A stretch of DNA of 64,000 nt from Methanothrix sp. (GTDB lineage Archaea > Halobacteriota > Methanosarcinia > Methanotrichales > Methanotrichaceae), in assembly GCA_963682135.1 (NCBI GenBank), contig OY821645.1, positions 1,280,001 through 1,344,000 on the forward strand, written 5' to 3'. The notes below the pieces were generated by a model, which saw nothing but the letters and a program-made list of their open reading frames with translations, was not told the DNA's origin and ran no database searches. Made by a program: the position numbers and the translations under genes. This document shows positions 1-64,000 of this stretch, piece after piece (within the stretch, counting starts at the first letter, position 1; each line of letters starts with the position of its first letter).

Positions 1-950
1 CCCATATCTCTGTAGTACTCGGCTGTTGTCATTCCGGTGTAAATTGATGCCTCACGAGCAGCTACAGGCATGTTAGAGGTATTGGCATAAACGATAGACC
101 TCTCCATGAGGGGCCTGCCGGTCCTGGGATCCTGCAGCTCGGGGAACTCATGCAGCAGATCGGCCATCTCATTGCCGCGTTCGCCGCATCCCACGTAAAT
201 CACGATGTCGACATCTGCCCACTTGGACAGGGTCTGCTGCATAACCGTCTTTCCGGTACCGAATCCGCCGGGAATGGCTGCAGTTCCACCCTTGGCCAGG
301 GAGAAGAATCCATCCACTACCCTTTGTCCTGTTCTGAGAGGGATGGTTGGTGCCAGCTTTGCGGTAACAGGCCGAGCCTGTCTTACCGGCCACTTGTGCA
401 TCATGGTGAGCTTGCTTCCGTCCTCTAAGACGAGCACAGTCTCATCGACATTGAAGTTTCCGGAATAGATCTCTTTGACCGCTCCGCCCTTATGCTTTGG
501 TGGGACCATGATCTTATGCTTGATGAGCAACTGCTCCTGAACCTCACCGAAGCATTGGCCGGGCTTGATTACATCGCCCTTTTTGACTACTGGCTTGAAC
601 TCCCACTTTTTCTTGTGATCAATGCCGTCAACGAAAAGGCCTCGGCTGATGAAATCACCCGACATCTCTGCCAGCTTTGGCAGTGGCCTTTGGATACCGT
701 CGTAAATTTGGGTCAGAATGCCTGGACCCAGTTGTGCTACGAGTGGAGCTCCGGTCTCCTTGACGGGCTCGCCGGGCCGCACTCCGCCCGTATCCTCGTA
801 TACCTGAATGATATGTTTATTGCCGGAAATGCCGATGACTTCGCTCATCAGGCCTTCCTCGCCGACCAGGACCAGGTCGTACATGGAAGCCTTCAGGCCT
901 GTGGCCTGAACTAATGGTCCGGCAACTCGCTTTACTTTACCTACTTCCAT
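1..950 (-). CDS. atpA: A1Ao ATP synthase subunit A (partial, runs off the left edge)
   Basis: Manual translation from ATG at 950: MEVGKVKRVAGPLVQATG... with Walker A GPFGSGKT. Lies directly downstream of atpF. Absent from the ORF track because it is truncated. Confidence 0.95.
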   Translation of the reverse strand, partial: MEVGKVKRVAGPLVQATGLKASMYDLVLVGEEGLMSEVIGISGNKHIIQVYEDTGGVRPGEPVKETGAPLVAQLGPGILTQIYDGIQRPLPKLAEMSGDFISRGLFVDGIDHKKKWEFKPVVKKGDVIKPGQCFGEVQEQLLIKHKIMVPPKHKGGAVKEIYSGNFNVDETVLVLEDGSKLTMMHKWPVRQARPVTAKLAPTIPLRTGQRVVDGFFSLAKGGTAAIPGGFGTGKTVMQQTLSKWADVDIVIYVGCGERGNEMADLLHEFPELQDPRTGRPLMERSIVYANTSNMPVAAREASIYTGMTTAEYYRDM

Positions 951-1240
951 AAATCAACACCTATTGCCCTTTTAATTTTCTCTCTCATCTCTGTACTCTG
1001 CTCGGTTCCGATGGCAATAACGGTAGGTTTGATAGACTCGGAGAGCTGCTCCTGAAGCCTCTTGGGCAGCTTATTATAATCCGATTGCTTCAACACCAGA
1101 ATTCCCACATTGGAATCAGCCATGACAGTGCCAATCTTTGAGACCATCTCCTCTTCGGTGTTGGCCGCATAAGATTTCTTGATTCCTGCCAGATTGAACC
1201 CGAGGACGCTATCGCTACCACCAACAAAAGCAATCTCCAT
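941..1240 (-). CDS. atpF: A1Ao ATP synthase subunit F
   Basis: MEIAFVGGSDSVLGFNLAGI...IKRAIGVDLW, typical of subunit F; operon position. Confidence 0.95.
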   Translation of the reverse strand: MEIAFVGGSDSVLGFNLAGIKKSYAANTEEEMVSKIGTVMADSNVGILVLKQSDYNKLPKRLQEQLSESIKPTVIAIGTEQSTEMREKIKRAIGVDLWK

Positions 1241-2290
1241 TTAAGCCACCACCACTTGCTCCTCAATGAGTTCGGCAGGAAGGCCGGCTTCTTTTCCTCT
1301 TACGATCTTCCTGATGTTGGAGACTTCAGTCTCTTTGCTCACCATATATCCGAGCACAGGCAAGATGGATAACGGATGATAGTTAGAAAGAGCCCACGCA
1401 TACCGGATGAGATACGCTCTCAACCTGGCCTCGATCCTGCTGACCGCATCGAGATCTGCGGATGCGATATCCGAAATGGAAGACCAGAAGGGATATCCTT
1501 CAAGCCCGCGCAGGAACTCGCCGAATGGCTGGCCGGCCATGCGGCTCAGCTCTCCATGCAACTTGCCTCCGGGGATGAGATTCTCCAGTATCACGGCTGC
1601 ATCGACGCCCGCCTTGTTCATCCTGAAGAGGGTGATCAAATTTCTTATATCGACCTCTCTTCGGACGTACTTGAGCAGCAGGCCTCCGCCCACAGACAGA
1701 GTGCCGCCCACGGCCAGCTCCATTCTGAAGTAATAGAGCTTGTCGAGAGCATTCTCCAACGATGCCAAATTCTTGCCGTCGTATTGCGCCAGTGCGCTGG
1801 AATAGTCGGTTCCATCAAAGGCAGATATGATGTCGGTTATGGACTCCTTTTTGGCCAGCTCATCGAGGCGCTCTGCGGATAACTCACCAGCAGGCACGAG
1901 ATGTTTTACTATCTCAGTGTCGGTGGCCCCGTAGAACTTGCCGCGCAGGAGGGTCTTGATGTTCCATACATCCCAGCGCCGGAGGTACTCCAGAATCAGG
2001 AATGATGGCTCGTCTATTGAGACTTCTTCAAGCCTCCTGAAGGTCTTTGCCATATTGGCGAAGGTGGCGTGTTCAATGAGGTCCACACCAGAGTAGTCCT
2101 TAGATAGCGCGTCGATCTCATCCTTATACTGGGTCTCTTCCAGGTAACGAGCGATCTCAGACATATCCATGTTCATCATCCTGGCGTACATCTCCGCCGG
2201 GACGAGCTTTGTCTTCATCGCCCGGACTCTGCCCGTGATGTAAGCATACTTCACCGGTGAACCGAACTTCGGCAAACGTAGTACAGGCAT
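1241..2290 (-). CDS. atpC: A1Ao ATP synthase subunit C
   Basis: [43 protein letters not shown]. Start is ATG 2290 or GTG 2299. Confidence 0.93.
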
Positions 2291-2295
2291 CGTCC

Positions 2296-2844
2296 TCACC
2301 CGAATAAGATCCTGGAAACCTCTTTCATGCGGTTATTAAATACCTCACGCGCAAGAGTTTCGTAGGTTAAATCGTAACGTAGAGCTCCATCACTGCTCTC
2401 AACCACAGCGCCGCCTATGATGTCCAAGTTCCCGCCGTATTTTGAGGCGAGAGAGGATATGAAGGCCTCATCTCTCTTGTTGGAGAAGACCTTCATTTCC
2501 TTGAGATCGTGAGGCTCGAGCAACTTCTTGAGCATGGCTTCATTATCCTTCTTAGGAAGGTTCTGCAGCTTCTCAAGCAGCTTCGTCCTGGCCTGCTCAA
2601 GGAGATCCTTGTGAACATTCAGCTCCGCTCTCTTGACCTCGAGATTGGCGCTGGAGATCTCCCTGCGCTCGATGCCCTCAACCGTGTGTCCAACCTCAGA
2701 TTCTTTCTTGGACTTTATCTCTGCGGCACGTTCCCTAGCTTCATTGAGTGTCTTCGCAACCTCTTGGTCGGCTTCACTGGTTATCTGAGCGACCTTGTCC
2801 TTGCTGGTTGCTAGGACTGACTCAATCACTGCATCTAGTGCCAT
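2296..2844 (-). CDS. atpE: A1Ao ATP synthase subunit E
   Basis: [10 protein letters not shown] coiled coil followed by [18 protein letters not shown]. Confidence 0.92.
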
Positions 2845-2874
2845 TGCCTCTTACACTCCTTGTAATTGGCTAGC

Positions 2875-3141
2875 TTAGGGTGTCACGATGCCAGAGAAGG
2901 GTGTCCAGGCGAACATCAGAATCAGCGATACGGCGAGACCGAAGATGATCAGTGTCTCGGGCAGAAGCATAAGGAAAAGACCCTTGCCCAGAAATCCAGG
3001 CTCCTCAGCCACGACGCCAACCACAGCAGCGCCGATACCCTGTTCACCCATGCCTGCACCAATGCCTGCTAATCCAGTAGCGAGGCCTGCACCGACAGCC
3101 AACAATCCATACAACGTTCCTGCATCTGCTACAACTGCCAT
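2875..3141 (-). CDS. atpK: A1Ao ATP synthase proteolipid subunit K (c)
   Basis: Single Gly-rich hairpin GLAGIGAGMGEQGIG with the essential Glu in LLPETL. Confidence 0.95.
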   Translation of the reverse strand: MAVVADAGTLYGLLAVGAGLATGLAGIGAGMGEQGIGAAVVGVVAEEPGFLGKGLFLMLLPETLIIFGLAVSLILMFAWTPFSGIVTP

Positions 3142-3208
3142 TTTCCTCAATCCTCCTTTATATGAATATTACAATTTGCAATAGATCTTTCAATTCGTTC
3201 TATCGAAT

Positions 3209-5251
3209 TCATGCTTTCAAGAACCTCCGGACATGTCCGAAGGGACTGTACTCCACTCCACCGCCATGATTGCTGTAGAACTTCGTGAACATCTCCACAT
3301 AATGCAACCTGAGAGGATGCATGAAGGGAGAGAGAATTCCCAGCAGGAAGTTGATGAAGTGAACTGCCAATAATACCACAAGACCCGCAATGATCGCAGG
3401 TATTGTGAACTCAGCGCTATCAGTTGCTCCACCACTCAGCATGGGCATGACTACATAGAAGGCCAACTGGTTGGCAGCGAATGCCAAGCCTACTGAAGCA
3501 AGGCCAATAGCTAATAACCTGAGATAGGATATCAGATTGCTCACATAGAATGGCAAGTGAGCAAGACCCATAGGCCCTTCCGGTCCCATTACCAGCATCA
3601 CCATGGCGACTAAAATTACGACAGCACTTGCGATTACCAACATCATCTGACCTATGACGAGTCCAAGTACAAGCAACCCAAAGAATACTTGGATGAGCAT
3701 CACAGGAAGTTTCTCGAAATAAGCATGCTTCTTCTCGCCGTAGGCAAGCTCCGTCTTGATACCCAAGATAGAACCGACGCTGCAGTGAATAATGCCTATG
3801 ATGACACTAGTACCGATCAACAACAAAACAGCGTTGCTTGCCAGCCGGTCCATGGGGAAAATATCAATTCCCGGCCAAAATCCGATCCTTCCCAGCGAGC
3901 CAAAAACACCTTCACCGAAATAGAGACCTGCCGCCTTTACAGCCTCGAGCTCATGTTCAGGCAATTGTCCCATGACCTTGCCCCACAAACCGAGCGGGCC
4001 AAAGATCTCGCCGAAGAATATACCGAATATGATAGCCCACACGCTGGAAATCAGAACTACGTTGATCAGCTGCTGCCAGCCAGGAGTCTTGAACTTCTTC
4101 TTGAGAAGCACCATAGTCAGAAGCGACATGACGCCATAGCCGATATCACCCAGAATCATGCCAAACATGATTGGGAAGAATACGAATATCAGCAATGACG
4201 GATCGAACTCCTTATACTCGGGAATGGCGAACATCCTTGTTACCAGTTCGTAAGGCTTGACCAAGCTGGGATTATCCATCAGGGTCGGTATGTCTTCGCC
4301 CTTCTCTGCAAGTTCGTCTGTCTCTTTATCTGCGATCAACGAAACTTCAAGCCTGCCGCCGGCAGCACTCTCCAACTCGCTCTTGAGCCTGCTGAACTGA
4401 TCTGCTGGAACATACCCATCTATAACGAAGGCGTTATCCGTCTCAGCAAACCTGAGTGGTGCCTCTGTTTTGCGGGTCTCCATGGACAGGTACTCGTCCG
4501 TCGCCAGCATAAGATCTTCATACTGCTTCTTCATGTCGGACAGCTTCTTTTGGAGTGGCACTTTTTCGCCTTCCAGAGATTTAACGCTGCCTTCAAGAGT
4601 AGCAATAGCCGAGTCTACATTGCCCTCCAGCCTGGGTACAGACAATTCAGAAAACCCATGCTCAGAAAGGACTGAAGATACTTCGCCGGCCTTTTCTGCA
4701 GGCACAAATACCGCTACAAAAGTTGCATTCTTGGCACTTCCGGAATAAACCTCATTTACCGGAGATACCTTCGCTACATCGGCATCTACTGGAGTTTTTG
4801 TTGTGCCGACGAAGGTCGCCAGAGAATCATAACCATAATAAGCATCTAAAGGCAAAGGCAACACTGCCAATGGAGTCAGAGACTTGATCTGATCCTGTTT
4901 GGATTTTACTTCTGCGTCGATGGCAACGATGCGCTCGTATGTAGCAGTAACATCTGCACCGACGTTATTGAGAAGATTATCCAGCTCCGATAGAACCTGG
5001 CTCTCGGGATATGCCTTATCAGGAAACTTCTTATTTAATTCAAGATACCTGGTGACAGATCTGAGCTTAATGAGATCCTCGGAGTATTCTTTGGCTTTGC
5101 CGATGGGCTTGCCCATCTCAAACTGAGGTTGGTTGCCATTATAGTTGACAATATGGAGCAAGCGCAACTCATGCAGCTTTTCTACGACTGGAGATATTAC
5201 GTTCTTTGACCCGGCGACTACTACACGACTCATTTTCACGGGTCTAAGCAT
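3209..5251 (-). CDS. atpI: A1Ao ATP synthase subunit I (a)
   Basis: FGMILGDIGYG, ISYLRLLAIGLA, HPLRLHYVEMFTKFY. Confidence 0.96.
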   Translation of the reverse strand: MLRPVKMSRVVVAGSKNVISPVVEKLHELRLLHIVNYNGNQPQFEMGKPIGKAKEYSEDLIKLRSVTRYLELNKKFPDKAYPESQVLSELDNLLNNVGADVTATYERIVAIDAEVKSKQDQIKSLTPLAVLPLPLDAYYGYDSLATFVGTTKTPVDADVAKVSPVNEVYSGSAKNATFVAVFVPAEKAGEVSSVLSEHGFSELSVPRLEGNVDSAIATLEGSVKSLEGEKVPLQKKLSDMKKQYEDLMLATDEYLSMETRKTEAPLRFAETDNAFVIDGYVPADQFSRLKSELESAAGGRLEVSLIADKETDELAEKGEDIPTLMDNPSLVKPYELVTRMFAIPEYKEFDPSLLIFVFFPIMFGMILGDIGYGVMSLLTMVLLKKKFKTPGWQQLINVVLISSVWAIIFGIFFGEIFGPLGLWGKVMGQLPEHELEAVKAAGLYFGEGVFGSLGRIGFWPGIDIFPMDRLASNAVLLLIGTSVIIGIIHCSVGSILGIKTELAYGEKKHAYFEKLPVMLIQVFFGLLVLGLVIGQMMLVIASAVVILVAMVMLVMGPEGPMGLAHLPFYVSNLISYLRLLAIGLASVGLAFAANQLAFYVVMPMLSGGATDSAEFTIPAIIAGLVVLLAVHFINFLLGILSPFMHPLRLHYVEMFTKFYSNHGGGVEYSPFGHVRRFLKA

Positions 5252-5570
5252 GTAACAACCCCATAAACTCCTTTATCAAATATTCAACAGCTTTGTCCAG
5301 CTTTGCGTTGGCGCTGCCGCTCATTGAGTTTACGTTCTTCTCACCGCTGCTAACGATCGATGCCTTCTTGACTTTCACATCGCTCTCAGCTTTGGCAACG
5401 CTCTTGTTATAGTAATCCTGTGCATCAGTCTCGGCGGATTTGACGAGGTTTGCAGCTTCAGTAGTGGCAGCGGCTATCCTTTTTCCCTTTTCATCCAAGG
5501 CTCGCTGGACTGCTGCCTTGGCTTCAGCCTCTGCCGATTTAATTTTCGATAAGATATCGTCTCTAGCCAT
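5244..5570 (-). CDS. atpH: A1Ao ATP synthase subunit H
   Basis: 108 aa Ala/Lys-rich coiled coil, first gene of the operon, overlaps atpI. Confidence 0.88.
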   Translation of the reverse strand: MARDDILSKIKSAEAEAKAAVQRALDEKGKRIAAATTEAANLVKSAETDAQDYYNKSVAKAESDVKVKKASIVSSGEKNVNSMSGSANAKLDKAVEYLIKEFMGLLHA

Positions 5571-5672
5571 CTGATCCCTCTACTTCTTCCCTCACTACAC
5601 CTCTTCCGTTTTTCAAACAGCGCTACATCACTTTTGGCTCGTGATAAACGTTCAGATCCATCCTCATCTACC

Positions 5673-5692
5673 AATATAAACTCTTCGGTTTT
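5673..5692 (-). promoter_or_regulatory. Probable BRE/TATA promoter of the atp operon
   Basis: Minus strand reads AAAACCGAAGAG-TTTATATT about 105 nt upstream of atpH. Confidence 0.5.
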
Positions 5693-5726
5693 GATTTGAG
5701 GAGAGGGCCAAGTATGAGCTTTCGCC

Positions 5727-6890
5727 TTATGATCCCCAAAATTTCAAGGCTGTTTCCAGCTCTTTGTGGTCTTTTGCGTATTCTTTTAAGGGAATTTGCA
5801 TTCTCCAGGCCTCCGCCGCCTGCACCATAGCTCTTGCACCGGCCACAGTTCCGTCAGGATGGCCGTGCACCCCTCCACCTGCTTGGACGATGCAATCAAT
5901 GCCGTAGCCATCGAGGTTTCCATGAACTTTAGCAGGATAGACCCCGCCCGAGGCAACCGGGAAGACTCTCTTGTAGCCGTGCCAATCCTCTCGCAGAGCA
6001 TCACGGGAGAAGTCGTTTTCCAGGGTTTCGCGCGCCATCTTGCCCATGTAGCTTCCAGTATGCAAGTTAGTGCCGCCCGTCATGCGCACCAGCTTGGAGA
6101 TGACCAGCATGGAAATGCCATGTCCTTTATCACGAGTGAAGGCTGCATGCATCGTTCTGTGTACGTGTATGGGGACACTAAGGTGAGTTGAGAGAATCTC
6201 CAGAGCAGAAAAGCCGCTCGTCAGGACATCTATCATGACCATATTGGCGCCATGATCAACTGCCTGCTCCGCACGCTCCAGGATTTTATCTGGGCCGACG
6301 GTGACATTCACCGCATAGAAAGCTTTCTTGCCCGTCTGCGTCTCCACCTTGTCGAGAGCCGCCATGACCGCCTCAAGGCGGGGGATGAGCGGGCAGAAGC
6401 TCTGATCAGTCAGAGTCTCATCATCCTTGACCAGATCCAGCCCACCGCGAACGGCTGCTGCCGCCACCTCTGCTGTACCGGACGGGTCCAGACCGACCTT
6501 GGGCTTGACGATGGTGCCAATCAATGGACGGTCGTAAACTCCTAATATTTTTCGCGCATCTTCAATGCCAAAGCGAGGACCCTTATGCGCACAGAGCAGG
6601 CTCTCCGGGAAGATTACATCCTGCAGGCGCACCTTCTTCAAGTCGCCCAGACCGAAGAGATTTCCTGCCACCACAGAAAGGTACTGGGGGATGTTTCCCG
6701 GCTCAAATAGCTCCTCGGGAAAGCCTATCTCCACATTGTTGCCCTCCGCCAGGATCACCCTGGCCGCGAGAGAGTTGTCCTGGCCGCGCACCGCGGTCCA
6801 GGTGCCGGTGGACTGCTCGGCTGCAATAGCCTCCGCCGCCCTCCGGATGGGAAGGTCTGTTTCTACATGATATTTTGCAATAAGTTCCAT
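5727..6890 (-). CDS. rbcL: RuBisCO large subunit, archaeal form III
   Basis: [33 protein letters not shown], loop-6 [18 protein letters not shown] all present. Start at ATG 6890 (GGAG upstream); the ORF-track extension to 6980 is unlikely. Confidence 0.9.
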
Positions 6891-7235
6891 ATTACAGCTC
6901 CTGGGTGTTCTACGAAAGGCCAGACGGGCACCTCTGCCCTGGGATGACTGAAATCCCTCCTCAGAACAATATTGAGGCATAATTGGCCGATTCCGGTCAT
7001 AGATGATCTCTGACAGATATAAGATCTACGCAGCCGGGCAAGACTTTTGGCGGACGCCTCCCTTCCGCAAAATTAGTGGCATGGGCACTATTCGCTGGGC
7101 GAACGGAATATTTCTCTTTGGAAAAAATCCTGCAAACCGCAATTAGAAGATAAAAACAAATTATTTCGGTGCGGGGGGTAACAGTTTTATTATCGAAGAA
7201 ACCCTTTCAGACTGCTAAAAATATCAGGTGAATAT

Positions 7236-8174
7236 ATGGGTGAATGCATAAATGATGAAACTCGATATATCGTCGATCTGAGGCGCCACATGTGGATGGA
7301 TGGCATCGAGGTGGAATTGCGACGGCTCATCTGGCAGATTGCCGTTGTCGGGAAATACATTTCTGCAAAGATCCACGAATCCAACCGCAAGCTGGCCGGC
7401 TTCAAGAATGTTTATGACGAGGATCAGTTGGCACTGGACCGCATTTCCGACGACATATTGAAAAATATGCTGCACAACTCCGGATTTGTTCGCGAGTATG
7501 CCTCCGAGGAGCTCGAAGATATCGTAACCATCGGTCAGGGGGGGGAAAAATATATTGTTACCGCCGATCCAGTGGATGGTTCGTCTCTGGTGGATACTAA
7601 TCTGGCCATCGGAACGATCATCGGCATCCATAAAAATTCGATATTTGACAACGGCCACAATTCAATGGTCGCCGCTCTTTATATTACCTACGGCCCGCTC
7701 ATCACCATGATTTATTCGGCCGGAAAGGGCGTGCATGAGTTTGTATTGGATCGCGAAGGAGAGTATGTCCTGTCCGAGGAAAATATCCGGCTCAATGAGA
7801 AGGGGTCGATCTTTTCACCTGGTGGTCTGCGCAAGGACTGGACGGACAAACATCAGAATTACATCAATAAGCTGGAGGCAGACGGCTACAAGTTGCGCTA
7901 CAGCGGAGGTTTTGTTCCCGACATCAATCAGGTGATCATCAAGCGGGGAGGCGTATTCACGTATCCCGCACTGAAAAAATCTCCCCAGGGGAAGCTTCGC
8001 TTGCTGTTTGAACTTCAGCCTATGGCTTTCATTGTAGAGCAGGCCGGCGGCAGAGCAACGGACGGGAAAAATGATATTCTTTCCATTAAAGTGACATCCG
8101 TTAAACAACGGTCACCCATATACATTGGTTCGACCGCGGAAGTGACAATGGCGGGGGAATTTCTGTCGCAATAA
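7236..8174 (+). CDS. fbp: Fructose-1,6-bisphosphatase class I
   Basis: YASEE, ADPVDGSS, LRYSGGFVPD, GKLRLLFELQPMAFIVEQAGG. Confidence 0.93.
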   Translation: MGECINDETRYIVDLRRHMWMDGIEVELRRLIWQIAVVGKYISAKIHESNRKLAGFKNVYDEDQLALDRISDDILKNMLHNSGFVREYASEELEDIVTIGQGGEKYIVTADPVDGSSLVDTNLAIGTIIGIHKNSIFDNGHNSMVAALYITYGPLITMIYSAGKGVHEFVLDREGEYVLSEENIRLNEKGSIFSPGGLRKDWTDKHQNYINKLEADGYKLRYSGGFVPDINQVIIKRGGVFTYPALKKSPQGKLRLLFELQPMAFIVEQAGGRATDGKNDILSIKVTSVKQRSPIYIGSTAEVTMAGEFLSQ

Positions 8175-8194
8175 ATTCATTCAATGGGGCAGCA

Positions 8195-9589
8195 ATGATT
8201 TACGAGAATTATGATCTGCTAAAAAAAGGATGCGAATCAATACTCGCCTATGACGATGGTGATGTTCGTGTCTTGGATGAAGCCAGGTTTCAGGAAAAGC
8301 TGATCGATGATTTAATCTATACAGTCGTTTTCAGTCCCGACCCTGCGACTTCGGAAGCGGCGGGGTTTCTGATTCGCCGGAGTGCTGCAACGCTCGGGAT
8401 TATGTCTGCGTCGATCCAATCCCTTTACGAAGCAATTGGAAGGAAAGAGATCGGCGGATTTACTGTTCCGGCGATCAATATCCGCGGCATTACCTACCAT
8501 GTGGCGCAGGCAGTATTTCGTGCTGCAATAAAAGGGAATGTGGGACCTGTTCTTTTTGAGATAGCCCGTTCGGAAATAGGCTACACAAAACAAAAGCCGC
8601 TGGAATACACCTGTGCCGTGATGGCGGCGGCGATTAAATCCGGCTGGCGTGGCCCGATCTTTTTGCAGGGCGATCATTTTCAGATAAACGCCAAGAAGTT
8701 TGCAGCGGACGCAAAAAAGGAAACGCAGACCGTTAAGGATCTGATCCGGGAAGCTATCCAATCCGGTTTTTACAATATCGACATCGATACTTCCACACTG
8801 GTTGATCTGTCGCAGCCCACAGTCAAAGATCAGCAAAGAACGAACTTCACACTTGCTGCAGAGCTGACCGCTCTGATTCGTGATCTGGAGCCGGAAGGCA
8901 TCACTGTGTCCGTGGGTGGCGAAATCGGCGAGGTTGGCGGCAAGAACAGCACAGTCGATGAGCTGATGATTTTCATGGACGGTTATCTGGAAGAACTCAA
9001 GAAACGGGGCGAGGCTTTCAAAGGAATCAGCAAGATCAGCGTCCAAACCGGTACGACTCATGGGGGTGTGCCGCTTGCCGACGGAACGGTTGCAAAAGTC
9101 AAAATTGATTTTGACGTGTTAGAGAAACTTTCAGAGACATCCCGCGAGCAATACGGTTTGTCCGGAGCCGTTCAGCACGGCGCTTCAACGCTTCCCGATG
9201 AAGCATTTGATCGCTTTCCTGCCACCGCAACCGCAGAGATTCATCTGGCTACAGGCTTTCAGAACATGATCTATGACAACAAAGCTTTCCCGGCGGATCT
9301 GCGATCAAATATTTATGATCTTCTGTTAGCCGACATGAAAGGCGAATGGAAAGAAAAGGACACGCAGGAGCAGTTCATCTATAAAACCCGCAAAAAAGCC
9401 TTCGGACCGTTCAAGCGAGAACTGTGGCACCTGCCATCAGTTGTCCGCACCGAAATCTGCACTGAGCTGGAAAGGAAATTCGCCTTTTTATTTGACAAGC
9501 TCAAAGTAAACGGCACACGTCCTGTTCTGGATCAATTCATCAGGCGGGTTGATGTGCCGCAGAAAATGCCCGATGCGCTGAAAGGCTGA
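8195..9589 (+). CDS. fba: Class II fructose-bisphosphate aldolase (long type with N-terminal extension)
   Basis: VPAINIR, QGDHFQ, GGEIGEVG, GTTHGG, VQHGAST metal/substrate motifs. Confidence 0.85.
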   Translation: MIYENYDLLKKGCESILAYDDGDVRVLDEARFQEKLIDDLIYTVVFSPDPATSEAAGFLIRRSAATLGIMSASIQSLYEAIGRKEIGGFTVPAINIRGITYHVAQAVFRAAIKGNVGPVLFEIARSEIGYTKQKPLEYTCAVMAAAIKSGWRGPIFLQGDHFQINAKKFAADAKKETQTVKDLIREAIQSGFYNIDIDTSTLVDLSQPTVKDQQRTNFTLAAELTALIRDLEPEGITVSVGGEIGEVGGKNSTVDELMIFMDGYLEELKKRGEAFKGISKISVQTGTTHGGVPLADGTVAKVKIDFDVLEKLSETSREQYGLSGAVQHGASTLPDEAFDRFPATATAEIHLATGFQNMIYDNKAFPADLRSNIYDLLLADMKGEWKEKDTQEQFIYKTRKKAFGPFKRELWHLPSVVRTEICTELERKFAFLFDKLKVNGTRPVLDQFIRRVDVPQKMPDALKG

Positions 9590-9594
9590 AAGCA

Positions 9595-10710
9595 ATGACC
9601 AAGATCACAATCAGCTTAATAAAAGCCGATGTGGGCGGCTATCCCGGCCACTCCTCGGTCCATCCCGCATTGATTGAGACCGCAGAGTCGAAGCTTGCTC
9701 AGGCCAAGAAGTCCGGCGCACTGATAGACTTTAGGGTGCTTGCCTGCGGCGACGACCTGGAGCTTCTCATGAGCCACACGAAAGGCTGCGACAGCGGCGA
9801 AGTGCATGCTCTGGCCTGGGAGACCTTCGAGGAGGCCACTGAGGTCGCCAAGAAGCTCAAGCTCTACGGTGCGGGTCAAGATCTCTTGGCGGACGCCTTC
9901 TCCGGCAACATTCGCGGCATGGGTCCAGGCGTGGCGGAGATGGAGATAGAAGAGCGAACCAGCGAACCAATAGTCGCTTTCATGATGGACAAGACGGAGC
10001 CAGGGGCCTTCAATCTGCCCATCTTTAAGATGTTTGCCGATCCATTCAACACCGCCGGTCTGGTGATAGATCCTGCCTGCCATCATGGCTTCACCTTCGA
10101 GATCTGGGATATCATGGAGCACAAGAAGGTCTTCATGGACTGTCCGGACGAGATGTACGATCTTCTGGCCCTCATCGGCGCCAAGAGCCGCTATGTGATT
10201 AAGAGAGTATTTTGTAAGCCCAACAGCAAGATCTCCGAGCAGGAGGCTGTGGCGGTAGTGAGCACAGAGAAGCTCTACCAGACGGCAGGAACATACGTTG
10301 GCAAGGATGACCCCGTGGCCCTGGTGCGCTGCCAGTCCGGGCTGCCCGCTCTGGGCGAGGTACTGGAGCCCTTCGCCCTGGGACACCTGGTCTCGGGATG
10401 GATGCGCGGCAGCCACAACGGCCCCCTCATGCCCTGCTCCTTTGAGACGGCGCACCCCACCAGATTTGACGGCCCGCCCCGCGTCATTGCCGCCGGCTTC
10501 CAGATGGCTTACGGAAACTTCATGGGTCCCGTCGATCTCTTCAAGGATGTGGCCTTCGACCGGGTTCGGCAGAAGTGCCTGGAGATTACTGACTACATGA
10601 GGGCGCACGGCCCCTTCGAGCCGGGAAGGCTGCCCATGGAAGATATGGAATACACCACTCTGCCCCACGTCATGAAGCTGCTGGCGGACAGGTTTGTGAA
10701 GGCGGAGTAG
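9595..10710 (+). CDS. Bifunctional FBP aldolase/phosphatase (class V FBPase)
   Basis: IKADVGGYPGH, YGAGQDLL, DKTEPGAFN, YVGKDDP, GWMRGSH, MEYTTLP. Confidence 0.96.
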   Translation: MTKITISLIKADVGGYPGHSSVHPALIETAESKLAQAKKSGALIDFRVLACGDDLELLMSHTKGCDSGEVHALAWETFEEATEVAKKLKLYGAGQDLLADAFSGNIRGMGPGVAEMEIEERTSEPIVAFMMDKTEPGAFNLPIFKMFADPFNTAGLVIDPACHHGFTFEIWDIMEHKKVFMDCPDEMYDLLALIGAKSRYVIKRVFCKPNSKISEQEAVAVVSTEKLYQTAGTYVGKDDPVALVRCQSGLPALGEVLEPFALGHLVSGWMRGSHNGPLMPCSFETAHPTRFDGPPRVIAAGFQMAYGNFMGPVDLFKDVAFDRVRQKCLEITDYMRAHGPFEPGRLPMEDMEYTTLPHVMKLLADRFVKAE

Positions 10711-10774
10711 GCGCTTCGCTAGTTTGGAATCCAACACGGATAAGAAAGTGATTGTTGCAAGAGTGGATAATTAG

Positions 10775-11254
10775 ATGCTAGAGAGCCAGGTCGCTGAAGA
10801 GATAAAAGAAGCTGAGGCCACCCCTGCAAAGCCAAAATCGCGCCGCCGCCTCAAGGTGGCCCATCCTGAACGCTGCATCGGCTGCGATAGCTGCATGTTT
10901 GCCTGCAGCCGCACGCGCACAGGCACCGTCTCCCTGCAAAACAGCGCCATCAAGGTGCAGACGCAGGGCGGAATTGAAGGCGATTTCCGTGTGATCGTCT
11001 GCCGGGCCTGTCAGGATCCGCCCTGTGCCCGAGCCTGCCCCACGGGCGCTATGGAGAAGAGGCCAAACGGCAGTGTAGTCTTTCACAAAGATCGCTGCAT
11101 CGGCTGCGGCAGCTGCGAAAAGGCCTGCCTGGTGGGGGCAGTAACCCTGAACAAGGATAAGAAGCCCATCAAATGCATTCACTGTGGAGCCTGCGTAGAC
11201 TTCTGTCCGCATGGCGTGCTCCAGTTGGAGGAGATCCCAGCCTCGGGAGGATGA
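10775..11254 (+). CDS. 4Fe-4S polyferredoxin, small subunit of the oxidoreductase
   Basis: Four Cys clusters: CIGCDSC..C, CRACQDPPC..CP, CIGCGSC..C, CIHCGAC..CP. Confidence 0.9.
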   Translation: MLESQVAEEIKEAEATPAKPKSRRRLKVAHPERCIGCDSCMFACSRTRTGTVSLQNSAIKVQTQGGIEGDFRVIVCRACQDPPCARACPTGAMEKRPNGSVVFHKDRCIGCGSCEKACLVGAVTLNKDKKPIKCIHCGACVDFCPHGVLQLEEIPASGG

Positions 11255-11255
11255 A

Positions 11256-12992
11256 ATGCTGCGAAAAGTTCTGTATATCGATCTTTCCAAAGGAGAATCA
11301 TGGGTTGAAGAGAAGCAGGAACTCTTCGAGAACTGGATGGGCGGGACGGGCGTGGGAATTCGGCTCCTCCAGGAGGAGTGCCCCCCAGGCACAGATCCTC
11401 TCTCGCCCCAGGCGCCCATAATCCTCTCCATTGGTCCCCTCAACGGCATATTTCCCGTGGCCACCAAGACGGTAGCCACCTTCAAATCCCCGCTTACAGG
11501 TGAATTGGGCGAATCTTATGCAGGAGGTAGGCTCTCTTTAGCCTTGAGGTTTGCCGGGCATGAGGCCGTGGTCATCCGCGGCCAGGCAGAGAAGCCTTCT
11601 TACATATCCATTAACGATTCAATCGTATTGATCAAAGACGCCACATCGATTTGGGGCATAGATGCTCAGACCTCGGGCGTGATCCTACGCGATCGCGAAC
11701 CGGGTGTGGGCAAAAGAAGCATCATTCGTATCGGCCCGGCGGGCGAGACTGGAGTAAGATATGCGGGTGTGGTAGTGGACACCTACCGCCACTTCGGGCG
11801 ACTGGGCCTTGGCGCCGTTTTCGGCTCCAAGAGACTCAAGGCCATGGTGATCTCGGGAACGGAGACAATCGATGTTCCTGATATCAAACGCTACAAAGAG
11901 ATCTACAACAGGCTCTACAAGATCACAGTGCAGACGGATGTCATGGAGAAGTACCATGATATCGGAACTTCCGTAAACATTAAAACCTTGAATTGGCTCA
12001 AGGGTCTGCCCACCAAAAATTTCCTTCTCTCCAGCTTTGCAGAAGGCGAAAAGATCAGCGGGGAAGCCTTCGCAGATAATCAGCTCATTCGCAGGCTCTC
12101 TTGCGCCGGCTGCCCCATCGGCTGTGTGCATATCGCCGCTATGAAGACGGCCTTTTCCAAACATCACGAATTCGAGGTAAGAAAGGTCTCCTATGATTAC
12201 GAGCCCATCTACTCCCTGGGCTCGAACCTGGGTGTGGACCAGGCGGAAGGAGTGTTGCAGCTCATAGATGTCTGTGAGAGGTTGGGCCTGGATGTCATGT
12301 CGGCGGGAGTGGTCCTCTCCTGGGCCACCGAGGCTCTGGAAAAGGGATTGATCACGAGCAAAGAGACCCAGGACGTTTTGCTACAGTGGAACAACGTGGA
12401 AGGCTACACAAGAGCTTTAGAGAACATAGTCAAGGCTCCCAATGAGTTCTACGCCGCACTTGCACGAGGAGCGGATTATGCTGCGCAAAAGTATGGCGGC
12501 ACCGAGTATGCCATGACTCTAGGAGGAAACGAGGTCTCAGGCTACCATACCGGCCCTGCTTCCATCGTAGGCCAGCTGGTGGGCGTGCGCCACTCTCATT
12601 TGGATAACGCCGGGTATGCCGTCGACCAGAAGGCGATCAAAAAGCACATGGATGCAGAGGTGATGGTCGATGAGATCATCAAGGAGGACAATTCCCGCGG
12701 CGTCTTCAACTCCCTGGTGGGCTGTTTGTTCGCCCGGGGAGTTTACACGGAAGAGAACATCATCGACTCATTGGGAGCGGTGGGCATAGTCAAGACAAAG
12801 GAAGATCTGCAAGAGCTGGGCCAAAGGATCTTTGAGGAAAAGTATAAATTCAAGGTGCAGGAGGGCTTCGATCTCTCCCGCGCCAGCATTCCCAAAAGGT
12901 TCTATGAGACCGTCTCTGCTGCGGGATTGGTGGCACCCGAGACGGTGGAAGAGATGCTCAAGATCTATCGAAAGAAGAGAGGTTGGAGCTAA
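11256..12992 (+). CDS. Tungsten/molybdopterin aldehyde:ferredoxin oxidoreductase family protein (possibly GOR-like)
   Basis: KSPLTG, GRLGLGAVFGSKRLKA, CAGCPIGC, DYEP, GLDVMSAG. Start MLRKVLYIDLS 1 nt after the ferredoxin stop. Confidence 0.9.
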   Translation: MLRKVLYIDLSKGESWVEEKQELFENWMGGTGVGIRLLQEECPPGTDPLSPQAPIILSIGPLNGIFPVATKTVATFKSPLTGELGESYAGGRLSLALRFAGHEAVVIRGQAEKPSYISINDSIVLIKDATSIWGIDAQTSGVILRDREPGVGKRSIIRIGPAGETGVRYAGVVVDTYRHFGRLGLGAVFGSKRLKAMVISGTETIDVPDIKRYKEIYNRLYKITVQTDVMEKYHDIGTSVNIKTLNWLKGLPTKNFLLSSFAEGEKISGEAFADNQLIRRLSCAGCPIGCVHIAAMKTAFSKHHEFEVRKVSYDYEPIYSLGSNLGVDQAEGVLQLIDVCERLGLDVMSAGVVLSWATEALEKGLITSKETQDVLLQWNNVEGYTRALENIVKAPNEFYAALARGADYAAQKYGGTEYAMTLGGNEVSGYHTGPASIVGQLVGVRHSHLDNAGYAVDQKAIKKHMDAEVMVDEIIKEDNSRGVFNSLVGCLFARGVYTEENIIDSLGAVGIVKTKEDLQELGQRIFEEKYKFKVQEGFDLSRASIPKRFYETVSAAGLVAPETVEEMLKIYRKKRGWS

Positions 12993-13025
12993 ACATAGTC
13001 AAATAATTATATCTAGATTCAGCCT

Positions 13026-13697
13026 CTACTTTGCCACTTCTTTTTCAGGCCGGGGTTTTGCTCCGTTCCTCTTTTTAGGGGAAGGCCTCACTCTTGCGGC
13101 AGAATTCTTCTCCACCTTCTTCCCTTCCAGGACATTTTCCACCTGGTCAGTCCCGAGATCCCGGATCATGCCCCTTCTGGCCATCCTATCCTTGATCATC
13201 CTCCGGACCTCATCTCCTCCCACAGAGAAGACCTCCCCGAGCAACTCCACGGCCACATCCAGCTCCCGGCCCACCTGCGGGTCTCCGGACGCACACCGGC
13301 CAGCCAGATCGCTAAGATGATCCAGGGGCTTATCTACCAGCTGTGAGGAGTATTTGTCAGGCTCTTCCCGGTAGATTTTGAGCATGCCGAAGATGTAAGG
13401 ATAGAGGGGCGTCTCGGGACTGATCCGGTAGAAGGTGTTGGTCTTCTTCTTGGCCTCATCACGAGGCGAGGGCAGTATTCGCCGCTCCATGGAGACGACC
13501 CCCAGGCGCTCCAGCTTGTCCAGTTTGTTCATGAGAGTGGTCTGGTTCCAGAAGGGGCCGCCCCCAGTGGGTCCATTATCCCGCCAGATCTGATTAAGCT
13601 GTACGTACCCGCCCTTTCGCTTAAGGTAAATCAGGAGAGAAGCCAGAGGAGCTTGATCGCGCTGCAGAGCGGAATAACGGATAAACTCATCCAACAT
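13026..13697 (-). CDS. Hypothetical protein with a winged-helix-like domain and basic C-terminal tail
   Basis: TTLMNKLDKLERLGVVSMERR...NTFYRIS resembles a wHTH recognition helix and wing. Confidence 0.6.
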   Translation of the reverse strand: MLDEFIRYSALQRDQAPLASLLIYLKRKGGYVQLNQIWRDNGPTGGGPFWNQTTLMNKLDKLERLGVVSMERRILPSPRDEAKKKTNTFYRISPETPLYPYIFGMLKIYREEPDKYSSQLVDKPLDHLSDLAGRCASGDPQVGRELDVAVELLGEVFSVGGDEVRRMIKDRMARRGMIRDLGTDQVENVLEGKKVEKNSAARVRPSPKKRNGAKPRPEKEVAK

Positions 13698-13789
13698 GTA
13701 CGTAGTTAGGGCGAATATACTCCATATTCTTTTCGGCCGATTTCCATACTCAAAGCATTTTTAATCCACCTCGCTATTTGTATACATTC

Positions 13790-14995
13790 ATGCAAGCGAT
13801 CATTCTCGCTGCGGGCGAGGGGAGCCGCATGCGTCCCTTGACCACCAATCAGCCCAAGGTAATGCTGCCTGTGGCAGGAAAGCCTCTGCTGGAGCACATA
13901 ATCTTGCGGGCTCACGACGCAGGTGCGGACCGTTTCGTTCTGGTGGTAGGATACGGGGCGAAGAGCGTGCGATCATACTTCGGTGACGGCAGCCGCCTGG
14001 GCGTGAAAATAGATTATGCCGACCAGGATAAACAGCTGGGCACCGGTCACGCCCTTATGGCCGCCCAAAGAAAGGCAGAGGAACGATTCCTGGTTTTAAA
14101 CGGTGATGTGCTACCTGATGGGGCATCCCTGCGGAAAATGGTGCGCGGCAGTACTGCCGTCTCGGCTATCAAGGTTGATGACCCCCGGAGATACGGTGTA
14201 TTTCAGGCAGAAGGAGATATATTCAAATCAGTAGTAGAGAAGAGTGCCAATCCGCCCTCCAATTTGGCCAATGCCGGCATCTACTTTTTTGAGAGAAGCA
14301 TCTTCGAAGCGATGCGATCAGCGCCGCTATCAGAGAGAGGAGAGTACGAGCTGACGGACGGCCTGAACCGACTGGGCTGCCAGGAGAAGATCAGAATCAT
14401 CACACTGAAGAGCTGGCTGGAGATCGGCCGGCCCTGGGATATCCTGGACGCCAACATGGTCATGCTCCCGGATATCAAGCCAGGCATCTTTGGCGAGGTT
14501 GAACACGGCGCGACTTTGTCTGGCGATGTGTCCATCGGCCGAGGAACAATCGTTCGCTCTGGAGCCTACATCGTGGGACCGGTCTTGATCGGAGAAGACT
14601 GCGACATTGGACCCAACTGCTACATCCGGCCCACGACCTGCATAGGCGACAAAGTCCGCATAGGAAATGCTGTCGAGGTTAAAAACAGCGCCATCATGAA
14701 CGGTAGCAAGATCGGCCACCTCTCCTATGTTGGAGATAGCATTATCGCAGAGAACTGCAATTTCGGGGCGGGAACCGTCTGCTCTAATTTGCGTCATGAC
14801 AAGGGCAATATAAAATCGTTCATCAAAGGAGAACGAGTGGATAGCGGCAGGCGCAAATTGGGCGTGATCATGGGAGACGATGTCATGACAGGTATCAATA
14901 CTTCGATCTACCCCGGAACGGTCATCACGTCCGGGTTCCGGGGACTGCCGGCAGCCATTCACAAAGGCCTGGTACAATCCGGCAAAGAAGGCTGA
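13790..14995 (+). CDS. glmU: Bifunctional sugar-1-phosphate nucleotidyltransferase/acetyltransferase (archaeal GlmU)
   Basis: ILAAGEGSRMRPLT..PK, LGTGHA, hexapeptide repeats, SNLRHD, RRKLGVIMGD. Confidence 0.9.
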   Translation: MQAIILAAGEGSRMRPLTTNQPKVMLPVAGKPLLEHIILRAHDAGADRFVLVVGYGAKSVRSYFGDGSRLGVKIDYADQDKQLGTGHALMAAQRKAEERFLVLNGDVLPDGASLRKMVRGSTAVSAIKVDDPRRYGVFQAEGDIFKSVVEKSANPPSNLANAGIYFFERSIFEAMRSAPLSERGEYELTDGLNRLGCQEKIRIITLKSWLEIGRPWDILDANMVMLPDIKPGIFGEVEHGATLSGDVSIGRGTIVRSGAYIVGPVLIGEDCDIGPNCYIRPTTCIGDKVRIGNAVEVKNSAIMNGSKIGHLSYVGDSIIAENCNFGAGTVCSNLRHDKGNIKSFIKGERVDSGRRKLGVIMGDDVMTGINTSIYPGTVITSGFRGLPAAIHKGLVQSGKEG

Positions 14996-15072
14996 ATATG
15001 ACAAGCCTTTTCAAGGCAAAGGATGATCAGAGGACAGAAATGAAAAAAATCGCAGCTACGAGGAGAACCAGG

Positions 15073-16176
15073 ATGAGAGATTTTATTCCCATAGCCAAGC
15101 CCATCATAGGCGATGAAGAGATTAAAGCAGTAGGTGAGGTGCTGAAAAGCGGTATGCTCGCCCAGGGCGAAAGCGTCAAACGCTTTGAAGATGAATTCTC
15201 CGGCTATCTGGGTGTGAAAAATGCCATTGCAGTAAACAACGGCACCGTAGCCCTGGATCTGACCATCAAGGCCCTGGGGTTGAAGCCTGGGGACGAGGTT
15301 ATAACGCCCGCCTTCACATTTATTGCTACCGCCAACTGCGCCATCTATAATGGCCTGCGACCCGTCTTTGCTGATGTGGACCCGAAGACCTTCAATATCG
15401 ATCCCGATGACCTGCAAAGAAGAATAACTCCCCACACCAGGGCCGTGATCGGCGTTCACCTCTACGGCCAGCCCTTCGACCTCTCGGCAGTATCGGATAT
15501 CTGCCAGGACGGGAATATAGCCCTGGTAGAAGACTGCGCTCAATCCCATGGAGCCGAATACCATGGCAAGAAGGTCGGCTCATTTGGCAGTGCAGGCTGC
15601 TTCTCCTTCTACCCCACCAAGAACATGACCACCGGCGAGGGTGGCATGATCACCACCAACGATGATGCCCTGGCCGCCCGTCTGCGCCTGCTGAGAAGCC
15701 ATGGAGACACGGGCAAGTACAACCACGCCACATTGGGCTACAATTACAGGATGATGAATTTACAGGGAGCAATCGGTCTGGTGCAGCTGGGGCGACTGGA
15801 GGAGTTCACGGCCAAGAGGATTTTGAATGCCGCATTTTTAAATGACAACATCAAGATCAAGGGCATCACTACTCCATTTCAGGCCAAAGATGTCAGGCAC
15901 GTTTATCATCAGTATGTGGTGCGGGTGGAGGAGAGCTTTGCCTCTTCCCGGGAGAAGCTGATGGAGTACCTTCAGGCTAAGGGAATAGGCAATGCCGTTC
16001 ACTACCCCAAGGCGGTTTACGAGCAGCCCCTCTACCGGGAGTTGGGCTATAACAACGAGAGCTGCCCTGTGTCCGAAGAGGTCTCCCACAAGGTGTTGAG
16101 CCTGCCTGTGCATCCCTCTCTCAGCAAGGAAGACTTGTTGTACATCTGCGAGACCATAAATTCCTTCGAGGCCTGA
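15073..16176 (+). CDS. DegT/DnrJ/EryC1/StrS aminotransferase (WbpE-like)
   Basis: VEDCAQSHGA, FSFYPTKNMTTGEGG, GYNYRM. Start MRDFIPIAKP has AGGAG upstream. Confidence 0.92.
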   Translation: MRDFIPIAKPIIGDEEIKAVGEVLKSGMLAQGESVKRFEDEFSGYLGVKNAIAVNNGTVALDLTIKALGLKPGDEVITPAFTFIATANCAIYNGLRPVFADVDPKTFNIDPDDLQRRITPHTRAVIGVHLYGQPFDLSAVSDICQDGNIALVEDCAQSHGAEYHGKKVGSFGSAGCFSFYPTKNMTTGEGGMITTNDDALAARLRLLRSHGDTGKYNHATLGYNYRMMNLQGAIGLVQLGRLEEFTAKRILNAAFLNDNIKIKGITTPFQAKDVRHVYHQYVVRVEESFASSREKLMEYLQAKGIGNAVHYPKAVYEQPLYRELGYNNESCPVSEEVSHKVLSLPVHPSLSKEDLLYICETINSFEA

Positions 16177-16178
16177 AC

Positions 16179-17102
16179 ATGGACGTTGGAGTCATCGGCG
16201 TAGGGGCCATGGGCCGAAATCATGTGCGGGTCTACTCGGAGATGAAAGGGGTAGGAACTGTTTATGTCTATGATCCGGTCTCTGAAAGCGCAGAGCACTC
16301 CCGGGAGTTTGCCACAATATGCAATTCATTGGAAGAGCTGCTGCGCCAGGTGGATGCAGTCAGCATCTGCGTGCCAACCAGGTACCACTTCGATACAGCC
16401 AAAAAAGTAATCGAAGCCGGGATTAACTGCCTTATTGAGAAACCCATCACATTGACAGTTGCTGAGGGGGTGCAGCTCACAAGAATCATCGATGGCAAAG
16501 AGCTGGTCGTGGGAGTGGGCCACATCGAGAGGTTCAACCCCATCGTGGCGGAGATGACAAAGATTGCCCAGCGACCTGATTATGTGTCCATCAAGAGACA
16601 TAATCCCACCTCCAGCCGCATCACCGATGCTTCTGTGGTAGAGGACCTCATGATCCATGACATCGACATTGCCTTCAATGTGCTTTTCAAGGGAGAGAGC
16701 GACTACAAGATATTCAGTGCGGGAAGCACAAACGTCTGCGAGGCTCTGGCCGTCTTCCCGGGCTGTGTGGTCTCCATCTCCGCCAGCCGCTTATCCTCCA
16801 AGAAGTTTCGTACTTTTTATGTTGAATCCGAGGACTATACGGCGGAAGGCGACTTCATGACCCAGGAGGTTTACATCTATCGTAAGCCCGGCAAGTACGG
16901 CGTGGAAAATGAGCGATACACCCAGGAGAACATCATCGAGAAGGTTCTGGTAAACAAGGTCGAGCCCCTGAAGGTAGAGCTGAAGACATTTTTGGACTGC
17001 GTCAAGAACAATAAGAGCTTCCCAGTCACGCCGCAAGAAGCCCTGAAGAACCTGCAAATTTGCGAGCAAATCAAGCAGGGATTGCAAATAAATAAGCCAT
17101 AG
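16179..17102 (+). CDS. Gfo/Idh/MocA oxidoreductase (WbpB-like)
   Basis: GVGAMGRNH, LIEKP, GHIERFNP, DLMIHDID. Confidence 0.9.
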   Translation: MDVGVIGVGAMGRNHVRVYSEMKGVGTVYVYDPVSESAEHSREFATICNSLEELLRQVDAVSICVPTRYHFDTAKKVIEAGINCLIEKPITLTVAEGVQLTRIIDGKELVVGVGHIERFNPIVAEMTKIAQRPDYVSIKRHNPTSSRITDASVVEDLMIHDIDIAFNVLFKGESDYKIFSAGSTNVCEALAVFPGCVVSISASRLSSKKFRTFYVESEDYTAEGDFMTQEVYIYRKPGKYGVENERYTQENIIEKVLVNKVEPLKVELKTFLDCVKNNKSFPVTPQEALKNLQICEQIKQGLQINKP

Positions 17103-17118
17103 GACGAGAAGAGGGGAA

Positions 17119-17700
17119 ATGCAAGGAGAAAACAATAGCTACTATGTCCATCCCACGGCCATTGTCGAGAGCCTGGCAATTGGTGAGGGCACAAAGATCT
17201 GGCATTTCGCCCATGTGCGCCGGGGCTCTAAGATCGGCAAGAGCTGCAACATAGGAAAGAGCGTTTACATCGACATCGATGCCGAGATCGGCAACAATGT
17301 GAAGATCCAGAACTTCGTCTCGGTTTATAAGGGCGTGATCATCGAGGACGATGTCTTCGTCGGACCTTCTGCCACCTTCACCAATGATTTGTATCCGCGT
17401 GCATTTATCTGGAATGAAAGCCACGTTTTTGCGACGCGCATCTGCCGGGGGGCCAGCATTGGGGCAAATGCCACAATAGTCTGCGGCATAACCGTAGGCG
17501 AGTATGCCATGATTGGCGCGGGAAGCGTCGTGGCGAAAGACGTGCCGCCCTTTGCTCTCGTGCTGGGCAATCCTGCCCGCCAGAAGGGTTATGTCTGCTA
17601 CTGCGGAGGCAGGCTGAAAGAGGATGCCACACAATCGGTCTACAAATGCCCGGCCTGCAAAAAGAGTGTGGAAATTAGGAAGGATAATAGAGATGTCTGA
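17119..17700 (+). CDS. Hexapeptide N-acetyltransferase (WbpD-like)
   Basis: IGEGTKIWHF, FVGPSATFTND, GNPAR, C-terminal CYCG..CPAC. Confidence 0.9.
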   Translation: MQGENNSYYVHPTAIVESLAIGEGTKIWHFAHVRRGSKIGKSCNIGKSVYIDIDAEIGNNVKIQNFVSVYKGVIIEDDVFVGPSATFTNDLYPRAFIWNESHVFATRICRGASIGANATIVCGITVGEYAMIGAGSVVAKDVPPFALVLGNPARQKGYVCYCGGRLKEDATQSVYKCPACKKSVEIRKDNRDV

Positions 17701-18880
17701 AGAGTATGCAAAGATTGCAGTCATTGGCCTTGGCAACGCCGGGCTGCCTCTGGCTGCAGTTATGGCGGACAGCGGCATTATGGTCATGGGCGTGGATATT
17801 AATGTTGAACGCTGCCGGATGATCAACCGAGGGGAAAATCCCATACCAGAGGAAGCGGGTTTAGAAGAGCTGATAAAAGAGCACGGCGGAAAAAGGCTCG
17901 TGGCTACGCCGCGATTCGAGGACGCGAGCGGCTGCCAAGCATTCATAGTGATCGTGCCCGTCTTTGTGGACGGCGGCAACAACCCCGACTTTTCAATTAT
18001 GGAGAAGGCACTGCATTCTCTGGGCAGGATCCTGAAGAAGGGAGACCTGGTCGTTTTAGAGACGACCTTTCCGCCCGGCACAACCCAAGGCATGGTGCAG
18101 GACTGGCTATGCGAGTCAAGCGGCCTTTCGGAGAGTGACTTTTTCCTGGCCTATTCACCCGAGAGGATAATGACCGGCTATAGCATCTCCAGGCTTCGAG
18201 AATTTCCCAAAGTGATCGGCGGCAGGGACGAAGAGAGCGGGATAATTGCCTACCAGGTCTATAAAAAATTCATCTGCAACCTTCATCTGGTCTCCTCGGC
18301 CAAAGTGGCAGAGATGATCAAGGTCATGGAAGGCTGCTATCGCGATGTAAATATTGCTCTGGCCAATGAACTCTTCAAGATTTGCGACGATTTGGGGGTC
18401 GACTTTTTCGAGGCCAGAGACAACGCCAACCACCAGTTCTGCCACATCCATCTGCCATCTACCGGCGTAGGCGGCCACTGCATTCCAGTATACCCCTGGT
18501 TTCTCATAAAAGAGATGGAGAAGAGAGAGCACTTCAGCAATTGCCGCTTGCTTCATGTCTCACGAGAGATCAACGACGAGATGATCCGCTACTGGGCGCA
18601 AAGAATATTGCAAGAGTGCATGAAAATCAATAAGCCGCTCTTTTGCATTAAGATCTGCATCAAGGGCATAACCTTCCGAGCAGGCGTAAAAGAGTTCTAT
18701 CACAGCCGCAACCTTGCCTTAGCCAGACTGCTTATGGAAAAGGGACTTGATGCTTACGTATATGATTCCATGCTAAGCGAGCAAGATGTGCAGACAAAGG
18801 GCCTGCGCTACATCGATCCAAAGATGGCGGATCTGCTCTTCGATCCCTTCCGTCTTACCTTTGAGTATCCAGAAAAATGA
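17693..18880 (+). CDS. Nucleotide-sugar 6-dehydrogenase (WbpA/WecC-like)
   Basis: GLGNAGLP, ETTFPPGTT, SPER, AEMIK, GVGGHC. Confidence 0.88.
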   Translation: MSEEYAKIAVIGLGNAGLPLAAVMADSGIMVMGVDINVERCRMINRGENPIPEEAGLEELIKEHGGKRLVATPRFEDASGCQAFIVIVPVFVDGGNNPDFSIMEKALHSLGRILKKGDLVVLETTFPPGTTQGMVQDWLCESSGLSESDFFLAYSPERIMTGYSISRLREFPKVIGGRDEESGIIAYQVYKKFICNLHLVSSAKVAEMIKVMEGCYRDVNIALANELFKICDDLGVDFFEARDNANHQFCHIHLPSTGVGGHCIPVYPWFLIKEMEKREHFSNCRLLHVSREINDEMIRYWAQRILQECMKINKPLFCIKICIKGITFRAGVKEFYHSRNLALARLLMEKGLDAYVYDSMLSEQDVQTKGLRYIDPKMADLLFDPFRLTFEYPEK

Positions 18881-18910
18881 TAAGAACAGAGGATAGAAAG
18901 GACGAAGAAA

Positions 18911-19903
18911 ATGAGGATACTTCTTCTCTCCAATCAGCCGGAGAGGACTACAAGGCTCTTGATGTTCAAAGCAACCCTGGAGAGCCAGGGCCAGCAGGTC
19001 ATCGTGCCCCGATTCAGCTCGCATAGCTGGCTGCAAATAGCCAGGGAAGCCAGAGAGATCCTGCAAAAGGAGAAGCCTGATGTGGTACATCTCTTCAATG
19101 TGCCGGATATCATCTTTCATGGGTTAGGCAAGCTGAAGGGTTCCTGCTACAAGAAGCTCATTTACGATTACCGTTCCCCCTGGGGAGTAGAACTGCAGAT
19201 GAGCTTCGGACCGCTGGCCAGGCCCGCAGGCGAATATTTTGAGCGAGAGCTGGCAAGAGTGGCTGATGTGATCACAGCCGTCAACCGGCCTCTGGCAGAT
19301 AAGGTGCGCTCTTACGTTCATGGAATGGAAAAGCCTCTCTTCATTGTGAACAACTATCCGGCAAGAAGTTTCCTGCAAAAGAGCAAAATTTCTGACACTT
19401 CAGAGTCTGCCAGTGAGAAGCCCATCGTCTTCATGGGGAGAATCAGCCGCCAGGAGGGCATAGGCAATCTGCTCCGCCTTATTCGAAATATTCCGAAGCA
19501 GCCCTTCTGGATCATAGGCGACGGGCCTTTTTCTCGCTGGTATCTGAGAAAGCTTCCCAAGAATGCTCGATTCTTCGGCTGGCAGCCGCATGATAAGGTG
19601 GCCGGGCTGATCAGCCAGGCCAGGATCTGCCTTATTCCTCACAGCGAGAGCCTGCTCACGCCCTATGCCACAGACAGAAGCGTCTGGAAGCTGAATGAGT
19701 ACCTGCTGCTGGGAAAGACGGTGGTGGCTTCCGGGGTGACAGAGGAGGAGAAGAGGAAGAACCTGGTGGTTGTGAAGGCAGAAAAGCTGGAGGAAGCGGT
19801 GCGGGAGAATCTCCTGCGTGAACCGGAAAAACTCGCGGCAGAGGATTACAGGTTCTGGGACAGAAACGACCGGACGATCCAAGAGGCTTACGAGAGCCTT
19901 TAG
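18911..19903 (+). CDS. Glycosyltransferase, GT4-like
   Basis: KPDVVHL, FMGRIS..EG, IGDGP, KLNEY. Confidence 0.8.
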   Translation: MRILLLSNQPERTTRLLMFKATLESQGQQVIVPRFSSHSWLQIAREAREILQKEKPDVVHLFNVPDIIFHGLGKLKGSCYKKLIYDYRSPWGVELQMSFGPLARPAGEYFERELARVADVITAVNRPLADKVRSYVHGMEKPLFIVNNYPARSFLQKSKISDTSESASEKPIVFMGRISRQEGIGNLLRLIRNIPKQPFWIIGDGPFSRWYLRKLPKNARFFGWQPHDKVAGLISQARICLIPHSESLLTPYATDRSVWKLNEYLLLGKTVVASGVTEEEKRKNLVVVKAEKLEEAVRENLLREPEKLAAEDYRFWDRNDRTIQEAYESL

Positions 19904-19922
19904 AATACAAAAAAATGTGGCC

Positions 19923-21728
19923 TCACTCCACAGTCACGCACTTGGCGAGGTTGCGAGGCTTGTCAATAGGCAGGCCGAGCTTGTTTGCCGTATAATAAGA
20001 GAGAAGCTGCACGGCCACGGTGCACAGCACTGCAGAGTAGATGGGCTGCGTCTGGGGCAGCTCAATTACATGGCTGGCCACCTTGGCAATATCCGGATCG
20101 CCTTCCGTAGCGAAGGCTATTACCTCAGCACCGCGCGCACTGACCTCTTTTATGTTGGACTGAATCTTTTTGCCGCAGGTAGCCAGAGCCACCACGGGCG
20201 TCTTTTCAGTAATTAACGCCAGCGGCCCGTGCTTAAGCTCGCCTCCGGCATAGCCCTCGGATGGTATATAGGCGATCTCTTTCATCTTTAAAGCCCCTTC
20301 CAGCGAGATGGGATAGAGATAGTCCCTGCCGATAAAGAAATAGCAGCTTGCGCCCACATATTGCTCAGCGATCTCTCTGATCTCCTCCCTCTTCTCGAGG
20401 ACCCTCTGCACCAGGCCGGGTAGTTTGGTCAGCTCAATCAGCATCTTTCTGGCCTGGTCGGGAGTAAGATGGCCGCGGGCTCTGCCCAGACGTACAGCCA
20501 GCAGAATGATGGCCACCAGCTGAGAGGTGAAGGTCTTGGTTGCGGCCACGCCGATCTCCGGGCCGCAGCGAGTGTAGATGGTGCCGTCCACAAGCTCGGC
20601 CACCGTTGAGCCCAAGACATTGGTGATGGCCAGGCTGCGTCCACCGCAGGTCTTGGCCTTCTTCAAAGCGAGCAGAGTATCTGCGGTCTCTCCGGACTGG
20701 GTGATGCCCAGGAGCAGAGTCTTGGGCCGCACCTGAAGATTCAAAAACTCGGATGCCACCTCTACATCAACCGGCAGACCGGCCACACGGGCAAAGAGGT
20801 TCTTGGCCAGCATTCCGGCGTGGTAGGATGTGCCGCAGGCGATGATAGTTGCTCTTTCCAGGCCTTTTGTCTCCTCATCGCTTATACCCAGCTTGAGCCG
20901 CACATCCCCCTCGATCTCCGAGATCCGGCCCGCGATGGTCTCGCGAATGGCCCGCGGCTGCTCATGAATCTCTTTGAGCATGAAATGCGCATAGCCACCC
21001 TTCTCTGCAGCATCGGCACCCCAGTTAATGCGCTCGACCTGCACCTGGCGGGGTCGGCCCTCTTTATCACTTATCTCAACTCGGTCCGCAAAGATCCGAG
21101 CGATCTCGCCGTCTCTCATGCGGATGACGTCTTTAGTATAGGGAAGGAGAGCAGGAACATCAGATGCCACATAGATTGCAGCATTGCCTTTGCCCAGCAC
21201 CAGAGGACTGTCCTTTCTGGCACAGACCAGATAGGGTGAACTGGCTGCGAGCACTGCCACGGCATATGAGCCTTCCACATGCTCCAAAGCCTCTTGAACG
21301 GCTGAGTAAAGATCGCCCTTATAATGAGAATGAATGAGATGCGCCAGAGCCTCGCTATCTGTCTCGGAAGTAAATACATAGCCCGATTCAGTAAGCATCT
21401 CTCTTAGCTCCAGGTAGTTTTCAATAATGCCGTTATGAACTATGGCGATCTCCCCGGAAGTGTGTGGATGCGCATTCTGATCGCTTGGCCTCCCGTGAGT
21501 TGCCCAGCGTGTATGGCCGATGCCCATGCACTCTCCCGGACAGCCTCTGGATTGGTAGACCTTTTCCAGATCCACGATTCGACCGGCTGACTTTAAGACC
21601 TCAATTTCTCCCCCAGACTTGAAGGCCACACCAACCGAATCATAACCTCTGTACTCCAGCCGTTTCAGAGTATCAAAAAGGATCGGCCCTGCCAACTGGT
21701 CGCCTATATAAGCCACAATTCCGCACAT
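19923..21728 (-). CDS. glmS: Glutamine-fructose-6-phosphate transaminase
   Basis: MCGI, LEYRGYDS, GHTRWATHG, SGETADT-type motif, ELKHG, DKPRNLAK. Confidence 0.97.
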   Translation of the reverse strand: MCGIVAYIGDQLAGPILFDTLKRLEYRGYDSVGVAFKSGGEIEVLKSAGRIVDLEKVYQSRGCPGECMGIGHTRWATHGRPSDQNAHPHTSGEIAIVHNGIIENYLELREMLTESGYVFTSETDSEALAHLIHSHYKGDLYSAVQEALEHVEGSYAVAVLAASSPYLVCARKDSPLVLGKGNAAIYVASDVPALLPYTKDVIRMRDGEIARIFADRVEISDKEGRPRQVQVERINWGADAAEKGGYAHFMLKEIHEQPRAIRETIAGRISEIEGDVRLKLGISDEETKGLERATIIACGTSYHAGMLAKNLFARVAGLPVDVEVASEFLNLQVRPKTLLLGITQSGETADTLLALKKAKTCGGRSLAITNVLGSTVAELVDGTIYTRCGPEIGVAATKTFTSQLVAIILLAVRLGRARGHLTPDQARKMLIELTKLPGLVQRVLEKREEIREIAEQYVGASCYFFIGRDYLYPISLEGALKMKEIAYIPSEGYAGGELKHGPLALITEKTPVVALATCGKKIQSNIKEVSARGAEVIAFATEGDPDIAKVASHVIELPQTQPIYSAVLCTVAVQLLSYYTANKLGLPIDKPRNLAKCVTVE

Positions 21729-22936
21729 CAGCTAATCACCCTGCTCTCCCTCTCAATCCAGCCGCGAATTGATGCTCCCGAGCCTATGCGCGCACCAGTT
21801 CCCACAACCGTTCCCGGGCTGACCAGAACTCTGCTTCCCAGGGTTACATCATCGGCAAATATCGCTCCGAACTCCGTCCTCTCAAAGGCATCTTCCAAAT
21901 CTACTACCGATGGGCCCGTCTCGATGACCAGTTGGTCGCCCAAAGTGCAGCTTGCTCCGATTACCGAATCGGAAATAATAGCAGCCGTGCCGATCCGGGA
22001 ATCATTCATGATTATGCTGTTTCTCACCTCAGAATGTGAACCAATCCTTACAGAGTCGCCTATGGAAGTGGACGGCAGAATTGTGACAGACGGGCCGATA
22101 TCGCAGTCCTCGCCGATACAGACCGGGCCCACCAGATAAGATCCGGAGCGGACAATACTGCCCCTACCTACTTCCACCGGGCCTTTGATTATTGCGCCCT
22201 CTTCCACCTCCCCCGAGATTGTTGTATCCTTCATACTCAGAGCAAGGTTATTGGCATTAAGAAGATCCCAGGCAAATACGGCATCGGACCAGATGCCTTT
22301 AGTGATCTGGGGCACAACCTCTCTTCCCTCTGCAATCATCTGAGACAGAGTCTGGGTCAGCTCATAAGACCCCCTCTCAGATATAGGTGTATGACGAAGA
22401 TCGTCAAAGATGGCCGGGCTGAATTTGTAGGCTCCCGTATTGAGAATTCCGGAACAGGGCCTCCCAGGCTTCTCAATTATTGCCTTTACCCTCTCCTGTT
22501 CTACCATTAAGACACCATAGTCCCCGGAATGACGACGAAGAGCTGCCAATATCACGTTCTCTCCTTTGGCCGCAATCAGTTCCTTGACTGCTCTCGCATC
22601 TATAAGATTGTCCCCGTTGACCACGAGAAATTCCTCATTTACATAGCTTTCAGCTTTGCGCAGGGCATGGGCCGTTCCCAAAAGCTCATTTTGTTCGAGG
22701 TAAGTGATCTTTACGCCAAAATCAAGACCATCCTCAAAATAGTCCATAACTCTTTCTTTCTGATAGCCCACTACTATGTAAAGATCTCGAATGTCGTTTG
22801 CAGCCAGAGCCGAAATGACATGCTCCATGAAAGGGCGGTTTCCCACGGGAAGCATAACCTTGGATCTGGTCTGGGTAAGCGGCCTGCATCTGCGGCCTTC
22901 TCCCGCCGCCAATATGACTCCCTTCAAATCTATCAC
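21728..22936 (-). CDS. Second GlmU-like sugar-phosphate nucleotidyltransferase
   Basis: ILAAGEGRRCRPLT..SK, LGTAHA, hexapeptide repeats; coupled to glmS. Confidence 0.85.
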   Translation of the reverse strand: MIDLKGVILAAGEGRRCRPLTQTRSKVMLPVGNRPFMEHVISALAANDIRDLYIVVGYQKERVMDYFEDGLDFGVKITYLEQNELLGTAHALRKAESYVNEEFLVVNGDNLIDARAVKELIAAKGENVILAALRRHSGDYGVLMVEQERVKAIIEKPGRPCSGILNTGAYKFSPAIFDDLRHTPISERGSYELTQTLSQMIAEGREVVPQITKGIWSDAVFAWDLLNANNLALSMKDTTISGEVEEGAIIKGPVEVGRGSIVRSGSYLVGPVCIGEDCDIGPSVTILPSTSIGDSVRIGSHSEVRNSIIMNDSRIGTAAIISDSVIGASCTLGDQLVIETGPSVVDLEDAFERTEFGAIFADDVTLGSRVLVSPGTVVGTGARIGSGASIRGWIERESRVIS

Positions 22937-23051
22937 ATTCCGGATATCTATAACTCATTTATGTTGCTCAGCCCGGCTTTAGATCTTTTCGGTCAAATAT
23001 TCATATATACATGCAGAGATCAAGAGGTGCTTTACGAGGAAGACAGGACAA

Positions 23052-24188
23052 ATGAAAATACTTGTAATACCCACTACGGATTGGATCAGGCATCCTGTTC
23101 CCAATCGGCTCAATTTCATCTTTGACAATCTGGCCGAGGAGCATGATGTGTATGTGCTGCATTTCGGCCTGTTGAGGTTTTCAAAGCTGCAGGCAAGGGA
23201 AACAAAATGCAAGCTGGTAGCGGCAAGCTGGATAAATGCGGAGGACCCTTCACTATATTACCTCCTAAACTTCCCATATCACTTATGGAAGATCAGAAAT
23301 ATTGTGAAGAAGCTGGACATAGATGTAATCCTGTCCACCAATATCTTGCCATCCTTTGCTGCAAACTTCGCGCACTCGCCCGTCGTATTCGACTACCTGG
23401 ATCATCTTGAAGAATCGGCATCGATTTACTATCCCGGATCGGCCCTTGGAGAGATCGTCAAGCAGGTGGTAAGCCTCATCACCAGATACAACCTGCGCAC
23501 GGCACGCTGTGTCATTACAGTAACCAAAGAGCTTTCCGCTTTTCTGCATGACCTGGGTGTAAAAGACCTAACTGTGATTCCCAATGGCGTGGACACAAAG
23601 CTCCTTCGGCCACTCTCCATGCAGGAGGCCAAGAAATCTCTGGGCCTGACGGGCGTGGTCCTGGGCTATGTGGGATCGCTCGAACACTGGGTGGATCTGG
23701 AGACTGTAGTGTCGGCTCTACCGCAGATCGATGCCACGTTGCTGGTTGTAGGGCCGGGGCTTTTTACCGATTATGGGGACGAGATTAAGAAGATGGCTAG
23801 GGACCATGGCATTCTGGATAGAATCGTCTTCACGGGCGCTGTGGAGTATGCCAGGCTCTCCCGCTATATCTCTGCCATGGACATCGGCCTTAACCCACTG
23901 AAGATGATGAAGAAGAACGAGTACGCTGCCGGAGGAAAGGTCTTCAATTATCTGGCCTGCGGCAGGCCGGTGCTCTCCAGCCGCATGATATCTCTGGAGA
24001 AGCTGCTGGGCGATGAGATTTACTACTACGATGATGTAGAGAGCTTCATCATGCAAGTCGAGAAGATCCTGTCAGATGGTGGCGACGAGTTGAGATACAG
24101 GTCCCTGGCCGAGAAATATGACTGGAGAGAGATAGCCCAGAGTTACGAAAAGGTTCTGCAAAAGGCTTCGCAGCTCGACTCAAAATGA
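23052..24188 (+). CDS. Glycosyltransferase family 4
   Basis: VIPNGVD, GYVGSL, KVFNYLACGRPV. Confidence 0.88.
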   Translation: MKILVIPTTDWIRHPVPNRLNFIFDNLAEEHDVYVLHFGLLRFSKLQARETKCKLVAASWINAEDPSLYYLLNFPYHLWKIRNIVKKLDIDVILSTNILPSFAANFAHSPVVFDYLDHLEESASIYYPGSALGEIVKQVVSLITRYNLRTARCVITVTKELSAFLHDLGVKDLTVIPNGVDTKLLRPLSMQEAKKSLGLTGVVLGYVGSLEHWVDLETVVSALPQIDATLLVVGPGLFTDYGDEIKKMARDHGILDRIVFTGAVEYARLSRYISAMDIGLNPLKMMKKNEYAAGGKVFNYLACGRPVLSSRMISLEKLLGDEIYYYDDVESFIMQVEKILSDGGDELRYRSLAEKYDWREIAQSYEKVLQKASQLDSK

Positions 24189-25153
24189 AGATCGCATTTA
24201 TATATTACGATTTTTCGTCCTTCGTTAAACAGGACTATGAGATACTTTCCAAGCATTTTGACGTGGAAAAGGTCAGCTACAGAAGGCCCAAAGACGTATT
24301 CAAGATAGCAAGAGCCATATTCAATTCAGATCTAACCTATTCCTGGTTCGCCTCAGGACATTCGTTTATTGCCGTGCTCATATCAAAAATGTTGAACAGA
24401 CGATCCATAGTTGTGGCGGGCGGCTATGATGTGGCAAACGTGCCAGAGATCAATTATGGGCAATATACCCTTGGTAAAGATAAAAGACTGTATGCAGACT
24501 ACGTCCTGAAGAATGCGGATATCATCCTGGCAGTATCGAAGTTCACAGAGGGAGAAGTCCTTGCCAGGACAAAGCCCCGCATGGTAAAAGTCATCTACAA
24601 CGGGATTAACACCGATAAGTTCGTGCCGGGAAGCGAGAAGAAAAATCTGGTGATAACTGTAGCTTCAGGGACAAAAAATGTAATTAAACTCAAAGGCATA
24701 GACACCTTCGCCAAAGCAGCTGAGCATATTCCGGGCACCAGATTTAGGGTATTGGGACTGTCCGACAGAGACCGGAAGATACTGGAAGGAAAATACCCCT
24801 CGCCAAATCTGGATCTTTGCGGACATATGTCTCAGAAGGATTTGATAAAATGCTACCAGAAAGCACGAGTTTATTGCCAGTTGTCATATCGTGAGTCCTT
24901 TGGGGTTGCCCTTGCCGAGGCGATGTCTTGCGAGTGTGTCCCCGTGGTTACGGAAAGGGCCGCTCTGCCGGAAGTTGTGGGAAATACGGGCATTTATGTG
25001 CCCTATGATGATGAAAAGGCAACTGCAAAAGGAATAGGAGAAGCCCTCAGCTCGGATAAGGGGAAAAAAGCCCGCGAGAGGGTGGAAAGTGACTTTTCTG
25101 TGAAGAAAAGAGAGACCGAGCTGGTAAAGGCGATCAGGATGATAGCTAAATGA
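24185..25153 (+). CDS. Glycosyltransferase family 4
   Basis: IYNGI, KGID, ESFGVALAEAM. Confidence 0.9.
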   Translation: MKIAFIYYDFSSFVKQDYEILSKHFDVEKVSYRRPKDVFKIARAIFNSDLTYSWFASGHSFIAVLISKMLNRRSIVVAGGYDVANVPEINYGQYTLGKDKRLYADYVLKNADIILAVSKFTEGEVLARTKPRMVKVIYNGINTDKFVPGSEKKNLVITVASGTKNVIKLKGIDTFAKAAEHIPGTRFRVLGLSDRDRKILEGKYPSPNLDLCGHMSQKDLIKCYQKARVYCQLSYRESFGVALAEAMSCECVPVVTERAALPEVVGNTGIYVPYDDEKATAKGIGEALSSDKGKKARERVESDFSVKKRETELVKAIRMIAK

Positions 25154-25166
25154 TTTGCAGGGATAG

Positions 25167-26288
25167 TCACGCATCAAAGGACTTATCGAGAAAGCTCTCG
25201 ATATCAGAAAAGGATTTACTCCAGTTGAATTGAATGGCCAGCCGATAATTAGATTCGCCGAAGCTGCGCCTGAGTTCAGGGGATTCTATCAGCGTTTTTA
25301 TCGATTCGGCAAGCTTTTCTGAGTCTTTGACAGGTACCAGGATGCCATTTTCTCCGTCTTTGACAAGAAAAGGTATTGCTCCGGCATTGGTTGCTACTAT
25401 TGGCAGACGGTTATACATAGCCTCTATCAAGACCATACCGAAACCTTCCCAAAGAGACGGAAAGACGAAGATGTCCGCCATTGCATAAAGCTTCTCCAGC
25501 TCATCAGAGGCAACCCGACCGTGAATGCGGACTTTATCCCCAATTCCTGCAGATTCACAACTATGTGAAATCTCACGAAAAAAAATCGGGTCACGGGTTG
25601 TATCGCCAACCAGGTCCAATATCAGGTTAGGAATGCCATAGTCAATAACCAGAATCCGGAAGGAGTCGATAAGCGTGTCCACACCCTTTCGAGTGGTAAT
25701 GTATCCCACAAAAAGCAGATGCAAATTCTCTTTATCCTTGGCTCTCTCACCAGACATTCTGGAGGAAGAGACGTTCAAGCCGGGATAGGCCACAACCATA
25801 TCCATGGAATGGCACATGAGGTTTTCCACGGAGTGTCTCGTAAATTCGCTGATGACAATAATTCCGTTTGCGCAGTTGAGGAATATGCGCTCTTCATAAA
25901 GCTTGAGCCACTTATTCAATCGCCCTTTCGCCAGGGGTGCGTAAAGGTGAGTGACGATTGGTATCACACGGACTTCTTTGCCCAGAAGCTGCCTTGTAAG
26001 CAGGGTCATCAAATTAAAAAGGAATAGGTCGGAGCTGGTAGAAATGTCCTCTATGATTATCGTTCTGCCTTCGAGCCGCCAGAGCAATTTCAATAAAGAC
26101 AGATTTTGTTTCAAGGAATTCAAGAAGAACTGAAGCCTAGTATTGTGAGGTTTGGTTTGCCAGGTGATATTTTCCACTGTAGAGTACCTGGATCTCAGAT
26201 AATCGTATAACCTGCGATTATAGATCTCTCCACCAGTAACAGGGCTCTGGCAAATGGGCATCATCATCAGGATTTTGCAGTTAATCAT
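25167..26288 (-). CDS. Glycosyltransferase family 4
   Basis: RKGV, EGFGMVLIEAM, DGENG. Confidence 0.9.
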   Translation of the reverse strand: MINCKILMMMPICQSPVTGGEIYNRRLYDYLRSRYSTVENITWQTKPHNTRLQFFLNSLKQNLSLLKLLWRLEGRTIIIEDISTSSDLFLFNLMTLLTRQLLGKEVRVIPIVTHLYAPLAKGRLNKWLKLYEERIFLNCANGIIVISEFTRHSVENLMCHSMDMVVAYPGLNVSSSRMSGERAKDKENLHLLFVGYITTRKGVDTLIDSFRILVIDYGIPNLILDLVGDTTRDPIFFREISHSCESAGIGDKVRIHGRVASDELEKLYAMADIFVFPSLWEGFGMVLIEAMYNRLPIVATNAGAIPFLVKDGENGILVPVKDSEKLAESIKTLIESPELRRSFGESNYRLAIQFNWSKSFSDIESFLDKSFDA

Positions 26289-26294
26289 CGCTCA

Positions 26295-27359
26295 TCATCT
26301 CGATGCAGATTTTGCCATTGGTTTTAACTGCTTTTTCGGAATAATGCCATGCAAAACTCCCTTCAAGAATGATGATAAATTCGCAAATTCCCCTCGATAA
26401 ATGTATCCTGCAATGGTTGCCCAAAACTGTAATAAACAAAAATAGCAGAGAAAAGAGACAAGCTCCTCTTTTGTGGCATGACTTTTCACAAACCAGAGCC
26501 GGTTCCTTGTCTTATAGTATGTTACCATTCCGCGGGGCTTCGACGTGGAGACCTTATGCCATATGCCAGTGGTTGGAACAATTATGCAACCAAAACCTGC
26601 TTCGAATCCCCTCCGGCATAGATCGGTCTCTTCCCAATAGAGAAAATAGCTTGTATCTAGAAGACCTATTTTCTCCAATGCGGTTCTTCTTACTAATAAG
26701 CACGATCCTTCAAGACTATCCACCCTTGCGATGGAATGATACTGGCCCCGGTCGACCTCTTCCGAGCCAATGCGTCGATAGCTACCTCGGTTCATGATGA
26801 GATTTACGCCCGCCACGCTGATAAGATCAGTCCGGCCATTGCTATCATATTTATAAATGATTGGCCCAGCAAAACCAATACGCTCATCGCTGTCCATGGC
26901 GTTTACGAGTTTATCTAGAAGGTCACTCTTGACCACGGTATCATTGTTTAACAGCAAGATATATTCAGGGTTTTGGGATTTTAGTGCATATCTTATCCCA
27001 ATATTATTTCCCTCGGCGAAACCGTAGTTCTTATCGTTTCTTATAATTACTATCTTTCTGCGAGAAGGCAGATTGGCAATTTCATTCTCTCTGCCGCCTC
27101 CAGACGTGACATCATTATTTGTATACTCCAATATCTTTACCGGCTTATTCTCGGATGTATATTCGAAGTATTTGGATGCGATTGGTCTTTTTCCACCCAG
27201 ATAAGCTTTTATCTCTTCCAGAGAACAATTCACAGAACCGTTATCTATTAATATTATATGATAATTATCGTAATTGATTTGGTATAATGATTCTAAGCAC
27301 TCAATGGTATCCTGCCAGCCATTCCAGTTTAGAATTATGATAGAGACTCTTGGATTCAT
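26295..27359 (-). CDS. Glycosyltransferase family 2 (rhamnosyltransferase-like)
   Basis: IIILNWNG, NYGFAEGNN, LLNND, YWEETD. Confidence 0.9.
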   Translation of the reverse strand: MNPRVSIIILNWNGWQDTIECLESLYQINYDNYHIILIDNGSVNCSLEEIKAYLGGKRPIASKYFEYTSENKPVKILEYTNNDVTSGGGRENEIANLPSRRKIVIIRNDKNYGFAEGNNIGIRYALKSQNPEYILLLNNDTVVKSDLLDKLVNAMDSDERIGFAGPIIYKYDSNGRTDLISVAGVNLIMNRGSYRRIGSEEVDRGQYHSIARVDSLEGSCLLVRRTALEKIGLLDTSYFLYWEETDLCRRGFEAGFGCIIVPTTGIWHKVSTSKPRGMVTYYKTRNRLWFVKSHATKEELVSFLCYFCLLQFWATIAGYIYRGEFANLSSFLKGVLHGIIPKKQLKPMAKSASR

Positions 27360-27461
27360 ATGATTAAAATCACCAATTGATTGCCAATTCGCGCCATGTC
27401 GGTGTCCCACTATTTAGAATTAGCGGACAAAGGTACTGCCTACCATCCCTGCTATCACGGT

Positions 27462-28658
27462 TCATTGCATTTTTATAGAATATTGCATATGCTGAATTAG
27501 TCTTTGAACAGCATATTCACATGTCCAAAAGTTCGCGACTATTTCTATGGCCTTGCCACTCATATACTGATACTTTTCTTTATCCAAAAGAAGCTCGGTT
27601 ATTGCATCAGCAAATTTTTGCTCATCTCTGTCAGTAAGCAGGCCGCTTTCATTGTGAACCACGCTCTCCCTTACTCCGCCTTCTCTAACGGCGACAACTG
27701 GTGTTCCACAAGCCATAGCTTCCAATGGTACAAGGCCGAATGGCTCGAGAAATGGCGCATATACACATAATTGAGCCTTATTGTAAAGCCTGGTAAGCTC
27801 CAAATCATCAATGAGGATTTTAATCTCGAGATTTACCCCCATTTCAACCGCTAATCTTTCAAGGTAGTCCCTGTATGCAGCCCTAGCGACATTACCTACA
27901 ATAATGAGAGCCGGGCGAATTGCTTTGTCAACCAACCCCAACGCCCTGATAATGAAATCAAATCCTTTCTCTGGAGCCATGGAACCAACCGATAAAACAT
28001 ATGGCTCTCGGTCCATATTTAAGGGCTTGAATAGCTGCGTGTCCACCCCTAAATAGGATACAAAAGAATTCTTGCCATATGCTCTGAGAATTGCTTCACT
28101 CGAAAAGCTCGAATTCGAGAGGATCATCTTAGCATGGGATGCGTTCTCCCTATCAATAGCATCAAGTCTCGGAATGCAATATTCTGTCCAAACCTTTTCC
28201 AGCAAATTTGTCTCGATTTTATCTCCGAGGATTTTTAATATAGCTTCATTAGACCGACGAGGTTGTTGGCAATAATATACATATGGCAGGATAAGATATT
28301 TGAGAATAAATGGCGACATCGTATACCGATCTTGCTCTACAAACACAATATCATATTCACCTCTATTGATAATATCAGCTAACCTCTTTTGTGCCTCTTC
28401 TTGGTCAGCTAATGATAAGAATCCTCTGGGAAACAAATACTTAATCGCGGACTTTGCCAAGCTAAAAGGCGTGGTATGAAGAGGCATCACGGTTACACTA
28501 TTGGCAAATTGTCGTAGCGGCAAGAAATCCTCGTTCGCCGTTGATGGGACAAAGACATCGATGGAGCATCCTGCTCTACGCAAATACTTGACAGTCCCCC
28601 ACAAAGCCCTTTTTGCGCCACCAGAGGGTAGGTTATGAAAAATAGCGACTCTCATCAT
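27462..28658 (-). CDS. Glycosyltransferase family 4
   Basis: SGGAKR, EKG, EPFGLVPLEAMACGTPV. Confidence 0.9.
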   Translation of the reverse strand: MMRVAIFHNLPSGGAKRALWGTVKYLRRAGCSIDVFVPSTANEDFLPLRQFANSVTVMPLHTTPFSLAKSAIKYLFPRGFLSLADQEEAQKRLADIINRGEYDIVFVEQDRYTMSPFILKYLILPYVYYCQQPRRSNEAILKILGDKIETNLLEKVWTEYCIPRLDAIDRENASHAKMILSNSSFSSEAILRAYGKNSFVSYLGVDTQLFKPLNMDREPYVLSVGSMAPEKGFDFIIRALGLVDKAIRPALIIVGNVARAAYRDYLERLAVEMGVNLEIKILIDDLELTRLYNKAQLCVYAPFLEPFGLVPLEAMACGTPVVAVREGGVRESVVHNESGLLTDRDEQKFADAITELLLDKEKYQYMSGKAIEIVANFWTCEYAVQRLIQHMQYSIKMQ

Positions 28659-28675
28659 TTATGATCTAGTCCTCC

Positions 28676-30142
28676 TCAAGTCTCCTTCCTGTTGCCATGT
28701 GCCTTCACTCCATTAATTAGCTGCCTTGCCATCTGAATATCGATCTTATCCGTCACGCCCGTGAGGACGATTATGATAAGATAGACAATTGCGGCCATTA
28801 GTATCAGGAGCAATAGAGGAATCCCACTGAACAGTTTGATGAATAATGCCATCATAAAGCATGCAAATAGGACCTTAGATAAGTGAAGGATCATAACCCT
28901 GGGAAACGAATAACCTTCCAAGGAAGCGAAATACAACAAAAAGCAAAAGGCAAAAGCCTGCGTAGCTACGGTTGCCGCGCTTGCGCCTACATAACTGTAT
29001 TTTGGTATCAAGACAAGATTCAAGATTATATTCAATGCCGTGGCAAGAATGGTCTGTTTTGCAACTATCCCCTGCCGGTTAATGGAGTTAAAGAGATTGC
29101 CAAACACAGCATTTAAGAAGATCAAGACTTCGGACCATATTAAGATCTGGAGCGCAATAGTAGAAGGCGCAAAGTCCGACCCATATATCAAGAGGATTAA
29201 TTGATTACCTAATAGAGTAGTTCCCACGCCGATAGGAATGGCTATTATCATCAGATACTTGAAGGACCGCTCAAATATAAAACCAAGATATTTATCAGAA
29301 GTGACATAAAAGTTGGACATGATAGGATATATCGATCCCAAAAAGGTTACGGGAATAAAGGCTAAGACCAAAACCATGCGATAAGCTGCATTGTACCATC
29401 CCATAGCCTCATTGGGATTTGAGATCATTAGAGAAATCATAACAGTATCTATATAATAATATACTCTCACAAATACCAATGATAGGCCAAATGGTATGGC
29501 CTCCTTTACAATATATTTCCAGAGCGCAAAATCGATATCCCATTTCGGTAGTGGGATCTTCCTTAAGGCTACCACCGCATAATAACCTAGAAAAATTAAG
29601 CTTGAGATCAGGTAAACGTATGAAAACCCATAGACATCCATGGCAGAATGGATCGCTAGCAAAGCCAAAATCAGCATGGTTAAATTATAGATTATACTCC
29701 CCAATGAGAGATATTCCATCACTTCATACGCCTGCAGAATTGAACTGATGATACCGGAAAAGGAGACGATGATGAGTGAGAGTGATATTACAAGCACTAT
29801 TTGCATGGTAGATGATGGATAGTTCAAGGCAAAGCCAATGGCAGCCGTGCTCACAAGGGTTACTGCAGCCAAGATAATTTTTAGAAATAAAGAATTTGCA
29901 AGATATTTCTGTGTTCGGGCTTTATCTCGGGCAACATCTCTGATGATCACAGATGCTATGCCGATATCTGCCAGAAAGAGAGTAATGGAAGCAAAAGCAA
30001 TCGCAAATGATAATATGCCGTACTTTTCCGAGCCGAGATAGCGAGTGGTATACATTAAAAAAAAGAAACTTAACACGAAGCCAATGACGTTTGAGATCAA
30101 CAAAAAAAAGGTATTCTTGGCAATCCTCTGGATGGTATTCAC
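28676..30142 (-). CDS. Wzx-type oligosaccharide flippase
   Basis: Many TM helices, RYLG..YG, IDTVMI, GWYNAA, LIPKYSYVGA. Confidence 0.9.
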   Translation of the reverse strand: MNTIQRIAKNTFFLLISNVIGFVLSFFFLMYTTRYLGSEKYGILSFAIAFASITLFLADIGIASVIIRDVARDKARTQKYLANSLFLKIILAAVTLVSTAAIGFALNYPSSTMQIVLVISLSLIIVSFSGIISSILQAYEVMEYLSLGSIIYNLTMLILALLAIHSAMDVYGFSYVYLISSLIFLGYYAVVALRKIPLPKWDIDFALWKYIVKEAIPFGLSLVFVRVYYYIDTVMISLMISNPNEAMGWYNAAYRMVLVLAFIPVTFLGSIYPIMSNFYVTSDKYLGFIFERSFKYLMIIAIPIGVGTTLLGNQLILLIYGSDFAPSTIALQILIWSEVLIFLNAVFGNLFNSINRQGIVAKQTILATALNIILNLVLIPKYSYVGASAATVATQAFAFCFLLYFASLEGYSFPRVMILHLSKVLFACFMMALFIKLFSGIPLLLLILMAAIVYLIIIVLTGVTDKIDIQMARQLINGVKAHGNRKET

Positions 30143-30148
30143 TAGAGA

Positions 30149-30649
30149 TCACTTAAAGGCCGGTCCAAACCAGTCCCAGGGCTTACCACAACGATCGTCC
30201 TTGCGGCCATTAATCGTGGCAGGAATAATTGCCGAATCGTCCCATGGCCGCCTGATCTCATCCGGACTCGAATAATCATACAGCCGGTTCACGAAATAGA
30301 CCAGTGTAGCAGGCTCATTACCCACGACCCGAAATCCATGCCAGTAGTGCCCTGGCATCCTGACGATCTGAGGATTGTCCCCCGTAGATATGATCTCGTC
30401 CAGCTCCCCTGTTTCATCATCATAGGCACAGATCTTCAGCGCTCCGCGCACGGCCAGGAAATGATCGACCTGTCCTCGTTCGTGCCGATGCCATGCTCGC
30501 ACCATTCCCGGATAGCTTACGGACATATTGGCCTGAACGATTTCGTCCTGGATCACATCCTTCCAGTCCGCTCTCATAATCTCTGTAAAGAATCCACGCT
30601 CGTCCGCAAATCGCCTTAAAGGCTTTATCCCAATTCCTGGCAACATCAT
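30149..30649 (-). CDS. rmlC: dTDP-4-dehydrorhamnose 3,5-epimerase
   Basis: DERGFFTE, VRAWHRH, WHGF. Confidence 0.9.
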   Translation of the reverse strand: MMLPGIGIKPLRRFADERGFFTEIMRADWKDVIQDEIVQANMSVSYPGMVRAWHRHERGQVDHFLAVRGALKICAYDDETGELDEIISTGDNPQIVRMPGHYWHGFRVVGNEPATLVYFVNRLYDYSSPDEIRRPWDDSAIIPATINGRKDDRCGKPWDWFGPAFK

Positions 30650-31527
30650 TTGACCTCATTCTTTTCTATCTCTGCTCTTAGAATTTGCAGGGACTCTGCG
30701 AGCCCAAGCGGTTTATTGGCCAGCATTTTGCTGGCTTTGGATGTATCCAGGGAAGAATCCATCGGTCTTTTGGCGATCCAAGGAAGATCTGCCATCCTGG
30801 AAGGCAGGATGAGATCTGCATTCAGATCGAAAATATCGGCAACATGCAGGGCGAAATCGTACCTGGATATCCTGGTTGCCCCTGCCATATGATATATTCC
30901 AGAAAGCCTTCTATCTGCCGCTTCCAGAACCATTCCTGTGAGGTTGGTATTCAATGTGGGAGTGACGAACTGATCAGTGACCACGGAAACCTGCTTTCCG
31001 GATCTGAGGCGATCAATCAGCCATAGAGCGAAATTGGTCTTGCCGCTGGCAGGCTGCGAGCCGTATATTACGCAGGTCCTGGCAATGCAGCCCTGACAAA
31101 ACTGCTCTCCCAGCAGCTTGCTTGTGCCATAATAGCTAATGGGATTGGTCAATTCATCTTCCCGGTACATTCCCCGCACTCCGTCGAAGACATAATCGGT
31201 GGAGATATAGACGAGAAACGCCCCGACATCCTGGCATGCTTGGGCAATTGCCCTTGTGCCCTCAACATTCAACCTATAGGCAAGCTCTCTCTCGCGTTCA
31301 CAGCGATCCACATCCGTCAGAGCTGCACTGTGGACTATGACGTCCGGTCTCAGCCGATCCAACAGCTCACGAATGCCGCGCTCATCTGCCAGATCGAATC
31401 GGACCGCACTTCCCTTCGCGGGCTCGTTATGGGCATATCCGCAATAGACGGCATCCCCTCGAGCCAGGGCATTCTCAGCGACCTTACTTCCTAAGAGCCC
31501 GCTTCCACCGGTTATTAATAGTTTCAT
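30646..31527 (-). CDS. rmlD: dTDP-4-dehydrorhamnose reductase
   Basis: GGSGLLG, TDVDRCE, ISTDYVFDG, YGTSK. Confidence 0.93.
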   Translation of the reverse strand: MKLLITGGSGLLGSKVAENALARGDAVYCGYAHNEPAKGSAVRFDLADERGIRELLDRLRPDVIVHSAALTDVDRCERERELAYRLNVEGTRAIAQACQDVGAFLVYISTDYVFDGVRGMYREDELTNPISYYGTSKLLGEQFCQGCIARTCVIYGSQPASGKTNFALWLIDRLRSGKQVSVVTDQFVTPTLNTNLTGMVLEAADRRLSGIYHMAGATRISRYDFALHVADIFDLNADLILPSRMADLPWIAKRPMDSSLDTSKASKMLANKPLGLAESLQILRAEIEKNEVK

Positions 31528-31532
31528 AGATG

Positions 31533-32534
31533 TTACCAGTCCAGCTTCCAGGGCGCAGGACTCAGTACCTTATCATCCATAAGAGGCCTCCACCATGAAA
31601 CATTCTGCAGATACCAGTTCACAGTCTTTCGAATTCCATTGGCAAAATTCTCCTGAGGACGCCAACCCAATTCGTTTCTGATCTTTGTAGAGTCCAGGCT
31701 GTATCTGACATCATGACCTGGCCGATCTTCCACAAATTCGATCTGATCAACGTTCTTGCCGAGCATTTGCAGGATGGTCCCTGCAACCTGCAGATTGGTC
31801 TTCTCCTCAGCCGCAGAGATGTTGTAGATCTCGCCCTTTGAGCCATTCATGAGAACCTGCTCCACAGCGCGACAGTGGTCGATTACGTAGATCCAGTCCC
31901 TCACATTCTGGCCTGTTCCATATATCGGAATCATCAGGCCATTTCTGGCTCGCAGGATGGTCTTGGGGATCAGCTTTTCCGGGAACTGATAAGGGCCATA
32001 ATTGTTAGTGCATCTGGTAATCATGGCCTGTAGACCATAAGTTCGGGCATAGGCCTGCACAAAGACGTCTCCCGCCGCTTTGCTGGCGGAATAGGGCGAT
32101 GAAGGTCGAAGGGTGCTCCCTTCTGTAAAAGAGCCATCCATTATATCCCCATAAACTTCGTCGGTGGATATTTGCACAAACCTGGCTGTAGAATTATGAA
32201 GTCTTATAGCCTCCAGGAGATTAAATACACCCAGAACATTACTTTGCAGGAACGAGTCGGGTTTCGCAATCGACCTATCCACATGAGTCTCTGCGGCAAA
32301 GCTGACTACAGCATCTACATTCTTGATTAAACCGGTGACAAATTCCCTATCTGCTATGTCCCCCTTCCGGAAAGTATATCTGTCATTATTCTTAAATTTC
32401 AACAGATTATTCTGGTTGGAGCCGTACCGCAAGTCATCAACATTTAATATTCGGCAGTCATCGTGTTCATGCAACATCAACCTTATGAAGTTGCTTCCTA
32501 TGAATCCAAGACCGCCAGTAACAAGAAGCTTCAT
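31533..32534 (-). CDS. rmlB: dTDP-glucose 4,6-dehydratase
   Basis: GGLGFIG, AAETHVDRSI, STDEVYG, YSASK, DRPGHD. Confidence 0.96.
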   Translation of the reverse strand: MKLLVTGGLGFIGSNFIRLMLHEHDDCRILNVDDLRYGSNQNNLLKFKNNDRYTFRKGDIADREFVTGLIKNVDAVVSFAAETHVDRSIAKPDSFLQSNVLGVFNLLEAIRLHNSTARFVQISTDEVYGDIMDGSFTEGSTLRPSSPYSASKAAGDVFVQAYARTYGLQAMITRCTNNYGPYQFPEKLIPKTILRARNGLMIPIYGTGQNVRDWIYVIDHCRAVEQVLMNGSKGEIYNISAAEEKTNLQVAGTILQMLGKNVDQIEFVEDRPGHDVRYSLDSTKIRNELGWRPQENFANGIRKTVNWYLQNVSWWRPLMDDKVLSPAPWKLDW

Positions 32535-32539
32535 TTAAA

Positions 32540-33592
32540 TCACAGCGATATCTCGGAGTTGTCGCCCACAATGAGCCTGTTTCCCTTGGGCAGGGCCTCA
32601 CCCTCTTGGATGCGGACGTTTCTGCCGATGAGACTCTCTACGATCTTTCCTGCATTGACTATCCGGCTATCATCCATAATTATGGTATCCTCTATCTCCG
32701 TTCCACATATTCTGCATCCATCTCCCACAGAGGTATACGGACCGATATAAGAATCAGAGATGACGCTACCATTTCCTATTATGCAGGGCCCCTTTATCAC
32801 CGATCTCTCGATCCTTGCCTCTTTTTCAATTATGACCCTGCCCATGACCCTTGAATCCTCCATCCGGCCCTCATTTTTGGTTGTGATATCATCCAGGATG
32901 AGGCGATTGGCCTCAAAGATATCCTCAGGCTTACCGGTATCTTTCCACCACCCTTCTACAAAAGAGGCATCGACCTTATAACCGTTCTCGATGAGCCATT
33001 GAATGGCATCTGTTATCTCCAGTTCATTTCTCCAGGAGGGCTTGATGGCCTTACAGGCATCGATTATCAAAGGCCTAAAGAAGTAAACGCCTACCAACGC
33101 ATAATTGGAGGGAGGAACTTTGGGCTTTTCCACCAGACGTCTAATGCTTCCATCCGGATTTAAGTCGGCAACTCCAAAGCGCTGAGGATCATTAACCTGA
33201 GTAAGAAGCACACTGGCATCACTCTTTAAGCTATTAAACCTCTCCTTATGTCGCACTATGCCGTCTCGGAGGATATTGTCTCCCAGATACATCACAAAAT
33301 CGTCATCCAGAAAATTTTCTGCGACCAATATGGTATGGGCAAGACCCCTGGGCTCCCCCTGATAGATGAACTCGATTGGAACATCCCAGGGTCCGGCTCG
33401 CACTGTATCTATCACTTGATCCTTATTCGGGCCCAGGATTATGCCGATCTCATCGGCTCCGGCTTCGATAACATCTTCAATGGCGTAGAAGAGTACGGGC
33501 TTATTGGCCACCGGAATGAGCTGTTTTTGCTGAGAATAAGTAAGAGGACGAAGCCTGGTTCCAGACCCACCGGATAATATGAGAGCTTTCAC
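32540..33592 (-). CDS. rmlA: Glucose-1-phosphate thymidylyltransferase (long form)
   Basis: GGSGTRLRPLT..KQL, YLGDN, ELEITD, WWKDTG. Confidence 0.95.
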   Translation of the reverse strand: MKALILSGGSGTRLRPLTYSQQKQLIPVANKPVLFYAIEDVIEAGADEIGIILGPNKDQVIDTVRAGPWDVPIEFIYQGEPRGLAHTILVAENFLDDDFVMYLGDNILRDGIVRHKERFNSLKSDASVLLTQVNDPQRFGVADLNPDGSIRRLVEKPKVPPSNYALVGVYFFRPLIIDACKAIKPSWRNELEITDAIQWLIENGYKVDASFVEGWWKDTGKPEDIFEANRLILDDITTKNEGRMEDSRVMGRVIIEKEARIERSVIKGPCIIGNGSVISDSYIGPYTSVGDGCRICGTEIEDTIIMDDSRIVNAGKIVESLIGRNVRIQEGEALPKGNRLIVGDNSEISL

Positions 33593-33655
33593 GAATATAC
33601 CTCAACGCAACATCTTGATAGCTCAGGATTTGCATAGGCCAAGATATACTCTTCG

Positions 33656-34840
33656 TTAAGGTCCCGGATAGATGACCTCGATATTCTCCATGTTCAATAT
33701 CAGCTTGCGCAGTTCCTCGCAGTTTATGGGATGCTTGAACTCGCTGCACATCTTCACCCGTTCTGATAGATCCCCCAACTCCTTGTCCTTTAAATAGTAG
33801 CCCATTCTCTGGGTGATGTATTTTAGAGCCTTGGCTCCGGTGTGCTTGCCTATGATGATGTGCCGGGCAGCGCCCACCATTTCCGGCGAGTAGAGCTCAT
33901 AGGTCCTGGGCTCTTCCAGAACAGCAGCTACATGAATTCCGGATTCATGAGCAAAAGCATTGCTGCCCACCACGGCTTTATTCTTAGCTACCGGAACCTC
34001 TGAATAGGTCTCCACCAGCTTAGAGAGGTCTTTTACCTTAGTGAGATCGTAAGAATTCAGGTCATAATGCAGCCTTAAGGCCACCAGCAGCTCTTCTAAA
34101 GGCGTGTTGCCGCTGCGCTCTCCGATGCCGTTTACTGTAGTGTGCAGTTGCTTTGCCCCTGCTTCCGCGCCTGCCAGGGTATTGGCCAGGGCCATTCCCA
34201 GGTCGTCATGACAGTGCATGCAGATGGGGATTTTGACAATTTTTTTCAGCTCGCTTATCATGTAATATGTCGTGCGCGGATTCATAATCCCCACAGTATC
34301 GGCGACGCTGATATAATCGGCATGGTAATCCTCTGCCTTCCTGTAAAGCTTCTTTAGAATCTCAAAATCGGTGCGCGTGGCATCTTCAGCCGAGAAGCGC
34401 ACAATCAGGCCATGATCTTTGGCATACTCCACCGTTTGCAGTGCGCAAGAAATCGCCTCGGGACAGCTCATGTGCAGCTTATACTTGAGATGAAGGTCAG
34501 AGGTAGCGATGAAGACGCTGACCATGTCGGCTCCGCATTCGATGGCAGCGTCGACATCCTTCTTGACGGACCGGCAGAGAGCTGAAATCTTGGCATCAAG
34601 TCCCAGATTGCAGACCTCTTTTACGGCATTCATCTCTGCTGCGGATACGACAGGAAAACCGGCTTCTATGACCTCGACACCGATCTCATCCAGCCGCAAG
34701 GCAATATCCAGCTTTTCATCGGCGCGAAAGACTACACCCGGCATCTGCTCACCGTCGCGAAGGGTTACATCGCATATCTCGATGTCCAGTGGCGGTGTCT
34801 TAGCTAATGCCAAGAATTGATTGAGGGAGTAGTCTTGCAT
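33656..34840 (-). CDS. aksA: Homocitrate synthase family protein (AksA-like)
   Basis: DVTLRDGEQ, HCHDDLG, GIGERSGN, AHESGIH; no LeuA regulatory domain. Confidence 0.78.
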   Translation of the reverse strand: MQDYSLNQFLALAKTPPLDIEICDVTLRDGEQMPGVVFRADEKLDIALRLDEIGVEVIEAGFPVVSAAEMNAVKEVCNLGLDAKISALCRSVKKDVDAAIECGADMVSVFIATSDLHLKYKLHMSCPEAISCALQTVEYAKDHGLIVRFSAEDATRTDFEILKKLYRKAEDYHADYISVADTVGIMNPRTTYYMISELKKIVKIPICMHCHDDLGMALANTLAGAEAGAKQLHTTVNGIGERSGNTPLEELLVALRLHYDLNSYDLTKVKDLSKLVETYSEVPVAKNKAVVGSNAFAHESGIHVAAVLEEPRTYELYSPEMVGAARHIIIGKHTGAKALKYITQRMGYYLKDKELGDLSERVKMCSEFKHPINCEELRKLILNMENIEVIYPGP

Positions 34841-34905
34841 AACGGGCTAATAGTGATAATTCATTACATAAATCGGTTTCGAAGGAAATGAGTTTCCGGC
34901 AATTT

Positions 34906-36231
34906 CTAGAGATTGGCAAAACGTTCCAATATCCATCTGTTTCGCACTTCAGGATGGAATAAGATACCATAAGTAGGATGAGCGGCGTGCTGGAAAGCCA
35001 GGGCCGCATCAGCTCTTCCTGCCAGGAGCGATAATCCCTGCGGCAATGTCACTGCATAGTTATGAAGGTGATAGCCTTCTATCCGCCGCGGCTCGCCCAG
35101 CAGTGGCGAGGCCCTGAAGATCTCGATCTCTTCCAGGCCAATAGCTCGATTTTGCACAATAGATCCTCCATAGACGCTGCCAATTACCTGCATCCCGGCA
35201 CAGATGCCCAAAATGGGCTTTTTTGAATCCTTTATCCAGGAGAAGAGAGGCAAATGCTCGGCATACTCATTATCGAGCAGAGCTGTTCCGCAGAGGATAA
35301 TCTTATCGTAGCTGGCAAGCGCTCGCAGCGTGACCTCTGTATAATGCAGAATTTCGCAGAAGAATCCTGCCTGCATCAATGTATCTCTAATGGGATGGAC
35401 AAATTCGTAATGAGATAGGCAGCCTCTTTCGAAGCACAGGTCAACCAGGAGTATGCGCCTTGCGCGGGGCACTATTTTCGCTGAGTTTTGTCCGACGTCG
35501 CCAGGATTTTCTTCACCAATTTCAGGACTTTCAGGAATTGCCAACCCTGCCGGCTTCTCCACCAGACGCATCTCTTCTATGACAAACTGCCCTCGATAGT
35601 TGGCAAAGCTCTCGGATGCCTTCATGATCTCGATTCTCTTCTGGAAGAATGGAGCATCCAGGACGAAGGTCTCCAGCTCCCCACCCTCTCCGGAAGGATT
35701 TATGCGGTATTTTTTCTCGAGCTGCTCGAGCATCCGTATGCGCTCCTCCGTCAACTCTGCGCCCAACCAGGTGGCATCAAAGGGATAGGCATAGACTCCA
35801 GAGATGATGATGGAAAAGTTTTCCTTTAAAAGCCCTCGGAGGTAAGCGATCTGATTTGTCTGCCAGAGAGGATTATAGCACCAGAGATTCTGGCTGCGAC
35901 AGATCCTTTGCACGCGGGCCGCCTGGTAGACAGACTCGATGGCACCGGTGACTATTCCCTGGATACCATATCTTTCACGGGCTGCATCAATTGCCGCCGA
36001 CAGGTCCGTAAGCTCCTCTTCTTTGATGCCGTGCGTGGGCCAGGTGAGCAGCGGAATGCCCATGGCCTTCGCCTGCAGGCCGGTGCGAGCAATGTTGGGC
36101 GTATGGAACATGTAGCTGTCCGGATTCTGCGAGACCAGAGTTATCAGGCAGGCCACCTCGTTTCTTTCCAAAGCCCGGCGGCAGGCAAAGACTGAATCCT
36201 TGCCGCCTGAGAAGAGCACGCCCAGTTTCAT
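34906..36231 (-). CDS. Diphthine-ammonia ligase (Dph6) fused to a class I glutamine amidotransferase
   Basis: N-terminal FSGGKDS, SYMFH, GEGGELET; C-terminal GICAGMQ and FHPE. Confidence 0.85.
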   Translation of the reverse strand: MKLGVLFSGGKDSVFACRRALERNEVACLITLVSQNPDSYMFHTPNIARTGLQAKAMGIPLLTWPTHGIKEEELTDLSAAIDAARERYGIQGIVTGAIESVYQAARVQRICRSQNLWCYNPLWQTNQIAYLRGLLKENFSIIISGVYAYPFDATWLGAELTEERIRMLEQLEKKYRINPSGEGGELETFVLDAPFFQKRIEIMKASESFANYRGQFVIEEMRLVEKPAGLAIPESPEIGEENPGDVGQNSAKIVPRARRILLVDLCFERGCLSHYEFVHPIRDTLMQAGFFCEILHYTEVTLRALASYDKIILCGTALLDNEYAEHLPLFSWIKDSKKPILGICAGMQVIGSVYGGSIVQNRAIGLEEIEIFRASPLLGEPRRIEGYHLHNYAVTLPQGLSLLAGRADAALAFQHAAHPTYGILFHPEVRNRWILERFANL

Positions 36232-36282
36232 CAGGCTTGGAAAATATACTCTTCAGCTAATAAAGGATATTGTCATAATGGT

Positions 36283-37788
36283 CTACGGCGCACCTGGCGA
36301 ATCCAGGTCGAGCATCCGCCAGATCTTCGCCATATCCAAGCTTGCCTCTACAGCCGCGGCCAGCTGCTCAAAGCCATCTCCCTTCGCCGCCCTAGCCCCC
36401 AATTCAGTCTCGTGAGATGAGCCCATGCCCCGGCCCTGACCGAGACCTTTGCGACGACTGAGAAAATCGAGAAAAGCATTGCGGAAGCTTTCATTCTCGA
36501 AGAGGCCATGCAGGTAAGTGCCGATCACCATTCCACTCTCAGATACAGCGCCGTCGTCATCAAAGGCCTTCTGGCCCTTGGGGCTGGTCACGCCCATGTG
36601 AATCTCGTAGCCCGTGACGATTTGGCCGCGGATCGGCTCCAGGATGGGGCCGCCGCCCGTGACGACCTTTTTCACCTGCACTGTCCTCTTCTCATAGAGG
36701 TCGAAGCGGGTCACTGCATCCAAGAGACCGAGTCCGGGGATAGTCCCTGCGCTGTCCTCGACTCCGCTGTCGATGATCTCTTGCCCCAGCATCTGGTAGC
36801 CTCCGCAGATGCCGAGGACGGGGGTATCAACGCAGGATTTTATCTGATCGGCCATGCCCTTTTCCTGCATCTCCCGCAGATCTGAGACCGTGTTCTTGGT
36901 TCCGGGTATGATTATCGCATCCGGATGGCCCAATGGCTCGGAGAGGTTCACATAGCGAACGTGCGCCTGTCGTTCCAGGGGCTCGAAGTCGGTGAAGTTG
37001 CTGATGCGCGGCAGCCTGATCACGGCAATCTCGATCGCATCTGCCGCAGCAGAGCGGGCCTTCTTGTCACCCAAAGAGACAGAGTCCTCGGAGGGGATAT
37101 TCAGATCGAGATAAGGCATGACGCCCAGCACGGGCACGCCGGTGAGCTTTTCCAGCGTCTTCAGGCCGCTGCCTAAAATAGCAGGATCGCCCCGGAATTT
37201 GTTGATCACAAGGCCCTTTACGAGTGGCCGGATGTCCTCAGGCAAGAGCTGCACCGTGCCGAAAAGGCTGGCAAAGACGCCGCCCCGCTCGATATCCCCT
37301 ACCAAAATTATGGGGGCATTAAGGCGGCGAGCCACGTAGATATTGGCTAGGTCCCTATCGAAAAGATTGATCTCTGCCGCTCCGCCCGCGCCTTCTACTA
37401 CGATGTAGTCGTAGTCCTTCTCCAGCTCTTGCAGGGAGCGGTCCACTACCACCTTGAGATCATCGATATCTCGATAGTACTCCTCTGCCGATTTGTCAGC
37501 CATAGGCTTGCCCAGAACGATGACCTGGGAGGTGCGGTCGCCCTTGGGCTTGAGGAGGATGGGATTCATGAACTGCGTCGGCTCCACCCTGGCCGCCCAA
37601 GCCTGCACCGCCTGGGCGATGCCGATCTCCGAGCCGTTTTGGGTGACCCAGGAGTTGAGGCTCATATTCTGGGATTTGAAGGGCGCAACCTTCAGGCCGC
37701 GATCAGAGAGCAGGCGACAGAGGGCCGCAACAAGAGTGCTCTTGCCGGAATGGGAGGTGGTGCCGAGGACCACGATAAAGCGAGACAT
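36283..37788 (-). CDS. cobQ: Cobyric acid synthase
   Basis: GTTSHSGKS, PFKSQNMS, ISNFTD, PGTKNT, GICGGYQ, TYLHG. Confidence 0.96.
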   Translation of the reverse strand: MSRFIVVLGTTSHSGKSTLVAALCRLLSDRGLKVAPFKSQNMSLNSWVTQNGSEIGIAQAVQAWAARVEPTQFMNPILLKPKGDRTSQVIVLGKPMADKSAEEYYRDIDDLKVVVDRSLQELEKDYDYIVVEGAGGAAEINLFDRDLANIYVARRLNAPIILVGDIERGGVFASLFGTVQLLPEDIRPLVKGLVINKFRGDPAILGSGLKTLEKLTGVPVLGVMPYLDLNIPSEDSVSLGDKKARSAAADAIEIAVIRLPRISNFTDFEPLERQAHVRYVNLSEPLGHPDAIIIPGTKNTVSDLREMQEKGMADQIKSCVDTPVLGICGGYQMLGQEIIDSGVEDSAGTIPGLGLLDAVTRFDLYEKRTVQVKKVVTGGGPILEPIRGQIVTGYEIHMGVTSPKGQKAFDDDGAVSESGMVIGTYLHGLFENESFRNAFLDFLSRRKGLGQGRGMGSSHETELGARAAKGDGFEQLAAAVEASLDMAKIWRMLDLDSPGAP

Positions 37789-37945
37789 GCGACGCGGGAA
37801 TGGGGTGCAAGTTTATTTGCCTTTTGGAATGTTGGGTTTTTCTAATGATTATGATTGATCTGGCAACAAAAGGATAACGGAGCTGGATGGTCTACAGATG
37901 CTCCCGATAAGACTATCCAGCTAAAAACGAAAGAATTAATTATTG

Positions 37946-38302
37946 CTAAGCTTTTACCGATTTTTTCCTCCAGCGCCAGTTTATTTCTGGTTCTACCCCC
38001 CATCGCATCATAAATTCTTTAGCAGAAATTGGAGGTTCGCCATTAGCCGAAACCCATCCCCCAGGCGTAAATCCAGCCGGTTGCCTTTGTTCAGGACCGG
38101 TCCAGGGCACGCACTTATAGGCATTATCCAATTCTCCGGGGGTGACCGACCCGTCTCCAAGCGAAATATATCCGCAATTTCCGCATACTAATATAACTTT
38201 TTTTCCTTGTTTTATTCTATCCAAGATTTTTTGGCGTGGTACATCCTGAGTGGAGCCACAAGATGTATTATTGCACTTCCAAGTATAATTTCCCTCTACC
38301 AT
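37946..38302 (-). CDS. Hypothetical Zn-ribbon protein
   Basis: CNNTSC and CGNCG pairs; GGGAAGG and an AT-rich TATA-like region upstream. Confidence 0.6.
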   Translation of the reverse strand: MVEGNYTWKCNNTSCGSTQDVPRQKILDRIKQGKKVILVCGNCGYISLGDGSVTPGELDNAYKCVPWTGPEQRQPAGFTPGGWVSANGEPPISAKEFMMRWGVEPEINWRWRKKSVKA

Positions 38303-38475
38303 GGCCTGTCCTTCCCTAAACTTATCTTAAATTCGTATTTGCTAGTATATAAGTATATCATTGCATACATATAACATAGAACTGCACATATATAATATTA
38401 ATAAAATCATTTTAGTTGCAGCAAACGATAACAATCCCTCATTTACAGAAAAGATAGAAAATTGGAAATTAAACT

Positions 38476-38526
38476 GCGCGCGGCCACCCCACCCCAAAGG
38501 GATAGGGGATGCCTCGGTCCGCGCGC
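38476..38526. mobile_element. Hairpin resembling an IS200/IS605-family end or MITE
   Basis: GCGCGCGG...CCGCGCGC outer stem enclosing CCCCACCC-CAAA-GGGATAGGGG. No transposase nearby. Confidence 0.4.
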
Positions 38527-38557
38527 CCTGGTTGGCCGGATTTCAGAAACATCCGAA

Positions 38558-38611
38558 GATAGCACCCCAGTTTAAATGGAATTAACCGGATAGCGCCCCA
38601 GTTTAACTGGA
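38558..38611. repeat. Imperfect 23-bp direct repeat, 31-bp period
   Basis: gatagcaccccagtttaaatgga (38558-38580) and gatagcgccccagtttaactgga (38589-38611), 21/23 identical. Confidence 0.8.
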
Positions 38612-39450
38612 GCGTCTCGAGTCCAATTGAGATGTGGCTGTACACTATGGACAAAGACATTATCTCTCTTCAACTGATAATACGCAGAGGTATCGTCAAC
38701 GTTCAAACCATCAAACTTAGGGGATTGAGACTCTGTTGTATTATTAGCTGTACCGACGATAGTGTCGAAGTCATCTGCCGTTATACCACTTGGCGAAATA
38801 TCCTTTTTATTTGTTTCTTCCAGATCGTTTTTCAATTTTGCTTGCATCTTCGTTGCGTTTAGATCCGAATCACCAGATTCAGGTATTCCTGTAAGGATAC
38901 TGTCAAGATCTATCGATGCCAATTGAGACGCTAGACGAAGTGTATCATATTCAGGGGTTTTGACTTCTGTAAATGATGATTTAAAATTAAACATACCTTC
39001 AACTTTAGAAGCTACAAGATCATTATTTAGAGGCCCATCTGTGCTAATTTTGAGAGATTCACTCATTGTGCCATTTGCTTTCACATTAAAATAGGTAGCC
39101 ACTCCAGTGTTATCATCAAATTTTGCCATATTGCTCGATGAAATATTATCTCCTAAGAAAATTGTACTGTGACTCATCCCATAGGCGTTCAAGCTCATTG
39201 AATAGCCATTACCTCCGCGGGTAGAATTTTTGAGGATATATCGGGAGAAGAGCTTGGAAAAACCATAATCGGATTCGAGTATTCTAGTACATACTTGATC
39301 ACCAGATCCATTCACTGAGTCATGTGCAAATTCGTCATTTGTCTTGGAATCTAGTCTTCCAGACACAACATAAGTTGATTGATATACATATGCCGTTGAC
39401 CAAGATGATAATAGCATAAATCCAATTATTAACAAGTTTATGGACCGCAT
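38572..39450 (-). CDS. Hypothetical secreted/surface protein
   Basis: Signal peptide MRSINLLIIGFMLLSSWSTA; rich in Ser/Thr/Asn with several N-x-S/T sequons; GGTGAGG upstream. Confidence 0.7.
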   Translation of the reverse strand: MRSINLLIIGFMLLSSWSTAYVYQSTYVVSGRLDSKTNDEFAHDSVNGSGDQVCTRILESDYGFSKLFSRYILKNSTRGGNGYSMSLNAYGMSHSTIFLGDNISSSNMAKFDDNTGVATYFNVKANGTMSESLKISTDGPLNNDLVASKVEGMFNFKSSFTEVKTPEYDTLRLASQLASIDLDSILTGIPESGDSDLNATKMQAKLKNDLEETNKKDISPSGITADDFDTIVGTANNTTESQSPKFDGLNVDDTSAYYQLKRDNVFVHSVQPHLNWTRDAPVKLGRYPVNSI

Positions 39451-39667
39451 ATTCCCTCACCATCCGCAATAATTGTCGAAATGCTATTTAGAGCTTTTCC
39501 ACACAATATTTTGCGAAAAAGTCTGATGGGAGAACGGTCAAATCGCCTGCTACTCCCAACCAAAAAGGACCGGGGGTGCCTCTGGATTAGCTCGATAGGG
39601 ATTTTGCATTGGGTTTCCCCTGAGACCCCCAAATCCCTTAGAGACAATAGTTATCGAAAAGAGTTAT

Positions 39668-39716
39668 CTTCATCCCCGGCCCTAAGGCAGGTATTCCTGA
39701 CCCCCACTTCTCCCGA
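39668..39716. mobile_element. Degenerate IS200/IS605-end-like motif
   Basis: cttcatccccggccctaaggcaggtattcctgaccccc; similar motif near 42213. Confidence 0.3.
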
Positions 39717-39752
39717 AGTAGGAAAAAGAGGCTATCAGGCAGAGCAATCCAT

Positions 39753-40613
39753 TCACACATTTGCCGTGCGGCTGTAATCCACCAGCGCCATCAGGATGTC
39801 TTTGTCCTTTAGCATCCCCATCAGTTTTCCGCTGGATGTGACCACCGGCATCTGGTCGATTCTATTCTTGTGCATTATGGCCGCACATTTTCCGACCTCA
39901 TCTTTTTTGTAACCAGTGATGGGCGGCACCATAGCCTCGGAGACGAGAATATTTTTCAGCTTAATCCGCGAAACGGTGTAATACTTGCTGATGCTCTGCA
40001 TGATCCGGTCCCACATCCAGGTATCCTCTCCGTCATTGGCGGACATATCCGTCTTCTCAACAGTATCCTCGATAACACTGGTCTTGATGAGATCGCGGTC
40101 CGAGATCATGCCCACCAGCTTGAGACTGCTATCGATGACTGGGCAGGCCTCCACTGCGGCAAACTCCATAATCGAACCGGCTACAGCCAGAGGCATCTCG
40201 CTCCAGAGCACCACGGTCTCTTTCTCTAAATAGGGTTGTATGCTCTCCTTTATTCCCAGGTCGGCGGTCACCCGGACGATGTCGGCAACGGTGATAATGC
40301 CTACCAGCTTAATGCCCTCCACCACAGGAAGCCGCCGGATATCGTGCTTGATCAGCAGCCTGCAAGCCTCGATTATGCTCTTGTCCGGACTTATCACCAC
40401 AGGATCACGAGACATAAGCAGAGCCGTCTGGTCCTCATCGCGATTGCGCAGCAGGTCGGTCCTGGTTATCATGCCCACGACCTCACCCTTCTTTATTACA
40501 GGAACGCCGGAGACCTTGTGGTCCTGTAGCGTCTTCAAGACATCATCCCTGCTCCCGGGGATGGCGACAAAAGCCACATCCTGGACCATTACGTCCCTGA
40601 CGAGAATGCTCAA
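39753..40613 (-). CDS. CBS-domain protein (four CBS motifs)
   Basis: VSGVPV, IRRLPVV, ACPVID, IDQMPVV repeats. Confidence 0.9.
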   Translation of the reverse strand: MSILVRDVMVQDVAFVAIPGSRDDVLKTLQDHKVSGVPVIKKGEVVGMITRTDLLRNRDEDQTALLMSRDPVVISPDKSIIEACRLLIKHDIRRLPVVEGIKLVGIITVADIVRVTADLGIKESIQPYLEKETVVLWSEMPLAVAGSIMEFAAVEACPVIDSSLKLVGMISDRDLIKTSVIEDTVEKTDMSANDGEDTWMWDRIMQSISKYYTVSRIKLKNILVSEAMVPPITGYKKDEVGKCAAIMHKNRIDQMPVVTSSGKLMGMLKDKDILMALVDYSRTANV

Positions 40614-41047
40614 GTCTGCTCCCTCGGAATGGTCAGTACTGGAATCTTGGAGCTTCTTACCACCTTTTCGGCTACACTGCCCAGCAGGAACTTATCAAGA
40701 CCACTGCGCCCCACCGCACCCATGATGATAATATCCATGCCATTCGACTGCGCATAGCTTACGATCTCGCTGCCGGGATTTCCCTCAACCACGACGCCCT
40801 CAGAGGCAACGCCCATATGCTTGGCCAGCGTTTCCACATGTTTCAAGGCCTCTTTTCCTTCCTTGAGCAGAAGCTCTCGAATGCTGAATAGCAGCATATC
40901 ATCCGGCAGATGGCTCGTCCGATTGGTGTCTGCTACATAGATTGCAGTAACCTTTCCGCCTGATATCTTTCCCAGCTCCAATGCCACTTTGGCAGCCCTT
41001 AATCCGTGCTCTGATCCGTCGGTTGCAACTAGAATCTTCTCAAACAT
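40610..41047 (-). CDS. Universal stress protein
   Basis: KILVATDGS, GNPG, IIMG..G, LLGSVAEKVVR. Confidence 0.95.
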   Translation of the reverse strand: MFEKILVATDGSEHGLRAAKVALELGKISGGKVTAIYVADTNRTSHLPDDMLLFSIRELLLKEGKEALKHVETLAKHMGVASEGVVVEGNPGSEIVSYAQSNGMDIIIMGAVGRSGLDKFLLGSVAEKVVRSSKIPVLTIPREQT

Positions 41048-41056
41048 GATTAACCC

Positions 41057-42112
41057 CTAAAAGATAGCTATTATGTCAGATTGTCCGGCCCTTCTCACAA
41101 TGCTGGAAAGAGACGACATGGATCCCCACATATTATCGGATTTTTTATCTATAACCATCACTCTTGCCTCTTTTCCTTCCCGAATGGACCCCAGCCTCTG
41201 ATCAAGCCCAGTCACTTTAGCACCATTTAGCGTGCACATCTTAAATACCTGTCTATCGTCATGCAGCAGAGCCTTGCTGATGAAATGCATCTCCTCAAAG
41301 ATGTCCGGCGAGTTCATCATAACATTATCCGTTCCCGCGGCAACGGTGATGCCTAAATCTAACATTTTTTTCACATTGGGCAGACCTACGCCGGTAACCA
41401 GATTTGACCTGGGACAGACGACGACTGGAATGCCGGCGTGGGCCACGTCCCTCAGATCCGCCTCTTGCGCCCTATTCATATGCACCAGGAAATCCGGATG
41501 GAGGGCAAGAGCTGCGCCAATATCATCATTACCGGCTTCGCCGGCGTGCACGCCTACCGCCAGGCCCCTCCGTCTAGCTGCCGCCACTGCCGCTCGAATA
41601 TGATCCGGATCATGGTCTCGAGTGCTGCTTATTCCCAGGCCCCAGCAATTATCCGGGCTATTTATCAGGCCGGGACCTGGCCGCCCCAGGATTCTGGCAA
41701 TAAGAGGCAGACCGAGCATGGCCTCTTGCAGCATACTCACGCCCTCGCCACCTCCTTCCCTAAAATCAGCAAAAGCACATGTGCCGGACGCAGCCATCAA
41801 TTGCAGGCTTCTTCTCATACCTTCCAGGAGGGCGGAGCGCGGCATTTGGGCTAGCTTTTGTGCCTTCAATCCACCGGGACCTACCAACTCAGAAAGCGGC
41901 AAAAAGGGAGGGTCCTTGAATGCGGAGTCGCCCACATGGACATGCGCATTCACGAAGCGAGGGCAGACAATGCCCTCATAGTCTGCATCTACATGCTCAG
42001 AGCCAAACTCCCGGATGATGCCGTCCCGGATGCAGATATAGCCGTCCAGTGGTGTGAAATCATCGCCATAGATTATGGTTCCTTGTAGCAGGATCTCGCG
42101 TGCCTCTGGCAT
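41057..42112 (-). CDS. Amidohydrolase superfamily protein (nucleoside deaminase-like)
   Basis: NAHVH, HAGE, VCPRSN, GTDN. Confidence 0.88.
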   Translation of the reverse strand: MPEAREILLQGTIIYGDDFTPLDGYICIRDGIIREFGSEHVDADYEGIVCPRFVNAHVHVGDSAFKDPPFLPLSELVGPGGLKAQKLAQMPRSALLEGMRRSLQLMAASGTCAFADFREGGGEGVSMLQEAMLGLPLIARILGRPGPGLINSPDNCWGLGISSTRDHDPDHIRAAVAAARRRGLAVGVHAGEAGNDDIGAALALHPDFLVHMNRAQEADLRDVAHAGIPVVVCPRSNLVTGVGLPNVKKMLDLGITVAAGTDNVMMNSPDIFEEMHFISKALLHDDRQVFKMCTLNGAKVTGLDQRLGSIREGKEARVMVIDKKSDNMWGSMSSLSSIVRRAGQSDIIAIF

Positions 42113-42307
42113 ATCGTGACCGCTCCCACGAATAAACTCGTCGGCATCTACGGTCTTTCAACCGCAATATATAGCTATGCCGCAGAACGAAAGTAATCTG
42201 GGCGGGGCACGATTCATCCCACCACTGATAAGAGGCAGGGATTCTCTCCCCTGCGCCCAAAATAGTCCTAAACTTGCCAAGCCGCACACGACTGAGGTGG
42301 CAAAAGT

Positions 42308-42985
42308 ACGACCAGGCCCTTTGTATTCATTAATAGCGCCATGAGCGCAGACGGCAAAATAAGCTCCTTTGAGCATAGCCAGGTTAGAATCTCCGGCCAG
42401 GCAGACAGGGCCAGAGTCGACCTTATCCGATCGGAGAGCGATGCCATCATGGTAGGGGTAGGAACAGTGCTGGCAGACGATCCCAGCCTGAGGGTGAAGT
42501 CGCAAAGCTCTCGCGAGGCCAGACGGAAGAAAGGCCAGCAGGAGGACCCGCTTCGCATTATTGCCGATAGCCGGGCAAGAACGCCTCCGTCGGCTAAGAT
42601 ATTAGGACCGGGATGCATCCTGGCCGCCGCCGGTTCTGCGCCCCAGCAACGACTGGACAGACTCTCCTCAACCGGGTCTGAGATAATAGTATGCGGAAAA
42701 GAGAAGGTCGATCTTTCTGAGCTGTTCTCTCAGCTTTTCGATCGTGGGGTCAAGCGTCTCATGGTGGAAGGAGGAGCTACACTCAATTGGTCGCTTCTCA
42801 ATCTCGGCCTGGTGGATGAGCTTTATGTCTACATGGGTGCGATGATCATCGGTGGAAAAAATGCACCTACCCTGGTGGACGGGCCGGGATTCAAAGAGCA
42901 CTTCCCCGGGCTGACCCTGAGCAGTGTGCAGCTGCAGGACGATGGAGTGCTCCTCAAGTGGAGAGTGCCAAGCAAGCCGTCCTGA
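42308..42985 (+). CDS. arfC: 2,5-diamino-6-ribosylamino-pyrimidinone 5'-phosphate reductase (RibD C-terminal domain), probable ACG start
   Basis: RPFVFINSAMSADGKI, DAIMVGVGTVLADDPSL, MVEGGATLN. The conserved N-terminus lies upstream of ATG 42341. Confidence 0.88.
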   Translation, partial: TTRPFVFINSAMSADGKISSFEHSQVRISGQADRARVDLIRSESDAIMVGVGTVLADDPSLRVKSQSSREARRKKGQQEDPLRIIADSRARTPPSAKILGPGCILAAAGSAPQQRLDRLSSTGSEIIVCGKEKVDLSELFSQLFDRGVKRLMVEGGATLNWSLLNLGLVDELYVYMGAMIIGGKNAPTLVDGPGFKEHFPGLTLSSVQLQDDGVLLKWRVPSKPS

Positions 42986-43022
42986 CGATCATTTGATCTT
43001 GGGATGATGTGCCCGACCGCGC

Positions 43023-43475
43023 CTAATCCTTCCTCACCACAAGCACAGGAATATGACTGCTTCGGACCACCTTATCGGCCACGCTGCCCAGGAGGAAACC
43101 TTCCAGTCCAGTAGCTCCTATTCCGCCCATGACGATGAGGTTCATATCGCCTTCTTTAGAGACACGGATGATGTCTTCGGCTGGATAGCCTTCCACAGTC
43201 TTTCGGGTCACGGCAATGCCGGCCTTCTCTGCCATCTCTTCTACCCTTTTTGTGGCCTTATCGCCCTGATCTTGCAGATTGCGTCTTATGCCTGCGATGA
43301 GGTCGTCGGCAACCTTTGAGACCAGATCTCCCAGGGGCCCATACTCCTTGCCGATATCCACCACAAAAAGAGCTGTTACGGCTGAGCCGTAGAGCCTGGC
43401 CATCTCTATTCCAGCTTCCGCGGCCCTCTCGCTATGCTTGGAGCCGTCGGTTGCAATCAAGATCCGTTCAAACAT
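43023..43475 (-). CDS. Universal stress protein
   Basis: RILIATDGS, GYPAEDI, LLGSVADKVVR. Confidence 0.95.
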   Translation of the reverse strand: MFERILIATDGSKHSERAAEAGIEMARLYGSAVTALFVVDIGKEYGPLGDLVSKVADDLIAGIRRNLQDQGDKATKRVEEMAEKAGIAVTRKTVEGYPAEDIIRVSKEGDMNLIVMGGIGATGLEGFLLGSVADKVVRSSHIPVLVVRKD

Positions 43476-43489
43476 GATCAGTTCCCTCT

Positions 43490-44191
43490 TCAGCTTCTCA
43501 TGAACTTATCCCAGCCCTCGTAATGCGTCTTGAGGACGGTGCAGATGTCTTCCATCATCGCGAAGGGAATGCCCACCACGACAGCCTCATCCTCCAGGCC
43601 GGAGTTTCTCGCTGATCCATCACAGCCAAAAGAGACGTTCACCTCTCCTTTGAGGTAGGGCGAGGCAGTGGCATCCACACAAAGGGACTGAATTCCCGCC
43701 GTATTGAATGTAGACCTGCCCCCCTCCTTGAACATGACCGCCTGCACTATTCGCCTGGCATTAAGCGGATTGCCGATAAATATCACCACATCCGGGTTCA
43801 TTGCCATCTTATCCAGGGGGGATACGTAGGTGGCAATTGTGCTGCCGGGAAGAAGGCGCGGCATATTGGCGGCGATGCTGCTGCCCACATCCTTGGTCTC
43901 GCATTTATGCAGCTTGTCGAAGTACAGAGTTCCGGAAGCGATGTTCTCCGGGCACTGCATCATCCCCAGCCCCGAGGCTCCGCCTTTGCATGCATGATCG
44001 TCGCCACGGGCAAGGAAGCTCTTTCCCTCCTTCCTCGCCTTCAGGATCATGCCGCAGTAATGGATGGGCTTGTCTGCGGTCTCAAGACCCTTGGGAATTT
44101 CCGCTTCACTCTTAAACAGTTTTACGCCAACGATATTATCGCGAATTCCCAGGGAGGACTTCAATATATCGGACATCTCTTCAAGATTCAT
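43490..44191 (-). CDS. DUF169-like protein
   Basis: VGVKL, HYCG, ACKGG..GLG, PDVV, QSLC, SFGCDGSAR. Confidence 0.8.
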   Translation of the reverse strand: MNLEEMSDILKSSLGIRDNIVGVKLFKSEAEIPKGLETADKPIHYCGMILKARKEGKSFLARGDDHACKGGASGLGMMQCPENIASGTLYFDKLHKCETKDVGSSIAANMPRLLPGSTIATYVSPLDKMAMNPDVVIFIGNPLNARRIVQAVMFKEGGRSTFNTAGIQSLCVDATASPYLKGEVNVSFGCDGSARNSGLEDEAVVVGIPFAMMEDICTVLKTHYEGWDKFMRS

Positions 44192-44356
44192 CTCAAATAC
44201 ACCGCATTTTAAGAGGAGCGAATGGCATTTCTCACTTGCGCTCTGGGGCAAGGATGGGAAAAATGCTGCAAGTTCAGTTTAGAGATATTGATATTGAGGC
44301 ATTGTCTAGATGGATAGTAAGAAAAATGAAAAAAGAAGAATATCAAAAAGTGATAT

Positions 44357-44779
44357 CTAAGCGGCCTTTGCCTCCTCAGGATAGCGGGAGACAATATTGC
44401 CTGTGGCATCCTTTAAGGTAGCCGTGTCGCCATCATTGTTCCAGATGGAAGAGCTGCGGTTCCAGAAGAGATCTACTGAAGTGTCATTTCCCGTTCCCGT
44501 GCGAATCTTGGCGACGCCGCCGGCTTTCAGGCTGAAATCCGGGAACTTGTAGGTGTGATTCTGTGCGTCCTCCAGCGTCCAGCCGATGAGGCTTACATCC
44601 GCAGTCCCCAGATTGGATATCTCCACCCATTCTTCATCCAGGTTCTCTTTCTCGGGACTTGGAGCCGCAAAATTGGCGTTGGTTATGGCGATACCGCTCT
44701 CTGCTCCCTGCACCAGTGCCGCCCCCAGGAATAGGACGGCGAGGGAGATTAGCGCCCCTGCAAATATTCGGTTATTCAT
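44357..44779 (-). CDS. Secreted lamin-tail-domain protein
   Basis: Signal peptide; EEWVEISN, L.GWTL.D, IWNNDGDTATLKD. Confidence 0.88.
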   Translation of the reverse strand: MNNRIFAGALISLAVLFLGAALVQGAESGIAITNANFAAPSPEKENLDEEWVEISNLGTADVSLIGWTLEDAQNHTYKFPDFSLKAGGVAKIRTGTGNDTSVDLFWNRSSSIWNNDGDTATLKDATGNIVSRYPEEAKAA

Positions 44780-45009
44780 CTTTGTTTCTCCAGATTGCTC
44801 AGTACAGTTTAGTATTTTTAATACTGATCAAACTTCAGTAATATAAATTTTTCGGAAGAGTAATTAGCAAGCATTATTATAACCAATCATCTTTGCAGCC
44901 GGGTTGGACCCCGTAAATCCAAATCATCAAAGACTGAAAGGCACTTTGGAAGAGACCCGGCACGAAGAGCCAACAGCTCTTTCCAGGGCCCTGGGCTCCG
45001 GTGCGCCAC

Positions 45010-45597
45010 ATGAATATATCAGTTGCAACAAACAGCCAGTACATGGAAGACGATATAATTTGTGAGAAGGCTATTGAGATACTCAATCCCGGCCGGCTCT
45101 ATTTCGCCCTCAAAGCCATGAGGACCTCGCCGGTTAAGATATCGTTTGACATGGGCGACCTGAATCTGACATCGGGCAACGTTTCTTCGCTGATAAGCAT
45201 CGAAGGAGATTTGCCGGAGGAAGTTCAGGGTATGCAGTGGTTTGTGCCCCTGGAGGATCTGTTGATATTGCAGGACCTGATCCAGCCGGATACATATTAT
45301 TGGGAGAGCAGGGCCATGGTTTTGGAGTGGCAGTGCGATCTGGTTGTGGATAGCACCATTGACGAGAAGAGCCCCCTGGAGACGCTCGAACAGGAGGAAG
45401 CCTATCGCGATCAGCTCCTGGTCAGCAATCGAGAGTACCGGGAACTGCAGATGGCATTGGATGACTGCAACGCCCACATCCCGCAGGTATTGTTCTCCAT
45501 CTATCCAGACCGACTGAATTTCGCGTTCAACTGTTCTGAGCACGACGAAATCGTGGGGACGATGATCCAACTGAAGAATCAGAAAGAGGCAAGATAA
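45010..45597 (+). CDS. Hypothetical acidic protein
   Basis: Open frame of ~190 aa with plausible codon usage, followed by a T-run; start uncertain. Confidence 0.6.
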   Translation: MNISVATNSQYMEDDIICEKAIEILNPGRLYFALKAMRTSPVKISFDMGDLNLTSGNVSSLISIEGDLPEEVQGMQWFVPLEDLLILQDLIQPDTYYWESRAMVLEWQCDLVVDSTIDEKSPLETLEQEEAYRDQLLVSNREYRELQMALDDCNAHIPQVLFSIYPDRLNFAFNCSEHDEIVGTMIQLKNQKEAR

Positions 45598-45651
45598 AAC
45601 TTTTTAGTATCGGCAATCTTCGAATTCGATTCCATTTCAATCCGTTAATCG

Positions 45652-45750
45652 CTCTGAGCCTCTGTGTCTCTGTGGTTATTGTTCAGTAACAGTAAAGTTA
45701 ATTAGGGCTAAGCATAACGGACCAAACCACAGAGGAGCAGAGACACAGAG
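45652..45750. repeat. ~99-bp palindromic (REP/MITE-like) element, copy 1
   Basis: ctctgagcctctgtgtctctgtggtt - 47 nt - aaccacagaggagcagagacacagag. Confidence 0.8.
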
Positions 45751-45965
45751 GCAACAGAACCATTTCGTCACCCACACCAAAGAGGGAGGGACCTTAATTG
45801 GGACGAGAGATTCAGAATGCTCCGCACTGTAGGCACTACATCCACCCTTGACCCGTGTTCAGCAAAGTTTCTGCTCGCGCCCCAGGCCTCTCAGGATGGC
45901 CATAATTCGCAACGGCAAAATGTTTTTCAGGTTATAGGTAAACGGATTATAAAAAGGGACTCCCA

Positions 45966-46628
45966 ATGAGAAATGAAATAATACTTATCTCAATTCTGCT
46001 GACGTTATTGCTGGCGCCACTGATTTTAGCAGAGCCCAGAGAAGTCTATGGCAAAGTGACCTATGTTGTGGATGGCGATACAATCCACGTCCAGATCCAG
46101 GGCTACGATGAAAGGATAGGTAATATCACAGTTAGACTAGCAGATGTTGATTCTCCCGAAATGAACACTCCGGAAGGCAATGATTCGAGGAACTATACTT
46201 ACCAAGTATTGAATGGCAAATTCGTCTACTTGGACCTCGATAATGTAACCGAAAGAGATCGATATTGCCGTTGGGTAGCTGTTGCATATCTCCAAGAGCA
46301 AGATGGTACGCTAGCGAACTTTAACCGGATGCTGGTTGACTCCGGTTGTGCCTGCATCTGTAATTTCACAAATAATGAATTTGATCCGCACACCTGGTGG
46401 AATGGAACCTACCCGTCATCTATCTGCATAAAATGTGATCCCTGCACAAAAGATTCCGGGTCATGTTCTGAGGGTTCGCTCGTCGGCAGTACATCATCGC
46501 GCAAATATCACTATTCTAGCTGCCAGTGGGCCAAGAAAATAAATCCGGCAAACTTGATCAGGTTCAACAGCACTCAGGATGCTGCAAACCAGGGGTATGT
46601 GCCATGCAAAGTGTGCAATCCGCCATAA
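45966..46628 (+). CDS. Secreted thermonuclease (SNase) with C-terminal Ada-type Zn domain
   Basis: Signal peptide; VVDGDT, VRLADVDSPE, DRYCR; KYHYSSC...GYVPCKVCNP. Confidence 0.9.
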   Translation: MRNEIILISILLTLLLAPLILAEPREVYGKVTYVVDGDTIHVQIQGYDERIGNITVRLADVDSPEMNTPEGNDSRNYTYQVLNGKFVYLDLDNVTERDRYCRWVAVAYLQEQDGTLANFNRMLVDSGCACICNFTNNEFDPHTWWNGTYPSSICIKCDPCTKDSGSCSEGSLVGSTSSRKYHYSSCQWAKKINPANLIRFNSTQDAANQGYVPCKVCNPP

Positions 46629-46779
46629 GGTTTCTCTCCCGCGCTGCCATTGACCAGTTGCACCTCCCCTGCCACTGAGCGAGGATCGCGGGTGCACATG
46701 TGACGCGCAGCCCACTTGCCAAGCTCACGAATCTAAATCGGATATTTCATATCCTTTGAAACCCGAATAGAATATTGGT

Positions 46780-47037
46780 ATGTTCGCAGAATACATTCAG
46801 GCTGCTTTGGAGAAAGCGCAATACAAGGTCATCGATAATGGCGACGAGCCATATTTTGTGGATGTTCCAGAATTAGATGGCGTATGGGCGACAGGCTGCA
46901 CTGTTGAAGAGGCACGCAGGAATTTCATCGAGGCTCTTGAGGATTGGATCGCAGCCCATCTGCTCTGGAATCTGGCACTTCCTCCAATTAGCGGTCAAAC
47001 CATAAGCGTCTCAAAGGAGCCGATACCTATTGCCTAA
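46780..47037 (+). CDS. hicB: HicB-family antitoxin
   Basis: VDVPELDGVWATGCTVEEA..NFIEALE. Confidence 0.88.
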   Translation: MFAEYIQAALEKAQYKVIDNGDEPYFVDVPELDGVWATGCTVEEARRNFIEALEDWIAAHLLWNLALPPISGQTISVSKEPIPIA

Positions 47038-47251
47038 GCTGTCTCCTGTATCGCGATCAGAGTTGATCCACCGACTGAAAGAGCTTGGATTTGAGGGCCC
47101 ATTTCCCGGCAAGAAACATCAACACATGAAAAGAGGGATTACACTGGCCATCATCCCAAATCCGCATGGGGAGAAAATAAGCGTCGATCTACTTTCGGAG
47201 ATTCTGAGAAAGGCACAGATCAGTAGAGATGATTGGTTTTCGGTGGCCTGA
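47030..47251 (+). CDS. hicA: HicA-family toxin
   Basis: LKELGF..GKKHQHM, IPNPH..I..LLSEILR; overlaps hicB. Confidence 0.85.
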   Translation: MPKLSPVSRSELIHRLKELGFEGPFPGKKHQHMKRGITLAIIPNPHGEKISVDLLSEILRKAQISRDDWFSVA

Positions 47252-47267
47252 TGATATCTAGGATTTT

Positions 47268-48755
47268 TTAGTCCCTACCTTTCCAAATCCTGATGATAAG
47301 TGCAATCCCTGCCAGGTTTATGGCCAGGATGAGTATGATCCCGATTATTCTCTTCCAATCACTCTTCGGCGCAGCCTTGCCGGCCAGATCCATCGCTACA
47401 TCTCCGTTCACCAGCACGGCCCACTCCCTGCCTCCGGCCATAAGGCTGTACTGCCCGCGCTCCAGGCCCCGGAAGCAGCAGTCCCCCGCCGCAGCGGCGT
47501 CCGCCAGATGCGCCCCATCCCGCCAGAGCGCGAGGCCCACGGGCGCGCCTGTCACGCGCAGCTCGTAGCTGTCTGCGACGGGCAGGCTACGGCCATTGCC
47601 GGAGAGGTTGCCGGAGATATTGAGCAGATCCATAACCGTTGGCGCGACATCGGTCTCAGACCAGCGGCCGCCCAGGTTCAGCTCCTCCACTCCCGGCCCC
47701 AGGAAGACCAAGGGCACGCGCAGCGCCTCCGGCCTGGCCGCATATTTATCAGCAGAGTGCCCGCCCTTGCCTGTCTCTGAAGGAAAGACCATGCCGTGAT
47801 CGGCGGTGACGGCTAGCAGCACGTTGCTTTTGCGGCAGATCTCGGCCAGCCGGCCCAGGGGCGCATCCAGAGCGGTGACCACTTCGCGATAGCTGTCCGC
47901 TCCCAGGTTCTGCCCGGCACTGTCCACCGCGCCCACATTCACCAGCATGAGAAAATGCTGGCCAGAAAGGTTCTGAACGGTGTCCGCTGCGGCGTCCAGA
48001 GCCCAGGCATCATAGCCGGCATAGCCTGCGGCGCCCTGCGGCGCAGAATACCGGGCAAACCTGTCCCGCCAGGCCTGAAATCGGTACCGGAGGCCCGTCG
48101 GCACGCCGGCCCGAAAGCCGGGAATAGGCTCGGCCCCGTGCAGGGAGTTGTCACCCAGATAGAGAACGCCGTCCATCTCCCGCAATACAGGCATGCTGTC
48201 TCCCCGCTCCAGAACGGCCAGACAGAGGTAGCCCTCAGCGTGCGCGAGGTCGAAGATGGTAGTCCCGAGTCGGTCGGGATTGGTTCCTGAGTTGCCGGTG
48301 ATGAGAATGCTATGGCTCTTGGTGGTCTCGGGCACGGGCACCCGCACGTCCACCGCCCGTGCCCCGCCGCCGGTCAGATTGAAGAGCACAGCCCCATTGA
48401 TGGGCGAGCCGTCCAGGGCGTAGGCGCGATGCTCCGGATAGACGTAAGACGCACCCAGCCCGTCCACTACCAGAATGACAGCTCCGCTGGGCTGGGCCAC
48501 GGGCCCCACCTGCACATCGATGGCACCGACTATGCTGGAAATTATGAATAATAATAATAGTATAGATGATAATAACAACGTAGTTGGCCTGCCTACTCTG
48601 TGCCTCTGTGTCTCTGTGGTTGGTTTTTGTATGCTATGGCTATCATCATCCCAGACAGCTTCAACAAAACCACAGAGGCACAGAGACACAGAGAACGAAA
48701 AAAGACTACCAGCATGCGATAATTTCGTCATCAAAAAAAGAAAAAGACGAATCAT
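47268..48755 (-). CDS. Membrane-anchored alkaline-phosphatase-superfamily metalloenzyme (start uncertain)
   Basis: LVVDGLG, PETTKSH, VDSAG, TADHG, GGH, DVAPT; hydrophobic N-terminal segment and C-terminal TM anchor. Confidence 0.78.
   Translation of the reverse strand: MIRLFLFLMTKLSHAGSLFSFSVSLCLCGFVEAVWDDDSHSIQKPTTETQRHRVGRPTTLLLSSILLLLFIISSIVGAIDVQVGPVAQPSGAVILVVDGLGASYVYPEHRAYALDGSPINGAVLFNLTGGGARAVDVRVPVPETTKSHSILITGNSGTNPDRLGTTIFDLAHAEGYLCLAVLERGDSMPVLREMDGVLYLGDNSLHGAEPIPGFRAGVPTGLRYRFQAWRDRFARYSAPQGAAGYAGYDAWALDAAADTVQNLSGQHFLMLVNVGAVDSAGQNLGADSYREVVTALDAPLGRLAEICRKSNVLLAVTADHGMVFPSETGKGGHSADKYAARPEALRVPLVFLGPGVEELNLGGRWSETDVAPTVMDLLNISGNLSGNGRSLPVADSYELRVTGAPVGLALWRDGAHLADAAAAGDCCFRGLERGQYSLMAGGREWAVLVNGDVAMDLAGKAAPKSDWKRIIGIILILAINLAGIALIIRIWKGRD
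48596..48693. repeat. ~98-bp palindromic (REP/MITE-like) element, copy 2
   Basis: ctctgtgcctctgtgtctctgtggtt - 46 nt - aaccacagaggcacagagacacagag. Confidence 0.85.
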
Positions 48756-48772
48756 CCAAGATCTGCAGATCT

Positions 48773-49960
48773 CTAGAAGTCCGTCATGACCCGGTACTGG
48801 TCGATCTCGGTCTGCTTGAGACCCGTCAGGAACTGCTCGGCCATGTCGCGAATATCCCTGGAACGGGTGATAGCTCGGCCCACCACCAGGATGTTCGCGC
48901 CTGCCGCCAGAGCCGCGCCCTCGGTATCCACCCGAATGCCGCCGGCGACTGCCACCAGCAGCCTGCGCCCTTCTTTGGCAAGAGCCTTGATCTCGCCGAT
49001 GTTGCTCCAGGCGTGCGCGCTCTTCTCCATGTCTATTGCCCGGTGCAGCTCGACCACATCCGGCAGAACTTCGAGGCCCTTCAGAACAACCAGAGGATCA
49101 GGCACATTGAGCATATCGATGATGCTATAGATGCCGGTCTTCCTGGCCTCCCGGATGGACAGTTCGATCGTCTTCTTGGGAGCAAGGCCCGATATGACCA
49201 CCGCGTCCGCCGCGGCGTCTGCTGCCAGACGCACCTCCAGGTTTCCGGTATCCAGAGTCTTCAGATCCAGAATGATAAAGGCACCCGGCCTTATGGCGCG
49301 AATTTCCTTGACAACACTCATGCCCAGCATTTTGACCAAAGGCGTTCCCACCTCGATGAGAATGTGATCGCTCTCCGGCAGAGCGGCGAGCACGCGGCGC
49401 ACCTCAGCCAGGTCCACCAGATCAAAGGCCACCTGCAAGTATGGCGGATCCCACAGCCGTGTGACACGGAATCCCATGATGGGATGAGTGGAGCGATCCT
49501 TCTCGTAAAGCATCAGATTTACATCCGGGAATCCAGCCATAGCCCTCTCCAGGGCCAGCTTGGTTGCCCCGTAGTTGTAGCGATAGATAGCATCGTAGTC
49601 TTTTGCCTGGGGATGAATAAACACGGATACGATTATCAGCAGCTCTTCGGCCTTATCCTTGGGAATTATGCCTTCAGCTACCGCATCCGCCACTGCTTTG
49701 GAGACGGCCATCTGGGCCGGCCCGAATATCTGGGCGGCTTGATCCATATTCTTCACGGTAACTTTGGGAACGATAAGAGTGGACGGCTTGGGCGGCAGAT
49801 TGGGCCGAATAACACCTAAGACGGGCGTATGCCCTGCCGAAAGCTGCGTGAGGCCAGAGGCAAATGCCGTGGCCACCGGTCCCTCCTTATCTCCAATTAT
49901 CAGATCGATATGTGCAATCTCAGGCTCTTTTCCTATGAGAGCCTCTCCGACTAAAAACAA
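48773..49960 (-). CDS. fae-hps: Bifunctional formaldehyde-activating enzyme / 3-hexulose-6-phosphate synthase
   Basis: GEALIG..EIAHIDL, PKVT, FGPAQ, then LQVAFD, EVGTPL, DLKTLDTG, ELHRAID. Confidence 0.95.
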   Translation of the reverse strand: MFLVGEALIGKEPEIAHIDLIIGDKEGPVATAFASGLTQLSAGHTPVLGVIRPNLPPKPSTLIVPKVTVKNMDQAAQIFGPAQMAVSKAVADAVAEGIIPKDKAEELLIIVSVFIHPQAKDYDAIYRYNYGATKLALERAMAGFPDVNLMLYEKDRSTHPIMGFRVTRLWDPPYLQVAFDLVDLAEVRRVLAALPESDHILIEVGTPLVKMLGMSVVKEIRAIRPGAFIILDLKTLDTGNLEVRLAADAAADAVVISGLAPKKTIELSIREARKTGIYSIIDMLNVPDPLVVLKGLEVLPDVVELHRAIDMEKSAHAWSNIGEIKALAKEGRRLLVAVAGGIRVDTEGAALAAGANILVVGRAITRSRDIRDMAEQFLTGLKQTEIDQYRVMTDF

Positions 49961-50027
49961 AAAGATACACCTCGAAAATGAGGTGAGCCATCTCTCTATT
50001 TTAATCCTTTCTCACGAGGCGCGCCCA

Positions 50028-51179
50028 CTAAATGAGCTGCCAGTAGATAAGAGGAGCAAGCGCCAGCAGTGCCAGGCCCGTGGCCAGCCTCATCCCCACT
50101 CTATGGTCCTTGCGGAAGGCGTTCACCTGCTCCGGGCTCATACCCAGAGCAATTGCCCCGCCCAGAATGATGATAGGCAGAATTACCCCCAGATTGAAGA
50201 ATAGGAGATAAGCTGCCCCCTCAAAGTAGCTTCTGGCGGAGAGAAGATCCAGTATCGCGAGGTAAATAGCCCCCACGCAGGGAGCCTTGACCAGGGAGAA
50301 GAGCGCTCCGATAATGAAATACGAGCTGATTCGGCCCTTATCAATCCCGGCCTGGAAATACTTGAGAGCCCAATCTGTGCGAAAAAGGGATGGCCGTCCC
50401 TGTGAGAGCCGCATCGCATCCCAGACCTGAGAGAGGCCGGCCAGCAAGAGAAAAGCAGTCAGAATATAGCGGAAAGAGCTGGAGATCGCCTCAGTCTGCA
50501 GCAATTGCTGCATGCCCAGGCCAAAGAGAAAGTACATGGTAAAGATGCCCAAGGAAAAGAATACAACCATCATTACCAGCTCGCGCCTCTTTCCCGAAGA
50601 GGAGAGAACCGATGCCACCAGGAACACCAGAATTCCCAGCAAGCAGGGATTGAAGCCCGCCACCAGGCCGGCCACCAGGACGGCGGATATGGTGTAAAGT
50701 GATATCTCCTGCAAGTTAAGGCTCGGGCCGTCGGCAGCCGCGCTTAGATTCTGCTCTGTGCTCTCATCGCCGGGCAGGGTGAAGGCCGCTGGAATATCAC
50801 CGGTCTGATTGGCCAGAGCGCCTTTGATGAGGCTTTCCAGCAATACATTATCCTTCTCATAATCCCGATAGTTGATCACCTGCATTCCGATTATGATGGC
50901 AGGAACATCCTTGGCTCGATACTGTTTGATGATACGATGTCCTTGCTCAGAATAATAGTAATAACTGGTTATATTGATTGGCACATCCTGTCCGACTTTA
51001 TCCAATGTTCTCTCTGCGGCTGCGCATTTCGTGCATCCCGGGGACTTGATGAGTATAACTTCAGCAGCATCTTTCCCAGCAACTGCAGAGCCATTGGAAA
51101 GCAGCAGAGCTGCGCTTGCCAGCAAGATGAACGCAAGAAAGAGGCTTACAGCCGCAATACGAGACATGCCAATGCGCAT
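50028..51179 (-). CDS. Thioredoxin-like domain fused to a CcdA/DsbD-type TM domain
   Basis: SPGCTKC; AGFNPC and KAPC in the TM region. Confidence 0.82.
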   Translation of the reverse strand: MRIGMSRIAAVSLFLAFILLASAALLLSNGSAVAGKDAAEVILIKSPGCTKCAAAERTLDKVGQDVPINITSYYYYSEQGHRIIKQYRAKDVPAIIIGMQVINYRDYEKDNVLLESLIKGALANQTGDIPAAFTLPGDESTEQNLSAAADGPSLNLQEISLYTISAVLVAGLVAGFNPCLLGILVFLVASVLSSSGKRRELVMMVVFFSLGIFTMYFLFGLGMQQLLQTEAISSSFRYILTAFLLLAGLSQVWDAMRLSQGRPSLFRTDWALKYFQAGIDKGRISSYFIIGALFSLVKAPCVGAIYLAILDLLSARSYFEGAAYLLFFNLGVILPIIILGGAIALGMSPEQVNAFRKDHRVGMRLATGLALLALAPLIYWQLI

Positions 51180-51292
51180 AAGCGACCTATGGACGCAAGA
51201 AGTATAAAATCTCCCTGATCAGAAGAACCGAACCTTTGGCAGGGAATTGATCCGCAGTCCCCTGCCAAAAAAAATTCGCCTTTCTCTCGCAT

Positions 51293-51868
51293 TCACTCCG
51301 TTTCATACTTGAGGACAGGCCCATTTCCAGAAGCCCTGCCAGATGCGAATCCCACAGATGCGTCATCCTCAGCCACAATTACTATGGAGTAGCCACACCC
51401 TTCCGTGCAGGTCTCGACGGCTTTCTTGACGAGAGATGTTACATCAAGGGTATAGCTTCCCTCGTTCTCAATATTCAAGGATGGAGAGGAGACCTCCGAA
51501 TCATAATCAGCCTTATCATACCAGGTTGTTGTATCAAGAGTCTCCCCGTGCTTATAGTAAGCTCTGACCTTGCCGGGCCTGTCCACCTGAGAGGCATCAA
51601 GAGTCAGCGTTGCCGCAGCGATCTGCTCCGGTTTAAAGATTCCCTGGCTGCCGAACATATTGATGACGCTTAAATAGACCATTTTTTCTGGTTCGTTGCC
51701 CTGAGAAGCAGCCCCGAGCAAGTCCTCTTTATCAAAGCTCTGGTTGGCATTGTTCGCATCCACATAGGTCTCGACATCCATCTGGGCTGTAAAGCTCCCG
51801 GCGAGGGCAGTTGCAGCCAGAAGCAGGAATATGCCCATAAGTGCATACAAATATCTCAAAGTCATTCC
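51293..51868 (-). CDS. Secreted DNRLRE/disaggregatase-like domain protein
   Basis: Signal peptide; ETYVD, ATLTL, TTW, LDVTSLV, FAS..PVL. Confidence 0.6.
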   Translation of the reverse strand, partial: GMTLRYLYALMGIFLLLAATALAGSFTAQMDVETYVDANNANQSFDKEDLLGAASQGNEPEKMVYLSVINMFGSQGIFKPEQIAAATLTLDASQVDRPGKVRAYYKHGETLDTTTWYDKADYDSEVSSPSLNIENEGSYTLDVTSLVKKAVETCTEGCGYSIVIVAEDDASVGFASGRASGNGPVLKYETE

Positions 51869-51963
51869 TCCACTAGAGAATACCTGGTGATCTAACAAAT
51901 AAAAAGACGTACGTTCATATGGAGCTTATGTAAGCAATCCATTCCCACATGATCCTGGGAATA

Positions 51964-52872
51964 TCAGAGATCCTCTTTCCTAAACGTCCACACCCCTTCA
52001 ATCGTCACCTTCTTCGCTGCCCTTCCCAACTTCGCATCCAGAATCAGCTCGCCTATCTCCTCCTTCATGACCCTGGCAATACCGATGATAGAGGTTGTTG
52101 GCCGGGCGTTCACATCCACGACCCAGGGCCGCTCCCCCAGCACAAAGTCGATTCCCGCGTACCCGGAAAGAGACAGGGCGTCTGCCGCCTTTCTTGCCTC
52201 TGCCCAAATTTCATCGGCGCGAGGCGTGTTGTAGGGCACCTGGCTTCCCTGATAGCTCATGCCATCGCCCTGAAAGTCGATGAGCTGACGGTTGATGGTG
52301 AGCGGCAAAAAGCCGCCACCGCCCACGATGAAGCTGGCGGATAGATGCAGCCCCTCATGGTAGCGAGTGACTATTTCCCCGGGACCTGCCCTGGCAAAAG
52401 AGGTGATGCGCACTCCCTCCGAGCCGCAGCCCGTACGCGGCTTTACTACATAGCGATGGCAGCCCTGCTCCACAGGATCTGGCCTCTCCACTATCTCGGC
52501 CACGGAGACTCCCGCCCGCGCCAGTGCCCGAGTGCAGAGCAGCTTGTCTGCAGCCAGACGGGCGGCATTGGGACTTGACCCCAGATTTAGCATGTTTTTC
52601 TCCAGGATCTGCAAAAGATGCGGCTGCATGCCGTCCGGGGCAATCAATAGTCCGGCGTCCGCTTTGCCGGCCAGGGCGCCTGCAAACTCCTCTTCTCCCT
52701 TCACGTGAACGGGCCGGCCAGCTTCGATGGTGGGCCCGGATGTGGGATAAGCTACCACATGCCCGGCCCTCTGGAAGCTGCCCGCCAGGGTGGCCAGCAT
52801 GGCCCGGCCCTCCAGCTCATGCGTACCGCCCAGGCCAAGAGCAGAGGCATACTCGGCAATAAGAATCTTCAT
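51964..52872 (-). CDS. mfnD: ATP-grasp tyramine-L-glutamate ligase (methanofuran biosynthesis)
   Basis: MKILIAEYA, EGRAML, IAPD, KPRTGCG, GIDFV, VDVNARPTTS. Confidence 0.8.
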   Translation of the reverse strand: MKILIAEYASALGLGGTHELEGRAMLATLAGSFQRAGHVVAYPTSGPTIEAGRPVHVKGEEEFAGALAGKADAGLLIAPDGMQPHLLQILEKNMLNLGSSPNAARLAADKLLCTRALARAGVSVAEIVERPDPVEQGCHRYVVKPRTGCGSEGVRITSFARAGPGEIVTRYHEGLHLSASFIVGGGGFLPLTINRQLIDFQGDGMSYQGSQVPYNTPRADEIWAEARKAADALSLSGYAGIDFVLGERPWVVDVNARPTTSIIGIARVMKEEIGELILDAKLGRAAKKVTIEGVWTFRKEDL

Positions 52873-52983
52873 AGTTAAGTCCTTGAGGAGATGGCACAAA
52901 ACTCCTTTGCCAGCATTCAATCCCAGCTCCTTTGTACCATTAATAGAAACGATTTAGTAATCCCTGAGTGATCTGTTAAAATC

Positions 52984-54267
52984 ATGTTCGGACCTAAATC
53001 TCATCTCACCTCTCGTGACAATCACCTCTTTCTGGAAGATGTGGATTGCTTCGCCCTGGCAGAGCAGCTGGGCACCCCTCTTTATGTCACCTCAGAGAGC
53101 CGCCTGCGCGAGAATATTCACGCCTACCATCGTGCCTTTCCCGACGCGGACAAGTACTTCGCTGTAAAGGCCAATGGCAACCTCACATTGCTGCGCATCG
53201 CCGCTCAGGAAGACATGGGCGCGGACGTCTTCTCAGCAGGAGAGCTTGCCGTTGTGCGTATGGCCGGCATCCCTCGGGAAAAGATCCTCTACAACGGCAA
53301 CTCCAAGAGCGAGAAGGATCACGAGATGGCCATCCAGGCGAAGGTGCGCATGTCCGTAGACTCTCGCGAGGAGCTGGAGCATCTCGCAGAGACCGCGAAG
53401 CGGCTGGGGCAGGAGGCTGAGATCCTCTTCCGGGTCAATCCTGATGTCTCTCCTAAAACCCATCCCAAGATAGCCACCGGCCTTCGCTCTTCCAAGTTCG
53501 GTATCCCTGCTGAACAGGTGGCGCAGACCTACCAGAGGGCCATGAGCCTGGAAGGAGTAAAGCCGGTGGGCCTGCATTGCCACATCGGCTCGCAGATTTT
53601 GGACACAGCCCCCTTCGCCGAGGCAGCGGGAAAGATGATGGACATCGCTGCCGCCGTTGTGGCCGCAGGCGGCAAGGTTGAGCGCATCGACCTGGGCGGC
53701 GGTCTTGGTATCCAGTATCATCCTGACCTGCCCGCGCCTACCCCCGCCGACCTGGCGGCAGCAGTGCTGCCCATTTTCCAGAGCCGCTGCCAGGCCCTGG
53801 GCATAGCCCCCAAGCTCATCCTGGAGCCGGGCCGCAGCATCGTGGCCGATAGCACAGTCATGCTCTCTCGGGTCAATGCCGTCAAAAAGGCTCATGTCAA
53901 TTTTGTGGACATGGATGCCGGCTTCAACGTCCTGGCCAGGCCCATGCTCTACGACTCTTATCATCATGTCGTGGTGGCTAACCGGACCGGCGAGAGCGCA
54001 GCCGAGACCTACACCGTTGTGGGCCCCATCTGCGAGACGGGAGATGTGCTGGCCAAAGACCGGCGACTGCCTTCTCTGGCACGCGGCGACGTTCTGGCCT
54101 TCCTGGATGCCGGAGCCTACGGATTCTCCATGGCTTCCCAGTACAACGGCCAGCCTCGACCGGCTGAGGTGCTGGTTTCCAGGGACAAGGCAGAGGTCAC
54201 CCGGCGCGCCGAGGATGCCAGCGCCCTTCTGGTCGGGCAGAGGATCTTGCCCAGGCTGATGTTCTAG
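52984..54267 (+). CDS. lysA: Diaminopimelate decarboxylase
   Basis: FAVKAN, SKFG, HCHIGSQ, EPGRSIV, GPICETGD, GAYG. Confidence 0.96.
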   Translation: MFGPKSHLTSRDNHLFLEDVDCFALAEQLGTPLYVTSESRLRENIHAYHRAFPDADKYFAVKANGNLTLLRIAAQEDMGADVFSAGELAVVRMAGIPREKILYNGNSKSEKDHEMAIQAKVRMSVDSREELEHLAETAKRLGQEAEILFRVNPDVSPKTHPKIATGLRSSKFGIPAEQVAQTYQRAMSLEGVKPVGLHCHIGSQILDTAPFAEAAGKMMDIAAAVVAAGGKVERIDLGGGLGIQYHPDLPAPTPADLAAAVLPIFQSRCQALGIAPKLILEPGRSIVADSTVMLSRVNAVKKAHVNFVDMDAGFNVLARPMLYDSYHHVVVANRTGESAAETYTVVGPICETGDVLAKDRRLPSLARGDVLAFLDAGAYGFSMASQYNGQPRPAEVLVSRDKAEVTRRAEDASALLVGQRILPRLMF

Positions 54268-54275
54268 GTGGAAAA

Positions 54276-54851
54276 ATGACGGGCGAGAGGGCAAGTGACC
54301 AAGAAGGCGCTCAAGAAGAGCGGCCAGAAGTCTCACTGGCGCAGGCTGCGGAAGATGTGCAGAGCCAGTTAATGCCTCTGCGCCAGGGCGAGTTTTCAGA
54401 GAAGATCGGCAAGATCTCCGTCTACGTGCAGTCTGCTGCCAAAGCCCGTGATGCCAAGACACTGGCCAATTTTATTCGCTTCGCTCAGTTGAATCTGGAC
54501 GGCGTCCTGGTGGCAGCGCTGGAGGCACTGGTCTTTCGGCCCCGCCTGGCCAGCAGGGCTGACGAGCAGAAGAAAGCCACCGCGCTGCAAAAAACCTTCG
54601 ACCGGCTGGATCGACCCGCGGTGGCCATGCTGGAGCACTATATGAGCAGCTCCGATCCGCTCAACAAGTATCTGGTGGCAGGACCCTGGGGGCATGAGTA
54701 TCTGAAGAAGCGAGGGGTGGGCGTGGAGAAATACGACAGGGAGCTGATCGAGATGCTGGGCTGCGGGGATACAGTGGCAGGAAGAATTGTAAGAAGCTAC
54801 GCCAGCCTGAAGCGATCGATCGATGAGCTGCAAATTCTGGCACGATATTAG
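54276..54851 (+). CDS. Hypothetical protein
   Basis: Co-oriented 8 nt after lysA, AGGTGG ribosome-binding site, host-like codon usage. Confidence 0.7.
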   Translation: MTGERASDQEGAQEERPEVSLAQAAEDVQSQLMPLRQGEFSEKIGKISVYVQSAAKARDAKTLANFIRFAQLNLDGVLVAALEALVFRPRLASRADEQKKATALQKTFDRLDRPAVAMLEHYMSSSDPLNKYLVAGPWGHEYLKKRGVGVEKYDRELIEMLGCGDTVAGRIVRSYASLKRSIDELQILARY

Positions 54852-54905
54852 CTGCTACAAAAGGTATTATATTCCAACGATAGATTGATCAACTGATTGG
54901 AGGTG

Positions 54906-55643
54906 ATGTGGCTGCTGGAGATTGAAGATCTGTCGGTAAGCATCGGCAGTAAGCAAGTTCTAAAGGACTTCAACCTAAGAATAAGTCGGGGCGAGACCCA
55001 TGCCCTATTCGGCCCCAATGGGACGGGCAAAACAACTCTCTTGAATGTCATTGCAGGAATTCCCAGATACACCATTGATGGGGGACGCATCGTATTCAAA
55101 GATGAAGATATCACGCACATGTCTATGGACGAAAGGGCACGCCTGGGCATTGGCATGGCCTTTCAGCGCCCACCGGCCATTCGCGGCCTGCGGCTCAAAG
55201 ACCTCATCAAGATCATCAATCCCAAGGCAGACGCACCAGCTATCCTCCGGAAGATGGACTTTGAGGCCTTTGCAGATAGAGATGTCAATCGCGGCTTCTC
55301 GGGGGGCGAGGTAAAGCGCTCCGAGATGGTTCAGCTCCTGGCGCAGCAGCCCGATTTCGTCATGCTGGATGAGCCCGATTCCGGCGTGGATCTGGAGAAT
55401 ATCAAGCTCATCGGCGAGGCCATCAACGTTCTCACGCAAAAGGACCTGCGCCCCAGCCTGAGGACCAAGTCCGGCGTGATCATCACTCACTTCGGCCATA
55501 TTCTGGATTACATGAAAGCGGACCGGGCCCATGTAATGCTGGGCGGATCGATCGTCTGCAGCGGCAATCCGGGAGAGATCCTGGAGCAGATCAAGAAAAG
55601 CGGATATGAGGGGTGTGTAGGATGCAGCACGTGTCCGGTATAG
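54906..55643 (+). CDS. sufC: Fe-S assembly ABC ATPase SufC (SmsC)
   Basis: GPNGTGKT, FSGGEVKRSE, LDEPDSG, C-terminal CVGCSTC. Confidence 0.92.
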   Translation: MWLLEIEDLSVSIGSKQVLKDFNLRISRGETHALFGPNGTGKTTLLNVIAGIPRYTIDGGRIVFKDEDITHMSMDERARLGIGMAFQRPPAIRGLRLKDLIKIINPKADAPAILRKMDFEAFADRDVNRGFSGGEVKRSEMVQLLAQQPDFVMLDEPDSGVDLENIKLIGEAINVLTQKDLRPSLRTKSGVIITHFGHILDYMKADRAHVMLGGSIVCSGNPGEILEQIKKSGYEGCVGCSTCPV

Positions 55644-56842
55644 AGGATAAGGCCAGAAAGGCACGCGGCAAGAAGGCCTTGTACGGCACAGATGTGGACC
55701 TGGAAAGCTATGAGTCTGAGGCCAAACCCCAGGGCATGGTAGCCAGTGCCGAAGATCTGCCAAGTGTTGTCACGAAAGCCGCCCTGGATGTAGGCGTGAA
55801 GCTGGACGGAGAATCCTCAGGCTCTTTCGTTCAGATGGACCAGACACCAGTAATAGCCAAGTCTCTCTACGAAGGCGTGGAGATCATGGATATGGCCTCC
55901 GCCCTGGAGAAGTATGACTTTTTGCAGGATTACTGGTTCAAGCTGGTGGCGGCCGACGCCGATAAGTATACGGCGGACGTCGCAGCAGCGCCACCAGCAG
56001 GCTACTTCATACGTGCCAAGAAGGGCATGAAGACCGTATTTCCAGTCAAGAGTTGCCTGTATCTGGGGTCATCCAACCTCAACCAGCGGGTGCACAATGT
56101 CATCATTGCCGAAGAAGGCTCGGAGCTGCATGTCATCACCGGCTGTACCACACCGGCGCACGTGCAACGCGGCCTGCATATTGGCGTCTCGGAGTTTTAC
56201 ATTCAGAAGAATGCCAAGGTGAGTTTCACCATGGTGCACAGCTGGGGCAAAGAGGTCGAGGTGAGACCGAGAACGGGCATAACCATCGCGGAAGGCGGAT
56301 CTCTCTCTAACAACTACATACTCTTAAAGCCGGTCAAGACCATCCAGACCTTCCCCACAGCCACGCTGGCGGGACGGGGAGCTGTAGCCAGCTTCAACTC
56401 TGTTATCTACTCCACCATGGGCAACATAGACATCGGCAGCAATGTTAACCTCGATGCGGCTGAGACCAGTGCCGAGTCTATCTCCAGAGTGGTCTCCGTA
56501 GGCGGAGAGGTCATTGCCCGGGGAAGAATGACCGGCAGAGTGCCGGGGGCACGAGCCCATCTGGAGTGCGTCGGGCTTCTGCTCTCAGACAAAGGCAGAA
56601 TCTATTCCATACCGGAGCTGGACGGCCAGTGCCGGGATCTGGATATGTCCCATGAGGCGGCAGTAGGCCGCATCTCAGAGGAGGAACTGGAGTATCTCAT
56701 GGCTCGCGGTCTGACCTCAGAGGAGGCGACGAGCGTTATCGTGCGCGGATTTTTGGATGTGGAGATCAAGGGGCTGCCCGAGGACCTCAAGCAGGAGATC
56801 AAGAACATCACTCAAAGAGAGGATCTGAAGGGTGCGCCCTAA
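55613..56842 (+). CDS. sufB: Fe-S assembly scaffold SufB/D (SmsB); start uncertain
   Basis: ITGCT, HIGVSEFY, HLEC.GL, PEL, SHEAAVG, YLMARGL. Confidence 0.92.
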   Translation: MCRMQHVSGIEDKARKARGKKALYGTDVDLESYESEAKPQGMVASAEDLPSVVTKAALDVGVKLDGESSGSFVQMDQTPVIAKSLYEGVEIMDMASALEKYDFLQDYWFKLVAADADKYTADVAAAPPAGYFIRAKKGMKTVFPVKSCLYLGSSNLNQRVHNVIIAEEGSELHVITGCTTPAHVQRGLHIGVSEFYIQKNAKVSFTMVHSWGKEVEVRPRTGITIAEGGSLSNNYILLKPVKTIQTFPTATLAGRGAVASFNSVIYSTMGNIDIGSNVNLDAAETSAESISRVVSVGGEVIARGRMTGRVPGARAHLECVGLLLSDKGRIYSIPELDGQCRDLDMSHEAAVGRISEEELEYLMARGLTSEEATSVIVRGFLDVEIKGLPEDLKQEIKNITQREDLKGAP

Positions 56843-56930
56843 ACCTGGGGCACTCAGTTATTCTTTTTTTAGTGCCAAGATCCTCTGCTCAGATAACAGA
56901 TGGCCATAGGGAAAGAAGCTGTGTTGGATC

Positions 56931-57797
56931 ATGTTGTCTTTCTCACCTCTTGTGATCGCAGCAAAGCTGCTAAGAAAGGCTTTTGCAGAATGGCTCAAAG
57001 ACGATGCCTCGCTCCTGGCGGCAGCCCTCGCCTACTACGGCCTTTTCTCCTTTGTGCCGCTTGCCATACTAACATTAATATTAATTAACGCATTATTTCA
57101 GCACGGTTTTCTTGATAGTCAGGTAGTAGCCACCTCTCAAGATCTGGTAGGCCAGCAGATGCCAAACGTAGCTGACGATCTGATCGACCAGGCATCCGAT
57201 CAGGCCTCTTCCTTCAGCTTCACTATGCTCAACATTGGTCTCTTAGTATTTGGTGCTGCGGGTCTCTTCGTTCATACCAGGAGAGCCTTTCATATCATCT
57301 GGAGAGTTCCGGACAGAGCTGTCCCGATTATGAATACCATCATCAATTACCTGCACTCATATCTGCTCATCGCCCTGGTCGCCTTTCTGCTGCTGGTCAC
57401 CTCCATCTTCACCGCTCTTCTTATGCCTGCTGCAAAGTTGATAGAAGCGTCTCTGCCCATTCACCTGGGGCTGCTTCGGCTTCTCACCTTCCTGGTCTCC
57501 TTCTCTTTTGTATCAATTCTCTTTGCCGCTTCCTACAAGACCCTGAGCGAGGTGAAGCTGCGGTGGCGAGAGGTGCTTCCCGGCTCGGCTCTGGCAGCAC
57601 TCCTGTTCGCGGCAGGAAACTTTTGCATTGAGACCTATGTGAGCATCGTCAACATCGGTTCGGCCTATGGAGCAGCCGGATCTCTGGTGATCTTTCTCTT
57701 CTGGATCTATTACTCAGCTCAGATCTTCCTATTCGGAGCAGAGGTGATAAAGGTGCAGAAAGAGGCGAAGGAGAAAGAGCAGCTTGCCGAAAATTAG
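56931..57797 (+). CDS. YihY/BrkB family membrane protein
   Basis: AAALAYY..FS..P, SAYGAAGSL..WIYYSAQIFLFGAE. Confidence 0.9.
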   Translation: MLSFSPLVIAAKLLRKAFAEWLKDDASLLAAALAYYGLFSFVPLAILTLILINALFQHGFLDSQVVATSQDLVGQQMPNVADDLIDQASDQASSFSFTMLNIGLLVFGAAGLFVHTRRAFHIIWRVPDRAVPIMNTIINYLHSYLLIALVAFLLLVTSIFTALLMPAAKLIEASLPIHLGLLRLLTFLVSFSFVSILFAASYKTLSEVKLRWREVLPGSALAALLFAAGNFCIETYVSIVNIGSAYGAAGSLVIFLFWIYYSAQIFLFGAEVIKVQKEAKEKEQLAEN

Positions 57798-57815
57798 AAA
57801 AAAAAGGCGGAGAGA

Positions 57816-58019
57816 TCAGTCGGTTCTCCTCTTTTGCCCGCTTTGCTCGTAGTCCTCTCTTATGGCCCTGGCCATCTCCTCGTCCGCCTCCACAATCAAA
57901 GCGCCCATGTAATCGCAATTCTTGCAGTGGTAGACCTTGCCGGTATAGCCGCCGGCTTCCAGATAGAGTTGCGAACTGCCGCAGACCGGGCAGACCTCAA
58001 GCACTTTTTCGGGCTTCAT
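57816..58019 (-). CDS. Small Zn-ribbon protein
   Basis: CPVCGS...YHCKNCDY. Confidence 0.75.
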   Translation of the reverse strand: MKPEKVLEVCPVCGSSQLYLEAGGYTGKVYHCKNCDYMGALIVEADEEMARAIREDYEQSGQKRRTD

Positions 58020-58107
58020 GATAATACCATAAATGCATTGAGAAGTTAATTTTTTTGCTAACAACAATGAGAAGATAGATATATCATCGTTTTCACTCCC
58101 TTGGGCC

Positions 58108-59442
58108 ATGGAATTGAAGCTTGATCCCTGGGGTGCAGTTCATGTAGACGATTACAACAAGCTCTTTGTGGAGTTTGGCATATCAAGCTTTGATGATATA
58201 CTTCCACAGCTTTGTGAGCCTCATCAATACATGGCGCGCAAGATCATCTTCGGCCACAGAAACTACGACTCAGTCCTTCGTGCCATGCAAAAGCATGAGC
58301 CTTTTGCCGTCATGAGCGGATTCATGCCCACCGGCAGAGCCCATTTCGGTCACATGATGGTCATGAATGAGATCATCTGGCACCAGCAACAAGGGGGAGA
58401 CGCTTTTGCAGCGGTCGCCGATATGGAAGCGCATGCCGTGCGGGGCATAAGCTGGGAGAAATGCAGAACCCTAGGCATCAATGAGTATATCCTCAGCCTT
58501 ATCGCCCTGGGATTTGAACCGAAAGAGAACAGCCACATCTATTTCCAGTCGGAAAACTACAGGATGAGAAATCTGGCCTTTGAATTGGGCAGAGAGGCCA
58601 ATTTCTCCGAGGTCAGCGCCATCTATGGATTTTCCGGCGAGACCCATATCTCGCACATGGAGAGCGTCATGGCCCAGAGCGCCGACATTCTTCATCCTCA
58701 ATTGTTGGAATTCGGCGGACCCAAGCCGGTGGTCATACCGGTAGGAGCGGATCAGGATCCGCATATCAAGCTCACCCGCGACCTCGCCTACCGCATGAGA
58801 AAGTTTCTGGTGGAGCTGCGAGGCGACTACATCAGCATCCGGGGCAAAGCGGCTGACCAGGAACTGATGCATGCGGCTGAAAAAGTTTTGAAGGAGACGG
58901 GATTGGGACGAGTTAAACGCTACGAGGAGCATATCGATCTCACAGAGATCCAGGACTGCGAAGGCCGCAGCTATGGCGCTCTTCTGGAGGCCGTCGACCG
59001 GCTCATAATAAAGTTGGAAATTGAGCACGGGCATTACGGCTTCATTCCTCCTGCCTCCATCTATCATCGTTTCATGACCGGCCTGACAGGAGGCAAGATG
59101 TCCTCCTCCAAGCCGGAGAGCCATATCGCTCTCACGGAAGATCCCAAGGAGGCAGGCAAGAAGATCATGCGAGCCATCACAGGCGGCAGGCAGAGCCTGG
59201 CTGAGCAAAAGAAGCTGGGGGGCGAGCCGGACAAGTGCTCCATCTACGAGTTCCTGGTCTTCCATCTCTCCCAAGACGACAAAGAACTGCTGGAGCTGGA
59301 CGCCGAATGCCGCTCTGGAAGGCGCATGTGTGGAACCTGCAAGAAGGATGTGGCGGAAAGGATCGAAATATTCCTGCGCGAGCATCAGCAGGCTCGCGAG
59401 GCAGCCAAGGAGAGGCTGCCGGAGTTTGGGATTAAAGAATAG
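58108..59442 (+). CDS. trpS: Tryptophan-tRNA ligase
   Basis: PTGRAHFGH (HIGH), PVGADQDPH, KMSSS. Confidence 0.96.
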   Translation: MELKLDPWGAVHVDDYNKLFVEFGISSFDDILPQLCEPHQYMARKIIFGHRNYDSVLRAMQKHEPFAVMSGFMPTGRAHFGHMMVMNEIIWHQQQGGDAFAAVADMEAHAVRGISWEKCRTLGINEYILSLIALGFEPKENSHIYFQSENYRMRNLAFELGREANFSEVSAIYGFSGETHISHMESVMAQSADILHPQLLEFGGPKPVVIPVGADQDPHIKLTRDLAYRMRKFLVELRGDYISIRGKAADQELMHAAEKVLKETGLGRVKRYEEHIDLTEIQDCEGRSYGALLEAVDRLIIKLEIEHGHYGFIPPASIYHRFMTGLTGGKMSSSKPESHIALTEDPKEAGKKIMRAITGGRQSLAEQKKLGGEPDKCSIYEFLVFHLSQDDKELLELDAECRSGRRMCGTCKKDVAERIEIFLREHQQAREAAKERLPEFGIKE

Positions 59443-59508
59443 GGCAGAACCACTCAAGGATAAATATATGTAGGATGAAACTCTTTTTAGCATTATTAAT
59501 TTAAGGAG

Positions 59509-60489
59509 ATGATGACAATGAGGGTTATTTTGTCTATTGCATTCATCGTGCTTTTTTTTCTTTTCTGCGCGTCAGGTAATGCAGATGCACTTGATGCCCA
59601 TAATGGTTCAGTACCCCAAAACAATTCAACATCCCTGGCAGTTCCGTCAGCTTCCTCAATAACGGCGCTATTCGTAATCGTACTGATTCTGGTCCTCTTT
59701 GCGATTATACCTCTATTGCTAAATATGCACCTGGCACACAAGCATCTTGAAAGAACCGATGCAGTTCTGGGTAAATTTCTTGAAAAGCACCATGAAGATC
59801 TTGGCGATGATACCGCTCTGCAAATAATAAAGGAATACATCAACGCTGAACCAGGTGGAGCACCGGGAACCACTCGAGGAATAATGGCTATCGCCATCAT
59901 CCTGGTTGTAGGCATATGTTTGTTCTTCTTGATGGTATATCCTACTAATAATAAAGAAGTAGTCAAGGATGTGATCTTGACTTTGACTGGTGCTTTAACA
60001 TCGATAGTAGGATTCTATTTCGGCGGCAAAGGATCAGCAGAGTCAAAAACCTTCGAGCCTAAACCATCAGAACCACTTAAACCTAATGCATCCGAATCTT
60101 TGCCCGCTTCGTCTGTGCCTACCCCGCCTGTAAAGCCGGAAAAATATACAATAAAAGAAGACTTAACTTATCTGGACAAGCAATATCCGGCAGGAACCGT
60201 GATGGATCTGGAGGACATCCCCGAGGAGATCCGCAAAGAATGGGTCGAGAATAACCGAATAGAGTTCTATGTAGGAGATGAGGTAAAAGATATCCATAAA
60301 GATCTCATCCAAGAGGACAACAAACCCAAACCGGGATGGTACAAGGTAAAATCCAATTTCCGCTATAATGATGATAGGTATATTGCCGGCAACATCATTA
60401 ATCTGTCCAGAATTTCTGCAAGATTGCTGGCAGGATGGGAAAAGAGAGGTTGGATAGAGCCTTACTCTGGATCATTGGCTGCGCCCTAA
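59509..60489 (+). CDS. Hypothetical membrane protein with two C-terminal ~43-aa repeats
   Basis: Signal peptide, three TM helices ending IVGFYFG, Pro-rich linker, two Y-x-AG repeats. Confidence 0.7.
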   Translation: MMTMRVILSIAFIVLFFLFCASGNADALDAHNGSVPQNNSTSLAVPSASSITALFVIVLILVLFAIIPLLLNMHLAHKHLERTDAVLGKFLEKHHEDLGDDTALQIIKEYINAEPGGAPGTTRGIMAIAIILVVGICLFFLMVYPTNNKEVVKDVILTLTGALTSIVGFYFGGKGSAESKTFEPKPSEPLKPNASESLPASSVPTPPVKPEKYTIKEDLTYLDKQYPAGTVMDLEDIPEEIRKEWVENNRIEFYVGDEVKDIHKDLIQEDNKPKPGWYKVKSNFRYNDDRYIAGNIINLSRISARLLAGWEKRGWIEPYSGSLAAP

Positions 60490-60941
60490 TTTCCTTTTTT
60501 TTTCTCGCATACCACGATACCCTCAATCTCCGTATCCGGATAGTTCCCTGTCTCATCCTTCTCCAGGTACTTGACCATATCCCAGACATTGAGCAGCGCC
60601 ACCGAAACCCCGGTCAGTGCCTCCATCTCCACCCCCGTCTTTCCTACGGATGTTACAGTGACAGTTGCCTGCACTCGTCTCTCCTCAATCTCGAAGTTCA
60701 CCTCCAGACCGGTGATGGGGATAGGGTGGCAGAGAGGGATCAAACGGGGCGTATCCTTGACCGCCAGGATGGCAGCCAGCCTGGCTGTGGTTAGAACGTC
60801 CCCCTTCTTCACCCGGCCTGATTTTATGGCCTCAATCGTCGCTTCTCCCAGCCTGATAGATCCAGCCGCCGTGGCCTTTCTGAAGACGATCGGCTTTCCG
60901 GTGATATCCACCATTCCGGCTAACTTCTCTTCCTCGGGCAA
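60486..60941 (-). CDS. moaC: Cyclic pyranopterin monophosphate synthase
   Basis: MVDITGK, KKGDV, LIPLCHP, TGVEMEAL, WDMVK. Confidence 0.95.
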   Translation of the reverse strand: MPEEEKLAGMVDITGKPIVFRKATAAGSIRLGEATIEAIKSGRVKKGDVLTTARLAAILAVKDTPRLIPLCHPIPITGLEVNFEIEERRVQATVTVTSVGKTGVEMEALTGVSVALLNVWDMVKYLEKDETGNYPDTEIEGIVVCEKKKGN

Positions 60942-60945
60942 GTTC

Positions 60946-62343
60946 TCACAGCCTCATAGCCTCTGGAATCTTCTCAATCACATCTGTGGCCGCCATGCCG
61001 AAATCCTTCTCAGGATAGACCAGATCTCCAGCCCGGCCGTTGACAAAGGCGGCAGCCGTCGCCGCCCGCAAAGCCGAGGCTCGAGCATAAAATGCGGCCG
61101 TAATTCCCGCCAGAACGTCTCCCGTGCCGCCCACGGTCATTCCCGGATTTCCGGTGGTATTGGCCCGCACCACCTCTCCGTCCGATATCAGATCGACCTT
61201 TCCTTTGAGCAGGACCACCAGCCCCTTTTGCCGGGCATATTCTTTTAGCGGCTGCGCCCTTTCCCTGTAGTCCAGATCGACCAGTGCAATGCTGCTGATC
61301 CTCTTAAATTCGCCGGCGTGGGGCGTGACAATGCCTCTTAAGGGCAGATCTGCTTGCAGGGCATCGGCATCGATGACCGTCTTCTTGCAGAGAGGGATGA
61401 TCTCGGCCAGAGCCGTAATCGTCTCTGCATGTCTTCCCAGCCCCATGCCCATGACCACCACATCGTGCCTGGCAATCTGCTCTTTGAGAACGGGTATATC
61501 CTCGGGGCAGAGGTGATCGGCAGAGAGCTGCTGAACAATCAGATTGGGTGAATAGCCGGAGATGGTCCGGGCGGCAGCTTTTGGCGCAGCTACAGTGACA
61601 ATGTCCGCACCAGCTCGCAGAGCGGCCATGGCAGAGAGTGCCGGAGCCCCGGTGTACGGCCCGCCGCCGATCACCAGTATCCGTCCGGAGTCTCCCTTGT
61701 GACTCTCCAGAGACCTTCTTCCCATCAGCCACAGGTCTCCTTCTCCCACGAAAAACTCTGCCGCAGGCGGAATGCCGATATCTGCCAGGACGATATCGCC
61801 GGACATGTTCGGTTTTTGGCGGTGAAAGGTCACAGTTAAATCAGAGCGCACGGCTTTGTTAGTCCCCTGGCCGCTGGGAACATCAACCGAGATAACCGGC
61901 TTTCCAGAGGAATTGATGGCATCTATTGCCTGAGCCTCCAGACCCTTGATGCTGCCTCGCACCCCCGTGCCGAAGATGGCATCTACTATCAGGTCACACT
62001 TTTCCAGGGACAGGTCGGCACTATCCATAATCATGCGCAGGTCATAGCCCAGTCGCTCCAGAATTTGCCAGTTCCTCTTTGCCTCCTCTGTAGCGATATC
62101 TCTGGATCGACCCAGGAGATAGACGGTTACGTCAAAGCCGCTCAGGTGGCGGGCAGCAACAAAGGCATCGCCGCCGTTATTGCCCCGGCCTGCCACAATT
62201 GCGATTCTCTTGCCCTTCGCCCGAGCGGCGATCTCCCGAGCCAGAGCTGCGCCTGCATTCTCCATGAGCTGCAAAGGCAGAAGGCCGAAATAGCGGCAAT
62301 TGCAGTCAAGAGCATTCATCTCTTCTGCAGAAATAATTGTCAT
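60946..62343 (-). CDS. nnr: NAD(P)H-hydrate epimerase/dehydratase
   Basis: LMENAG, GNNGGD, DAIFGTG, HKG, TPHAGEF, GGTGDVLAG. Confidence 0.93.
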   Translation of the reverse strand: MTIISAEEMNALDCNCRYFGLLPLQLMENAGAALAREIAARAKGKRIAIVAGRGNNGGDAFVAARHLSGFDVTVYLLGRSRDIATEEAKRNWQILERLGYDLRMIMDSADLSLEKCDLIVDAIFGTGVRGSIKGLEAQAIDAINSSGKPVISVDVPSGQGTNKAVRSDLTVTFHRQKPNMSGDIVLADIGIPPAAEFFVGEGDLWLMGRRSLESHKGDSGRILVIGGGPYTGAPALSAMAALRAGADIVTVAAPKAAARTISGYSPNLIVQQLSADHLCPEDIPVLKEQIARHDVVVMGMGLGRHAETITALAEIIPLCKKTVIDADALQADLPLRGIVTPHAGEFKRISSIALVDLDYRERAQPLKEYARQKGLVVLLKGKVDLISDGEVVRANTTGNPGMTVGGTGDVLAGITAAFYARASALRAATAAAFVNGRAGDLVYPEKDFGMAATDVIEKIPEAMRL

Positions 62344-62509
62344 AGTAATAGGATAGTGGTGATAAGATAAAGATTCTATCCTTTGGAGAGGAGAGGAAGT
62401 CCTCTCCCAGTTCATCAGGCAGGAGCAGATCAGTGACATACAAAGATTAATAGAGCTAGAGGGTTAACAAAATAGTATAGATTTTCACGAACGACTGGAG
62501 TCTACGAAG

Positions 62510-62746
62510 ATGAAAAAGCTAAATCTAACAGCTACGCTGTGGGAAGAAGAATGTGTCTGGGTAGCTAAGTCTCCCGAAACAGGCATTGCCAGCTGTGGAG
62601 ATACACCACAAGAGGCTTTGAGCAATCTTAAAGAAGCCCTTGAACTTTATCTGGAAAATGCAAGCGAGTTAGGGATGCGAGATGATTTGGATGCCGCCTT
62701 GACCTCAACGCACAAGTTCACAACTTTAATAGAGGTTTCCGCCTGA
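62510..62746 (+). CDS. hicB: HicB-family antitoxin
   Basis: SPETGIASCGDTPQEALSNLKEALELYL. Confidence 0.88.
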   Translation: MKKLNLTATLWEEECVWVAKSPETGIASCGDTPQEALSNLKEALELYLENASELGMRDDLDAALTSTHKFTTLIEVSA

Positions 62747-62982
62747 TGAAGCTTCCATTTCTCTCTTCACAAGAGGTCATTAAAACCCTAATAAAAGCTG
62801 GATTCGATTATGCGCCAAAAAGAGGAAAAGGCAGCCATACAGCTCTTTTCAAGATTGACGAGAATGGTCGAAAGCTGCTCGTGATAATTCCAAGAAGAAA
62901 AGACATGCCGAAGGGGGTCTTATTGTCAATTCTACAGCAGGCGAATCTATCAAAGGATGAGTTTGTTGAACTCTTGAAGTGA
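62746..62982 (+). CDS. hicA: HicA-family toxin
   Basis: LIKAGF...KGSH, IP...MPKGVLLSIL; TGATG overlap with hicB. Confidence 0.88.
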   Translation: MKLPFLSSQEVIKTLIKAGFDYAPKRGKGSHTALFKIDENGRKLLVIIPRRKDMPKGVLLSILQQANLSKDEFVELLK

Positions 62983-63008
62983 TGTTCACCCAATAAATCC
63001 CTTGATGA

Positions 63009-64000
63009 CTAGAAATCAAACAGCGACTTCTGCTTCTGCTCTTTGGGTGCCTCACTGAAGCTGAAGAGATTGCTCTGCCCCCTCCTCGAACAAAGCCGGT
63101 CTTTGGTGACCCCAAAGCTCTCGAAGATGCGCAGCACGGGCGGCAAGATCTGTTTTTCCACGTAGTACTCTGTGTCCAGAGGCATGTTCTTCTCCAAGAC
63201 ATAAGAAGGGTCCTCAGCCCGGTTCACAAACAGCTCTTTGTTCTTCTTGCCCCTCTTTCCCTGGACGATGACAAAGGGCACCCTGTCGCCCACGCCCGGC
63301 ACAGTTCCGCCCCGCTCTCTGATCTTCTCGACCAATTGAATATGCGGCTGCTTGTTCTTGTAGGAGCCGGAACTCTTGGTGTAGCGGCGCGTCAGCGTGA
63401 GGTCCTCCAAGAGGGACGGATCCGTTGAGAGATCCAGATTCTGCAGCCTGAGCACCACAGAGCGGACATGCTCAACCGCCTCCTCCACCTTGCCTTCTTT
63501 GAGCACCAGCTCCAGGCAGGTCTTGAGCGTCTTCGAGGTCAGACCGCACCAGTCCCGCCGCACCGTCTCCATGCCCCTCACCTTGATCTTATCCATCCAG
63601 CCGTCGCCCCTCGGCTCGAAGACCCAGAGAGCGTAACGTTTCTTGGCCAGGAATATGCCTCGCCTGGCGAAGGCCTCAAAGACCAACTCCATTGGAGCGG
63701 GAAGCGATGAGGTGACGGTCTGTGCAATCTTTCTGCCAATCAGCTCGGCGTCCTGCAGCGAGATGGCCCCTGCACCGGACCTGGGTCCGGAGGGATGCAA
63801 ACGCACAAAGACGCTGTCCGTATCACCATAGACCACCGAGAGGTCAAAGCATTTCTCTGCCGCCTTTCCGAAAGGCAGCGCATCCTTGAAGACCACCTCT
63901 TTGCCGATCACATAAGCCGAGCCGATCTCATCGATGATCTTCTTGGTGCGCAGGATGTTCTCCCTGCCAAATGAGGTGACGGCATTGGCCAGTGCCAGAC
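63009..64000 (-). CDS. polB: Family B DNA polymerase (C-terminal part, runs off the right edge)
   Basis: Frame stays open beyond 63911 (ANAVTSFGRENI); YGDTDS, KKRYA, RGMETVRRDW, C-terminal PIP box QKSLFDF. Confidence 0.95.
   Translation of the reverse strand, partial: LALANAVTSFGRENILRTKKIIDEIGSAYVIGKEVVFKDALPFGKAAEKCFDLSVVYGDTDSVFVRLHPSGPRSGAGAISLQDAELIGRKIAQTVTSSLPAPMELVFEAFARRGIFLAKKRYALWVFEPRGDGWMDKIKVRGMETVRRDWCGLTSKTLKTCLELVLKEGKVEEAVEHVRSVVLRLQNLDLSTDPSLLEDLTLTRRYTKSSGSYKNKQPHIQLVEKIRERGGTVPGVGDRVPFVIVQGKRGKKNKELFVNRAEDPSYVLEKNMPLDTEYYVEKQILPPVLRIFESFGVTKDRLCSRRGQSNLFSFSEAPKEQKQKSLFDF

Follow-up and report, generated by a model that had tools for sequence, protein, structure and literature searches.

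The RuBisCO locus of this Methanothrix sp. genome is a composite of three evolutionary units, which together would form a module leading from triose phosphates to hexose phosphates, with a class II WOR (WorS plus WorL, hereafter WorSL) acting on the glyceraldehyde-3-phosphate/3-phosphoglycerate (GAP/3-PG) pair; we place the probability of this reading at roughly 45%. The window analysed is a stretch of 64,000 nucleotides. The first unit is an old Methanothrix backbone, in which the RuBisCO gene rbcL precedes the ATPase operon and diverges from the gene for an FBP aldolase/phosphatase (FBPAP). The second is the WOR pair downstream of FBPAP, and the third a cassette of Syntrophales-like origin inserted immediately upstream of FBPAP. 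In this arrangement WorSL would most likely couple the ferredoxin pool with the GAP/3-PG pair, drawing 3-PG from RuBisCO, whether in a PRK-dependent RHP route or in AMP salvage, or from gluconeogenesis starting at acetyl-CoA, and yielding GAP/DHAP for use by FBPAP. An earlier sequence-only reading had proposed a single ferredoxin-driven CO2-fixation module; that reading is partly supported, in that its gene identities and its placement of the AOR-family enzyme gained support, whereas a single conserved module did not.

All six genes were confirmed in the ORF list at the positions and in the families proposed earlier, and profile searches agreed with these identities. The gene for a form III-type RuBisCO large subunit (rbcL; 5727..6890, minus strand; 387 aa counted from the conserved Met) is followed across a divergent intergenic region (6891..7235) by five genes on the plus strand. 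These encode a class-1 fructose-1,6-bisphosphatase (FBPase; 7236..8174), a long, 464-aa class-II aldolase-superfamily protein (8195..9589), FBPAP (9595..10710), a WorS-like polyferredoxin corresponding to the class II WOR small subunit (10775..11254), and WorL, the large subunit of a pterin oxidoreductase of the AOR/WOR family (11256..12992). The spacers from rbcL to the AOR gene are 345, 20, 5, 64 and 1 nt in order, also as originally read, the first being measured from the rbcL Met at 6890. The rbcL ORF stays open to 6980, and in alignments the 30-codon extension is not in frame among relatives; position 6890 is most likely the start. The AOR gene starts at 11256, the point from which orthologues and 1AOR align. 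A GATATAAG box at 7016-7023 is identical across all 11 aligned loci, cassette-bearing or cassette-free, and is probably an archaeal TATA-like box. Directly 3' of rbcL, on the same strand, are genes for A-type ATP synthase subunits H and I (3209..5570, minus strand; TIGR02926 50.2 against a cut-off of 48.5, NF004430 591 bits).

The claim of a form III RuBisCO with intact catalytic motifs was borne out by alignment to solved form III enzymes. The protein matched PF00016 (252.6 bits) and PF02788 (72.9 bits), with TIGR03326 at 386.6, under its cut-off of 497.45; its top PDB matches were the form III enzymes 6hun (291.5 bits), 2cwx and 3a13, and the motifs KPK, KDDE, HVHR, the LHTGS..GK loop, VASGG and GGG agree residue for residue with 6hun. 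It is the sole RuBisCO found in a search of the genome. In a survey of related loci, the predicted adjacency held for FBPAP, which stands beside rbcL in 39 of the 42 Methanotrichaceae loci whose upstream flank reaches 4.2 kb or more, and held less well for the AOR gene (28 of the 36 loci that extend 9 kb or more upstream) and for the cassette (21 of 42 comparable loci). AtpH adjoins rbcL in 51 of 57 loci, so that the tie of rbcL to the ATPase operon is at least as faithful as its tie to FBPAP. The unrelated flanking genes GlmU and DegT are equally syntenic at the locus. Because unrelated flanks are conserved too, gene order kept within so young a genus says little about function. Passage of RuBisCO-derived carbon through the operon is a predicted part of the model.

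The reading of five co-oriented genes as one module did not survive this survey: besides the patchy distribution of the cassette, 0.9-2.8 kb of unrelated genes split FBPAP from WorS in 10 of 35 relatives. The cassette consists of the FBPase gene (PF00316 117.8 and PF18913 143 bits; NF006783 354.3, under its cut-off of 521) and the aldolase-like gene. FBPase homologues at 80-91% identity, on contigs of up to 5.2 Mb, are named Syntrophales, Syntrophaceae, Smithellaceae or Smithella, and cassette homologues in the same identity range carry the names Syntrophales, Smithellaceae or Smithella. Of 80 metagenome loci, 51 have the two genes side by side, and only 8 of the 80 contain Methanothrix markers; in four loci (L082, L092, L097 and L105) the neighbouring genes are typically bacterial, encoding FtsK, RimO, a sigma-54 activator, MutS and GGDEF proteins. 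In the FBPase tree all 31 copies from a Methanothrix context group in a single clade (SH-aLRT 99); for each of the two genes the Methanothrix copies make up one clade (SH-aLRT 99) nested in bacterial-context clades. The cassette has a GC content of 0.48-0.49, against 0.53-0.58 in its surroundings, and its ribosome-binding region occurs likewise in the closest bacterial loci. Together, these comparisons indicate a mosaic locus in which the cassette was taken once from Syntrophales-like bacteria and then lost repeatedly, with at least 5 to 11 losses. It is dispensable. Since it ends 5 nt before the FBPAP ATG, it is probably co-transcribed with FBPAP; RNA-library contigs map onto all six genes, with one bridging FBPase and the aldolase-like gene and one bridging FBPAP and WorS, which is weak evidence.

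FBPAP, a unidirectional gluconeogenic enzyme, was identified by PF01950 (606.8 bits) and NF041126 (576.2 against a cut-off of 520). The translation of WorS contains four CxxCxxCxxxC-type motifs for [4Fe-4S] clusters and matches multiple Fer4 families, its top NCBIfam model being NF007382 (YdhY-like ferredoxin-like protein, 74.3 bits). WorL matches PF02730 (220.2 bits) and PF01314 (223.3 bits), accounts for the genome's sole AFOR_N match, and aligns over its full length with its top PDB match, 1aor (274.4 bits); other relatives are FOR (1b25, 191 bits) and WOR5 (6x6u, 138 bits). It keeps the residues aligned to T243, E313, Y427 and H448, the second-shell residues listed in the accessible part of PMC12096430, as well as the CxxCxxxC motif. 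By these sequence features WorS and WorL are assigned as a class II WOR pair. An assignment of WorL as an archaeal GAPOR was rejected (NF040818, 27.1 against a cut-off of 1300).

The gene order WOR/sugar-phosphate enzyme recurs elsewhere among archaea. In 57 of the 60 genomes surveyed, the WorL orthologue directly follows WorS. The order FBPAP-WorS-WorL occurs in two other genera of the same family (L193, where PfkB and a class I aldolase come after WorL, and L194) and, with a 13-nt gap, in another family (L195). One locus (L212) has FBPAP-TIM-WorS-WorL with gaps of 31, 32 and 18 nt, and two more (L197 and L213) have this order with 1.5-2.2 kb before WorS, which in L197 holds an ArsA-like ATPase gene. 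PRK-WorS-WorL occurs in two genera of one further family (L205 and L232). Such strings, in four families whose WorL proteins share 45-68% identity, lend independent support to the proposal that the AOR-family enzyme acts at 3-PG/GAP; the WOR substrate and direction of reaction are predictions. A triose- or sugar-phosphate gene lies within 2.5 kb of WorSL in 15 of the 60 loci, whereas the larger outer flanks yielded a match in just 2-3 loci. No sugar-phosphate neighbour of WorSL was found in families f2 (10/10 genomes) and f13 (7/7) or in sister genus g2 (6/6), and the glycerol-3-P dehydrogenase genes near it are not in an operon with it, being convergent or some 1.3 kb distant. The surveyed kin are not independent, so these neighbour counts overstate the case.

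Published work already covers the RHP pathway of methanogens and its occurrence in Methanothrix (Kono et al. 2017, PMC5241800; Yang et al. 2019, PMC6411985; Zhou et al. 2023, PMC10470525); in the accessible portions of these papers, the PRK of Methanosaeta concilii is active in assays, Methanothrix RHP genes are transcribed, and reduction proceeds via 1,3-bisphosphoglycerate. The same portions mention no operon, gene cluster, aldolase or aldehyde ferredoxin; the cluster-level account and the link to the WOR are new, as a proposal for testing. The genome searched here has PRK, form III-type RuBisCO, PGK, TIM, FBPAP, a second Hps and the Fae-Hps fusion. The last, an RHP/RuMP step, lies about 36 kb from the cluster at 48773..49960 on the minus strand, where it had been placed before (NF009833 623.3 bits, cut-off 274; PF08714 and PF00215 both matched). 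PRK (L001:1450-2421; NF005655 305.7 against 236; best PDB match 5b3f, E 4.7e-66) had been named as a gene whose absence would confine RuBisCO to AMP salvage, and its presence removes that objection. In contrast to the published pathway, the Phi candidate, a tandem-SIS protein, is below cut-off (101.2 against 160), and the sole representative of GAPDH is a divergent form specific to the family. The Pfam GAPDH C-domain PF02800 gave no match in 9 of 9 Methanotrichaceae genomes and matched in 287 of the 292 others in the phylum sample; every one of 29 Methanotrichaceae genomes encodes a GAPDH-like protein with an SCNTT catalytic (Cys) motif.

This inventory qualifies the placement of the WOR. PGK and the conserved GAPDH-like enzyme could run the 3-PG/GAP step classically, so the WOR is not needed there, and with AMP phosphorylase (743.3 against 535) and R15P isomerase (430.1 against 314.1) both exceeding their cut-offs, RuBisCO could equally serve AMP salvage in a non-autotrophic role. 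The genes may therefore be neighbours by descent only, a less probable reading than ours but a serious one: RuBisCO would act in salvage or in RHP via PGK and the GAPDH-like enzyme, FBPAP in ordinary acetate gluconeogenesis, and WorSL as a general aldehyde enzyme for detoxification or acid handling, with the cassette a redundant passenger. The broad-spectrum P. furiosus AOR as closest PDB relative of WorL fits this, as do the 45 of 60 surveyed genomes in which WorSL has no sugar-phosphate neighbour, the inserts between FBPAP and WorS, the repeated cassette losses and the equal synteny of unrelated flanks. It accounts poorly for the operon-tight FBPAP-(TIM)-WorS-WorL and PRK-WorS-WorL strings in four families and for the clustering of sugar-phosphate matches close to WorSL rather than across its flanks.

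It is rather unlikely that WorSL is an oxidative GAPOR analogue, converting GAP to 3-PG and reducing ferredoxin during glycogen breakdown or, by cycling with PGK and the GAPDH-like enzyme, generating reduced ferredoxin of low potential at the expense of ATP. The tightest partners, FBPAP and PRK, are anabolic and better fit the reductive direction. Yet the GAPOR and GOR enzymes characterised in the accessible literature all work in the oxidative, glycolytic direction (PMC12525153, PMC13328260), a point that also weighs against our main reading, Methanothrix is cited as storing glycogen (PMC12525153), GAPOR is described as an alternative ferredoxin reducer in Methanococcus (PMC3585446), and in L193 WorL is followed by PfkB and class I aldolase genes, a pair also present elsewhere in the Methanothrix genome studied. 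Still less probable is action on another pathway aldehyde, such as formaldehyde released by Hps in RHP, glyceraldehyde, glycolaldehyde or acetaldehyde. A formaldehyde-linked role would also suit the PRK and rbcL neighbours, FOR is among the PDB relatives of WorL, and the four second-shell residues suit aldehyde oxidation in general; against this, TIM and FBPAP as partners indicate triose phosphates, and formaldehyde is already handled by Fae-Hps.

For the preferred role at GAP/3-PG, the closest parallel is the GAP-oxidising CbGOR of Caldicellulosiruptor bescii, a class II WOR of WorL plus WorS described in the available parts of PMC13328260 and PMC12096430. Judged from the published description of CbGOR, both systems combine a large pterin subunit with a small subunit carrying four [4Fe-4S] clusters, are ferredoxin-linked and cytoplasmic, and keep all four second-shell residues, as in the GOR clade; CbGOR differs in being bacterial, glycolytic and of another named clade, whereas the gene partners of WorSL here are gluconeogenic or belong to RHP. 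Archaeal GAPOR (Pyrococcus, Methanococcus) shares the AOR/WOR superfamily, the GAP/3-PG step and ferredoxin, but is monomeric without WorS and keeps two of the four second-shell residues (PMC12096430, in part). The two-gene WorS-WorL architecture is common to P. furiosus WOR5/ASOR and E. coli YdhY-YdhV, although WorS here lacks a Tat or membrane signal by eye, the gene context differs, and the nearest WorL structure is that of P. furiosus AOR rather than WOR5.

With RuBisCO beside genes for a class-1 FBPase and a class-II aldolase-family protein, the locus superficially resembles bacterial cbb operons (cbbF, cbbA). The cassette nonetheless derives from non-autotrophy contexts in Syntrophales-like bacteria where RuBisCO is not nearby, and profile searches found no transketolase N-domain in the genome. 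The aldolase-like protein exceeds the PF01116 cut-off (60.4 bits against 25.5) and falls far under TIGR01859 (37.7 against 343) and the cbbA/FBA models (49.5 against 215.6). Its residues D160, H161, E243, H289 and H328 are invariant among 32 sequences and align with metal and catalytic positions of KbaY/SqiA. The folds nearest to its AF2 model (pLDDT 93.1) are GatZ (2fiq, Z 33.0), tagatose 4-epimerase (9kcs, Z 31.9) and UxaE (6il9, Z 30.1), ahead of class II FBA/TBA folds (Z 24-28), and the modelled protein may be an aldolase or a C4-epimerase.

All six genes named in the sequence-only reading, together with the spacers between them, were confirmed by open reading frames and family scans in the host genome, which is a single contig of 3,043,341 bp. 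The rbcL gene (5727-6890, minus strand) is separated by 345 nt from a divergent plus-strand series comprising a class-1 FBPase (7236-8174), a 464-residue class II aldolase-family protein (8195-9589), FBP aldolase/phosphatase (FBPAP; 9595-10710), a four-cluster ferredoxin-like protein (WorS; 10775-11254) and an AOR-family enzyme (WorL; 11256-12992), with intervals of 20, 5, 64 and 1 nt. FBPAP scored 576.2 bits against its curated equivalog, NF041126 (cut-off 520). RuBisCO is encoded by a single copy, 74-93% identical to those in metagenome-assembled genomes titled Methanothrix or Methanotrichaceae, and both its N- and C-domains exceeded their cut-offs (PF02788, 72.9 bits; PF00016, 252.6 bits). 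Its KDDE motif, which we take to hold the carbamylated lysine, its KPK and HxHR motifs, what we take to be the loop-6 lysine, and the SGG/GGG motifs, presumably the phosphate sites, are identical to those of 6hun in the alignment; judged by these catalytic motifs, this is a bona fide RuBisCO. The protein scored below the cut-off of the type III equivalog TIGR03326 (386.6 versus 497.45 bits) and falls short of the solved form III chains by approximately 40-55 residues. An N-terminal extension of rbcL at 6891-6980 was rejected as coding sequence because its frame is not conserved.

The sequence-only reading had held that RuBisCO would be confined to AMP salvage if the genome lacked phosphoribulokinase (PRK), but an orthologue is present at L001:1450-2421, approximately 641 kb from rbcL (PF00485, 147.8 bits; NF005655, 305.7 versus a cut-off of 236; best PDB match 5b3f, E = 4.7e-66). 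Co-occurrence with archaeal PRK is the feature by which Kono et al. delimit form III-a RuBisCO, according to the part of that paper available to us (PMC5241800). A role in AMP salvage is also possible, since AMP phosphorylase (743.3 bits, cut-off 535) and ribose-1,5-bisphosphate isomerase (430.1, cut-off 314.1) are both encoded. Among the other genes for which a genome-wide search had been proposed, pgk was found (397.9 bits), whereas the best candidate for phi, a 413-residue protein with two SIS-like stretches (L003:826-2067, plus strand), fell below its cut-off (TIGR03127, 101.2 versus 160). No match to the transketolase N-domain was found in the genome, and a full Calvin cycle was therefore rejected. 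The TIM, FBPAP and Hps/Fae-Hps steps of the RHP (reductive hexulose-phosphate) pathway are all present. Fae-Hps lies within the window, where a gene for a 495-residue protein of the metalloenzyme/alkaline phosphatase superfamily (47268-48755, minus strand) follows it on the same strand after 17 nt. The second Hps, located elsewhere, carries a fused RraA-like aldolase domain (L006:1507-2769, plus strand; NF005442, 698.4 versus 593).

We compared 57 Methanotrichaceae-type rbcL loci out of 63 fetched, the other six being from other lineages or a fragment. Conservation of the adjacency, on which the proposed module depended, held for one part of the cluster and failed for another: where 4.2 kb or more of sequence upstream of rbcL was available, FBPAP was located near rbcL in 39 of 42 loci, but the FBPase/aldolase-like cassette in only 21. 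With at least 9 kb upstream (36 loci), the counts were 33 for FBPAP, 28 for the AOR gene and 19 for the cassette. FBPAP is missing from three loci, namely L059 and L060, whose rbcL identity is 74%, and L068. On its other side rbcL adjoins AtpH in 51/57 loci, and in 20 loci FBPAP is its immediate divergent neighbor. One relative has the whole FBPase-aldolase-FBPAP-ferredoxin-AOR block inverted relative to rbcL (L065:3822-9751). FBPAP and the ferredoxin gene are no more than 431 nt apart in 24 of 35 loci and 0.9-2.8 kb apart in ten, and the long spacers carry open reading frames without a family assignment, a peptidase-like gene or an AAA_15/AAA_21 ATPase. One such frame, of 295-311 residues and with no Pfam family, recurs there in the orientation of its neighbors in several Methanothrix relatives (L019:5384-6271, L021:7815-8711, L018:4739-5674 and L046:5031-5933, all minus strand) and is absent from the window. 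The ATPase, inserted in one relative (L022:4625-6097, minus strand), belongs to a family known from abortive-infection/OLD-type systems, and this junction has the look of a hot spot for insertions. Beside the AOR gene, a 223-residue open reading frame without a Pfam or NCBIfam family (window 13026-13697, minus strand) is conserved across Methanothrix relatives. None of the cluster's neighbors was shared by the rbcL loci outside Methanotrichaceae. The cluster is thus a mosaic.

The FBPase/aldolase-like cassette within it is bacterial. Its homologs at 80-91% identity are named Syntrophales, Syntrophaceae, Smithellaceae or Smithella and reside on contigs of 4.8-5.2 Mb. Of 80 metagenome loci found with a bacterial homolog, 51 have a close FBPase immediately upstream of the aldolase-like gene, and only eight of the 80 carry Methanothrix markers; in four long loci of bacterial context the neighbors are FtsK, RimO, a sigma-54 activator, MutS, GGDEF and NifUS. 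Phylogenetic trees placed the Methanothrix-context copies in one clade for the aldolase-like protein (29 copies plus three on short contigs; SH-aLRT 99) and likewise for FBPase (31 of 31; SH-aLRT 99), and the former clade is nested within clades of bacterial context. Within the cassette the GC content is lower and the ribosome-binding stretch matches that of the nearest bacterial loci; in the window the cassette ends 5 nt ahead of the FBPAP ATG. Mapping its presence onto the rbcL tree for 47 scored loci required at least 11 changes, at least five of them forced by well-supported branches, which implies that the cassette has been lost or exchanged repeatedly. That Syntrophales-like bacteria share a near-identical cassette makes this a clear example of recent bacteria-to-methanogen gene flow.

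The aldolase-like protein matched PF01116 at 60.4 bits (cut-off 25.5) and retains the class II metal-binding and catalytic residues; its DH, EIGxxGG, THGG and QHG motifs, which do not vary among 32 sequences, align with KbaY/SqiA. Its score against the FBA equivalog TIGR01859 was 37.7, far under the cut-off of 343.05. The confidently predicted structure (pLDDT 93.1) most closely resembles GatZ (Z 33.0), tagatose 4-epimerase (31.9) and UxaE (30.1), with canonical class II aldolases (FBA/TBA) ranking behind at Z 24-28, and a phmmer search of the PDB with the single sequence matched only GatZ, at E = 0.002. Because the class II residues are kept yet the nearest folds are those of GatZ, 4-epimerase and UxaE, the protein could be either an aldolase or a C4-epimerase; its strict pairing with FBPase points to a ketose (bis)phosphate as the likely substrate.

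The ferredoxin-AOR pair fits the class II WOR architecture, in which a WorS with four [4Fe-4S] clusters accompanies WorL, as described in the available part of PMC13328260; the same text counts approximately 40 class II WOR clades, only two with a known role, and the portion of its supplement available to us has no Methanothrix or Caldicellulosiruptor rows. WorL has the AFOR N- and C-domains, the [4Fe-4S] cysteine ligands and all four second-shell residues, and its best solved relative is the Pyrococcus furiosus AOR (274.4 bits). An assignment as archaeal GAPOR was ruled out, the match to NF040818 being 27.1 bits against a cut-off of 1300 and limited to the N-terminal 115 residues. The WorS translation contains four cysteine motifs for [4Fe-4S] clusters; inspected by eye for a Tat signal or membrane anchor, it shows an SRRRLK stretch directly ahead of the first motif and no hydrophobic segment. 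No WorN or WorABC-like gene was found among the scanned neighbors. WorL orthologs, 45-73% identical, occur widely across the phylum and stand well apart from paralogs (at most 36%), and WorS adjoins the WorL ortholog in 57 of 60 fetched genomes. Operon-like arrangements recur: FBPAP-WorS-WorL is found in two additional Methanotrichaceae genera and, with a 13-nt gap, in another family; a third family has FBPAP-TIM-WorS-WorL (gaps of 31, 32 and 18 nt in locus L212), and two genera of a fourth have PRK-WorS-WorL, with a glycerol-3-phosphate dehydrogenase gene convergent or nearby in seven genomes of that fourth family. In another genus of Methanotrichaceae, WorL is followed by a PfkB-family kinase and a DeoC/LacD class I aldolase (L193:7131-9004, minus strand), a pair that the host genome also encodes, away from the cluster (G000:C1:875974-877859).

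The reduction of 3-phosphoglycerate (3-PG) to glyceraldehyde-3-phosphate (GAP) is the one reaction joining the output of PRK and RuBisCO to the input of TIM and FBPAP, and the proposal in the sequence-only reading that the AOR-family enzyme interconverts the two is for this reason a reasonable hypothesis. The GAP-oxidizing class II WOR of Caldicellulosiruptor bescii (CbGOR), compared here by its published description, provides a precedent for action on GAP. The GAPDH C-domain, PF02800, was matched in 287 of 301 genomes of a phylum sample, but not in the host genome or in any of eight other Methanotrichaceae, all nine being at least 99% complete; the remaining five misses were genomes only 61-91% complete. 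This family-wide absence of a recognizable C-domain raises the question of how gluconeogenesis and the RHP pathway accomplish their reduction step. Two divergent GAPDH-II-like paralogs with 62% mutual identity are encoded outside the window (L079:1390-2538, minus strand; L080:1072-2226, plus strand), with scores of 100.9 and 94.3 where the cut-off is 185. In each, the SCNTT catalytic motif is retained and the N-terminal glycine motif is altered; a protein of this kind at 60% identity or more occurs in all 29 Methanotrichaceae genomes, with weak partial matches only outside the family. These paralogs may be GAPDHs with a changed cofactor.

We consider, with a probability of roughly 20%, that WorS-WorL is an anabolic ferredoxin-dependent 3-PG reductase, which would convert 3-PG directly to GAP and bypass PGK and GAPDH. 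Reduced ferredoxin would be supplied, for example, by CODH/ACS, one ATP would be saved for each triose, TIM and the irreversible FBPAP encoded beside the pair would draw the reaction forward, and this role might accompany the loss of canonical GAPDH in Methanotrichaceae. The reductive direction is favored because the gene partners of WorS-WorL are anabolic. However, the oxidative GAPOR reaction is listed at approximately -26 kJ/mol in a review table (PMC12525153, available in part), such that reduction would need a pool of very reduced ferredoxin and a high ratio of 3-PG to GAP, and appears plausible only if pulled by FBPAP. Against any necessity for the WOR are the presence of PGK and of a conserved GAPDH-like enzyme, the purely catabolic record of known GAPOR/GOR enzymes in the available part of the same review, and the many genomes lacking a sugar-phosphate linkage: a gene of this type lies within 2.5 kb of WorS-WorL in 15 of 60 loci, and none was found near the pair in two surveyed families (f2, 10 genomes; f13, seven) or in genus g2 (six).

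If the reductase reading were correct, RuBisCO/RHP and gluconeogenic carbon reduction in Methanothrix would be partly ferredoxin-driven, as it would in the other families that have an FBPAP-TIM-WorSL or a PRK-WorSL operon. Methanothrix species are among Earth's most important methane producers and live at the thermodynamic edge, and an ATP-saving, ferredoxin-linked step in sugar synthesis or CO2 assimilation would for that reason matter energetically. The recurrent gene order also yields a specific and testable proposal for the substrate of a further WOR clade, one that is common among methanogens and their relatives. For Methanothrix, the RHP pathway, PRK activity and expression have already been published, according to the available parts of PMC5241800, PMC6411985 and PMC10470525. 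Our literature search, which covered mostly titles and the beginnings of abstracts, found no paper proposing this WOR for Methanothrix, nor did the cluster anatomy, the WOR linkage, the bacterial origin of the cassette or the GAPDH anomaly appear in the text searched, although the supplements of Kono 2017, Yang 2019 and Zhou 2023 may name Methanothrix GAPDH, aldolase or FBPase genes.

Two wetland metatranscriptomes (X1 and X2, Logan contigs) give weak evidence of expression: short low-depth contigs fell on all six genes and two contigs bridged neighboring genes of the cluster; DNA carry-over is possible, contig depth cannot rank the genes, and uncovered stretches are uninformative. A scan for bacterial-type signals returned three promoter-like sites (5.9 expected) and 11 terminator-like sites (8.2 expected), counts that are uninformative for an archaeon. 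An Rfam scan of the whole window, including the rbcL-AtpH spacer, matched no family. In sequencing run X7, which like X8 is of unknown kind, contigs with small indels and word depth above 10,000 cover the spacer between the rbcL stop and the AtpH start (window 5571-5726 and approximately 5588-5881), a signal that may come from a leader present in abundance or from the RNA of a relative.
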